A stretch of 63,346 nucleotides of DNA, the filler included, from Asterionella formosa (taxonomy: Eukaryota), in NCBI GenBank assembly GCA_002256025.1. It is 18 parts of 18 records of this genome, joined end to end, with 100 filler letters (N's around TTAATTAATTAA, not from the genome) between each part and the next. Parts side by side here need not be neighbours in the genome. Positions count along the whole stretch, not along the records: positions 19,772 to 21,646 come from NKIB01000960.1; 17 more parts are not named here. One strand, written 5' to 3'. Below the pieces are notes generated by a model. That model searched no databases. It had not been told where the DNA came from and saw only the letters and a list, made by a program, of their open reading frames with translations. Each line of letters begins with the position of its first letter. Positions within the stretch are counted from its first letter, which is position 1. A program made the translations under genes and the position numbers. This document shows, in pieces, positions 1-63,346 of the stretch.

Positions 1-19
1 GTCGCACTCACTTGTCAAC

Positions 20-1384
20 TTGGTTCGTAACCTGAAATATAACAGCAGCTGCAAGTACCTCGTAACTTTCATTCCAGACTGTCAAGAATGGAATGATGTT
101 AACGAGTTGTACACTGCAATCTGTAGATCATTTGGTACTTCCTTACCGGCTCTCTCATGGAAGGTAGGCTCAGACAAGGACGAAAAAATGAGAGATCTCA
201 ATACTTTTGTCAATGCCATTGACTTGATTCTTCAACATATGAAGAAGAAATGGGTCCTAGTTTCCGATCAGATTAACAGATTGTTTGCTCGACCAGAGCT
301 AAACAAATCTGTTGATCTGGGTACGCTTCCCTTTCCTTTTCGTGTCATCAACAGCATAATGAAGGGCGACCGCATTGTCTCCATCATTTCGGCTTCCGCA
401 AACAACGAGATTGCCTAGAGGGAAAGTCATCGCGGGTTTGAGGAATACAATCACCCTTGCAAAATGAATTTAGCAGAAATAGAGCTTGCCTTTAAAGTGG
501 CTATACGGAATGACGGCAAAGAAATATTAAAGGTGACTGGTGGGGTGCCCTTACAAGTGAGGAATCTGATTTCCTTCAACTTTTCAATTGCCAATTATGA
601 AAAGGGTGAATTGTGCTCAATTCTATTTTCTCTTGGAAAATTGCATGACACGAAAACGGAATTAGAGTATGAGGGTATCACAATATCAGCAGTTGGTTGC
701 ATTTTGTCAAATACAGGCAATGCCTTATATTATGACAGAAAGTATTGGAGGGTCTCACTCATCACTACGAGCCATTGTTTCCTTTGGTGTTGGTAGCATA
801 TCAAACCTTCTTTTGGGAGGACATACTGGCATATGTCGAAACACACGAGGAATTACTTTTGTTAGTCTGTGCCAACCTTAGTACAACAAATGGCACTCGT
901 GGTCGGATTTTTGAATTTCTTGGTGATCAAGCACTGTTCAATCAATGCAAATGTTACTTTTTTGAAAGGATTTTCGGCATTGAAGAAATGCAATCTCATT
1001 GAAACTTTTCCCCCAAAGAGTAACTTTCCCTTAATAGATCCCCTTCCCTCCAATGTGTTGCCAAAAATCATGAACAAAAATGGAATGTATGTTCCCCGAA
1101 ACTCTGATCTCATCTGGAAGTGTGGCGATAGTGTGTGTGGTGTCCAGGTACATGTTTCCAAACATCACAATGTACTGAAAAAGTTTACAGAAATGTGTAA
1201 AAAGGCGGGATGGCTTACAAAGTTTAAGAAGATTTATTTGCTTTGTTTAAGTCCTGAACAAAGTGTTGCTATTTCTGTTCAAAACCTTATTCCTAAAACA
1301 CAGGGGCGAATCACAGTTGTTGCACTATGCAAAAGCAGTATACCTTGTCTCAAGACTCTACAATGGCCTAAACCAATGAAATGA
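20..1384 (+). pseudogene. Degraded Crinkler-type NTPase + PD-(D/E)XK nuclease-like gene
   Basis: Fragments 20-418 and 464-796 share a frame across one TAG, then frameshift into 745-1002 and 869-1384; Walker-B-like WVLVSDQIN, TGGVPL, RGRIFE, and C-terminal YVP..D.IW....GVQVHVSKH as in CR-REase domains. Confidence 0.5.
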
Positions 1385-1879
1385 AGAAATATATTGTTTC
1401 AGAATTTGGGGTGCTAGGGTAAGGGGAGCACGCCTTCTAAGGATCATGTACATATAGTGCTAAGGATCTATTCTAGAGTCTAGAGACCATTATGAACTGC
1501 TTAGACCACTATACTATTGTGATTCGGTTAGGGTCAAGGGATTCTTCCATGTAGGTGTATCCAGCACTTCTAGGGATGGGTGTTACTTGAGCGATGGTGG
1601 TAGCTACAACTAACCCAAGAAGTGCTATTATTATCATTTTTCTTTGTGCATCACTTAATTTGAAATTGTTTTGAAAATGTATCATCAACGATAACTCAAT
1701 TTGAACCAAAGTTCATCCATTCCAAACATGAGATTGTATCACTATTTTGTGATCACAGTGTATAATCATGGAGTAAGATGGATCTTCAATGGCAACAGGC
1801 CAGCAAAGATCACCATGTGTATATCCCTCCAGACCACTATATTGACAATGGTCATCATATCAAGCAGCAGCATAAAATA

Positions 1880-1979
1880 NNNNNNNNNNNNNNNNNNNNN
1901 NNNNNNNNNNNNNNNNNNNNNNNTTAATTAATTAANNNNNNNNNNNNNNNNNNNNNNNNNNNNNNNNNNNNNNNNNNNN
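1880..1979. other. Artificial contig linker (first of 17; others start at 3859, 5837, 7814, 9791, 11768, 13744, 15720, 17696, 19672, 21647, 23622, 25596, 27570, 29547, 31521, 61375)
   Basis: Identical 44N-TTAATTAATTAA-44N block with stops in all six frames; ORFs are cut abruptly at each linker. Confidence 0.99.
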
Positions 1980-2682
1980 ATAGTCCTGCTTTAGAAATTA
2001 TAAATCGATTACCATGTCAAATCAACATTGCATTCATGATTCTTACCTTGTTTCATTTATCTACTAGATACACCATCAAATGTGCGGTTCATCACTGAAT
2101 CCTATCGAGATAATAGAGAAGCATTTTTGTCAGCTCATCGAAAGAAAAATGGTAAACGAACAAGGCAAAATAACATACCCAGAAAAGCGACAACAAGGAT
2201 GGCTTAGAAACAACCCCATTCTTGTATGAATCTTCACTGTGATTTTGGAAATGGCCCTAGTATAGGAAACAAGGAGGTAGAAGTTTGAGAAGTAGAAGCT
2301 TGGGAAGTTAAACCAATGGCAAGAAGAAACAAAAACAACATACCCAAAAGGCGCCGACTACAGGGGCTTTAAAACAACCCACATTCTTCATTGAATCTTG
2401 AATATTCAGTCATGAGAGGCTATAAATTAGAAAGGATGTAGGGGTATGAGAAGAAGAAGCTCGGAAAAGAAGAACGATTGCGTTAAACTTACCACACAGA
2501 GGCCATCTTTGTCATCGTAAATTTTCCTTTCGACAAGACGATTTTTCAATTATGTGTTGTCAGGATGATACTGATAGAGTATTTAATTAATTGAAAATGG
2601 GCGCGGACACGGTTGTGCTCATATGACATACTAATAGAATGTACCATACTACCGTAGTGCAGTAAAATGAACACACTAAATA

Positions 2683-3127
2683 CTGGCGCGGTCTGCAGTG
2701 TGGTACGAGTCTACCATGAGGACCACCAATTTACCGCCCTTCAACTACCGGTACCAGGTAGTACCGGTAAAAAAATAGATACATCGGAAAATAAGGCAGT
2801 GGTGAGTATGGCTGGATTCATGTTCAGGGTACCTGGTACCAGTACCTGTATCCCCCCTCGTAAGCGCTACCAAGTATTTTATTTAGCTCACATGATGCAA
2901 TTTTTTTCATATACAAAACACTGCAGTGTAGTCGTCATGATCGGCTGGAGCATCCTGCAGCATGTCGTTTAAGCCTTGACCATGACGAAAATAGCGGAAA
3001 TCTCTACGAAAACTGAGAGCGACGCTTTCCTATTCGGAACATGTGTCAAGCAAAACATAGACAATACAATCGTAAAAGAATAACTGTAATAACACTAAAA
3101 TTGACGATGAAAATTAAAGTCGCCGAT
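2683..3127 (+). repeat. Interspersed repeat family A, copy 1 (probable non-autonomous DNA transposon end)
   Basis: Starts TA|CTGGCGCGGTCTGCAG; aligns by eye with 61475-61885 (reverse) and 59404-59587; shared core CCTTGACCATGACGAAAATAG. Confidence 0.85.
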
Positions 3128-3544
3128 GGCGCCATTTTTATGTAGCTAATTTAGAAATGCACAATTGAAGATGACAATCTTTCTAAGGAATTCGACTCTT
3201 TCACAGTAGCTGAAAAATGAATAATACTACGGCTATGACAATAGCATGATGAGTTGAAGCTTAAGATGTGAAAATCGATCTTTATCAAGTGAGAATTGAT
3301 TTATTGATTGTACCGGCAATATGTGTAGTCGTTAATGCAGGTATCAGTGCCGACAAAGCAATGTATTATTCTTTGGCAGTTGATACCAAAAAAAATTTGA
3401 AAGCAGAAAAAATAATAATTGAATCTATATTGGGGACTATTAATATATTTATTTGGTGAAACCAGCGTAATATTGCTGCGAAGTAGCATACTTTTGCCAT
3501 CATACTGTAGCAACGGCTAGTTGGTCAGTGAATATTTTTGCAAA

Positions 3545-3725
3545 CACACATAATTATTGGTTTGATCACATAATTATGCGATAAGTGAAATAAATTTTGT
3601 TTTAGATCACATAAATTCTGGTTTGACCCAAATAAATTCCGGAAAAAGTAGCATAATATTTTAGAAAAGTAGCATAAATAAGTCACTTTAGACATAAATT
3701 CGAAAAAGTGCCGTAAACGGCGTCT
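3545..3725. repeat. Array of short CATAA(A/T)TT motifs ending in hairpin GCCGTAAACGGC; possible transposon subterminal region
   Basis: About 8 degenerate cataaatt/aataaatt motifs at roughly 20-nt spacing. Confidence 0.4.
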
Positions 3726-5936
3726 TAGATGAAGCTATTTCGGATATCATGTCAAAACATATTCAGGAGCTGTCTCAGGCTGAGGCTTCCTCTGCATCTG
3801 ACAGTGAAAGCGACAATGGAGTCTCTATTCCTGGAGCAGAGAACAGCGATTTCTTCACNNNNNNNNNNNNNNNNNNNNNNNNNNNNNNNNNNNNNNNNNN
3901 NNTTAATTAATTAANNNNNNNNNNNNNNNNNNNNNNNNNNNNNNNNNNNNNNNNNNNNCTTTGTTAACTCATTTTGGTACTTGCTTCTTTGTTCCATACC
4001 GGCAGCATTTGCCACATGTCGCTTGTTTCCATGAACCTCTTTATAATTTTTTGGAGACATTGCTTGTACTACTATAACTGTTATCATTCTCTTCCTCAAA
4101 GTTCGATGATCTTAAAATCAGGTGTTGCAAGCTACAATGAAATGAATCATCAGCCACAACATACAATATTTTACGCTGTCTAGATATGATACCAAAAAAA
4201 TATGATCATCTCAACAATACTAGCTACCAGAGGACGTTCCATATTGAGAGTGCCTTTGATTTTTATAAATGTACGACACTTCATATATTTATATAATTAC
4301 AAATTTTATAATTATATACATGGCAAATATATTTTAAATTGTTCTGTCATGTTAACAAATAATGCCTGCTTCATGAAAAGAAATATCGGAGTAAAGCACA
4401 TGACAAGAAAGGAAAAGTTTACGCAATAACGAAAAACATTGTGGCTTCGACACATTGCGCCTTCGAAGAAGGTTGGAGTATGTTTAAGGTAATGAAGCCA
4501 TCAATGTGGTACTTGGATAAAAATCGTTGGGAGGTAGGACAACAACAAATTGTAAAGTAAACGCACATTTCCTTTTTTCTCAGTTGAATCAACAGCTCGT
4601 TTTGCTTGTTGGGGGGCACCAATGTAAAACAAAACAAAATTGGTAAGTGCTCTTGTCATTTTGTCATTGGACATATTCACTTCTGATGGAACATAACTGA
4701 CGGACACGTTACTTTACCTTCTCTCAAAGTTAAGCTAATGAAAATGAATTGGTATGTTTTATTCTGCAACATTGGAAACCTGAAACTTACTTATTCAAGA
4801 ATTTACTGACAATTTACTATTACAGACTTATACATCACTTGCTTTGATTTGGCTGTGGTAAGTGAAGCAAGCAAGAGGATACAATGGAATGGAGTTCCTC
4901 AGAGTTTCTGTTCTTACCATGGACCCAAAAACTGCATCAAACATCTTGATAGAGAGGTTCCCTAAATCTTGATGTAGACTGATAGATATTAGGTATACCG
5001 TTATGTTCAATATGTACCACGATGTAAGAACAATACGGCTGTGCCAGGTAGCAGTGTACTGCTGTTTTTACAATGTATTTGTACCGGCTATTTATACTGG
5101 CATATACCGCCCAGAGTGCGCTGTACCTGAACGTACCAGGTTCGGGGCACTGTAGTAGAAGCTAACGTATTCCTACTATCGGTATTAAAACTACACGGAT
5201 GCATGCATGATAGCGGGTTGATCGTGAGACAGAAACATGGTACCTTGTACCTGGAACCAGTTCTACTACCGGTAGGTACCAGGTACCTATGTTTTCTTAT
5301 GCATGTATAGTGTTGCGTCACGATGTAAACCTCTTACAGGGGTATCACACATGTAAAAATGCTACCTACATGTGGAGATATTATGATTGGCAGAACCCCC
5401 AATGTGGAGCGACTTATGATGAGGAGGGTCACTGTGGAGTTATTATATCCGTGGAAGTATTGAGAGGTTTACGGTAAATACATCAAATTAGTATAGTACT
5501 GTTTTCTAAGTACTCCATTTACAAACGAGCACATACGTACGGATAACTGTATGCACATATTTGTTAAACAAAGAACAGTGGATGTTGTAGGGAAACGATG
5601 GTGGTATTAATTATATCGCAATCAAGGCATGAAAAGAATCCTACAAACGCATTCGGAATCTGACATCAGTGACGGCCGAATGATGTTATTTTCCGGGTCC
5701 TGAATCAATCTTTCACGCGTAGTCTGGATACTGTCCCACATGGTTTCTTTGAAAACGATTGTAAATTCATCGTGGGTTTATGGCCAGACGCTACAGAGAA
5801 GGTGGTTGAGGGCGATCTTTGCAACCTTGAATTCGANNNNNNNNNNNNNNNNNNNNNNNNNNNNNNNNNNNNNNNNNNNNTTAATTAATTAANNNNNNNN
5901 NNNNNNNNNNNNNNNNNNNNNNNNNNNNNNNNNNNN

Positions 5937-6072
5937 TGCCTCAACCCTGCTTAGCGTGTGCGTACACACACTGTTGACTTGTCTTCATTGGTATGTTGTT
6001 CTTGTATTCACTGTTGAACTTGTCCGCATCTTTGTTACCATCAATAGAGCGACAAGTGGCTCTCATCATTGT
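5937..6072 (+). repeat. Repeat at left end of contig 4, homologous to 7555-7813
   Basis: 5937-5982 matches 7769-7813; 5990-6072 matches 7560-7642 (ATCAATAGAGCGACAAGTGGCTCTCATCATTGTT is identical). Confidence 0.85.
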
Positions 6073-6906
6073 TCAAAGTACAACTTGAAAAATATATATA
6101 TAAGCAATTCCCGCTCCAGCCATCATGTTGCCACTCGGGTACTTCTTTCTAATTTTTATTTATGCTTTAAGTATTTTCTCAAGTAATTTTTACTTAGGGG
6201 CGATACGAGGCAAATCGAATAATTCGGAATCAAGGCGGTTGCAGTCCCACAATTACAGAGTGCGAGGTCTGTATTTTCCATAATAATTGATGATGTATCT
6301 ATATCCAGATATTATGTAAAACAAAATAAAAATAGTTAAAAGAAAGTTTAGCTTGCACCAACAGCACCACTTTGCATATGCTTAGATTCAGTCGTTGCTA
6401 CTTATATAAGAGCATCGCCACTGCAGCGACCAAAAACCAAAGCCAATTGAAGTAAACATGCTACTTAGTCGAGAATTTCTTTATCAATAGTCGAATTTGC
6501 TTTACTTAGTTTTTCCCACAACATCAACCAAATCCTAGCGAACATAGTCAAATCTTGCGACCAAATTTTTAGAGAATAGAAATAGTACTAGAGTCTTGAT
6601 ACATGTGAATTATTCTCCTGGTAAAGTCGCCCTACTACCCCTAGTAGCAATAAGAAAACAAGGGGCACTTGTAGTGGTATTACATCCATTTCAGAAGAAA
6701 CAAGAAATGATATTAGCCAGCCATCAGATGACGACTGCTTCTACACATCTAGTAATACAAATACAGGAAGAAATATGAAGGGAACCAAAGCAGCAGGAGG
6801 ACAACAAAAAGTCGCTTAGCTTGTGTCTGTACCTGTAGTTTTGTGAATCTTAGCACTCATAATTCCTATGAATTCCTTATCCTTACGCTGCTAGCACTAC
6901 GCCTAC

Positions 6907-7290
6907 GTCTGCAAAAAAATCATCATATTTCTATGATGCATCATAGGATTATGATCATCTGATTATGATCATCTTATCATAACTTTTCGTTATATCATCT
7001 AATAATTTTGATAAATGCCCTTGTAAATTGTTCCTATTAGGTTCCTGTATTTGAATTTCTTGGTAGGATAATTTACCAGCTAGAGTAATATACTTTGGCT
7101 AATCATCTTCAGTACTCACGCCGATTTTTGCAACAATGACGAAATACTGCCGATGACAATTGGAAAGATTGTTTGCAAAAAGTCTTGAATTGTTGGTAAA
7201 GTGATCATTATATCTTTGAGTAATCATCATGTGCAGTGAATCTATGTTCATAATCATTCAATTAAGAGTTTACAGAGAAGCAATCATTCG
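6907..7290 (+). repeat. Interspersed repeat family B, copy 1 (DNA transposon terminus-like)
   Basis: TA|CGTCTGCAAA end, palindrome CTATGATGCATCATAG; reverse-complement homology to 23200-23621. Confidence 0.8.
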
Positions 7291-7554
7291 AACTTGGAAT
7301 GGTTCCACACACAGCGCACATAGTGATTCCGTTTTGTTGACCACCAGCATTACAATCTTGCCAATCAACTCATAAACAAACACATTCTACTTGTTCTCGT
7401 TGACATTTTCAATTCTCACATGATAATACATCTACAATTGAGATTCAGCATAGAAGGCCAAGGAGATGCAAAAATGTAACAGACTGCTGTCCACATAGTT
7501 ACAGTTATAGAATGATTCTGATTACAATTTCTTTTTCATATCGCTCGTTTCCGC

Positions 7555-7813
7555 ATTTGGGATGTTGTTCTTGTATTCATTGTTGAACTTGTCCAAATCT
7601 TTGTTACCATCAATAGAGCGACAAGTGGCTCTCATCATTGTTGTTTGTTCCTGGAAAAGTCGGTGTCCGTGTCATCATCAATAGAGGGACAAGTGTCCTT
7701 CATCATTGTGGTTTGCTGCTGGAAAGATTGGTACCCGTATCGTCATTTACTCGTTGGAACTGTCCATTGCCTCAAACCTGCTAAGCGTGTGTGTACGTAC
7801 ACTGTCGACTTGT
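7555..7813 (+). repeat. Repeat unit at right end of contig 4
   Basis: Permuted copy of the contig's left-end sequence, with an internal partial duplication (ATCAATAGAG.GACAAGTG twice). Confidence 0.85.
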
Positions 7814-7930
7814 NNNNNNNNNNNNNNNNNNNNNNNNNNNNNNNNNNNNNNNNNNNNTTAATTAATTAANNNNNNNNNNNNNNNNNNNNNNNNNNNNNNN
7901 NNNNNNNNNNNNNGGAACATCTTAAGCGAA

Positions 7931-9790
7931 ATGAAGGTGCTTTGCTTTCCCCTTGCGCTGTTGATTGCGCTCTCGTCATGTGCAAGCATCGTCAATGGAC
8001 TCAATGCCAATGATACGGATGAATTTACCTACGGAGCAACAGATACTTCGGGCACAAACAACATTTACGGTCCAGAACAATGGGGCAATGTTCGATGTGA
8101 CAATCCTGGGGCATGTGTAAGTTAAAAGTTGCGTCAATGGCCCTCCTCGTAATCGATGTTTCCGCTGCATGCGCATTGGTCTTGTAAACAGATCGGTCCT
8201 GCATCGGATTATTTGATAAGATTCAATTAATTCATGGCACCACACTGATCATTCCATCTGTGCGCATCTAACTGATATGAGCTTAACTGATACTCTTCCC
8301 CTCATCGTAACAGGCTGGCTGGCCTGATGCTTATATTTTGGCCAACAACTGGACGATTGGCCGAAATGGTAACACCTGTCAATGGTGCCCAGAGGATGGA
8401 TCTGGAAATTGCGGAAATCACCACGGATCTCCGATTAATCTACAGAGAGAACTAGCTGTGGAGAATAATACTTTATTTAAAAATTGCACAGATGACCACT
8501 GGATGAAACACGATGGTGGCAGCTGTACATTTGATCGACTTGTCGAGACGGAATCATTCACAATTGAACGGCATACCCTCAAGATTATCCAACCTATAGA
8601 AGTAGGCACTGATGTAACGCGATTGGATTGCCCTGCGGACGGTGGAAGGAAGTTCGCAAAAATCGATTTTTCTAATGGATTTCCCTTTCCATGGTTCTTG
8701 TCGCATACAGATTTCAAGGTGCCCTCCGAACACACGCAGAATGGAGTGCGCTTTTCCGCCGAGGTACAAATGGCGCATTGGTACTCTGAACCCAACCCGA
8801 GCGTAGGAAACGAGGTGCGTTATCATGTATCTGTATGAAGATTTTTTCTTTTTACCTCTTGTTCAACTATTGCTAACATTCCCATGTCACGAACGTCCAG
8901 ATGTCCCATATTTCAATCTTTTTACAAGCCTACGATAGCGCTCCTCCCTATCTAACCTTGGACCGCATAATTTGCCAGTGGCGAAGAGCGGAAGAGAGAA
9001 ACCGTGAAGCATGTGGACTACCAAGCGTGTTTCCATATCCTGGTTGCTTTCCATATTCTCGCGGCCGCACTGATGCTCCAGCATCGGTTTCTCCCAAACC
9101 CTCGTTTTCGGCCAGTCCTACAGTTGCTCCAAAGGTTGAGACGGTTCCGCCATCGAAAATGCTTATTGCGCCTTCCTCATTGCCTCCAGTTGTACCTGAG
9201 GTTCAGATTCCATCGATGGACCCAGCAAACTCATTTGCGCCATCTGCTGCATCAATCCCGTCGGCTCCTGTCACCGTGGCACCAGTGGCAAATGGTATGC
9301 CTGGATCAGTGTCGCCATCCTTCTCATCGACGGGGACAACCGTGAACAGTACTAACAGTACAATCCAAAAGCGTCATCTGCGACGAATGTCTGCACAGGA
9401 TGTGATGCAAGAAAATTACTCCAATGAAGGAGAAGATAAAAAGGTGCTTGAGGTTGATCCGATTAACTTTCAGTTCGACGAACGGACTGACAAGGAATGG
9501 AACGACTGGATCAGGAGTATGCAGGAGGACGATGAGGTCTTGAAAAATGTCCAAGATGAAGAGCGCCAATTGTTGGAAGGTGTCACCCTCCCTTTCAACA
9601 ACTACCAATTCTTGATTGATGCAAGAACGGAATACTACTTTCGCTATTCTGGCTCACAAACAGTCCCCCCTTGTTATGGGCCTTTCACACCTGGTACTCG
9701 TCGAAACACAAACCACTGGCGTATTTTGAAAGATCCAATCCGCGTGAACCCTCGTCAAATCATTGAGATGGAACGCTTATTGAAAGAACG
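7931..9790 (+). CDS. Secreted alpha-carbonic anhydrase-like protein, 3'-partial; join(7931..8116,8314..8814,8901..>9790)
   Basis: Signal peptide; FTYG..YGPEQW, GSPINL, PSEHTQNG, YFRYSGSQTVPPC, HWRILKDPIRV motifs; two phase-0 GT-AG introns (8117-8313; 8815-8900 with CTAAC branch) join the frames exactly. Confidence 0.88.
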
Positions 9791-9890
9791 NNNNNNNNNN
9801 NNNNNNNNNNNNNNNNNNNNNNNNNNNNNNNNNNTTAATTAATTAANNNNNNNNNNNNNNNNNNNNNNNNNNNNNNNNNNNNNNNNNNNN

Positions 9891-11767
9891 AAAGCACGAG
9901 CCGTCCCAAAAACAACGCAGGAAAAATCGACGGTACCTGGAGAGAGACTGTTTGTGGACATCAGCGGACCCTACGCGAAATCCGCTGTTGGCAATCAGTA
10001 CTGGGTCATGGCAGTGGACGACTACACAAGAAAGCGCTGGAGCTATTTCATTAAAAAGAAGAGCGATATCGGAACAGTCATTGAAGTTTTACTATCAAGT
10101 TTAGCCGGAGCCGGTCACAAGACAAAGTATGTCCGTTGCGATGACGCAGGCGAGAATACTAAACAATTGAGAAAGGTATGTGAAAATCGCGGTATAAAAA
10201 TGGAATTTACTGCCCCGCACACTCCACAACACAATGGTGTAGCGGAACGCGGTTTTGTCATTGTGCGACAGAGGGCACTAGCAATGATGCTAAGTGCGAA
10301 ACTAACAGATGAGTACCAAGGGCTATTATGGGCAGAGGCGGTACATACAGCTACACGTTTAACAAATAGTACAGTTAACTCAGTAACTAAAAGAAGTCCC
10401 GACGACATGTTCTACGGCGAAATGAATCCAAGAAGGCCCTACAAGTTATACAAGCAATTTGGGCGCGTAGGATGGGTTACTGCAAGACACAGCATCAAGA
10501 AATTAGACGCACGTTCTTTCAAGTGTGTCTTTTTGGGTTATTCGGAGGACCACTCCCAAGATACGTATCGTATGTATAATCATGAGACTAACACTGTAAT
10601 CAATACACGCGATGTTAAGTGGAGTGAGTGGCATGGAACAAACGCACCTACGGACGGACTAGGAAAAATCTACAAGGACAATGCTAAAGAGAAAGTAACA
10701 GTTCAACCAGAAGCTGAAGTCAATAATGATGGATTAGATGATGATTTCTACAATGAAGATTTACTACCAGAAGTTTCAGACAACAAGGAAGATGATGACG
10801 ACAAGGATAAATCAACCGCAGACACTGAAAAAGGAAAATCTACCTCAAGGAGTGATGAAATTTCTGACCTAGAAAAGAGAAATGTTTTGAAGCAACAGGC
10901 AAAGTTGGAACGAGAAATGAAAAAGTTGGACTCATCGTACAATCCAACTAAAAATGTTAAATTCCCTCCAGACACTTCACTACCAAATGTGATTGAGGAG
11001 GAAGCTTCTTCGAATAAGGAAACTGAAGTAAATTTCGTATTCAATGCAAGTCTTGCATCGGACCCAGGTTTACCAAATAGTTATGATGAGGCAATGATAA
11101 GACCTGATCGCAAAGAGTGGATGAAAGCTATAAAGAAAGAATTTGAAAACTTCCAAGCAAGAGGAGTGTGGACAATAGTTAAGAGAAATGACGTGAACAA
11201 GAGAGCTCTTAAGACAAGATGGGTCTTCCGTATTAAGGAGGACGTGATAACTGGAAAGACAGTATACAAGGCACGGTTGGTTGTAAAGGGATATGAACAG
11301 ATCCCGGGAGTTGATTTTACTGAAACATTCGCTCCTGTTGCAAGTGATGCTACAATAAAAACTGTTCTGGCTGTCACTTTGTACTACGGTTGGATAGCGG
11401 AAGCAATTGACGTTGAAGCAGCGTTTCTAAATGCTGACGTCAACGAAGACATTTATATTGAGCCCCCAGAAGGATTGACAGGGATCGATCAGAATATACA
11501 TATCTGCAAATTAATTAAGGCTATGTATGGAATTGTACAAGCTCCAAGATGCTGGTCCAAGACATTCGCGAAGTGCGTCACCAGCAAGAAAGGTATAACG
11601 AAAAGCGAAATAGATCCAATGTTGTTTATCTACCGTAACAACGATGGACAAATTGAAGGGCTGTTGGCAAACTATGTGGATGATGGAATTATTTGTGGTA
11701 CCAGGAATGCAGTGGACTACATGAAAAATATGATCAAGGAGGATTTTAATATCACGGAACAAGGTCC
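9891..11767 (+). mobile_element. Ty1/Copia pol fragment (integrase core to RT), intact frame
   Basis: Integrase D..DD..TAPHTPQHNGVAER, FLGYS, RT YKARLVVKGYEQ, IDVEAAFLN, YVDD; integrase precedes RT (Copia order). Confidence 0.96.
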
Positions 11768-12358
11768 NNNNNNNNNNNNNNNNNNNNNNNNNNNNNNNNN
11801 NNNNNNNNNNNTTAATTAATTAANNNNNNNNNNNNNNNNNNNNNNNNNNNNNNNNNNNNNNNNNNNNAGCCAGGTAGCGACTCAATGCAGCAGTCCGGGA
11901 TGCCGACATGCTGGGAGCAAAATAGATCGCACGATTGTTAAATCGAGAAGGTTTTAGATTTTCAACCGTCAAGGCTTGAATTTGTCGCACAGGGTAATAG
12001 TCGGAATAAAAGCGGGGCGGGGCGATCAAATGGGAAGGCGAGCGTGGAGCATTCACTTTTCGATCAGTTCAACTGTAAGGCATCGAACTGAAAGGCTGTG
12101 AGATACTGGTAAAACGAGAACACCAAAATACTATTTTATATGCATGACAGAATACATTTATATGCCAATCTTTTCGCTGAACACGTACCAGCCGGACGAA
12201 GTTCGCTCAATCACATCATTTACCGGAATACATGGTCGCAACGAAGGATAGGAGGCAATTGATTGAGAATTCGTACCGGTAGTGGGCGAGCTCTGATAAT
12301 AAAAAATTATTATATCATGTGTATTATAACACAAATCGTTGTACCCATAACCCCAAAA

Positions 12359-12435
12359 TTTGTGTTTGTGTTGACCAAATTTGGTAAACCTGGTAGGCAC
12401 CCAGGTTTACCAAATTTAGTCAACACAAACACAAA
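12359..12435. repeat. 35-bp inverted repeat with 7-nt loop (probably two abutting TIRs)
   Basis: TTTGTGTTTGTGTTGACCAAATTTGGTAAACCTGG-taggcac-CCAGGTTTACCAAATTTAGTCAACACAAACACAAA, one mismatch. Confidence 0.9.
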
Positions 12436-12645
12436 CTTTTACAGTTATAAATAACAATGCATTATATAAAAAGATGTTTAGACATGAATGACTATATGGA
12501 ATTTCCCGGAATATTTTAAGACTTGCTTGCTCATACTCAAAATGGCTTGCTCTTGCCAAAATAGGTATGCATATACATATGCATATCGTTACATATCAAT
12601 CAACCTCCTCAATAAATCGATCGTCATCGCTTTTAGATTTCGGCC

Positions 12646-13743
12646 ATGTCTTCATCTTCTTCTGGTCAAAGGAGAGCAGCCAGGGAGGGCTTCCCCTCCT
12701 CTCCAAGGCTGCTTGAACATCGCCGTCACCAGCAACAAGAACAACAACAGACTCAACCAGAAGAAGAGGAAGAGGACGACGACAAGAATGAAGATGACAC
12801 TGGTGCTGATGAGTTTGCCAGTGACGATGAGGAGCGACAGTAGATGAGGAGCGACAGTAGGATAGGTGTCCCAGGTGTTTCTAAGATTGGTGTTTCTGGG
12901 GTTACTCAGTCCCCATCAAGGAACAACAACAATTTTTCACGTGCTCCTACTAGTTCAGTTTCAAGAACGGCAATTGCCAGGCGAGCACCAACGTTTCCAA
13001 GAGCTCGCTGAAGCATGCAGAGTTGGGGTCAACAGTTCAGGATCAATGAGATTCTCTCCTTGCTGGAAACCATTTCTACTCACCTGCCAATTGGGTCCCA
13101 TGAATGGGAAGTTGTTGCATCACAGCACAACGAGAATTTCCCAGACAAAGAACGGACAGGACCTTCACTTTGCCGAAAGTTTTCACAACTGCACAAAGTT
13201 AAGAAACCAACTGGGAACCCAACATGCCCTGCTGAGGTGAGATATGCCATACAAATTTTTCGATGAATCGAGCAACGAGCAGATGCAAGTGCTGAGATTG
13301 AATCCACTGATCTTGGAATAGAGAGAGAGCCCAATGAGCCCAATATTGATGAGCCAAATGTTGATGATGATTTTATAGCGATTTCTGGGGAGAGTGAAGA
13401 CAATGGTGGAGCAACATCTGCCGCTTATGCTAATTTTTCTGGTTCAAGATTTTCTCGACCTATGGTGTCCCCTCGATTTAGAGATAAGGCAGTGTCAAAC
13501 AATACTGGGCCTGTTGAGAAAGTGCTTTCTCTTCTTTCGACACAGTTGCTTCACAAGGCTACTCGAACTGATACTGATAACCTGCAGCAGCAACAACAGC
13601 AGCAACAGAACATGATGAACATGATGATGATGTCAATCATGGCATCATTGTTGAATCAGCATGGGGTATCTCAAACAACCACCTCCACTGACAGTGCCAA
13701 TCCCACTCAGGCAATTATGAATTCAATTATTGCTTCAAACATG
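12646..13743 (+). pseudogene. Myb/SANT-like (DUF6818-like) DNA-binding protein pseudogene, probably transposon-associated
   Basis: One frame with stops at 12841, 13009 and 13264; domain F..NE..SLL..I...LPIG..EWE.V...H...FP...R..SL.RKF..L..KKPTG.P.CP.EV; acidic N-terminus, Q/M-rich tail. Confidence 0.7.
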
Positions 13744-13843
13744 NNNNNNNNNNNNNNNNNNNNNNNNNNNNNNNNNNNNNNNNNNNNTTAATTAATTAAN
13801 NNNNNNNNNNNNNNNNNNNNNNNNNNNNNNNNNNNNNNNNNNN

Positions 13844-15719
13844 CCTTCATTCGGTTCGATAGTTCGGGTTGCCAGAAATGCAATTCCTGGTTGAATGTCC
13901 TGTCTTCCTCGCTTACATAGGAACATTCCTTTCATAACAAAAGTATGAAATATTTTTGCTTTTTCATGTTCAAGCTTCTTTGATTTCGTATCAACTGTGA
14001 ACAATTTATCTGTCCATGGAAATTTTCCAACACCTTCAAGTTTCACTGGAAAATCATCAATCATTGATTTGACAAAATTGGTCATGTCCACCCTCAACAC
14101 TCCTGGAATAGAGTAATCTAGCGTCATAGCCAAATAATCATGCTTCTTTCCACGCATGACCTTGACTTCACCAATTTCGTCAGAAGCGTATTTATTTTTG
14201 AGCCATTCCAAAAATTGATCATTCACTTTGCTGTCCACGTGACTTGATTTCAAATCGTCTACGTGCCAAGTAACTGTGTGCTGTTTGCCATTAACAATGC
14301 GATTTGCAACACATGGATCATATGGGTTTACCTTGAATCCAATTGACTCAATATCCTTCCGAAATTTCTTGTAATATAATAATGATGACTGTAACATGCC
14401 ATATAATGCCTTGATCATCCTAACATATAGGACCTTGTTGTTCCCTTCATAAACAACATAGTTTTTATAAGTCTCGGGGCTGAGTTCTGTCAACATATTG
14501 ACAAGCAAGCCTCTAATCTTCATAATGATTCGCTCCCCTTTTTCTTTCTCATCGATATCCACTTGCACAAATGCATTGGGTATATCTGCAGTCATAACAT
14601 CGCGATTTTGCTTCGCATCAATTGTTGCTGTTATCATAACAGATTCAGTCATGGTAGTTGGACTAGCTGCTTCATCTCTTTCCATGTATTCACGTTGCAA
14701 ACTGCCATTGGCACATGCTCTGCCTTTAATGCTCTTGTCTCTCTTTTCAACCAAAAAAATTAGACTTTCCATTGCACGTCGCTTTTCGATATCAGTTAGG
14801 TCTTCAATCCTAATCGGTTCAAACACAACTCTATCATGTAGTTGTTTCATTTCCTTATAAGCAGCGTCTCTTCCTTTCTGGCCAAATTTCTTGAGGCCTT
14901 TCCTTAAGCTGTATGACTGAACAAAGTGAAATGCTTCTTTATCGATACACATCTCATTCATATAACACATTGTCTTTGCGATCACTTTCGCATTATCAAT
15001 CGTGTATTCTTCTCGACAGTGTGCTTGGGTATGCAAATGATTTTGGACCATAGTTAGTTTTGATGGTGGTCTTGAGACTCTTCCAGACCTTGTAGTTCTA
15101 ACATTTGGGTCTGAGTCATCCTGAGTGCTTGGATTGACTTCTAACAATGCCTCTTCATTTTCAGTTTCATTTGCTGTCTCTTCATCCTCATCTTGGATAT
15201 CATCTGCATTCATTTCAATATTATTCTCATTGTTGCCCTCGTCAGGTTCAGGGTCATCCTCTTGAGTATTGTCATTTAATTCGAGCTGTTCTGCTTCATA
15301 TATTTCATCCGGAGTCATTTCATCATAGTCTTCTTCTCCGAGAATTTCATCATTGCTTTCGTTGTCACTAGCATCTTGATCTTCATAATCTTCGTCTTGT
15401 GCATCTTCAAATGCTTCATTATCATAATCCACTCCTGCAATCCAAGCACTATCATAAAATAGTTGTCCCGTTCGATTTGCTATCTTGAGACCATCTGGCA
15501 TATTTTCCTGCACAGCAAGGGCGTGTACTTGATTCATGATTGCTGGGGTAAGTGGTAGAGGAGTAATTGTTCGTCTAGTGATCAATGAATTCGTAGGTAG
15601 GTGTAACAATTCATGACCTCCTTGCACATTGTCATTGTAGCGTAGAAAAATGCAATCTAGGCTGCGAGGTGCATTTGTGTTTGAAAACACAGGTTCTTCA
15701 TGTGCTTGGACATAAGTGC
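13844..15719 (-). mobile_element. Ty1/Copia (CoDi-like) pol fragment, intact frame
   Basis: IKGRACANGS, ADIPNAFVQ, KALYGMLQS, NPYDPCVAN, WHVDD RT motifs; acidic integrase-RT linker. Confidence 0.95.
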
Positions 15720-15819
15720 NNNNNNNNNNNNNNNNNNNNNNNNNNNNNNNNNNNNNNNNNNNNTTAATTAATTAANNNNNNNNNNNNNNNNNNNNNNNNN
15801 NNNNNNNNNNNNNNNNNNN

Positions 15820-16535
15820 GCATTCACTTTCTCAGCTGTAAACCCGTGTCTCCACCTAGCCTCACTACATCCATCCCTCCTCTTAACGGTGCTATTTACG
15901 TCCACTGTCAAATTCTTAAGGAGGTTGTATCAAGTGCTGCTGAGGCCGAATTAGCTGCTTTATTCCACAATGGCAAAGAGGCATATGCTATTCGCACCAT
16001 TCTTGCTGAGCTTGGTCATCCCCAACCTTCTACCCGTATTGTCACCGATAATAGCACTGCCAGTGGCATCGCCAATGATACTGTCCGACAAAAACGTTCC
16101 AAAGCTATGGATATGCGTTATTACTGGGTACGCGATCGGGTTCGCCAAGGCCAATTTCTTGTATACTGGAAAAAAGGTAGTTTGAATCGTGCTGATTATT
16201 TCACTAAACATCATCCCGCTTCCCATCATATGTTGATGCGCCCGCACTACCTCCATTGCCCTCCATCCCTCCCTAGTCCTCCTAACTATTATGCGTGCTT
16301 GGCTTCCGATGCTGATAGCATCTCCCTCCCCGCTCCTGTTCTCCTGCCTGCATCTGTTGGTGAGGGTGTGTTAATATCTGCATATGATGCTCCATACATG
16401 CGCCATACGAACCATACCGGCGCAGCCACCAGATTAGGTACATGCGTGAGTGCTGACAACGATGTACTTGGAACAGCAATAGAATAGTCATAATATTGTA
16501 GTTCACCTTTATTCACGATAAGGTTCCCCTCAACA
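15820..16535 (+). mobile_element. Copia RNase H 3' end plus 3' LTR
   Basis: SSAAEAE, TDNSTA, KRSKAMDMRYYW, NRADYFTK; purine-rich GGTGAGGGTG tract before the LTR; ORF ends at 16487 inside the LTR. Confidence 0.93.
16369..16535 (+). repeat. Short 3' LTR (167 bp)
   Basis: TGTTAA...TCAACA directly after the polypurine tract. Confidence 0.75.
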
Positions 16536-16543
16536 CCCTTGTA

Positions 16544-16643
16544 TCTGGCAAGTTGAGGTAATTTTGCTTACACCAACAATTTAATCGAGGATAAAGATAG
16601 CTAAATCTTTAATTGATCAAAATTACCGCAACTGCCTTGCTGG
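16544..16643. mobile_element. MITE family C, copy 1 (about 95-100 bp)
   Basis: GCAAGTTGAGGTAATTTTG...CAAAATTACCGCAACT..TTGCTGG|TA; internal sequence homologous to 34534-34629 and 52626-52719. Confidence 0.8.
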
Positions 16644-16685
16644 TACCTGGTACCACCCTGGTACCCTGGTACCAGGTACCTGGTA

Positions 16686-17503
16686 CTACTTAAAAACTGT
16701 AAGCCACCGCTACGGCCACTTTTGAACTGTAAGCCACCGCTAAACGGAGTAAACGCACGGTTTGAACTTATTTTACAAGATACGCTACGGTATTTATTGT
16801 CACGAACGAGTTGTTCAGATTTATATAGCGAGTAAATACTTCCGTACTTGTATTGTTGCATTGTGTACATTGTTAATTAGGTATTATCGCCCAAAGGTTG
16901 CTGTCGACGTGAAATTGCGAAAATTGGATATTTTCACGTTTACTCGATTGAGCAAGCATCACCTTTTATATACGTATCCAGCTATAAGAATATTCCTCCG
17001 CTAGAAAACTAATTTAGTATCCTCTAAAATTTATTTAATATGGCTACGACGTCATTGCGCTTTCGCTCGTGCGCCATAATAAAGAGATAAATTCACTAAT
17101 GGAAAACGTCAAATAGGAATTCCTGGCGCGCCCGAATTATGAGTACAAAAATTAAATGCAAATCACCCATCACAATACCAACATCATGACCTCGAAAGCG
17201 CCTCGACAAGGCAATGTCTTGCCTCGAAAGAAATTGTCTCCTGAAGAGTTGGTCAGTGTTCAGATTTGTCTTAACAATGTGATTAGGGAGCTAGAAGCTA
17301 AGAAGGCTAACAATGGTGGAAAAATGCCTTATGGTGCTATTTCTAGGACAGTATCAGCTAAGCAATGCATTTTCCCTTGGATATCTGTTAACCAAGTGAA
17401 GAATGAACTAAAACGAAGTGCTAAACTAGAAGTTAAGTCTAGTACTACATCTAAGACGCGAAATACGCCACTTTTCGAAATTTCGTCTACGTATGAGTGT
17501 TAA
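16686..17503 (+). mobile_element. Family D DNA-transposon left end with a possible truncated transposase N-terminus (ORF 17186-17503)
   Basis: TA|CTACTTAAAAACTGTAAGCCACCGCT terminus; 16726-16945 homologous (reverse) to 59140-59340; ORF segment GKMPYGAISR..FPWISVNQVKN resembles an HTH; pogo/Tc1 affinity is inference. Confidence 0.55.
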
Positions 17504-17695
17504 TTATGTGGTACTTCACATGCATTAATGCCACTCTTCACGTAAAAAAGATTACTTTTAACGGTTTCATGTGAAGTTTTAACTGTTTCATGTGAAGTTT
17601 TCACAATGAATTTTGAACGCGAGACTGAATTAGTTGATGTTTCAAATATTTCATTTGACTTTTCGAAATTTCGTTTACGTACGAGTGTTAATTAT
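17470..17695 (+). repeat. Direct repeat with about 188-bp period running into the contig end
   Basis: ACTTTTCGAAATTTCGT.TACGTA.GAGTGTTAATTAT at 17470 and 17658; internal GTTTCATGTGAAGTTTT twice. Confidence 0.75.
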
Positions 17696-17795
17696 NNNNN
17701 NNNNNNNNNNNNNNNNNNNNNNNNNNNNNNNNNNNNNNNTTAATTAATTAANNNNNNNNNNNNNNNNNNNNNNNNNNNNNNNNNNNNNNNNNNNN

Positions 17796-19671
17796 TTTGC
17801 TAATCATTCTCCTGAAATCGCTGATAATGAAGAAGAACTCAGTGATTCTCATTTATTTGATGAACAAGCTCATGCGATGAATGAAAATACCGGCGGAAAT
17901 GTGGGAGACATCACTTCTGAAGTAGAAATGGTGGAAAAATTGCAAAACTAAGAAATATGTCTCACTATTCGTCCAGATCATCAAGATGAACATCATGAAA
18001 GCAGAGAAACTATTGCATTTCTAAAAGAAAAGCAAGATATTCAAGAAAAAGTCCGAGCTAGATCAAGACCTCGAATTCAATAAGATGAATGCAGACAGAG
18101 ATGTGGCTGATTCTGGATAAGGCAGTTGATGCACTGAGTTGGGAACGAAGTTTGAAGAAAAAAATTGAATCTTTTTCCAAATCATACATAGAAGAAAAAG
18201 AATTTCTCTGTAAAATCATCAAGAACAATCCCGAAGGCAGCTAGCCTACGTTTGTGAAGAGTCAGCATGTGAAATGTGTAGAGTTATTATGCCAAAGCAA
18301 ACTGCGTTTTCCTTGAGTTTGCCGAAAACTCATGGACAACTAAAATTGTGGAAAGATTTGTACACATGTACCCCACAAGAAATATGCAATTACCCCTCTG
18401 TATTTTATGGAGTCAAAGGTATCAAAAAATCATCTTCAGATTTTAAAGATCTTGCATATTGGGACCTTGAAACAATTACCTTGCTCTATGATCAATTATA
18501 TAATTCATGAACTTCATCCAACTGATGTAAAGCAAGGTTATATTTGATCTGGATGAGAACCCAGAAAAGGGTAATGACAAAGCAAAGCTATATATACCAA
18601 GGTGATTGTCATCCACTTCATCATGACAGTAACTACTGTATGTGCTAATTGTTTATTGCAGACGATCAGATGAGGAGGAAAACAACCATTTTGTGCATTA
18701 TCTTTTTGCTATAAATGATGGATTATGTCAAGTGCGTGATCCAGGAAAAGATGCAAGTTTGGATGAAACTTATGATCAAGTATTTCACCTTGCCTGTAAG
18801 TACTGCATCATCCCTGGATGCTGCAGACCATTGGAATTGTTATGCACCGATACAGGATATCTTCCACAAGAATACCATACACCTGAAGAAATTGGTTTAT
18901 CGGAATCTTTCTATACTGGCACCAAAGCACCATTGCCGATCATAATGGCCACTGAACATGATTCCATGTTATTTCAACCAGAAGATGATAGTGGATGGTC
19001 ATGTGGACCATTTACAATTGTGAAAGTATAGGAAACTCTATTGCAACTAGAAAGGAATGGCAAAACCAATTGCATTTCTTGTCAACCGGGCTCAATTCTG
19101 TTTGGAAACGGAGTCCTGGAAAGTTTTAAAACGCACATCAGGTGGTAGCAACTGATCGAACAGACGATTTGTTCTCTGTTACATCTGACCCACCAACCAA
19201 GTCAACATACTTTCATCTTGGAACAGTTTGGCCTCAAGTGACAATGACAAACATTTGTGAGGATATGTTTCAGTTGGAAATAACTGTTCTTCAATTTTGT
19301 ATCGACAAAATTTTGAGCTGCCTCATATTTAGATTTAAAAATGTTGAACGAAGTATTTGGAAGACTTCCTTGCTATTCATCGTTCAAGAAGGATGATGTT
19401 GTCAAGGTGAAATCCATGATCCAACAAATGAATGAAAAAGTTGCTCCCTTCAGATGGTATAACCATCTACCTCTTGGCCAAATTTCTGGATGCATCAAAA
19501 TTGACAAAAAGTTGAAAAAATATTTTGTAACTGATGATAGCCCTTCTGGTATCAAATTGAAAAAGTTTACAGACTCATATGGAACTGCAGTTGAAAAGTG
19601 GAGAAGAAAAATTTCGGACGAAACGAGAAGGACCATCTTAGGTTCTTTGGGAGTGAAAGAGAACAAATTAT
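17796..19671 (+). pseudogene. Degraded large ORF containing a Ulp1/C48-like cysteine protease domain (18642-19031)
   Basis: Order H(F)...D(P)...Q..DD..SCG matches the clan CE His-Asp-Gln-Cys arrangement; flanked by stop- and frameshift-broken fragments. Confidence 0.5.
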
Positions 19672-19958
19672 NNNNNNNNNNNNNNNNNNNNNNNNNNNNN
19701 NNNNNNNNNNNNNNNTTAATTAATTAANNNNNNNNNNNNNNNNNNNNNNNNNNNNNNNNNNNNNNNNNNNNATATAATATGTAGCTCACAATTTCTAATA
19801 AATACTTTAGGAATTAGTCGTCATTACAAACCTTCCGCTTCTACAAGTTAGAACAACCTCAAGAGTCTACTTCATCCTGCTTCATTGCAAGAACTGTCGA
19901 CAGTACTATTCATCTATAACAAGTGCTACCTAGTGTAGTTTCAGGATGCACCCAGCCA

Positions 19959-20382
19959 GAATGCCAACAATAGATGCCAGTTTGGAAACCCAATTGGTAG
20001 TAAAAATATAATTGATACCTAATTGGTAGCAGCATTTCATTCCCCAACCTGAGCACCAACAAAGATACCAATTTGGAATCCCGATTGGTAGTAAAAAAAA
20101 ATTGATTGGAATGCCAACAGTAGATAACAATTTGGAAACCCAATTGGTTGTGAAAATAAGATTGATACCAATTTGGATTAAAAAAACAAATTGGTAGCAA
20201 ATTATACCAATATGGTATTTCTGTAAAGCTAAATAAATATCTACATGAAGGTTAGCCATATCTTACAATTTTTGCCAAATTGTTATCAAAAATCCCAATT
20301 TTGGATTTCGGACTTAGAGAAAAGACGAAAAACATTCGAAATCTCAATATGGAGTCCAAATTGGTACTTCTCGGTCACTGTG
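19959..20382 (-). repeat. Transposon-like terminus: CACAGTG end with subterminal CCAATTGG/AATTGGTAG repeats
   Basis: More than 10 CCAAWTTGG-type motifs, about 151-bp higher-order duplication (19959 vs 20110), ending at CACTGTG 20376-20382. Confidence 0.6.
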
Positions 20383-20736
20383 AGCCTGGTACCAGGGTAC
20401 TCTGGTTTATATCATGACACCGTGATGACTTTTTCCATGACTGAAACGAATGCAATGCTTCCAACAAAGACAATGGCCAAATACCTGGTACAGTAGTACC
20501 TGGTACCGAAACTAAGCAATCATACTCCGAGTACCCGTACTAAGATGTGTTAAAATCGCGCTTATATTTATAAGCCCTACCTGTACCATGTTGTCATTCA
20601 TGACTCAAATCAGCGCTAGTGCGGCAAAGCCGATCTCTTCCATTCATGCTGGCCAACTCAGTCTTTAATAGGAATGAATTATGATGACGGAAAAGCTTTT
20701 GTTTGCTCACATGCGTTTCCATCCTTTTCATCAAAC

Positions 20737-21086
20737 ATGATGATATCCATCAACAATTCTGCTCTTGCTCTTGTGAGCATCATGATCCTCTTGCAGTCAG
20801 TACTTTCTCAAAACTTGACTCAAGTCGCATGTGGAAACGGAATCACTGGAAATGGACTGTGTGATGATTCAACTTTGTGCTGCAGCAGTTATGGTTACTG
20901 TGGCACCGGTGCCGATTATTGCACAATGTTGACCGAGGACCCAGCAACTACGGCGCCAGTATCTAATGCCCCAGTCATGGCACCACCTGGTAATAGCTCT
21001 GTTCCATGTGGAAATGGCGAAGTCGGGAATGGGAATTGTGAAGTTTCTAGTGAGTGCTGCAGCTTTTACGGATACTGTGGCACTAG
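20737..21086 (+). pseudogene. Secreted chitin-binding type-1 (hevein/CBM18-like) protein, interrupted by an LTR
   Basis: Hydrophobic signal; two CG.G..GNG.C.....CCS.YGYCGT domains; the second is cut at 21087 by TGTTGG. Confidence 0.85.
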
Positions 21087-21438
21087 TGTTGGAAAAATTC
21101 GAGCTGACTGCCACAGGACAGGCGTGAAGGGTATAGTAGACACGAGAGAGTACAGTACTACAGTTAAAACCGTACAGCCGCTAACAAGAGTTACCTGGGC
21201 TGACGTGGTAAAAGGCACCACGCAAGGAAAAGCAATCAGAGGTCAAGAAAATATGTTAAAGTGCAGTGTGAGTAATAAGAGTGTTTCGAGACCATTATCT
21301 CGAAACAATCCAGTTAGTAAAGTGAAAGTTTAAGTTTGACAACTTCCTCGTTGCTATCAATTTCATCAACTGTATTCGATTAACACAGTACTAGGTTCAA
21401 GGCCTACGATACAGTCGAATATGGCAGTTGTTACAACA
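21087..21438 (+). repeat. 5' LTR (352 bp) of an LTR retrotransposon
   Basis: TGTTGGAA...TTACAACA; followed by a PBS-position sequence, a leader and a gag-like ATG at 21593. Confidence 0.8.
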
Positions 21439-21452
21439 TTGTTTCGAGATAA
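21439..21452 (+). promoter_or_regulatory. Self-complementary primer-binding site
   Basis: TTGTTTCGAGATAA is the exact reverse complement of LTR 21295-21308. Confidence 0.7.
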
Positions 21453-21592
21453 AAATAAAACAAAAGGAACAGCCATTCACATGGAAGGCTGGAGTTTCAA
21501 CATTTTAATCTAATCAAGTTTTTTGAACACTTTATAGATTCGAGTAGCGCAGCTGAAGGCCGCAGCCACCAATCAAGGAACCAACGAACCCC

Positions 21593-21646
21593 ATGAGCGC
21601 CACCCCAGACGCAACGACAAGCGGCAGCTTAGCGAGTGGACGCGGC
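21593..21646 (+). CDS. Probable gag N-terminus (MSATPDATTSGSLASGRG, cut by contig end)
   Basis: ATG about 155 nt downstream of the LTR, frame open to the linker. Confidence 0.5.
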
Positions 21647-21899
21647 NNNNNNNNNNNNNNNNNNNNNNNNNNNNNNNNNNNNNNNNNNNNTTAATTAATT
21701 AANNNNNNNNNNNNNNNNNNNNNNNNNNNNNNNNNNNNNNNNNNNNCACCCCATTGCAGAATGGTGAGTCTCACAACTAAGTATCAGCCAGTCGATTAAA
21801 ATTGGACTGTCTTTTGTGCGCCCTCGTTGTGTTTGTACTTAACTTGGCAACTGTCAGCCAAGAGCAGCCATGGTATGATGCCACCATTTATTGTCTATG

Positions 21900-22400
21900 C
21901 AAGTTTCGAATGCGTTCAGCTATGATAACTTTTGCTCCCCGCTCCATAACACTATCTCACCACCCTTGTCATAGATTTTTCTTTATCCTTTGGCTGCACA
22001 GGCCCAGGTTACTCAATGCCTTCATCTGCAAGTTCAGCCAAGCAGGCCCACGTTGGTGTCAAGAAAACCTCAACCCCGATTTTCCTCACATGCTCCACCC
22101 ATTGACTTCTTCATTGATGAAGTCGTGGTAGCTATATTGATGTCAGGTGGCGCAGGCTTGTGTATAGATCGATGATGCCGAAAGCATTGCTTCCTTTTCC
22201 AGTAGGTACCTATTTGTCAACATTGTTTGGGTCAATCTATTCTTGTTCCCGCAAGAACAGAAGCAATTATAGTACCAAGAACCTTCATTTCTCTTTCACA
22301 ATTGTCCTGATGTTTGCAGAGCATTTTTAGTTCCCTTTTGGATTTTCCACTGGTTTCGATCCCTTTTGCATTCAAGTCAAGAAACAGTCAACTCATTGCT
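21900..22400 (-). pseudogene. Highly degraded IS630/Tc1-like transposase C-terminal region
   Basis: Broken frames give IDPNNVDK, AFGIID..TSLRHL, DFINEE, IGVEVFLTP..AELADEGIE, TWACA. Confidence 0.55.
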
Positions 22401-23199
22401 TGAGATTTCTGGAGGTTTTGGTCAGTGGCACCATACAGCCACAATCAACAGATCATGGCGGCTTTTCTCCATTTTCTGTAGCAAGTGACAAAGTGACATT
22501 CAATAAGGGTCTGGGATCATTGGGGAGAAAAGTTATTAGGATTCTCTGTGTTTGCCCCCGCCCGTTTGGCAGCCATTCTACCATTGCTTCCTCTCAATCA
22601 ATACTAGCTAGTATAGCTAATGAAAACCGTAATTCGATGAGATGTGACTTCCTTTTTCTTATATTTTACATTGTTTCACTACTGAAACTTGAATCCATAA
22701 ATGGGCATTCAACTTGTGCTTCTTGCATTTTTGCAGTATAGACTGACTGGTGGTCGATAGGCCAAAGTGTCTGGCTTTTTATGAACATCTACAAAGTAGT
22801 GCTTTTGTCGAGGTTTGTGTCTAAATCCAACTGCTACAATCAATTGAAATATTCCAGATACGCACATCAAAGAATACAATCCTGTCTTCAAAGGTCAGGA
22901 ACTAGTACGATGACAAAGGAAATCTGATGAGACATGAAAATTACGAAACCAGAATCACTCTGTTACTATAAACAGACAGTCTCGTGCTTCTTTGTGAATA
23001 TCGCCTGCTATGCTGCGGCGTTTCAATTCTAGATGTATTACGTTCTTGTTAGAGAGACGATGTTACAGAGAAGTAGATTGTTTGTGCTGTTCTAAAATGG
23101 ATGCTAGTCTATGTAGCTATGATTGAGGTTGTAACACTGATTGATGCTCTGGTGACAGACCGGAAATATTCGTCTTGTGTGAAGAGCCATTTCGTTTTC

Positions 23200-23621
23200 A
23201 TTGGATTTCTTCTTTTCAAGCTCTTAACGGATTGCATACGAACATGCTGTACAATGCAGATGATGATTCATTGAAGAGTATTGATGACTTGAACGACAAA
23301 TGAAGATTTTATTACAAATACTTGTTCCTCTCGACATGACTGCTTTGTTGTTGTTGCAAGAATCAGAGTGAGGATTGGCGAGGATGATGAGCCAAACCAC
23401 ATTACTCTAACTGGTACATTATCCTACCAAGAAATTTAAATGAAGGAACCTAAAAGAAACAATACATATAATAATTAAATTTCCATAGTCAAAAGGGTTA
23501 CTATTAAAATTACAAGGGCATTTATCAAAATTATTAGATGATATAACGAAAAATTATGATCAGATGATCATAATCATCCTATGATGCATCATAGGAATAT
23601 GATGGTTTTTATTTGCAGACG
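23200..23621 (-). repeat. Interspersed repeat family B, copy 2
   Basis: Ends TTTGCAGACG; perfect palindrome CCTATGATGCATCATAGG at 23578-23595; homologous to 6907-7290. Confidence 0.8.
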
Positions 23622-24476
23622 NNNNNNNNNNNNNNNNNNNNNNNNNNNNNNNNNNNNNNNNNNNNTTAATTAATTAANNNNNNNNNNNNNNNNNNNNNNN
23701 NNNNNNNNNNNNNNNNNNNNNTACCTATCCACAAGACAGGATGAGACGTTGATGTTAGCGGTTTCCACTCAACCCTTCTTGGCACAATTAAAGGCATCCC
23801 AATTGTATGTAAGCCACAGCCTTTGGCTCTCCTCAAGGAACCTATATCTTGGTAACCAATGAAGCTTTATACTTTGGGAAGCAGATAAAAACAGTCTTAT
23901 CCCACCACAACAACTGTGTGATAATGGCTTGCAGTGTAACCCCATTACCTGCCAGTATTCCTCCAACTCTATTCATGGGATACACAACCCAAGAACTGAT
24001 CACTATCCAATTCCAGTTTTATGGCTGTATCTCTTGCATCCTCATCTGCCTCTCCACCAACCACAAACTCCAGGCTGGCAACTGGATTGAACTTACCAGC
24101 CAATGAAGCAGAATGGGCCCCTTATGACCAACGTTTCAAACATCAAGAGGCTCCCTACACCACTGATTAATCTGTCCATGCAGCCTTTTCGAACATGAAT
24201 ACACCCCATTACCCTGTCTTACCATGGGGGGGGGGGGGGGGGCCCATTTGCCCACCCGCAAAATCAACATTTTTGTCAGGACACAAGAGGCACACCTCAA
24301 CCTTTGTCAACCGAACATGGCGCAACAGGGAATAGGTAGTACATAAATAAATTTTATTCTTCGTAATTTCACTTTTACTCAGTTTTCATCTTTGACGTCT
24401 TTCTTTGTTCGTCTTGCTCCTAGCAAGAACTACACAATATAGAACAAGAACACAAGTACACCTACTGGTACTCCAT

Positions 24477-25415
24477 TTATTTCAACTGGCCATCAAAATG
24501 GATTTCGTCACCTTCTTGTCGATCATCATCCATTTCTATTGCTATAATTTCACTTTGTGTAGCCTTTCGTCGCTTTCGGGCAATGAGTACCATAACAAGT
24601 CCAATAAACGCCAAGGTAATGCAAAGTACAAGCAAAATTCCAATGGGGGTCCACGAGCTATTGCTGCTGACATTTTGGCTGACCTGAGCATTAACGGCCG
24701 GTGCCAAATAATCGCGACCCCCCTTGTAGGATGCTGCATCAATTTGTGTTCCTAGGAAGGATACGCGCATGGCAGTATCGGCAGAAATAGTCCCGTTCAA
24801 AACTTCCTTAGCGATGAGGTCAATAATGTCAGAGGTGTCATCAGATCCAACCACAGCGACTGTCATGACGCCTTGATATGAAATGCACGTCTCCGTCGCG
24901 TTCGGAACCAATGTATAACATGAATCTACATCAAGGACACGAAGAGCAGCGAGGGTAATGTAAGTTGGTGACTAGTCGTGTCAATTCATTGATACTTGCT
25001 CGCTTAAGCTTACCAAAGAAAGGATTCGGAGCGTCTTGAGGATCACTGCTCGCCTTGAGCAGCCATAGTCCTCCCCCTGTCGGTTCACCGTCACAAGCCA
25101 TACCATTAAAAAGTTCGTATGCAGTTGCAACCTGCTTCAGAAGGTTCGACTCGATCTCCGCTCTGGCTGTTTCCGCGTTCATCGAACTGGGAAAAGCGAG
25201 ATCGTAGAGAAACTTCACTTCGGATTCGCTGACACCTTTCTCCGTCGTGAGGCGACCTTGACAAGAGTAGGACACTGGGAAGTCCAAACTGTTGAAGACT
25301 ATTCGTAATTTGCTCATTCTAAAGAAAGTATGTCGGGTTGATACCGTTTGTGATCATTACCGGTATTCAGGTTGTGCAGAAGAATCAACAGTAAGGAGCA
25401 GGTAACCTCGTACAT
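24477..25415 (-). CDS. Single-pass type I membrane protein of unknown function; complement(join(24477..24925,25014..25274,25361..25415))
   Basis: Signal-like MYEVTCSLLLILLHNLNTV; two GT-AG introns of 86 and 88 nt keep the frame; Cys-containing ectodomain, TM IGILLVLCITLAFIGLVMVLIA followed by RKRRK; exact 3' end uncertain. Confidence 0.75.
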
Positions 25416-25695
25416 AAATGTGTATTCATAGGAGTCCAAATTTCTGTCTTGTATGTACGGTTTGGATTAACCCCGTCGGCCGACCGTTTTCGTTCTGCCG
25501 ATGATAACAACGAACAACAAGCACATAAAAGCAATGCTACGTACGAAACGCAGGACAGTACCTCTTAGGGTACCGGTAATATGATATGAGTACGTNNNNN
25601 NNNNNNNNNNNNNNNNNNNNNNNNNNNNNNNNNNNNNNNTTAATTAATTAANNNNNNNNNNNNNNNNNNNNNNNNNNNNNNNNNNNNNNNNNNNN

Positions 25696-26972
25696 ACCAC
25701 GACAGAAAAGACCGAATTTTCTTTGAGAGGTGCGGCAATGTTGAGATTGTGAGAAACGAGGAAATACAGATTCAAGTCACACCCTGTCCCAGGAAACCTC
25801 TGGTTCTATTGTGTATGGATCCGTTTCGTAAGCTCTACGAAATATTGCAGATATGGATTGATCCTGAGCATGACAGCGTTAGAGACGTGTTAGGATCAGT
25901 CAAACACAGAATATCGGAGGATAACAAATGGAGACAAGATTACGATGGAATAATTCACCTGAAAGAATCGAAAGTGTGTCAACTCATTCACTGCCTTGGC
26001 ATTCACAACTACGATGTACAGCCTTTTGAAGTTTGGATTGCCAAACCGTGGAGTTTGTCGGTCACAGTCACAGCGCACTATGGAGTGTCCCTGCTGGAAC
26101 ATTTGATTGATATTGGAGTAGTGACACGCACTGGTACATCCTATCGATTAAGCATGCTGGCACAAGGCCGAATCTATGCCCCTGACGGCACTTTGAACCA
26201 CCATCATGCACAACAATATCTAACGTTTTTCCCACCGTTTGAAAACTGCCCATTCGCACCATCTCAGGAAAGTGCAAGTGAGTCACTGGATGACCAGTCA
26301 TCGTTGCAAAGCGGAGAAGTATCTGCGCTTGGTCTACTGCAGGAGCAGATCGGTGATGTAACCCTTCAACCATCAGATCACAAATTGAATGCCCAATCAT
26401 CTAGCGGCGACAGAAATTTTACCTTCAAATCCGTTTCAAAAGTAGGCAAGTACGATCCATACGTGGTTGATGATGACAAGCGGAGCGACTCAAGCAAAAC
26501 AAATCTCCTGCGTCATGACACGATACTTCAGCAGGACACGAATGAAAAATGGCGACAATATGCCGCCAGTAAAAGTCGACTGCAACTACAAACTGATTTT
26601 AATTCTGCCGAGGAACAGCAAAGCATGAGAAATATGGTAGGATGTATGTCCAAGCTTTTGTGCAGCGGACGTGGCCCTAATCATCTGCATTACTCCAAGT
26701 TCCCTTCAAATAAAGCCACTTTAGATAGGATGGAAGAAAAGTCGGCATCAAGCGGCAACCATTCCTCGATGTCTAGTGGAAAGCCTTCACTTGACTTCGG
26801 AACTTTGAACATTGATGATGAGGAAGACTCTGTAGCTTCTCGAGATTCATCGAACGCAGATCGAAGTGATACCCCTCTGTTACTTCATCACAGCTTTCCC
26901 GTAGACAAGGTGTTTCCAACACGAAAGAACAAAGTGACTAATTCGGATTCTTCACCGTCGAAGTGCAGGTAG
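25696..26972 (+). CDS. Hypothetical protein, 5'-partial (globular N-terminal domain, Ser/Asp-rich tail)
   Basis: Uninterrupted ORF of more than 407 aa; no recognised domain. Confidence 0.75.
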
Positions 26973-27421
26973 GCAAGGTCACGCTACAAGAATGTAATTT
27001 AGGTTATGTTTGACAAGACTCGCTTTGTTAAGGATTCATCAAACTAAAATGTTGGCAGCACCTTACTTTTTCCTTTGGACATCACACTTTATATAATGGT
27101 ATGATACCGCCTGTATAAACCGCTTTGCGTCATGCCTGCTGATGATTAATTAATATTACACCCGATATATATTATAGCATTACATCACTACCGGTATATA
27201 TGTATCACCTTGCATCATGATGTGTGAGCAAATGTCGTGGTGCAATATTATTTACGCGACTTGATATACCGGACATTGGCTCATCGTCTCATGCATGATC
27301 TTTTACTATGGGTCCCCTCCAGAAACCTGTTGGCGTGGTTCCAAATCACTTTTTTGGTAAATTCCTGCGTTCCTGCCCTTGGTGCTCTTGATTACTCCTT
27401 TCCATTCTAAAGCATCAAGAC

Positions 27422-27569
27422 ATGGAATCTCAACACGGTATAGGATCGACTGATTCGATGTTGCTATCCTGGGGATCATCTGTGAACGTTTGCGAGGATT
27501 CGCGCCGAGCCATTCGCCAAGAAATCGATCAAATTGACAACAGCATTGCCAATCTTCACGGCAAAGTCA
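27422..27569 (+). CDS. 5' end of a hypothetical (coiled-coil) protein
   Basis: ATG in ACATGG context after an intergenic region, open to the contig end. Confidence 0.45.
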
Positions 27570-27669
27570 NNNNNNNNNNNNNNNNNNNNNNNNNNNNNNN
27601 NNNNNNNNNNNNNTTAATTAATTAANNNNNNNNNNNNNNNNNNNNNNNNNNNNNNNNNNNNNNNNNNNN

Positions 27670-29215
27670 TCAATTTTGTATCAATGATACAAAATTGATA
27701 CCATCAAGTTACCGTTGCTGATACCGTGTTTTGATACCAACCGTCATTTTTTGCCCACAACCCGGAAATGATACAGCAAATTCGGAATGATAAGAATCAT
27801 GGGTCGAGTTAGGGGTATGATCTATATACAGATATGGTAAGGACCTCATTTCTGTAGAGAAGTGGCAGTTATCCCTCTTGGAATCGTAACTATCCAAAAA
27901 AATAGTCAAAAAGGGGGCCATCAAGCTTCTAAAAAAATCTACGAGGGATAACTGCCACTTCTCTGCAGAAGTTACCTCCTGACGTTATAAGGTACACAGC
28001 TATCTATTTCATTCTTCATGAAACCCCGTAGATGTAGAGCAATCCTCCTCCAAAAAAGTCGACCCGATCGGCTTTTTCAACAGTCGCCAAAATATTGGAA
28101 TCGGAATTTGTATGTGCAAAATCGTTCTCGTATAGTTAGAGTCTTGCGTAGGTATGTTTTGCTGAATAATTCTCTGTCTGAAAAAACTCCAGGGTAAGTT
28201 CCTGCGTCTCTACACATATTCTGATTGGTTGAATTGAATTTATCACCTGCTTCAGATTCACTGAAGTATCCCGGTCTTGTAAAATCTCGCCAGCCACACT
28301 TGAACCACATGTATTAGATGTACTGAATACTGGCTTGTAAAATCAGTACCGGTACTACCGGTAGTACTACTGCTAGTACATCCTGTCTTCCTTCATGATG
28401 AACCAAGATTATGTACTACCGGTACTTGGTTCTCCAAGTACCGAAATACCATTACTCTGGGACTCCGGTACTGATTTAGTTACCGGTATATACCTTTTTG
28501 CGTGGAGTGATATTGAAACTACATACAGCAACGTAGATTCATTATGAACGTAGAAGCAAGAGCCATGAGCATACATGTTGGCATACTCCAAATTCATATA
28601 TGTGTTTTGCTGTTGAGCAAAATTATGTCTACATTCAGCAACGTAGAAGAAGTATAGACATTTAAATATCATTAAAAAAAGGGAACTCTATCAATCTGGC
28701 GCCGATTCCTATTTAATTCAAATATTCAAATGGACACTCGAATCATGAGAATTCAAAGTAGGAAACTCCCTGTTCCACGCCGTTTTTACAACCCTTGGGT
28801 TATTTTCTCTGAAATAGGGTTAAGGGCTGCAACCTTAACATTTCAATAGAAATCTTTGATCTTTGATCTTGTTAGATAGCTGATTGAAGTCGCAATGCAA
28901 GATTCGACTCGTTGGAGTGTAATCGAGTCCACAATCCTCGTGACTCAAGATAATATTCTTGACACCATACATAGATGTGTATTCATTCAGAACCATATGT
29001 CGATTTGGTTATTGTAGACAACTAAGGGTCGTTCTTATCATTCCGAATTTGCTGTATCATTTCCGGGTTGCGGGCAAAAAGTGACGGTTGGTATCAAAAC
29101 ACAGTATCAGCAACGGTAACTTGATGGTATCAATTTTGTATCATTGATACAAAATTGATACCTTTTTTTGCCCCCCCCCAAAACGGTATCAGTGATACTG
29201 ACGTTTTCACGCGGG
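27670..29215. mobile_element. Non-autonomous DNA transposon with long TIRs (left tip missing)
   Basis: 27670-27796 is the reverse complement of 29032-29158 (about 4 mismatches); right end TTTTCACGCGGG|TA; many GATAC/GTATC motifs; no coding interior. Confidence 0.85.
27851..27969. repeat. Nested 27-bp inverted repeat (small MITE-like)
   Basis: TCTGTAGAGAAGTGGCAGTTATCCCTC ... GAGGGATAACTGCCACTTCTCTGCAGA, one mismatch. Confidence 0.8.
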
Positions 29216-29646
29216 TATCATTTCCGTTGTCACTAATAAAATAACCGAAAATAAGCCTGCAAGGCAAGGCACCAGTGATAATATAAATGGCATATACTAT
29301 TCCTTCAATTTTATGCTGGCTGCGTACATCGTCCAAGCAACACCATTTATACAATTATAGTACAGCACCAGACAGAAAGTTATACTTGGCGATCTTATAA
29401 CTCCCAAGTGTTTTTGTGTATTTGTTACTACAGATCAGTCATTTGAATCTCCCTGAAGATACTACAAGCAAGGCAAATGGAACCGCATAGTATGAAACCA
29501 GTCACACAAACGCAAACAACAACTGTTGATGTGGAGACCACTGTATNNNNNNNNNNNNNNNNNNNNNNNNNNNNNNNNNNNNNNNNNNNNTTAATTAATT
29601 AANNNNNNNNNNNNNNNNNNNNNNNNNNNNNNNNNNNNNNNNNNNN

Positions 29647-30322
29647 AGCTGTCCCAGTTGACGTTGGAATTGTGAAATCCAAAACAGGAGGTACTCGATA
29701 TTCTCTTCTGATTGAAGAAGATGGAAATGGTGAATTTGAGATTGCCAGGGTTTCATCATCATCAAGTAGCATCTGCAAAACTGGGGTTGACCGAGATCTG
29801 GTGCGAGTTCTAGGCGACCAACTCCTTCCTTTCATTTTATCTATGGAAATTGAAGTGATGTGCGACCACACTCGTAGTGACAACGTAATATTTCATGCCC
29901 ATCCAAGCTACCGTGGTGGTCATTCCTGGTATGATTGGGCAGAGTTTGCTTGGTTAGATGGAGAAACAGGAGTTGAGTCAATTGTGCTTGGCCAGATCTA
30001 CGGTTTTATTGAATTGGGATTGGGTCCGTCTTCGATCAATTTCACTGATCCAAGATTACCATCATCCTTGAGAAATCAAAGCCCCGGTGTCTTTGCAATT
30101 ATTCACTCTTGTAAATATGCCTCAGAATCTTTGCACAACTACTCAAGGTTGCTGTTAGGGGCTGATCTCACATTGGATCGACATGGAAACAAAGGACTTT
30201 TGTTTGTTCCCGTGGATTGCATTCATTCTCCTGCTGTTGTTGTTCCTAATTTAGGAGCCTCTCCAGGTAAGGTGATTCAAATCAAGCCGCAGTCTGCCTG
30301 GGCATCCCTGTTCCATTTTTGA
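29647..30322 (+). mobile_element. Plavaka/CACTA-like transposase C-terminal region, 5'-partial
   Basis: IFHAHPSYRGGHSWYDWA, LGQIYGF, VPVDCIHSPAVVVPN, terminal W..LF. Confidence 0.65.
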
Positions 30323-30532
30323 TTTGCTGGTTGATGCGATTGCATAAGGCAATCTATGAAAGAAATGTTAAGAAAAAATTTGTAGTTGATGATGTGGAAA
30401 CGATTAATATTACTACAAAACCAACAAAAAAGGGAAGTAAGGTAACATATAATTATCAATTTTTATAGAAATCATTAATCTCCTTGATTCATTAGTAAGG
30501 TATTAGGAGATGCTAAACATTCACTCATTTAC

Positions 30533-31520
30533 TCACAATGCAGATTCATAGTCAGAATCAATCACTTTGAACTGGTCCTCCTCATCTAACTTGGAATCCG
30601 ATTTTTCACCACCAGTAGAGGTTTCACAACTAGTTGAGGACACAGCAGAAGACGAGGTTTCAGAGGAGGATGGGGTTGTAGATGGAGAACGTAAAAGATT
30701 CTCGCCATCGGCAGGGACATGGATGAGAACTTTTCCTGGGATGGAAACATTCTCCGAGAGAATAGAATATTTTTGAAGGCCTTTTTTGGGCATCGTATTA
30801 CCTTTTTCTTTTCGAGCAACATTAACTTCATTCTTTGCAAAGAAAGGTGGGACAGTAGGTTGGATTTTTTTGACAGATTTTTCAACAGATTTGAGAAATT
30901 CCAAAGAAGGACCATCCTCGGAGACATTGGAACTATCTTCGTCTTGGCTTTGTGAATTCAGCTTGCTGGTGTGCTCTGTTGGAGGCACAGGTTTGGGTAC
31001 CGGTTTGATATGATCCTTCTTCTGGAGAATAAGACGAAGTCTACCCTTCGTGACCTCATCATCCTTCTTGTCGACCGCAGGCACCTCCTTCACACTTGAT
31101 TTCTGAACAGACTTGAGAAATTCCAAAGAAGGAACATCCTCTGAGAGAATGGAACTATCTTCGTCGTCTTTGCCTTGCGGAATCACTCTGGTGGTATGCT
31201 GAATCACTCTGGTGATATGCTTGGTTGGAGGCACAGTTTTCAGACCAGGTTGGACATGATCCTGCTGAAGGGAGATAGAATGTGGGAGCTTGATGATAGA
31301 CCAGGTTTCACCTAAAGTTTCATCTGTGTTCCTATCTCGCTGGAGGGTAAGATGTGGACCCTTCTCGACCTGCTTATGATCCTTGCAGTTGATCCCAAGC
31401 AACTTCATATTCGATTTTTCAACAGACTTGAGAAATTCCAAAGAAGGACCAGCATCTGAGGCATCCTCTGAGGCGATGGAAATATCTTCTTCGTCTTTGC
31501 CTTGTCGATTAGCCTTGGTG
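30533..31520 (-). CDS. Repetitive low-complexity protein, 5'-partial, convergent with the transposase
   Basis: Open frame with three DED.S..SED.PSLEFLKSV.KS repeats. Confidence 0.6.
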
Positions 31521-31620
31521 NNNNNNNNNNNNNNNNNNNNNNNNNNNNNNNNNNNNNNNNNNNNTTAATTAATTAANNNNNNNNNNNNNNNNNNNNNNNN
31601 NNNNNNNNNNNNNNNNNNNN

Positions 31621-32552
31621 AAGATCTGCAGAGGCAGATTGAATCTGTTGAATTCAACTTTTCGCATCCAGTTTGGTGTAAGCGATCCAAGGAAGCACAG
31701 AATTTCGTATCGTCGTTGCTACGAAGAGAACCATCCAAGCGACCAGACACAAGACGAGCCCTCAAACACCCCTGGCTCAAAATTGTTTTCGACGAGAATG
31801 GCACTCTCCCTGTTTTCATTGAGAATGATAAGGAAAGCAAGGAGTTCAACATGATTCATACCGCATTAGTATTCCAGCGAGATGCGTTGAACGTTTTGTC
31901 CTACAAATATAGCGTAGCTGCGATACAAGGCGCCCGTGCATTATTGGAAACTGTGGACAGTGACAGCATTGCGTTCGGGGACTTTCTTCAAGCGCTTCAG
32001 AAAAACGGAATTTCACATGAAGATATTGTCAAGATTTTCCACAGGGTAAATGTATCTGATTTGGTCTGCATTGACTATATTGGTATTCTCGACAAAGCTA
32101 TTAAAGCACGGGGGTACATTGTAGAAGTCAGACTTGCTGAGGCTTTCGATGCAATGGACATCAGCAACAGGGGATATGTAACAAAGGATGAAATTCTGGC
32201 CATGCTTGTATCTGCAGATTACACGTTGAATGTTGACAACATTTTTGAGTCCATCGTAGATGATGGAAGGATCACTTACCACGAATTCCTTCGTTTCTTT
32301 GACAATGAAATCGAAGGACTGAGCGATGAAAAAGTCAGAACTTCGCAGACTCGGGGTTTTAATCAGAGAAGGACTACATTAGTGCAACGACTGAGTTCCA
32401 GGCGATTTTTGCCCAAGAATTCGGATGGAACGATGGAATTGAAATCCCTTGGCGGTATCAGAACTACCTCGTCCAACCAATTCCGTAGAGAGACATTGGA
32501 GTCACTTCGCCGCTCATTGTCGACACGAAATAATGCAACAAAAGCACACTAA
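31621..32552 (+). CDS. Calcium-dependent protein kinase, C-terminal part
   Basis: Kinase end W...SKEAQNFVSSLLRREPSKRP....ALKHPWL; EF-hands DISNRGYVTKDE and DDGRITYHEF. Confidence 0.85.
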
Positions 32553-32731
32553 AATTTCAATTTGTTTTACTTTATATTGATACGATTTGTACGTGAATGT
32601 AACGGGAATACGTACATTGTGTTGTGCACATATATAGAATGGATGTTGTGATTAGCTTCCGGGGGAATGCCTCCTTCCATACTCGAATACCGCCTCCATG
32701 ACATATGGTAGTATCCTGTTGATTTTAGGTA

Positions 32732-33706
32732 CTAATAGGGCGCAGCAGCAGGTTTCTCAACTAGCTCCTCAATCACTTCCTCAACCTACACAATAAGTGA
32801 AAACAAAGATAGTGAGATAGCTAAAAACGGATTAGTATGCCGACATTGTACTTTTCCCTCGTGTTACTTACTGTGTGACTTCCGTCAGGGTTTACAGTGG
32901 TTGTAATGGTCTTCTTCGTTCCATCTGGCTCCATGACAGTTTTGATCGTGACGGTTCCGGGTGTCTCCGTATCTTGGACTGTGCCAGGAAGGAAATCGTC
33001 CACATATGGAGGAAACTTGCAAACCACAGCAGCCGAGACGAGGGCAAGAATGATAGCAGCCACACCTGTTCCGGATCCTGCACTGAATGAACAGGCGAAG
33101 GTGGTGCAAACATCGCTGGAATAGACAATGAAGACCAAAGATTCAAAAAAGAAACCGAAGAACAATAGCAGGCCAATCACCTTGATAAACTTATCCGGCA
33201 AAGCCATACATGTCATGCAAATAATGGAAATCATGGAAATTCCGAGGCAGACGTTTGCACAAACCGCCATCCACGCGGACGCCTTCCATTTGTTATCCAA
33301 TAAGTTATCATACGCGTTTTGAGTCCACGTGACACACTCGTCATTCTGAAAAGTGTCCTCAAACCTAAAGAGTCCAAGTCCAATTGTTTGACCTTGAGGT
33401 GGATACCGAAAGAGACCTTCCAAGGCTGCTGCTGCATCTCCAGAAACCAAGTGGCAGTCATAGGCTGTATTCACAGCACAGCCATATGCAGCGATGCTGA
33501 GGATAAGGGCGATAAGGGTATGTGATTTCCCATGAGGGAATTTGCTGGGGAAAGGAATTGTGCCGCAGTGTGAGTAAAAGGAAAAGCCTGAGCCCAAAAG
33601 TCACATTGATATCTACTGTACGCCTTCTGGATCATCGATGAACAACGTCGCTTCGAAACGCGAAAGACAATCCAGCTCCAACTTACCAGCAGCCTTTGCA
33701 AGACAT
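32732..33706 (-). CDS. Four-TM claudin-like membrane protein; complement(join(32732..32785,32872..33544,33687..33706))
   Basis: Four hydrophobic helices, GLF..C..W extracellular loop; two GTAAGT..AG introns give MSCKGCCKFPHG...VEEVIEELVEKPAAAPY*. Confidence 0.8.
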
Positions 33707-34533
33707 GGTGAATTTACGAAAGGTTGAAAAGGTGGAGTGAAATCAACTGCTGACAGTAACACCGAAGTGGGATTGCAACGCATTCACTGGTCTTATTATG
33801 AGATGCAATTTCTTCTGTTGATGTTCGAGTCTACTACCTTTTGGAATTCCGGTACAAACCTGTGAAATGCATCCTTTTCTTCTTCAAGTCGGTACCAGGT
33901 AAAAGGTACCTGGTAGCAAATACTACGGTACCAGGTGCCAGTAGAATCCAAGATACCACCCAGCTGAGCAGGCAATTGCAGTAGAATACAAGAAGAGAAG
34001 TGTACCATAGGCTACATTCAGATTCATCACTATACCGTAGTCTCCCGGTATTCCGCTATGGATACCATATGCATAGCCTAATACAAACACCCTGCTACTG
34101 CAACTTCCGAGAGGTGATCGTAGATGTCTGTCGTACCAGGTATACCAGGTACCGTACCGCTAACGAGAGGACTGAGTATGTCGCGGTAATACCGCTGTTT
34201 CCATTATAAAAATACCAAAACAGAGCGACCTTGGATCGCGATGTTCTTGACATCATACTGTCGTTTTGGTGTCACAAATCGAGGCAGTATCCAAAGTACG
34301 TGAAATCGAAGTATGGACATCCAATGATTCGGTGAGTTTAATGAGAACTCCTTTGAAAGAAGAACTATTCCAATACGTACAAGGTACTTGGTACCAGGCA
34401 CTCCAACGAACAATGAAACCAGATGCGTACCCGTTACCGGATACCTTTACCGGGTAGACTACTGGTACGCTACCAGGTAGGTATCTGGTACTGGGTGTCA
34501 ATCAGTCAATCATATTCCAGCCATGCAGTGGTA

Positions 34534-34629
34534 CCAGCAAGTTGTGGTCATTTTGCTTAAACAAACATTTCAATCTTTGATACAGATAGCTAAATCTTTA
34601 GTTTCAGCAAATTTACCGCAACTTGCAGG
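34534..34629. mobile_element. MITE family C, copy 2 (96 bp, TA TSD)
   Basis: TA|CCAGCAAGTTGTGGTCATTTTGCT...AGCAAATTTACCGCAACTTGCAGG|TA. Confidence 0.88.
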
Positions 34630-35035
34630 TAAATGACGTTGAGGAAAACCAACACGACAGCATGATACAGGCGACGTTCAAATGATGACTGTTCTTGTTT
34701 GGAGTTCTTTGAACAATTCCTGCACGGCACGACTGCAGGCACAAGTCACTTTAGAAAAAATGCAACAATGTTACCGGAACAGCACTTACGTTCAACTACC
34801 GGTAGACCAAGACAGTTTTACTCATAAATATATACAATGCCAGTCAATAAGTGACTTCTACTGTATGAACATACGGTAACAGGTATTACCTGTTTACTCA
34901 GGAGTGGAAGTCTGAGGCCCAATAGGCTCAGAACAAACAAGCATGAATCCATCCAGTACATGCTCAAGATACATCCTAGAGATTAAGAAATAGAAAATAA
35001 ATGATTTTTTCTCCATTAGGGGTGGGTTTCCCACT

Positions 35036-35595
35036 GTTGCTTACATTTTTCTCTTGTTGCTACCACTGGTTCCCCATGTATGATGATTCAACAAAGTGGA
35101 ACTCTCATGCTATTTTGACATCCTTGACCTCGCTCCCTGGAATGTTTCCATTTCTTTTGGAACATTTGCATTTACATTAGGACTACTGAGATACAGTCGT
35201 CTGTCCACTGTGCTCTGAAACAAGAACAAGGGAAATATTGTGGGACCATGGAACAAAGAAAGAATTAAAGTAACCCAGCAATGCTGCGGCAAGGGGAGAT
35301 AAAAATGCTGGCATGATTGATTAAATAGTATATGCTGATTGTGTAACTGAATTAAATTGTACTAGGCAGCAACTCTGGATCAGTCTCTCCTCTCAGCCAG
35401 CACTGTCCCTCATTCCTGTTGTCACTGTTAACTAGGTCTCATTCTTTACTACCAGATTCTGAAACCACCACTGTTTATATGTTGACTTTGATTACTTATA
35501 GGGTGATGCTTTATCATAAATGCAAGGTTGATCATCAGTTACAAACAATACAAATAGGGAACCAGTGGTAGCAACAAGACAAAAATGTAAGAAAC
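35036..35595. mobile_element. Inverted-repeat element (MITE-like, about 560 bp)
   Basis: GTTGCTTACATTTTTCTCTTGTTGCTACCACTGGTTCCC vs GGGAACCAGTGGTAGCAACAAGACAAAAATGTAAGAAAC. Confidence 0.7.
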
Positions 35596-35899
35596 GCTTA
35601 TTGACTTGCTGAATATTTAGTGAAAATAAGTCATCGCGGATGTCATTGACTTATTTATTATGCAGATTGCACCAATTTTGAGCAAATTTGATTATGGAAC
35701 ACGTCATGAATTAGCCATGCACTATAGTAGGTGAGAAGTTTCTGTACATTTATATAGACTGAGGATTCAATTTTTTGATTGAAATATAATCCCAGAATTT
35801 ATCGTTCATCTTTCATATGGCATTGTTGATTAGTACAGAATGGAATCTAGCGGAATGAGTTCGGGTTACATACGAAGAATCTGGCCTACAAATTTTATT

Positions 35900-37430
35900 C
35901 CTCCCGACTGATGACGCCTGGACAATCCTCCACCTTATTCAGGATCGGGCTATAGAAATTTGGCAGGACCACCTAGAAGAATTTTGCAGAGAATCGGCAT
36001 AAAAGAATGATGAACCCAAAGCACAGATGCTTAAACAGATTATGTATGCAGGCAGAGTACATTAATCATTTATGGCTGCGATTGAGAAAGTACGCTAAAG
36101 GTGATATTCGCACAACACTAAATAAAATCGACGTTCCAGAATACAATAGTACTGGAGAAATAATCAATTTTTGCACAGTGACTGATGCGTCGGAAAGAAT
36201 GTTTCAACATCTGCTGCATCGAAACAGCGAGCACTTTTCTCAGGCAGCAATTACACCATTTGTCAATTGTATCTTCGGGACGCACCTTCGCCCATTCCAA
36301 CAGAACGATTTCTCAGCAGCAATTCTACATGGTACCACAGATATCACGTCATTCAAAGTCAATGAGGCTTTACAAGCTTGCATCCAGGAAATGCGTTGCT
36401 TACCCTGAAGGAGAAGACGGGAGCTGTCCAGTGTCATCATCCATATCACTAGGAAATTGTCAGACAGGTTTAAAAATTGTCTCAGAAAAGATCTCTTCTT
36501 CGCTAGCCAAGTGGACGTCATTTAGGACGCTACAAATCCACCATCAACGAAAATAATATCTGCATGGTTTATGCCACACTGATTTCAATTCCATTTGAAT
36601 TTGATTTTACTTTAGACCAATGGCTCAATGCATTACAAGTTATGCTAGAGAAAAGTAAAGGAAATCCCAGGCCGGACAAATTGCGAGTAATTCAACTTAT
36701 TGAGGCAGATTTAAATATGATGCTAAGAATTATATTTGGACGCAGATTGGTTCATTCGGCAGAAGATAATTATTATCGATTCAGTCAACTTCAGGCGACG
36801 ACACAGACACCGATGATCATTCTCCAAAAGGATAGCAAAGAAGTTCCCCATAACTTAGGTGCCAGATTAGCACCTGGAGGAAATAAAAATAATGAACAGG
36901 CACACTTAATTCACAAGGGGAGAACAATAAGCCAAAATATATCCACCTCGAAGCTACATAAGAATGAAGTGATGATGGCATACAGAGTCATGTTAAGACC
37001 AGCAATTAATTATCCCTTATGTGGATCCACTTTCTCTGCGGATGAAGGCAACAGCATCAACCGGTCTTATCTTCCAACTCTTCTAACAAGAATGGATTTC
37101 AATTCCAAAACAAAAAGCGTATTCTGGTTTTTTTGACCGCCATCACTCCGTTGCTTTGGATTCACAAATACATACATGGATCAGGGCATCTCCCAGGTCA
37201 ATATTCTAGTCAGTCATTTACGCAACCGTGATGAGATTGGAAAACTCATCAAAGTTTTCACCGAAAAACTGCGGTTGATCATTGGCTTATAGAAAACTCC
37301 ATTCACATACTGTCCCAACCTCTTTTTAAGGTTTATTGAACCCACAAAGATTAGTAGTAGCAGTGTATGGGAATTTATTTCTTCCTCACAAGGCACCCTC
37401 ATTTTAGAGGACAATTGAGGTTTCCACGAC
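35900..37430 (+). mobile_element. Degraded non-LTR retrotransposon (diatom LINE-like) with the RT core deleted
   Basis: W....VMLEK.KGNP..DKLRVIQLIEADLN, LG.RLAP.G, LRPAINYPL, GF.NTY.DQG; many stops and frameshifts. Confidence 0.85.
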
Positions 37431-38442
37431 TCCAAAGGGAATTCTCACTGGATGGGAGATAATGGAAATATATGATATGGTTGATTTGCATTTTTGGAGA
37501 AAGGCTGCGGAAAAAATGGGGATGGCTCAAAAAGAAGCCTCACTCTTCAAGCTGGAATTCGACTTATTGGCCAATAGTATGAAATCAAGGAAACAATTTG
37601 AGCTCACCATTGATGGGAGATGACCTCGCTGCGGGAAGTTCAATGAGCATTTCAATCATTACATTCAATGTCATCTGATGTTCCCATTCAAAACAGGAGA
37701 GAAAGAAGACATGCGAATCACTCAAGGGAGCCATATGCGGAAGGAACACTTGCTCATATGTTCTCAACACATTTTGTAAAGGCATGGAATAGTGGTTTGA
37801 AGTATTCATTCCATCATGGGATACCTCTCTCCCAGAAGTACATGACATTGTCGAACATATGAGGCCTTTCTAAATTAGAAGGATACAGGTTGGGACCAAG
37901 CTCCTCTCTGAGGCAGGACTAGTCGGTACTGAGGTAGGGCACATGCAGCTACTGTTGCTCCAGGTACAGTCAATCTGACAGTTCTTTACATCAACAACTG
38001 CCAACCAAGTTTCGTTCAAGGAATAAATTTTGGTACAGAGACTCCTTAGACCAACAAAAATAAAAATTGGAGTCAGAGGTAGATTGTTCGGCCATCTCGG
38101 ACTTGTACAATTCCCCAGAACGCATTACTCTCACCGATCGATCATTATTTCTTTTACAATGCCACATCCACATACATCGGCACACTCTTGATCGAAAAAT
38201 CTTGTAGATACAAATATTCAACACTTCCATAAGTGCATGGGATCCGCTCCACAGTAGTAGTACCTTGCCAAAAATTAGAGCTCGGCTCCTACTCGCATAA
38301 AGATGGGAGCTCATGGAGAAACGTCGACAACGTGTTCAATACAGATCCAATTGATTAACCGATTCTCTCTCATGTCAGCAACGGCACAAGTGCGATTATT
38401 AGCTAAGCGTTAATGTACTAAAAAATTTCATTTACATATAGA

Positions 38443-39856
38443 ATGGAATCTACGTCCAACTTCACTCCATGCTGCCTAGGCAATGCCTGTAAGATGATGC
38501 AAAAGGAAAGTGCCAAATTTCCTCATGCTGCAATCAACTGCCGGTGTTTTTCATGTGATGAAGCGATACATTCCCTTTGTGGAGAGACGAATGTATCAGT
38601 AAATAATGGGGGTGGGTGGACTTTGGGAGTTGTATGTGATGTTTATATGCTCCTGTATGAGTGTGCTGGTAACCAGTACGCAGGTCAAATTTTGAGTGGT
38701 ATGAACATGAATGTTCTGTCTGATAAGTTTGGCGCATTTACACCGGATTTCTTTTATCATAGTACTATTGGTGTTCCCGAGGCAGTGGCTATTGTGAAAA
38801 GCAAAACATAGATGGAGTCGAATCAAAAGGTTTCTATAATATTGAAAGCATGTTTTGGAGAACTACAAGAAGATTTAGTATACACTAGAAAGACTACGGT
38901 TTGGAATAGCTTTCATGTTTCACCATACTGATACTGCAAATGAATTACACCACACCAATTCACCACTTGCAATGTCGCCTATTTTCAGGAAGCAAGAATT
39001 TATTGAATTGTGGGATTCTGTCATAGTAGTGTTTCCTTGAGAAAATGATAGGATTGCACAGCGCTGTGTTATGAAGCTGACTGGGGTTCCGCCTCATGTT
39101 GTCCAGCTTGCTGCAGCAGATCAAAACAATTGTTTTGGAAACACAGCCATGATTGTTAGATGTTGTCTAAAAAATGGTGGATGAGCGTACCATGGGTTGT
39201 ACATGCATTGTCAAAATGGTAGATGAGCGTACCATGGGTTGTACATGCATTGTCAGTGACTAAAATGAAGTCTATTTTGGAAGAATGCATGTCGAAAACA
39301 ATTTGTTGAGGAGGAGCTAGATCAATGGGTGCAAACAACAGCAAACAATATGCCATTGTCAGCGAATGATCGTGGTGCAGATCATGCCGAATTGACGGTT
39401 TAACACAAAATTTGGAGTTACAAGGGAAAATTTAGATGGGTTTGTCCCAACTGGAAATTCCCTAAATGCGGCCTCCTTGTCGTTGCATACAAACAATGAC
39501 ATATGAAGGATACAGTGGTGTCAGGGCAGTGTGCCATGAAGTTTTTGAAGCACATGGATGTTGATCATTCGACAGATGGGAGGCGAAGTCTCATGGGGAG
39601 ATTAGATTTGGCTGCACATGAAAAAGGGTTGCTTCCTACCTACATCAGGAAATGTCAGATTTGTTGTAGGAAAGCATTTGATATTGTGGCTAGATCATTG
39701 GGAGTTCCTACAGTAGCTACAAAGAGCCAAGGCCAGCATATAGAGCAAACTAAGTGGCCTACCTATCTCAGAATCATGACTTCCAAAGTTATGTTGGTGC
39801 GAAGCCGCATTTCTTCAGTACCAATCATATTTCCGACAATAACTTTAAACATGTAG
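38443..39856 (+). pseudogene. Degraded ORF remnants with Cys-rich fingers at both ends (possible transposon relic)
   Basis: C..C...C..C...H..CG at 38470-38583; RKCQIC.RKAF...LGVP near 39650. Confidence 0.3.
39171..39255 (+). repeat. 42-bp tandem duplication
   Basis: AAAATGGT(G/A)GATGAGCGTACCATGGGTTGTACATGCATTGTC twice. Confidence 0.9.
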
Positions 39857-40399
39857 TTGGTCAAGAGGTTTAAGTGAATAAATTATCTAAAAGCCTATAA
39901 ATACTATTCAATTATCGAAGCAGACATAATATATTAGATATATATTGAAATTTCACAACGTCAAAAATAATATCATTAGTTTCTGTGTTAGGTGTAGATA
40001 GGTGTGGTCCGCCTGAGGTAGAAGTCCTTCTCGTGTGTGCATTTTTGTACTGACCACTTTTTTGTGTCGATTCGACCTAAAATTCAGGATGTGAATACTA
40101 GCTAAGTCGTCAAATAGTTTGCTTCTGACGTCGATTGGTCATGATGCATGTAGCCATGTACATAGTATGTATGATACAAATCAGTCTCATGCCAATCACT
40201 GCCTCCTTTCTTCTTGTTTACTCTAAGTACTCGATTATGGCTGGGTGCATTGTAAATAAATCCGAGGTAGTCATATAAGGACAGGATAAACCCCTGAAAA
40301 TGCTCGACAGAAATTCTGTACTCTTGACTAAGTTACATTTCATCAAATCAAGCTTTCATTCTGCTTGTATCATGAATCGAAACTTGGGCTGTAGTGTAG

Positions 40400-41017
40400 T
40401 ATAATGATATGTCAATTACTAAAAACATGAAAATCTATAATTTTCTTTTGAATAGATCTAGACAATCACAATCAAAACTCATAAGCGTCGAACACACCCT
40501 GGCATCATCATGCGCTGTCACCTGGAATTGGGATGCAATAAATATCCTTATGGCTTACCATGCTTGCATGGATGAAAGTCTGAGCATGAGGAAGCAAGTC
40601 GTTCATCAACTTTGCAGGTTTGGTTGCAAACAAATCGGCTGATTGCTGATCGTTGTTGCCAGAAACATTCACTAAAAACCCTCTTCTTCATCCCTGAATC
40701 ACTGACAGAGACCAGCTGTATTTGAGATGCCATTGGACACAATTTTTGACAGATTTCATTTTTGAAATGTGGAAGGAGAAAATATTTCAGAGCCAACATT
40801 CTTGGTGGGGAAGCCAGGGTGTTGTCACCAAGCAACACGACTATTACTGTCAAAACTCCGGCAGGTGCTTGTCAACAAGCAAGGAAAGCGCTGGGCCTTC
40901 AGGATCTCCGTCATAGTAGCTAGAAATGCTCTCGAATTTATGTGGAATCTTCACGTGGATGATCAAAAGGGAAAAACAAAGAATGACATCATATTCAACA
41001 ATCTGCCAATCAAATGA
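40400..41017 (+). mobile_element. Degraded LINE C-terminal fragment
   Basis: WDAI, DAIG, Q.DYY, GKRWA....FMWN pattern across shifted frames. Confidence 0.45.
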
Positions 41018-42071
41018 TGACAATCTAGCTAACTGCAACGAAAAGAAAAGCTTAGATCATGTTCTATGAATATAAAGGCATTCTAATAAATAGTACATCT
41101 GTAACTAACTTACTAGTAATTCCCGCTCCAAATATCGTCTTGCTTGCCTCTATGTATTTCTTGAGTAATTTTTATTGAGGGGCAATATCGGGTACTCATC
41201 GATTTTTTCATGACAGCCAGAATAACGCGTAAATACACGAGAATGATTGTAACATGCAACATCAATGAAAATTGAACTTGATGTTTGGAGTAACCAAAGA
41301 ATGAAATGCGATGTAATAAGTAGCGTCAAACGCGAAAAAGAAAACATTGTTTTGGGTCAGAAATGAAGTAAAAAAGGACTTTCAAGGGAAACGTATGCAT
41401 TGTAGCACTTACACAAGCAACAATGACTTTCCATCAAACCATCAAAAAGCGAAATGAAACAGATACTAAGAAAAGAAAATGTCAATCCAAGAATTGAAAT
41501 CTGCATCGTGATGTAGTTTAGATGATCTGGTAGCTGCAACCATAAAGATCTCTGAAGTAGCCTGACCCAAGTGGCTTGCAGGCCTTCTGCCCACAGTCAT
41601 TCCTCCCATCAATTAGCAGCCCTGATCATTTCATTCCAATCCGTTCTGATTGATCGTGATCGTCAGGACGCTTCAGCACTATCGAATCTCTCTAGCTGAG
41701 TATTTATGTAGCTTGTGATAAGAACTCCTAGTAGAAATGTAGCAAAGCGCGTTAGTACAAAAAGCATTGCTTGGCGGCAATAGTGACATCATGGTAAACG
41801 ACTATACAAAACAACAATACGTCTTTAAAGAGTAGTCTTCGATAAATACATTGGTTCTTTTGCAAATAGATACAATCGAATCAAAACGGCAGGGCGGTAT
41901 GACAAAAAACGATAGAAGCGATCAAAATGGCCCATGGAAGCACCAATCAAATCGGAAATTCGATAAATAGTATCTACAATCCACATTCAGTGCTTCACTG
42001 CTATACTCACCAATCCGCTTTAACTAGCATAACAAGCAGCAGACAATGTGATCAAAGAAAGACGAACATTG

Positions 42072-42310
42072 CCTGTTGAAAGCCCAAATTGAGCAACCGC
42101 AGGCAGGATAGAGTAAGAATTATAATTGTGAGGACGAAATCGGGCATCATACGGTACATAAAATCAATCAAAATGTGAATGATATAAGAAGGTCGAAAGT
42201 TCCTGTTGCAAGCCCAGATTGAGGGCAGGCAGGATAGAGTGAGAGTTATAATTGTGAGGACGAAATGGGGCATACGGTACGTAAAATCAATCAATATGTG
42301 AACGATACAA
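42072..42310 (+). repeat. About 130-bp imperfect tandem duplication
   Basis: GCAGGCAGGATAGAGT...TTATAATTGTGAGGACGAAAT...AAAATCAATCAA twice. Confidence 0.85.
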
Positions 42311-43591
42311 TTTAACATTCTGGTCTCATAAAGATAGCTAATACCAAGTTTACAGCGATAATATTATAACGTGTTCAAAGTAAGCGTTAAAGTTTAGCTT
42401 AAACCATGCATGGTTCTTTTCAGTACAACGTACGTATGTGGGCTAGATGACTACCGGTAGAATATCCATTAAGCATCATCACACCATGCATGACCGGAGC
42501 GAAAACTTGCCATCAACATCAGATGTATCGCTATCATCGCTTGTCCGACGAAATATGGACGATACGACTACATGAATCCCTCGAAAAGACAAGCAATCCA
42601 AGAACCAATCGCATCCGTTAGACAACGCTACTGGCGTCATCACTGAACTGATTTCGCTTCAAACCGGCAATGATGGACGACGATTGGCATGGTGAAATGT
42701 GAATTGCTGGAGTCCACTTTTCAGGAAATGAACAAAAACAAGGTGAATTCTTCTAGATATACATTATTAAATTCTGTGGAGTATATAAAATGGTTTCCTT
42801 AAGTAGACCCCTTGCCAATTTCGGCAATCCCAGGGCTGAACAACCGAGGGGAAATTGCTACAAATTGTAATGCCAAAATGCGAACATAGGAAGTATTCAA
42901 AATATATTTTAATGATGGGCAATATGGGACCCTTTGCAAATTTTGATGTGAAGATAGGAAATATACAAAATATATTTATATGATGGGCTATAGCAAGCTA
43001 AAATTGACATCTACATTCAATGAGTAGGCAGTAGGTAAGCGAATGGCGCGACAATAGCTAGTTTGTGAATTGCCTTCAGCAATCCCCACCCTAGCTAGGT
43101 ATCGTCTTGCTTTCGTTGAGAACTGTGTGTGTCTAAGTAATTATTGCTATCTCTAAGTAATTTTTAGTTAGGGGCACAGTGGTTTTTCGGCAGTCCAATT
43201 TTAGGTTTGAGCAGGGATGGTTAAAGAAACATCAGGAGTATAATTTTCATAGGAACTTTTGAAAATCGTATGGGGTTGAATATTGAACCAGAAGCTTAGA
43301 AATCGATACTACATCGAAAATGCATGGTGCACCAAAAATGAAGGAATATGCATGGAAAGTCACAAAAGAATGATCGTAATAAATGTCGAAAAGTTCGATG
43401 GTTTTTTTTCAGCAACCAAAGTATGAACCGAAAAACGAGAGGTAAGATTTGAAAAAGAAGAGGGAGTAGAATAAATAGTGAAAAAGATAATGTGTCAGTG
43501 GAAAAATCATGTGAAAAATTGTCAACGCATGTTCATTAAGAATTGTTAGCTCACACTTTTTGTTGTTGTCGAATCGAAATGTCAGAAATGT

Positions 43592-44116
43592 TCAGATCGG
43601 TCCTGGAGGAGGAGTGGTTTCTGGAGTGATGATGACTTGTGGTGGAGGTTGCTGTGGAGCAATGGCTTGATAGTATTTTTTTGGTGGTGGTGTTGATTGG
43701 TGGTGGGGTATTATCTCCTGGCAGGAGGAGGAGGAGGAGGAGGATGGCTCGACATGCGTACAGGTTGATGATGGTGGCTTGGTGTTGGGTAGTAAGAGTG
43801 TGGGTGGTGATAGGCAGAAGGAATAGGTTGGAGGAGGAGGAAGAGGAGGAGGAGGATGATAAGCAGATATGGCATGATATGTTGTTGGCACTGGAGAAGG
43901 TGGTAGAGGGTGGTTGGATGCCAGGAAGTATTGGGAGACTGATTGAGCTTCTGGATCAGCAGGACTTACAACACAACAACCAACAGGAGGAGTAGACATA
44001 GAGGTTGTGACTGTAGATGGTATGGACGAGAATGAAACTGATTGAGGAGTTTCAAGTGGGAAAACACTTTCGACCTTTTTAAAAACTGCTATGCGGGCCT
44101 GGTGTTGCATCTCCAT
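43592..44116 (-). CDS. Pro/Ser-rich ORF fragment of unknown origin, abutting a Copia remnant
   Basis: Low-complexity open frame only. Confidence 0.3.
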   Translation of the reverse strand: MEMQHQARIAVFKKVESVFPLETPQSVSFSSIPSTVTTSMSTPPVGCCVVSPADPEAQSVSQYFLASNHPLPPSPVPTTYHAISAYHPPPPLPPPPTYSFCLSPPTLLLPNTKPPSSTCTHVEPSSSSSSSCQEIIPHHQSTPPPKKYYQAIAPQQPPPQVIITPETTPPPGPI

Positions 44117-44194
44117 GGAAGGGTTCTGGTATCTGGAGTAAATTTCGGCAGAAGAGTGCCTAGATTTATCAAGAACAAGCAATCTTGGTTGGAA

Positions 44195-46231
44195 GGGGAA
44201 ATTTTCACGGAGAAAGGCCCGACTGGTTCTAGGAGGTCACATGATCGATGCCTCAGGACACAATATATATGACACCAACATGAAGGGAATCAGTGCCAGA
44301 ATCCTCATGCTTATTGCAAGTGCAAACGAACTCAGGGTATTAACAGGGGATATTGTGAATACGTATTTGTATGCCAGCACAAATGAAAAGATATTCTGCA
44401 GGCTACGAGAAGAGTTCAGCATAGCAGGGCATGGGGCTACTGGAAGGATTGCAGTGCTTGAAAAGGCACTGTATGGCACCAAGAGCGCAGCAAACCGATG
44501 GCATGCACATCTAGCCGACACTCTACGATGTATGGGCTTTGTAACAAGCAGATATGATGCAGACATTTGGTAGTACCAAGCACGTAGTGATGGCTCTGGC
44601 TATGATTACATCGGGACACATACTGATGACCTGATGATAGTGGCAAAGAACCCGGAAGGGTACTTTGAGGTGTTAAAGGAGAAGTATACGATAAACAAGA
44701 TTGGCCCACCTGCGTTCCACTTGGGATGTGACTACTACGTAAAGGAACCAGATGATAAATGGAGCATAGGAACAGAAACCTATGTCAAGGAGACCCTGGA
44801 GAGAGTGAAAACCATGCTAGGCCATAAGGACCTTGGCAAGGATGACACACCACCTATCTCGCCAACATTCCATCCAGAGCTAGACCATTCACAACTACTA
44901 GAAATCTCGCCAACATTCCATCCAGAGCTAGACAATTCACAACTACTAGATATCTCGCCAACATTCCATCCAGAGCTAGACAATTCACAACTACTAGATG
45001 TCGACCAACACAGGCTATACCAGCAAATAGTTGGAATAGCCCAGTGGTTGATAACATGTGGTAGGCTTGATCTTTGCTATGCCATTTTGTCTTTAGTAAG
45101 TCGATTCAGCGCCGCACCACGGATAAAACATCTAAATGCACTGGAGCAAGTATTCAAGTATATTAACAAAAATTGATCACTGGCGATCTAAATGTCTCAC
45201 CAAAGCATGACATTATGTATGAGGGCGCGGATTGGACTGAGCAGTACCCAGGAGCAATCGAAGAAATGGATGAGAAATTTCCTACTCCACTACTAGGGAA
45301 GGAATTTACCACAACCATATACTTTGATTCAGACCACGCCCATGATGAGAAAACGAGACGCTCTATTACTGGGATGATTGCCTTTATACTAGGGTCTACT
45401 CCAGTAACATGGCTGGGCATCGAAGCGTCAAGGGGCCATAGCAACTAGCACTTACACTGCAGAGCTAGTAGGTGCAGGTAGAACGGCTGCTGAGGAAGCC
45501 ATCAGCATCAGATACATGCTGAGATCTTTAGGGGTGCCCATGACAACACGAACACTACTACTGGGAGACAACCTGGGTTTGCTCCAAAGTACCTCGAATC
45601 CTGGGTCTGAATGCCATAAGAAACATAGTATGGTTAACTATCACTGTGTGCAGGAGTGTTGTGCATCTGTATTCATTCAATTCGCGAAGGTAGACACTAA
45701 GTTGAATCTTAGCGATGGCTTTCTTTACCAAGGCTGTCGAGAAGTCTATCTACCTTGATCATAGAAGATGACATTTTGCAGCATAACACTTATGTATAAC
45801 AAGGCAATTTAGCAAATTCACCATTACTTTAGAAGCACTACGTCCATAGCTTTAGGGGTGGTCAGGTATACATAGTACATTGGCATGTAAGCTCCTACGG
45901 ACAAGTGATGGAAGTAGTGATCCCAACTACTGTAATATACTCACTGCCTGATCAAGGATGGGGTCACAAAAAACCTCGTGGGGAGTAATCCCCCTTTGTG
46001 TGATAGACCGGGACTACCTCCAGGCCTAGGTCTATCGGGTAGGTTGCCATTAGTATGGAGGGACGACTGTATCTATACGTACGTTGTGATGTGCGTGGGT
46101 AGCAGGAGTTGTACGGCGAATGCAATGCTACAGGAGCATAATAAACCTTCACAGATCCATGCACCAACCGGGAGTAACGCACCCGAAGGGTACCGGAAGC
46201 TATTTTCCAGCAGCAATGGATCACCTGACCC
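44195..46231 (+). mobile_element. Degraded Copia RT-RNase H with putative 3' LTR (45859-46231)
   Basis: KARLVLGGH, GDIVNTYL, KALYGTKS, HTDD, DSDHAHD..TRRSITG, LGDNLG; stops and frameshifts; TGGTCAGG...CCTGACCC termini. Confidence 0.85.
44856..44999 (+). repeat. In-frame 48-bp triplication in the Copia RT
   Basis: ISPTFHPELD(H/N)SQLL(E/D) three times. Confidence 0.95.
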
Positions 46232-46978
46232 TTAGTATGGAAGAGGCCTAGAGTAGTAATCTAGATCCTGACTGGCAGAGATCATGCTCCTTCTCCGGCC
46301 ATGAGCTGAGAAGTGATCTGGTTTTTCCATCCCCCAAGCAGTTGCAAGGTCTACGAAAATTCTAGTTTTACAAACTTTTCCAAAACAGGCACCAATCTTG
46401 CGTCCAGGAGCTTCATAGAGAATTCCTAGTTTATGTCTTGGCTGAGTATAAAGAATCAAAGCATAGCAAGCAATACATGTTAGTGATATTGTCAAGTAGA
46501 AAATAACAAAACATAGTAGATATAAACACTGTTTATATCTATTATTGGCAATATTGCCAAGCACTTACCTTAAGTTCCTTCTCAGAAGCTCTCCTTCCCT
46601 CGAAAGAACGGTTCATTGCTAGCAATCATCTCTGGAGAGCAAAGGTTATCACGGTAGTAGTGATGCACAAGTTTCACAATACAATTAGGGTTGCAAGTAT
46701 CTTCAACAATTGTGCGTTTAAGTAAACTGGAGTACCTACGCTCAGTTTTCTGTACAGTAAGTGCATTATTTTTTCTGTGTCACTGGGATGAAGAACCACA
46801 GTATGGAGCCCATTCGAAATTCCGACGGTCACCAACACACCTTATCAAATGTCAATTATGAAATTTCAATAGACCCCTGACACCAAATGCCTTTTTTTAC
46901 TTCCATGCAATCGACTTAATGCAGCCATTGTAGTCTTCAAAAAGGTAAGAGCCGCAGTAATAATAGCTTCGCGTCCTT

Positions 46979-47231
46979 TGTTGGAGATTATAAAGACTCC
47001 GGGTGACGTTGAGAGTCTGATGAGTCAAGTCGTGAAATGTTTCATGGGACTGACAGTGGGATCAAAATTAGTTGGAGTGGAAGTCTTGAATTGTATTTGG
47101 TAAGATTGAATTTGACAGGATTAAGTTTGGCAGGACCAGTTGGCAAGATTGATAGTTTAGATACAATTACAATTAGTTCACAATCTGAGAAACCTTGACT
47201 TGAGCAAGGAAGTCATGGGAGCCCTTCAACA
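46979..47231 (+). repeat. 5' LTR
   Basis: TGTTGG...TCAACA; 9 substitutions versus the 3' LTR by manual count. Confidence 0.97.
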
Positions 47232-50200
47232 TACTTCAAAGTATAAAGGTTAGGAACCAGAGGATGATTGTCGGTGAAAGAAAGAAAAGAAAAGTTTGTA
47301 AGTCACAATGGATGGATCCAAGGATAGTGACAAGATGAGTGTGAGACTTCCAATGTTTGATGGAGACCACAAGAAATTTTAAATGTGGAATACTCGATTT
47401 AGAGCATTTGCCACTGTTAGCAGATTTGCTGAGGCATTAGCTCCACAGGCTAGTATGATGCCAGCAAGAGAAGATGAGTTGATTGATGAAACAACTGATG
47501 ATGGCAGGTTGAAAGCTTTGGCCATCAGGAGAAATGGTGTAGCTATCGCAAATTTGTCAATGGCTTTCACATCTGAGGGAACAATGGGATTGGTGTACAA
47601 GGCGATGACTCCAGAGTGGCCAGGTGGGCTTGCTTATTTGGTAATGGAAGCTCTGAACAAGAAGTATCGACCTCAAGACACAATTACAAGAGTTGAGCTC
47701 AGGCAGAAGCTCAATAAGCAAAGTTGCCATGAAGAAAAACCAAGACCCTGCTACATTGTTTGAGCGAGTGAGTAGTATTGAGAATCAATACAATGTTCCA
47801 GGGGTCAAGTTAGATGAAGGTGATTTGATTGCTGTCATACTTGATGCAGCACCAGAAGAATACCATGCAGTACTTACATCAGAACAGAGACTTTGCAGTG
47901 ATAAGCTAACTTTAAATGATTTAGAGACTGCGATGAATCAATTTTGGAGACAAGGGAAAACCCCAAAGACTAATGATGGCAATGAGTGCATTTGGAGGTG
48001 TTTGCTATAATTGCAAGAAAAAGGGACATAAAGCCAATAAGTGCCCAGATAAAGAGCATAAAGATGGAAAAGGAACAAGACCTAAAGGAAATGGTGATAA
48101 GTTCAATGGAAAATGTAACAACTGTGGAAAAGTTGGGCACAAAGAATCAAATTGTTGGGAGAAAGAAGAAAATAAACATAAAAGGCCAGAGGGTTTTAAG
48201 TCCAGAAGTGCAGAAACTGCAGCATCGGCAGTTGATAATGGATCAAGAGTTGAATTTCTATTGTGTGGAATGACATTTCCTACTGATCAAGCAATATTGA
48301 TGGATCCAAATGTGTGGATTGCAGATACTGCTGCAACAGTCCACAATACTCCAAACATGGATGGTATGACCAATTAACGTGATGCAGAAAAGTCAGACGC
48401 TATCACAATGGGCAATGGGATAAGTGAAAAAGCTGTCAAGATAGCAGATATTAATGGTGTCATGTGTGACATACATGGAGTTGAAATTGCCAAAGCAACC
48501 ATGCAAGATGTGACTTTGTTGCCTACGGGCAAATACAATTTATTCAGTTTGACAAAAATGATGAAAATGGGATGGAAAGAATTAAGTGGTGATGATGATG
48601 CAATTGTGTTGACAATGAACGATAAAACAATAACATTTGACATCAAAATTCCAACTCCAAAGGGTCTGTTGTATGCCATGTACATGAAGACGGTGGTGAC
48701 AGAAGTTGCTGGTGCAGACCCAGCTTGTGGTGCCAAATTATCTATTAGAGAAATACACAATAAACTTGGAGATGTAAATGAAGATATGGCAAGGAAGACA
48801 GCCAAAGCTATTGGCTGGAACTTGACTGTAGGTGGCATGAGACCATGTGAAGCTTGCGCTACAGGTAAGGCAAAGCAACAGAATGTTCCCAAGGAAAGTG
48901 AACACGAAGAAGCAAAAGAAAACAATGAACAAATCTATTTGGACATTGCAACAGTGAAAAGACAGGACAATGACAATTATAAAGGCATGAATATAACTCG
49001 AGCAAATATGAGAATTATGGTAGATGAAAGGACTCAAATGAAATTCACAGATTTTTTTGAGATAAGGAATGGAATGGTTGAACCAACGTGTGAGCAGCTG
49101 TTTAAATGGAAGGCAAGTGGAATACCAGTGAAGTTCATAAGGCTCGATAATTCAGGAGAGAACCAACTGCTTAAGATTCGTGCAGATAGCAGTGATTGGA
49201 AGTTAAATGTGAAGTTTGAATTTACAGGAAGAGCTACTCCGCAACGTAACCATTTGGCTGAGTTGGGTTTTGCAGTAATTGCAAACCGTGGTCGTGCTAT
49301 GATGCACAGAGGAAATGTACCACTGGCTGATAGGTACAAACTGTGCAAAGAAGTATTGAAAACAGCAACATTGTTGGATGGTTTAGTTGTAATAACAATT
49401 GATGGAAAAGAAGCAACAAGATATGAACATTGCTTGGTGTGGCAAGAACCCAGATTTTACTGCACATTTGAGGGTGTGAGGAGAAGCTGGAACAGTCACT
49501 ATTAAATCAAATATGAACACAAAGGTGAAAGACAGAGGTGTTCATTGTATGATGGTGGGATACGCTCTGAACCATGCTGGAGATACATACAGAATGTGGG
49601 ACAAAAATACAAATCAAGTGCATGAAACACGAGATATCATTTGGTTGCGCTGAATGTATTTTGAGATGCCAATCATCAATCAGGATCTGGCAATTGCACC
49701 TGTGATTGATGATGATTATGATGTTGAAAAAGAACCTAGCATTAAAGTTGGGGAGGGATTAGATGAAAATGACGAGCAAGAAGACCAGCTACCACAAGAT
49801 GATGATAATGACACTGGTGGTGAAGCAGCTGAAAGTCCGAATACAAAAACACAAGTGATGACAAGGACTGGAAGGCGCATTAAAAATCCATCAAGATTGA
49901 TTGAAGAAATGGTTGCTTTTGTGAGCGACTATCAGATTTGTTTGACTGATGCAGAGGTGAAATATTATGAAGCAATGAAAGAATTAGAAGAAGTTCACAG
50001 TGATGCACATGAATTTGGATTTGTAGGTGCTGGACTTGGTGGTGGATTTGAAAACACATCAGAACTACATGTGATGAAATATGATGCAGCAATGAAGACA
50101 AAGGATGCGGCTGCATGGAAAATTGCTGTAGATGAAGAACATGATCATATGGTGAACAATAATGTTTGGAAACCTATTGACAGAGCAAAGATTCCAAGTA

Positions 50201-51692
50201 ATTCAAAAGTACTGACTTCAACGTGGGCAATGAAGAAGAAATCAAGCGGAAAATTTCAAGCTAGGCTGAATGCAAGAGGATTTGAACAAGTAGATGGTAT
50301 TCATTGTGACAAGAATACAAAATCAGCTCCAGTCACAAATGAAATTACAATTGGAATTGTATTCATTTTGATGGTAATGGGAAAGCTGTATGCTGAATTA
50401 TTGGATGTTCACGGTGCATTTCTCAAAGGAGAATTTGCTAATGGAGAATCAATTTATATGGAGGTACCTCAAGGTCTTGAGAGGCATTATAAAAGTAATG
50501 ATGTATTGTTGTTGAAGCAAACCATCTATGGGTTAGTTCAGGCAGCATATGCATTCTGGAGGGAACTTGTGAAAGCATTTTATGATATGGGATTTATAAG
50601 GAGCAAAGCAGATCCATGTTTATACTTTGCATGGACTACTAATGGATTAATTATGTGGTTATATTGTGTTGATGATTGCTTGGTGGTTGGTATGAAAGAG
50701 GAAGTTTTAAAGGCTAAGAAGAAAATGATGAGAAGATTTGATTGTGATGAAGTTGGACCATTGAAGGAATATATTGGATGCAAAGTGGATTACAATCCTG
50801 ATGAGGGCTATGTGCAACTGACTTAACCAGTGTTGTTGCAAAGCTTTGCTGATGAGTTTGAGTTACCCAAAGGTGACAATCCAATTACTCCCGCGGTGCC
50901 AGGTGATGTTTTGAGGAAAGGAAAATCGACCGAAATGTTGTCTGTCAAAGAAATGACAAAATATAGGTCTGGTGTGGGAAAATTGTTGCATTTGATGAAA
51001 TGGTCTAGACCAGAGATCATGAATTGCGTTAGAGAGTTGTCATGTTTTATGATGGAAGCATTAGGTGCACATATTCAAGCAATGAATAGAGTCATGAAAT
51101 ATTGCATTGGAACTCCTGATCGTGGTTTAAAGTTAAAACCAAGTGGTAGATGGAATGGTGATCCAAATTATTAGTTCGTAATTTCAAACATGTCGGATTC
51201 AGATTATGCCAAGGATCCGGATAGGAGACAAAGTGTTAGCGGATATGCTACATTATTGAATGGGACACCAACATCTATGAAAAGTAAACTGCAATCGTGT
51301 GTTACATTGTCTGTGACAGAAACAGAATTGGTTGCAGGCACGCAATGTGCGCAGGATATGCTGTATGCATGTCATGAGGGTTCTAGAGTCAATGGGACTC
51401 AAGGTGAAGAAACCAATGAGACTAAGAATTGATAATGAAGGTGCAGTCGATCTAACAAACAATTGGAGTGTTGGAGGTCAAACTTGTCATGTGGATGTGC
51501 GATATTACTTTTTACGTGAATTGAAGGAAGAGAATGTCATAATCTCTGAATGGATTGGTACAGAAAACAATCATAGTGATTTATTCACCAAAAATTTGGC
51601 AAGAAATTTATTTGAAAAACATACTGCAAAAGGTTCTGTGGTAATGATAAGTATATGAAGAGCCATGAAGATAGAGACTCTCAAGGGGAGGG

Positions 51693-51945
51693 TGTTGGAG
51701 GTTATAAAGACTCTGGGTGACGTTGAAAGTCTGATGAGTCAAGTCGTGAAATGTTTCATGGGACTGACAGTGGGATCAAAATGAGTTGGAGTGGAAGTCT
51801 TGAATTGTATTTGGTAAGATTGAATTTGACAGGATTAAGTTTGGCAGGACCAGTTGGCAAGATTAATAGTTTAGATACAATTACAATTAGTTCACAATCT
51901 GAGAAACCTTGACTTGAGTAAGGTAGTCTTTGGAGCCCTTCAACA
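51693..51945 (+). repeat. 3' LTR
   Basis: Follows the PPT at 51683-51692; followed by TSD TCCTT. Confidence 0.97.
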
Positions 51946-51992
51946 TCCTTGTCAGCATCGAAATGCGATGCTAATCATGGCTTGTGACCATA

Positions 51993-52607
51993 CTACTCCA
52001 AGAAAGGACGATGCTTTGATGCAATCCCGATGTTCCTCTTGGAAAAATCCTGTATCTCTCCCTCTCCGTTGAAATCTTTGTCAGGGAGTATGGAATACTT
52101 TGTTGGGAGACGACTCGGAAAAGTGTTTTTAGCAACGTTTGGGCGGTGTTTGGTTGATACATCGCTCGCACTCGCGATGTCTTCGTCACAGGCAGCACCA
52201 TCAAGCACCACCAGGTTGGATATCTTTTTGAAGAGGCGAGTGGCGAAGTGGAGGATGCATGCATTGAAAATTGACTTGGTAGCTGGTAGGCGATTGCCAC
52301 GGCACAACAAATAGAATTGTCTACAAGGAATGATGCTGTTGGACGGGTTGGTGTAAAAATTTCCGAGGGAGGCCAGGGAAGGATTGCTTGACGATACCTG
52401 GATCGGGAATTTCTCGTGCACATGTGTGCTCGCAGTCATGATGAGACCATCTCGGGCTTGTTTTGCCTTGAGCAAAATATCTAATGTATGCACATACCGG
52501 GATCTTTCTCCTAACGAAATGTGCTCCATATTGTATACTGTGGATTCGGACGTATGCCGAACTGGTCGTCGCCCGAGGACGCGCATGGTTTCTGTCATGA
52601 GCAACAA
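51993..52607 (-). CDS. Hypothetical ORF (204 aa), possibly a degraded gene
   Basis: ORF only; no recognised motif. Confidence 0.3.
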   Translation of the reverse strand: MLLMTETMRVLGRRPVRHTSESTVYNMEHISLGERSRYVHTLDILLKAKQARDGLIMTASTHVHEKFPIQVSSSNPSLASLGNFYTNPSNSIIPCRQFYLLCRGNRLPATKSIFNACILHFATRLFKKISNLVVLDGAACDEDIASASDVSTKHRPNVAKNTFPSRLPTKYSILPDKDFNGEGEIQDFSKRNIGIASKHRPFLE

Positions 52608-52625
52608 TGAGGCCTAATGCACCTA

Positions 52626-52719
52626 CCGGTAGTTGCGGTCATTTTGCTTAAACTAACATTTTCACCTAGGATAAAGAAAACTAAATCATTAGTTACAGCA
52701 AAATGACCGCAACTTCCTG
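52626..52719. mobile_element. MITE family C, copy 3
   Basis: Perfect 18-bp inverted repeat AGTTGCGGTCATTTTGCT / AGCAAAATGACCGCAACT; left flank TA. Confidence 0.85.
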
Positions 52720-52727
52720 TGAGGGTA

Positions 52728-52938
52728 TGGTACCTGGTACCCTCTGACGTTGCGTACGCGGTACAAGTGTCCCTGGTACTACGACCCTGATATTTGGTAC
52801 CAGGTACCAGGGTATGTAACTCAAGAGCATATCGGTAAATACAGGTACCTGGTACCGTACCAGGTCCTACCTGTACCATCGGGTACTTGTACCTGGGCCC
52901 TGGGACTACCTGGTACCAGGTACCAGGTACCAGGTACC
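52728..52938. repeat. Dense TACCWGG / TAC..GTA array
   Basis: For example TACCTGGTACCAGGTACCAGGTACCAGGTACC. Confidence 0.9.
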
Positions 52939-53835
52939 ACATGAGCCTGTCACAACATGCAGAATTTCCAATTTGGAGGTCAAGACGGGATTTAGTGCTC
53001 ATTGATGGTCCAGACAGCACACTTGCTACACTTACCGGTAATCCACTTCTGAATTTAAATTGCATACTAGTTCTGCCGCTATTCTGAAGGAACAGCACAA
53101 AATGAATTTCAGGACATCATAACAGGGGCAAGTATGTGAAGCATGTGCCTTACCGCCTGCAAAAGCTCATTTGTCTGAGGGCAAGTGGCACACCATGGAC
53201 CGTATAATTGTAAACGGCAGAGGACAGACCAATCGCTTCGGTACAAGCATTTCCCGAAAACAACAACGTTGTACATGCCATGTGATTTAGGTCAGCATGG
53301 TTGATCACAATCACATGTGATGTATCTCATCCATTCCTCACCAGTAATGCTCACCAGGTAAAAAGAAAAGAAAACGGGATTTTATATTTATTTACATTGA
53401 AAACAACGACTGCATTGACTGAGTGCATTGACTGAATAGCCTTGGTTCCAATACCCATAATTAATACTCCAACCGGTACTGGGAATCGCGTGCATACCGT
53501 TATACGTGTTGTCGCTCTATCAAAAAAAGGAATTAAATCGATGTCAGTTTCGCAAACCAATTTTTGCATCACATATTTGTACGACCGTTCCATTCTACTT
53601 TTCTCTTGAACAAATGTCTCGCACAAAGTCGATTTTGTTGTTTACTCCCCATATCAATTTCAGAGTAAGTAATGGTTCCGCTCTCAAATTTTGTTTGTCG
53701 CCATTTGACGTTGCGAAGGAATCTACAACTTGGACTTGGAAGTGAACACAGAGGCCCTTATTTGTTGTGATGCCATTCACATTTTGTATATATAGTATTC
53801 AAGCGCCATGATGTCACACTATCACAATTCCTTTC

Positions 53836-55062
53836 ATGAAAACTTTTAAATCTGACCGTATACTCCTCCCCTGTTCAGATATACATACAAAGCCTAGGAT
53901 GCGTATAGCCAACATCATAAAGCGGTTCAATTACTTTTCTTCGCGATCCAGGAAACGGGAGGAGGCTCTCCACCAAGAACTGATTGATTTGACTGGTGCG
54001 TCATCAGATACGAAGTCTGCCAATGAGGACAATCCGGTTTATATTTCACCTCAGGATATTGATACCTTGAATCGTACTGGAGAGCAAGTTGTCATGCTCA
54101 GGCGAGAAAATCGTGAAATGGAACTCCTGAAATTTTTTTACCCAACTATCCAAGACGAGGCCGACTTTATAAAATATGATTATGCTACGTGTGTGATGGA
54201 CCTTAAGGAAGTGGAAGATCGTTTCCGAACTTTGGATCCAGAATACTACGATTATCACTTCTCCCGGTTTATGCTTGGAACTACTCGTGGAATCATTGAA
54301 CATTGCGACGAGCTTCATGCACGACGAACGATTGAATTTTCTCATTTGGAACACTTTGCCCATACATCGAATATTCTTAAAGCCAGTTTGAAAGATCGAA
54401 AGAATCATTTGAGCAAGGAGCTTACAGAAAAGGAGCTTGTTGTTTCCTTGTTGACCATTTCCATCAAGAATGCTCGTAACAGGGTCGGCGAGGGTTTTGT
54501 ATCCATCTCTGAAAAGCAAAGCGAGAAATGCGACCCACAGTTTTTCACTGCTCATGTCAAAGCTAGTGCTAACGCGATTAACGATGCCGGAGAAAGCTGT
54601 TATCCCACACATGCCCATTTTTTGAAGGTTAAGAATGAGAAATCCGCAATTTTAAGGTTTGAACAAGAACGTAACACTGAACTTCGGAAAGTAAACTGGA
54701 AGGCTGAGATCGAGAAAACCAAAATCTACATTGCTCTGACAGAGAATCACATTGATGAGGCGCTTGCCTTTCAGGACGCTCTTCAAAAAGTTGAAGAGCA
54801 CGTCTTTCGAGTGGGCAATCTTAGGAAAGCCCTGCCCTACGCAATGGAGCTGATTGATCACTTGGGTGAACGAGCCATTCATTATGCATCTGTAGAACTT
54901 GAGAGTATTCAATCCATGAAGGCTCGCCAGGCGGCTCAGTTTCAGTTCCTGTTTTCGGAGTGGGAATTGCTCGGGGAGCCTTCTCGTCGCCTAGAGGTAC
55001 TTGAAAGGGCCATTGCTAACATGAATGAAGAGTTGATGCTCCTTGTCGCTAAGACAAAGTGA
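53836..55062 (+). CDS. Hypothetical helical/coiled-coil protein (408 aa)
   Basis: Long intact intronless ORF, E/K/L-rich. Confidence 0.75.
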   Translation: MKTFKSDRILLPCSDIHTKPRMRIANIIKRFNYFSSRSRKREEALHQELIDLTGASSDTKSANEDNPVYISPQDIDTLNRTGEQVVMLRRENREMELLKFFYPTIQDEADFIKYDYATCVMDLKEVEDRFRTLDPEYYDYHFSRFMLGTTRGIIEHCDELHARRTIEFSHLEHFAHTSNILKASLKDRKNHLSKELTEKELVVSLLTISIKNARNRVGEGFVSISEKQSEKCDPQFFTAHVKASANAINDAGESCYPTHAHFLKVKNEKSAILRFEQERNTELRKVNWKAEIEKTKIYIALTENHIDEALAFQDALQKVEEHVFRVGNLRKALPYAMELIDHLGERAIHYASVELESIQSMKARQAAQFQFLFSEWELLGEPSRRLEVLERAIANMNEELMLLVAKTK

Positions 55063-55247
55063 ACTCGCTTTAATCTCTCAATTAAATACCTCGATCAACT
55101 GGGGGGGACAGAGATTGCGAGTTTCTTCGTATACCGGTAACTTATTTCCTTTAATCTCTATCATAGAATTACTTTTCACCAAAACGTGGTCACCTTGTCA
55201 TAAAAACTTACAGGTCAAACCTTCCTATTCAGTTAACAGTACGGCCT

Positions 55248-56837
55248 TTATGAAACCATGCCCAGCAAATATTTTCCAATGTTCGCACTCGCTATAAGCG
55301 ACGGCTTGTCGATGAAATGCTCAAATGTTACAGCAATCCCCAACATGACCGGAAAAGTGAGAACAAAAGCCACACACGAAGCAACCGACATGGATAATGG
55401 ACCTTGAAGGAACAAAAATATATTTGTCGAAAGGGTGTAAATTATTGGAATATGTGTCAGGTAAAGTGAAAAAGAGATCTGTCCAAACCAGCGGCATATA
55501 GGAGACGAAAGGAACTTCCTGATGCGTGGAGTTGAGACCACGAGTTGAACCAAACAGACGGCACCAATAATGTAGTACAGAATAAAGGACGCAAACCCTA
55601 ATCCGAAATTTCCCGCCAAAGATTTCATGACTCTCCACACGGGGTTTGCAGTCATCCAAAAGCCCATTAATGGATAGGTGGCACATATGTATGTAACCAA
55701 TACAAGAAGACCTGTCTGCCAATTTTTCAGTGATTTAGGCCCTCCTAGACGCAAATTATGTTCCGTGATCCAGACGCCTGCAACAAAAGTAGCATACCAT
55801 ATAAACGGATTTGTGGTTTCCCACTCTTTCGTTCTGACAAGTTCCATTCGATCATAGGAGTTTGTTGCATGTGAATGGAATAACTCGCTGATAAGACCAT
55901 CGTTATTCAACTTTTTCTTTTTCTTCAAGGGATCTTCTTCAGGGTCTTTATCGTACCACTTATCAGGAGCAGTATCCTTCATCGAAAGGCTGAGAGTACC
56001 CAGGGTCTGCAACAGGTTTGCGTGATAGTAGGGGTTAATCAATACTTCCGCAGTGTCACCATTACGTTGCCACTCCAGTTCAATGTTTACATTTGACTTC
56101 ATGGTGGCACTTGGAACAAGTAGACATATAAACAATCCAGCCAGGAATCGTTTCGATACTGTCGGGGTACAACCCTTTAAGACAGCCACAAGGCCAAAAA
56201 CGACAAAGGATCCAAAGAGTTCGATCGACATTGTCCAAAATGAATTGTTTAATGTGCTCCCATTGTGCCATATTCCAAAGATTATTTGATTGAATAACGC
56301 CGCTGGAGCAGGCCTTTCCGATGACATCTCAATCAGCCACTTCGATCCTGTAAGTGCTCCCGCCTCCTGGGGTGCCATAGTACCTCCCAGCACATACGCA
56401 AAGATAGAGGCTGCAGCACATGGAAGTAAGAGTCTAAAATATCGCTTGACAACAGTCAGTCTCCATCGATTGTCTTCAGCCATGGCAAGCCCGTTGGACA
56501 ACACAGTCCCACTCATGACAAAAAATACGGCAACAGAAAATGTCCCATTAACGAGGGGAGCTAGAAAGACAAATGTAGTTGCTCCAATGCAAATATTTGG
56601 ATCGGTCAGCCATTTAGCACTTGCACCAAAGACTCCACATGGGTCAAAACCACATCGGAAGTGGTGAACTACCACAATGAGACAAAGAATACCACGAAGG
56701 CCATCAAGGTACTCGAGGCGAATTTTTGTTGGTGGTGTCACTCGACGTTCATCGTGTTCCTGTTCATTGTAAGGTTCGTTGGAAGGGACCAGGGAATCCA
56801 TAGATGTCTCTATTTCGACCTTGATGTCGTCACTCAT
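55248..56837 (-). CDS. Acyltransferase family 3 (OafA-like) membrane protein, 529 aa
   Basis: RLEYLDGLRG..C..VV.HH, VAVFFVMSG, KRYFRL, WTMSIE..GS, GQISFSLYLTH, FID.PS; about 10 TM segments. Confidence 0.93.
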   Translation of the reverse strand: MSDDIKVEIETSMDSLVPSNEPYNEQEHDERRVTPPTKIRLEYLDGLRGILCLIVVVHHFRCGFDPCGVFGASAKWLTDPNICIGATTFVFLAPLVNGTFSVAVFFVMSGTVLSNGLAMAEDNRWRLTVVKRYFRLLLPCAAASIFAYVLGGTMAPQEAGALTGSKWLIEMSSERPAPAALFNQIIFGIWHNGSTLNNSFWTMSIELFGSFVVFGLVAVLKGCTPTVSKRFLAGLFICLLVPSATMKSNVNIELEWQRNGDTAEVLINPYYHANLLQTLGTLSLSMKDTAPDKWYDKDPEEDPLKKKKKLNNDGLISELFHSHATNSYDRMELVRTKEWETTNPFIWYATFVAGVWITEHNLRLGGPKSLKNWQTGLLVLVTYICATYPLMGFWMTANPVWRVMKSLAGNFGLGFASFILYYIIGAVCLVQLVVSTPRIRKFLSSPICRWFGQISFSLYLTHIPIIYTLSTNIFLFLQGPLSMSVASCVAFVLTFPVMLGIAVTFEHFIDKPSLIASANIGKYLLGMVS

Positions 56838-57302
56838 CTTGATAGGGGTTTGTACCGGTAGTCAAAAATATAATGATAGTTTCAAAATAATGGTGCAGAA
56901 CAATGAGAAGTATAAATAAAGGATCAAATCACCTGGTACCTGGTACCAGGTACCCCCGGTAATTACGACAGTTCATGTGTAAAAACATACAGGCAGACTT
57001 CCGGTAGTCAATATGAACGTCTCTCGAAGATACTTTCTTACTCCTCGGATCGAGTAAAGAAATATATAATCAGATAAATCATATGAAGTTTTCAGGCGGC
57101 TACCAGGTAGTTGTTTGTCAGGAATCGAAAGAGCTCGTCAAAAAAATTGATTGTGGTGTATCGTGTCACAGACCTCGTCAGGCTCGTTTTGGCGCTTGCT
57201 GGTTTCGTCCGATGTCCTCCTACGGAGTAACAATTCTGCTTCACCACGCTTTATTCGTTTGCAAAAAGTCATGCGAGGTCGATCTATTGATCCGAATCCA
57301 TG

Positions 57303-57431
57303 TAGGACCATAATACAAGTGCGCACGCATCTAAATACACCGGTATATGTATTGAGTTTCATCAATTTAGGACATAATACAAGTGCACATGCATCTAAAT
57401 ACAACGGTATATGTATTGAGTTTCATCAGTT
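57303..57431 (+). repeat. About 65-bp tandem duplication
   Basis: CATAATACAAGTGC.CA.GCATCTAAATACA.CGGTATATGTATTGAGTTTCATCA twice. Confidence 0.9.
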
Positions 57432-58649
57432 CATTTCTACGGAACAAAGTGCACGCACGTGCTACAAGCTAAGCAGGATAGAAACAGTGGACACTACTAC
57501 TCTGGGAGCTCGAAGAGAATGCGATACAAGGGATACCTGTGCAGTACACCATAGGAGGTGGTGCAGACTCAGCAGATGGTGGGAACACATCCATCTGACA
57601 GAATTGTGCATCTAAATAAGATGATTGAAATGACTATTTCAGTGTTTAGTCGTATTAATCGATCGAACACAGAGAAATAGAGGTTCAAAGCAGTTTTTAG
57701 ATGGTAATATACCACAATGTACATACATGCACCATAATTCTTCGTTTTTCTGAAGAGCGGTTCGGACTGGTGTTGTTGATTGTTGATCCTTGTCCAGAGC
57801 CATTGTTGGAAGAGCACTTGTTGATCAAGCCAGTTGCTGACGGTTAGCAATGGAGCAGAGAAGAAAAAAATTCCAAGGCATTAAGGGAATGGCTTAGTAG
57901 TTTAGCATGTTGTCTTTGATCTGAGGTTGTGAGGTTTGACTCCTGCAATTTTTTTGAGAAGCAATTGTTGGGTTTGACTCCCACACTCCTTACCGTCCCA
58001 CACAGTCTTGCCTGGTGTGCAAGAAATAGTGGGTTGCCCCCCTTCATGCAGTTTGTGCTGCCTTCCTAGGCAGTTGGAGTTTCCCCTAATGCTGTGGCTA
58101 AGATAATCACCTTTTGTGAAAGGTGGTTGGGGACTCACCTATGCTAACAAAACAAACAAGGGAAGCACAGGTCTTGTTGGCAAGTAGCACAATGAAATAC
58201 ATGCCTAGAAATAGGGGAGTACGAATTGACTATAAAACATACCATCCTTTTCCAGCCAAAGTGATGAAAACAACCCATAATGAATGGATGTATCTCAATT
58301 AGGATATAAATATCCACATACTAGTATCATCATACGTGACAATTAGTGTTACCAGAGGAAGGTCCGGTAATCGACATATTTAGCTTAATCTTTTCCTAAG
58401 TTAAAAAGTGTTTTACTGGGCCTTCCCAGGGTCAAGTATCTAACTAGAAGTACTAGCTGGTACCAAGTAGTACTTTCCTGAATATATGAACTTTTTAGTT
58501 AATCCTTGTGTGCAACTCGTTCTCCAAGGTTGACACCAAAGTATTCAATAGGTGTATGTCGAGTTCTCTCCTGCTGGAGTTCTGATATAATCTACGTAAC
58601 CCTAACCCTTTAGGTGCATATATAATTGCTTGGGATTGCTCGCCAGGTA

Positions 58650-59351
58650 CCAGTTAAAAAGTGTAAGCCACCATTTTTTTCTCCATCTTCTGACTGAAAA
58701 TATTCAAGTAATATAGCGATCGAAACCTGATGCAAGTACTTAGTGTTTTTTAGACGATGCATTCTACTTCAATGAATAAGTAATCAGTTTTTATTCAGTG
58801 TATTGAGCCACGAAGATCTAACTTTTTCAAAATCATTAAGATTATTGCATAGCGGTGGCTTACAGTGTGTATTTTTCTATCTGTATATGAATATATATCT
58901 CACCCAAACCGTGATTTTTTACTCTGTTTATACTACAGAATTTCTTTTCGAAAAACTTAACTTGTTATCCGCGATACAATATGCTTTTTTCTCATGCATA
59001 ATTACCGAATAGTGTGTTCGAAAGCACAATGACATTGTACCCCCATATTATACTAAATTAATTCTATTGGAAGAACATTGTGGACAAGAATTTATTATTT
59101 TTGTCCCTCTTTATAAAAAAGGTGATGCCATCTCAATAGCAGAGTAAATGTGAAAAAATCCATTTTTCTCAATTTTGCGTCGACAGCAACCTTTGGGCCT
59201 AATAAATTATTAAGAACTTACACAAGTACGTAAGTATTACTCGCTGTATAAATCTGAACAACTCCTTTGTCATAATAATTAACGTATCTTGTAAACTAAG
59301 TTCAAACCGTGTGTTTACACCATTTAGCGGTGCCTTACAGGCTTTTACTAA
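58650..59351. mobile_element. Family D non-autonomous element (about 700 bp)
   Basis: TA|CCAGTTAAAAAGTGTAAGCCACC left end, GCGGTGCCTTACAGGCTTTTACTAA|TA right end, internal GCGGTGGCTTACAG; homology to 16686-16945. Confidence 0.65.
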
Positions 59352-59403
59352 TACCTAATCATATAACTATTATATCATACCTGGTACCACCATAGCTATG
59401 CAT

Positions 59404-59587
59404 GCTGGAGAATCCTTCATCATGTCGTTGCAGCCTTGACCATGACGAAAATAGTGGTTATCTCCACAAGCATTAAGAACGACGCTCTCCTATTTTGCAC
59501 ATCCATCAAGCGAGACATAGACAGTACAATCATAAAAGAATTATTTTAACATGACCAACGTTGACAACGAAAATTGAAGTCGCCGAT
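59404..59587 (+). repeat. Family A, copy 2 (internal fragment)
   Basis: Colinear with 2944-3127. Confidence 0.85.
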
Positions 59588-60381
59588 AAGATTATTAATT
59601 TATTAATTTGATTGATTGATGGACTTGAATGCTTGACCTGTTTTCGTATGATCTATTCCTGAATCTGAATTTCCTCCAGAAACCGGAATGAACAAACTCC
59701 AAGCAGCTTGCTGCTGCTTTTCGCCCTTTTAACAGCATTCTCACTATAATCATCTAGCTCAATGATGAATTGAGAGCAAACTTGTTGACATACTTGTCTC
59801 TTGATTTCTTCAAAGCTGTAATGTGCACATTTCCGTCCCATCAAGAATCAGAACAGCCTTGATCCCTGCCTGATCAACTCCATCAACTGGGACCATTGAA
59901 GCCTTGTTGAATCTGACAAAAACATTGGGCTTCATTATTGTCCCACAGCAGGCATGCTGTTTACCGCTTGATTCTTCCATTGGTAGAACCTCTGAGGCCT
60001 AAGATTTCGCTGTCACACATCCGCAATTCTCATGTTGCTGCATGTATATGTGACAACTCTTCACTATTACCATTATAAAAAAAGTTTCATATCAAGAAAT
60101 TGAATGCCTAAATGTGGTGTTATTTTTTCGGCACACATTAGAAATTTGGGAGTGTTGCATCTGATGTACCAAGTGGGGGTACCAGGTACACAACTATTGG
60201 GGACATGCATCGTGACATTCTTGTGTTTTATGGGAGGAGGTTTATTTAGTTCTCTAGCACCTTTTAAACACATACGCAATATATCCTGACTCGAAGATGA
60301 GAATAATTGGGTTTGTGCTTGCTGCATTCTAAGTAGTCAACACAGAATCCTACGTTTAGGTAACTTTGGAAATAAAAAAAA

Positions 60382-60553
60382 ACGTAGCAATAGCTACAGT
60401 TTCACAGTAGCCACATCATGTTCCGACCGGGTATTGAAACAAGAGGAAGAAGGGAATGCTGGTAGGGCAAACCTACAGTCTCACAGTATTAACGTAGCAA
60501 TAGGTACAGTTTCACAGTAGCCACATCATGTTCCGACCGGGTATTGAAACAAG
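60382..60553 (+). repeat. 62-bp direct repeat with 110-bp period
   Basis: ACGTAGCAATAG.TACAGTTTCACAGTAGCCACATCATGTTCCGACCGGGTATTGAAACAAG twice. Confidence 0.9.
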
Positions 60554-60664
60554 GGGATGATAGGAAAGCGGAAATTTTATTCACAGATGTTGGTGCCCAG
60601 TAATCTAATTTAGTTCATGCTCATACTAATTTTCTTTTAGTTTCTAAATAGATAATTGTATGGT

Positions 60665-61374
60665 TTAGGGATGATCATTTACATTACGACGTGATGGCCA
60701 AACAATCTTGTTTTGTTTCCATAAAATATCAAAATGTTCAATGAGTTTACTCTTGAAGAACTGTAAACTTAAATGCCGAACCACTCGAACTGTATCAACA
60801 TTCTTTGTTAGCACTTCAATATTGAAGTTATCATTTGGATCTGGCACTAAATTGCGAATTGCATCAGGAATTTGTCCATCACCATCATTACCAGGACCCA
60901 TTCCAGAGGTATCAATTGTTCGCAAACTGGCTAATCCAAGTACTGCCGGTCTTGCAACTGTATTTAGCCTTTGAATAGCAAAAGGTGCTTCAGCACCATT
61001 TAATTGGCCTAATGGTCCTTCCCAGTCACTTAAAACACCATTTTGCCATTGCAGGTCTAAGCCATCAATATCAAGTAACATGTTATGAAATGCACAACAT
61101 GTTAGCCAGACTTTGTCAGGTTCTGTTACTCCATGTATTCGGATGCCTGATTTTAAAATCCGCCAGCGTCCCTTTAGTATTCCAAAGGTACATTCCACAT
61201 CTTTTCTAAGTGACTCCAGCCATTCAGACCATCTAAGTTCTTGTTCCGTTTCTGGGTTTTTGGTTGGAGGCACTGTTGTAGACCATTTTAGATATCCATT
61301 GTCAACTATCAAAAAGCATCCACTATACTTTATGGATACAACTGCTCCATTCCGATCTTTTTCTTTAAGCTCAA
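60665..61374 (-). mobile_element. PIF/Harbinger transposase, C-terminal half, intact frame
   Basis: IVDNGY, WLESLRKDVECTFGILKGRWRILK, TCCAFHNML. Confidence 0.93.
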
Positions 61375-61474
61375 NNNNNNNNNNNNNNNNNNNNNNNNNN
61401 NNNNNNNNNNNNNNNNNNTTAATTAATTAANNNNNNNNNNNNNNNNNNNNNNNNNNNNNNNNNNNNNNNNNNNN

Positions 61475-61885
61475 GATTGATGTATGTTCCTAACAGGAGA
61501 GCGTCGTTCTCAATTTTCGTAGAGATTTCCGCTATTTTCGTCATGGTCAAGGTTGAGACGACATGATGCAGGATGCTCCAGATGATCACAACAACTACAC
61601 TGTAGGATTTTGTATAGTCAAAAGAATCGCAGTATCTCAGCTAAACAATAATTTACCTTGTAGCGATTGCGAGGGCTACCCTCCATTACCTGGTACCAGG
61701 TAACAGGTACTCCTACCTGATACCTGGCAAGGTACCAGGTACCAGCAGCCTTACTTTCTTCCTCATGTACCTTTTTAATCCTGGTATCATGTGCCTGGTA
61801 CCAGGTACCAGGTACCTGGTTGTTGAATGGTGGTAAAATTGGAGGTCCTCATGGTACACTCGTACAAGACTGCAGACTGCGCCAG
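61475..61885 (-). repeat. Family A, copy 3
   Basis: Reverse-complement match to 2683-3050, including the CTGGCGC terminus. Confidence 0.85.
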
Positions 61886-61886
61886 T

Positions 61887-63346
61887 TGTTGAAAGGTCTC
61901 GTACTCCTTCCCGTCTGACGGGTTCCTCTTACGTAGAACTTACCTGCTATACCACTAGTATTGTTATCTTCTTTCTGCTGCTAGCCTTCGTGCTAGTTTT
62001 CGCTATTGACCTTACTCTGTCAATTCTCACTGTTTCTTAATTATAAGATTAAACTAAAACTAAGTTTCAATCCCATTCATCACACTTCGAGAACCTGTTC
62101 TTCGTGTTCCCTTTTCGTTGATGTAAACCTTCTTCTGATTGATCTAAGACATCAATCTCGTTAGCAAGCTTCTTGACATGGGAACGCACCATTTGACTCA
62201 TTGGACTATAGCCGAGTCCACAGTCCTTGTGACTCATTATAGCCATTGATGCTATATTCTTGACATCCTCCTCGTTACCATGTTCAAGAAGTTCTAAAAT
62301 TGTACCACTCAACACGGGTCCAGATAACCTTGTAAAAATCTGCTCTTTGACATTCTTCGTCAAAATGTCTGCTGGATTGTTTTCTGATCTTAGAAAAACA
62401 ATATGCAACTCACCCTCATCTATCATGTTCTTGACATGATGAAACTTAATATCAATGTGTTTTGTTCTTGTTCCAAGTTGTTGATTCTTCGCTGTGAATA
62501 TTGCACCTGTATTATCCTCATGTAAAATGCTTGGTAGGATATTTTTGCCACCTGTCACTTCGTTGAGTAACATTGCAATAAATTTAATCTCTTGAGCACA
62601 TTGCGACATTGCAACGTATTCTGCTTCTGTGCTTGATAGCGTAACGGATGACTGGCCCTTTGATTGCCAACTGATCAACGCACCACCAATGGTAACCAGA
62701 AAACCCGTAGTACTTTTCCGGCTTACCTTATTAGCAGCCCAGTCACTATCAACATAAGCAATAACCCGCAATTCCTTAGGTTTTCGAATCTTGAGAACTC
62801 TGTCCAATTTGCTTGATAAGAATCCAACAACTCGTGAAATTCCATCCCAGTGTTCTTCGCCTGGACAGCTTAAATACGAAGATAATTCACGTACTGCATT
62901 GGCACAGTCCGGGGAATCTTTCTTAGTAGACCATAATAGTTTCCCAACAATCTTGCGATATTCCGCCTCCATAATAGTTTCTCCATTATTGGCTCCTAAT
63001 GTTTTTCCTGGTGCTCCTGGTGTCGCATAAGACTTTATCTTCTTACCAGTAAGCATTTCATATTCCAGTAGCATTTCAGTACGAAATTTCTTCAGTTGTA
63101 CTTCCCAGTATTCTCCAAATTTGTCATGCTTGCGCATATATTCCACACCTAAGTGTTTTCGTAGGGGACCTTGTTCCGTGATATTAAAATCCTCCTTGAT
63201 CATATTTTTCATATAGTCGACTGCATTCCTGGTACCACAAATAATTCCATCATCCACGTAGTTTGCCAACAGCCCTTCAATTTGTCCATCGTTGTTACGG
63301 TAGATAAACAACATTGGGTCTATTTCACTTTTCGTTATACCTTTCT
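61887..63346 (-). mobile_element. Copia RT-RNase H (ORF 62067-63346) and 3' LTR (61887-62265)
   Basis: YVDD, DSDWA..RKSTTG, SSTEAEY, EDNTGA, RTKHIDIK, NPADILTK; PPT GAGGAGGA then TGTCAAG...TTTCAACA (379 bp). Confidence 0.96.

What the first reader, a model, noticed from the sequence alone, without database searches (positions are those of the whole stretch)
21282..21452. Self-priming LTR retrotransposon with a built-in masking hairpin
Seen: directly after the LTR end (TTACAACA, 21438) there is no TGG tRNA-type PBS. Instead TTGTTTCGAGATAA is a perfect 14-nt reverse complement of 21295-21308 inside the LTR. That target starts at an initiator-like CATT about 20 nt after an AT-rich AATAAG. A third copy, TGTTTCGAGA (21282-21291), lies just upstream and forms a perfect 10-bp stem with 21298-21307. 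Established: S. pombe Tf1 (Ty3/Gypsy) primes reverse transcription with its own RNA 5' end annealed to the PBS. Inference: this element does the same, and the upstream copy lies in U3, so it would be transcribed only in the 3' LTR where it could sequester the second R copy. The element looks Copia (CoDi)-like from the TWADVVKG read-through peptide and gag start, but no pol is visible. Self-primed diatom LTR elements may already be in repeat databases; I cannot check.
Basis: partly seen in the sequence, partly recalled or inferred. Interest (0 to 1): 0.75.

Follow-up and report, generated by a model that had tools for sequence, protein, structure and literature searches.

The report
Self-priming diatom copia element with hairpin
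A young diatom jumping gene seems to start copying itself with the first 14 bases of its own RNA instead of a borrowed tRNA, and its branch of the family carries an extra hairpin that may hide the second copy of those bases.

Summary
The LTR is 21087-21438 (copies, 5-bp target duplication). The family is Ty1/copia (gag-PR-IN-RT-RH), young, with diatom relatives. The 14 bases after the LTR are the exact complement of 21295-21308. The same geometry recurs in 12 lineages with 11 different primer sequences. The pairing always begins right after a CA, where the published diatom initiator puts +1, so the predicted start is 21295, not 21294. No recovered tRNA fits, but that set is incomplete. Tf1-like self-priming is likely (about 0.85); no RNA end was mapped. 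The U3 copy is a conserved hairpin in one clade: 5 of 5 DNA relatives (up to 14 bp), 22 of 28 protein tails compatible, 2 compensatory changes (not significant alone). Most other self-priming lineages lack it, and in this family the PBS outcompetes it in folding, so masking is about 0.4. Self-priming is known (Tf1) and predicted for plant copia TAR; my searches found no paper on diatom copia. The scan noted this self-priming before on other DNA, once with the hairpin.

The parts
20620..21081 (+). 5' part of a host gene with chitin-binding (hevein-like) repeats, interrupted by the insertion; the rest lies in L029
   Evidence: Pfam Chitin_bind_1 E 2.6e-9; continuation in L029
21082..21086 (+). 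5-bp target-site duplication ACTAG
   Evidence: same 5-mer after the 3' LTR in L029
21087..21438 (+). 5' LTR, 352 bp, TGTTG...CAACA
   Evidence: 41 matches in own genome; 3' LTR copies start after the purine tract GAGGAGCG and end here
21088..21333 (+). frame that in the 3' LTR encodes the C-terminal tail of Pol (TWADVVKG at 21193-21216), read across the hairpin
21274..21279 (+). AATAAG; TAA at -19 to -21 in all five hairpin-clade relatives; possible poly(A) or promoter element
   Evidence: function not tested
21282..21291 (+). U3 copy of the PBS, 5' arm of the hairpin
21292..21296 (+). initiator-like CCA|TT in the hairpin loop; predicted +1 at T21295
   Evidence: YCA precedes the pairing in 14 of 14 representatives; diatom CAY+1A / TCAH+1W (PMC4686930)
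21295..21308 (+). predicted self-primer (first 14 nt of R)
   Evidence: exact complement of PBS; letters change with the PBS across lineages
21309..21315 (+). T+15 pairing with the LTR-terminal A, 3-nt bulge, then GTT able to pair with the AAC of the LTR end; predicted cut between 21308 and 21309
   Evidence: T in 14 of 14, GTT at this offset in 9 of 14 representatives; cut site inferred
21439..21452 (+). primer-binding site, abutting the LTR, no TGG
21453..21513 (+). A-rich leader tract and a 10-codon upstream ORF (ATG 21481)
21593..21646 (+). start of the gag-pol ORF (MSATPDATT...), cut by the contig end

Best explanation
This is the 5' end of a recent insertion of a diatom Ty1/copia family that primes its own reverse transcription. 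Shown: anatomy, copia domain order, exact primer/PBS complement, its conservation with changed letters, and a clade-wide U3/R hairpin. Inferred by analogy with Tf1: transcription starts at T21295; bases 1-14 fold onto the PBS 144 nt downstream; RNase H cuts between A21308 and T21309; the freed 3' end primes DNA synthesis at the LTR-terminal A. Plus-strand copying of the primer would then rewrite the PBS, which explains why the two always match. Inferred, weaker: the U3 copy is an accessory of one clade. It is absent from the RNA 5' end but present wherever U3 precedes R (RNA 3' end, read-through RNA, single-stranded cDNA). There it folds first with the second R copy and keeps it from pairing with the PBS or with the retained primer. 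Odds: self-priming about 0.85, hairpin kept as a paired structure about 0.7, masking as its main job about 0.4.
For: Exact 14-nt complement, 0 of 100,000 by chance; P(primer:PBS) 0.98 in the predicted leader. 19 of 40 other own-genome gag loci and 36 of 79 metagenome loci show an 11-16 bp LTR/PBS complement (most of the 36 are one family). The 14 representatives (12 lineages, gag 26-100% identical) have 11 different primers, all with YCA before and T after. The published diatom +1 is the base after CA. 55 distinct tRNA models give at most 6 Watson-Crick pairs. Hairpin: 5 of 5 DNA representatives of one clade, stems 7-14 bp perfect (11-14 with one mismatch), shuffle p at most 0.008, SH-aLRT 98 in a quick tree. 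Upstream U3 is not alignable by eye. 90.8% of cells pair, with 2 both-sided changes and a 2-nt insertion extending the stem in L119. Pol tails read across it in three frames; 16 of 20 and 6 of 8 relatives allow a stem of 8 bp or more, against 13 of 330 and 6 of 80 controls.
Against: No RNA 5' or 3' end mapped (contigs only). The tRNA set is incomplete: 63 of 3876 candidates scored, and no Met tRNA pairs more than 4 bases. The initiator motif is common (67.9% of promoters), and this family has CCATT, not TCATT. The third Tf1 duplex downstream of the PBS is not seen in the folds. Hairpin: absent in 6 lineages and only 8 bp in L124/L130; covariation is not significant (34 of 500 shuffles) and one change is of CpG type; family B's common variant has an uncompensated mismatch. 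In this family primer:PBS is -18.1 against -14.1 kcal/mol for primer:U3 copy, and the PBS wins in 4 of 5 U3-containing models. The tail test shows only compatibility and its rows are related.
Confidence: 0.8

Rival explanations
1. Self-priming is right, but the U3 copy is a neutral by-product: a fold-back synthesis in the clade's ancestor made the inverted repeat, and templated correction keeps the arms alike.
For: The copy is the mirror image of the primer around a 4-nt loop in L119 and L186, as fold-back synthesis would give. Most lineages prime without it. It is shortened here and mismatched in family B and L122.
Against: It persists across families with gag 43-70% identical while the adjacent U3 is not alignable by eye, and across three reading frames.
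Confidence: 0.25
2. The hairpin serves transcription, not priming: it presents the initiator in its loop, or bridges a U3 poly(A) signal to a cleavage site beyond R+15.
For: CATT sits in the loop in 5 of 5; TAA lies at -19 to -21 in 5 of 5, as AATAAA in L119. UAA is the dominant near-upstream triplet in two diatoms (PMC6413133). Self-priming needs R longer than 14 nt (inference).
Against: A triplet is weak evidence; TAA also occurs near this place in 4 of 9 representatives outside the clade. No RNA ends were available.
Confidence: 0.3
3. A host tRNA, tRNA half or other small RNA primes, and the R/PBS complement only protects or regulates the PBS.
For: Half-tRNA priming is known in copia lineages (PMC6317226). 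The tRNA set tested is incomplete.
Against: 11 different PBS sequences each match their own LTR exactly, with fixed boundaries; at most 6 Watson-Crick pairs with 55 tRNA models.
Confidence: 0.1
4. The three copies are chance or an assembly artefact.
For: The window is a string of short contigs joined by spacers.
Against: Same arrangement in dozens of copies with different flanks and in independent metagenome contigs; null tests.
Confidence: 0.01

Closest known systems
Tf1/Tf2 of Schizosaccharomyces pombe and the Tf1/sushi group (Ty3/gypsy chromoviruses)
   Same: PBS abuts the LTR-terminal CA and is complementary to an LTR segment predicted to be the RNA 5' end; no tRNA site (mechanism from passages of PMC7175516 and PMC10085805).
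   Different: Copia domain order; primer 13-15 nt instead of 11; third duplex of the pretzel not seen; U3 copy of the PBS not mentioned in the passages read; priming here is predicted, not shown.
TAR lineage of plant Ty1/copia (Houba, Osr-1)
   Same: Copia elements predicted from sequence to self-prime; criterion of at least 10 bp within 0-5 bp of the LTR end is met here (PMC6317226 passages).
   Different: Plant lineage; that paper's main text has no mention of diatoms; kinship with TAR not tested.
CoDi elements (Ty1/copia of diatoms, Maumus et al. 2009, PMC2806351)
   Same: Diatom host group, PR-IN-RT-RH order, TG...CA LTRs, size about 5.8 kb, CCHC knuckle in gag; named relatives from Fragilaria, Fistulifera, Chaetoceros, Epithemia.
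   Different: The main text has no word on priming, tRNA or primer-binding sites (supplements not readable); CoDi group could not be assigned.
Fungal GalEa copia elements with a conserved hairpin site (PMC5445492)
   Same: Copia elements without a tRNA-type PBS.
   Different: Their hairpin lies after the LTR and the authors found no LTR sequence complementary to it; here the complement is inside the LTR.

Membership tests
Ty1/copia LTR retrotransposon | pol order PR-IN-RT-RH | tested here: met
   gag with zf-CCHC, DSQS protease-like motif, integrase-like region, then RVT_2 and RNase H-like region in one ORF; PR, IN and RH recognised by motif from my own knowledge, RT and knuckle by Pfam
Ty1/copia LTR retrotransposon | two LTRs with TG...CA, purine tract before the 3' LTR, short target duplication | tested here: met
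   5 of 9 distinct 3' flanks have a matching 5-bp 5' flank among the loci held
Tf1/sushi group (membership) | Ty3/gypsy order with RT-RH before a chromodomain integrase | tested here: not met
   copia order, RVT_2, no chromodomain hit in the 1642-aa polyprotein
Tf1-type self-priming (works like) | PBS next to the LTR complementary to an LTR segment | tested here: met
   14 of 14 bases; conserved with changed letters
Tf1-type self-priming (works like) | that segment is the RNA 5' end | tested here: inconclusive
   initiator in register in 14 of 14 representatives; RNA contigs cannot show a start
Tf1-type self-priming (works like) | no tRNA primer | tested here: inconclusive
   no TGG; at most 6 Watson-Crick pairs with 55 tRNA models, set incomplete
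Tf1-type self-priming (works like) | three-duplex pretzel structure | tested here: inconclusive
   central duplex yes; a short GTT/AAC duplex possible in 9 of 14; no PBS-downstream duplex with U5 in the folds
Tf1-type self-priming (works like) | RNase H cleavage releases the primer | not testable with these tools
   needs biochemistry
CoDiI / CoDiII / CoDi6 | RT phylogeny with the reference elements | not testable with these tools
   no reference sequences at hand (supplement unreadable; none named)
plant TAR lineage | RT/RH/INT placement within TAR | not tested
   no TAR references fetched

The most novel reading that the evidence does not exclude
Diatom copia elements evolved self-priming independently of Tf1 and of plant TAR, and one clade added a U3-encoded decoy PBS: a hairpin that can form only where U3 precedes R, so one sequence acts as primer at the RNA 5' end and is hidden at the 3' end and in cDNA intermediates.
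Probability: 0.35. Interest if true: 0.75.

Novelty: new variant of a known kind. Interest (0 to 1): 0.58.

Why it matters
Self-priming has been shown only in the gypsy Tf1 group and predicted for one plant copia lineage. A widespread diatom copia lineage with the same geometry points to another origin, and gives exact predictions (start at 21295, cut after base 14) in a young, multi-copy family. The U3 hairpin speaks to a problem every self-priming element has: the primer sequence is present at both RNA ends. Annotation tools that demand a tRNA-type PBS would miss or downgrade these elements.

Tried and rejected
Alternative LTR end near 21502: rejected. Start-site mapping: 22 runs listed, all contigs; four laid show the LTR with genomic flanks and no usable start or end. 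Relatives in prokaryote genomes and viral contigs: none by protein; the 18 and 1 motif hits are prokaryotic or viral records, taken as chance and not studied one by one. 43 of 79 metagenome loci and 21 of 40 own-genome loci gave no complement of the required length; many lack enough upstream DNA or look decayed; I did not examine them one by one (L158 was recovered). In one search I set aside 2 of 17 classes as spurious (a second L162 hit, organellar L238) and 2 as decayed copies (L104, L143). The 20 extra own-genome stretches gave no new family. Protein coding as the cause of the hairpin's conservation: rejected, since the frame differs or stops before it. A universal U3 copy: rejected. The tree is the quick one; the careful search did not finish, P0079 was left out, and the root is midpoint only. 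CoDi group assignment failed. Intron-allowing tRNA models were spurious and replaced.

Full report
Setting. The window is a string of short contigs joined by N spacers; the finding lies in the piece 19772-21646, contig C960 of the own genome. A host gene with chitin-binding repeats (Pfam Chitin_bind_1) is cut at 21086 by an LTR.

Observation. The primer/PBS duplex has a fifteenth pair, T21309 with the LTR's last A. A 14-base anchored complement arose in 0 of 100,000 resampled LTRs, a 10-bp stem in 1 of 20,000 resampled 22-mers.

The element. A search with 21087-21647 gave 41 matches. 28 loci carry LTR plus PBS; 12 are 3' LTRs that follow the purine tract GAGGAGCG, end at TTACAACA and run into unrelated DNA. 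The LTR is therefore 21087-21438. L029 is the other half of this insertion: ACTAG duplication, host gene continuing, 2 differences in 352 bases, so the insertion is recent. The primer core occurs 98 times in the genome, its reversed control 0 times. Copies give gag (zf-CCHC), protease-like and integrase-like regions, then RVT_2 and an RNase H-like region, in one ORF of about 1700 codons that reads into the 3' LTR across the hairpin. That is copia order. Named relatives come from diatoms.

Primer and PBS in relatives. 19 of 40 other gag loci of this genome and 36 of 79 metagenome loci (mostly one family) have an 11-16 bp complement between the bases after the LTR end and a site 110-190 nt upstream. 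The misses often lack upstream DNA or look decayed; I did not check them one by one. I took 14 representatives of 12 lineages. They have 11 different primers of 13-15 nt. In 14 of 14 the pairing starts directly after YCA (in two the A pairs as well) and a T follows that pairs with the terminal A; the scan did not ask for either. Kadono et al. (PMC4686930, two passages) give the diatom initiator as CAY+1A or TCAH+1W, with +1 on the base after CA. That places the start at 21295, the first paired base. The motif is common, so only its register counts. 55 distinct tRNA models from the genome give at most 6 Watson-Crick pairs, 10 with G-U; only 63 of 3876 candidates were scored.

Mechanism. In Tf1 the first 11 bases pair with the PBS and RNase H cuts between bases 11 and 12 (PMC7175516, passages), within a three-duplex structure (PMC10085805, passages). 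By analogy the cut here falls between 21308 and 21309. The central duplex forms with probability 0.98 in the predicted leader and 0.9 or more in 12 of 14 representatives; a short GTT/AAC duplex is possible in 9 of 14; the third duplex is not seen. These steps are inferred.

The U3 hairpin. It is present in 5 of 14 representatives: this family, family B of the same genome, and L119, L122, L186, with perfect stems of 10, 7, 14, 9 and 13 bp. These fall in one clade of a quick gag-protease tree (SH-aLRT 98). In relatives CATT forms the loop, and this family's stem looks shortened. On the five-row alignment 90.8% of cells pair and two pairs change on both sides, but 34 of 500 shuffles do as well. 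L119 has a 2-nt insertion that extends the stem. Pol tails that read over the site do so in three frames. Leaving out the two own-family rows, 16 of 20 and 6 of 8 allow a stem of 8 bp or more, against 13 of 330 and 6 of 80 controls; at 10 bp it is 18 of 28 against 3 of 410. The other 17 of 39 and 60 of 68 tails had no recognisable primer motif. This test shows compatibility only.

Against masking. Six lineages have no U3 copy, and L124/L130 only an 8-bp match. In this family the PBS duplex is stronger (-18.1 against -14.1 kcal/mol) and wins in 4 of 5 U3-containing models; family B behaves alike. In L119 and L186 the hairpin wins (0.73-0.87). In a 3'-end model without PBS the primer copy is paired to U3 at 0.70-0.92 in the clade, but also at 0.54-0.66 in three outside rows. 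Family B's common variant has a mismatch. Masking here would have to be kinetic. Rivals are a transcriptional role (TAA at -19 to -21 in 5 of 5; UAA dominant in diatoms, PMC6413133 passages) and a neutral fold-back origin.

RNA data. All 22 runs offered were contigs; four laid gave no start. Contigs of other families begin to match at 21275-21283, that is at or just before the U3 arm, and some contigs show the host gene without the insertion.

What is known. Neumann et al. (PMC6317226, passages) predict self-priming for 12% of plant elements, including the copia lineage TAR. Maumus et al. (PMC2806351, word search and passages; supplements unreadable, and they may bear on this) do not mention priming. 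Fungal GalEa elements lack a PBS in a different way (PMC5445492, passages). PMC3601003 and PMC4600332 were read as passages. Searches listed no paper on self-priming in diatom copia or on a U3 decoy; the library lacks most subscription journals, and repeat databases were not searched. The scan's own notes report the self-priming on other DNA eight times, once with the hairpin in this genome; they are unchecked and are not counted as support.

Verdict. A real, lineage-wide, probably self-priming copia leader, with a clade-specific U3/R hairpin whose role is open. New variant of a known kind; interest 0.58.

Noticed in passing
window 21193-21216; Pol tails: A short motif of the type (S/T)(W/Y)AxVV(K/R) recurs in the otherwise divergent Pol C-terminal tails encoded in U3 across many relatives; function unexplained.
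   Followed up: no
window 21076-21087 side of LTR copies; L029:474-484: The purine tract GAGGAGCG abuts the LTR and encodes the conserved EERV peptide at the end of RNase H, so PPT and protein overlap.
   Followed up: partly
window 20620-21086; L029: The insertion splits a multi-repeat chitin-binding gene; contigs in runs X2, X5 and X7 show the gene without it, so the site is polymorphic.
   Followed up: partly
L020, L021, L024: LTRs with the purine tract before and the PBS after: tandem elements sharing one LTR, one-LTR circles or assembly collapse.
   Followed up: no
L124 versus L130: A deletion of about 23 nt in U3 of L130 brings an 8-base PBS-like stretch next to the primer and makes a local hairpin: a possible second origin in another clade, or chance (p 0.004-0.03).
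   Followed up: partly
window 21453-21513: The A-rich tract after the PBS varies by 5-nt units between copies, holds AATAAA, and is followed by a short upstream ORF.
   Followed up: no
window 13792-15771 (-) and 15768-16487 (+): Fragments of two other copia families (IN-RT; RNase H end followed by a purine tract at 16362).
   Followed up: no
window 16551-16635, 34540-34624, 52631-52715; also 52772-52939, 61780-61824: Dispersed 85-nt repeat with AGTTG...CAACT ends (MITE-like) and many GGTACC(A/T) microsatellite-like runs.
   Followed up: no
window 30533-31564 (-): Low-complexity ORF with three imperfect repeats of about 70-110 residues.
   Followed up: no
own-genome RNase H hits: A large family at about 50% identity has a recurring TGA inside the matched region in most copies; may mark the ORF end or read-through.
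   Followed up: no
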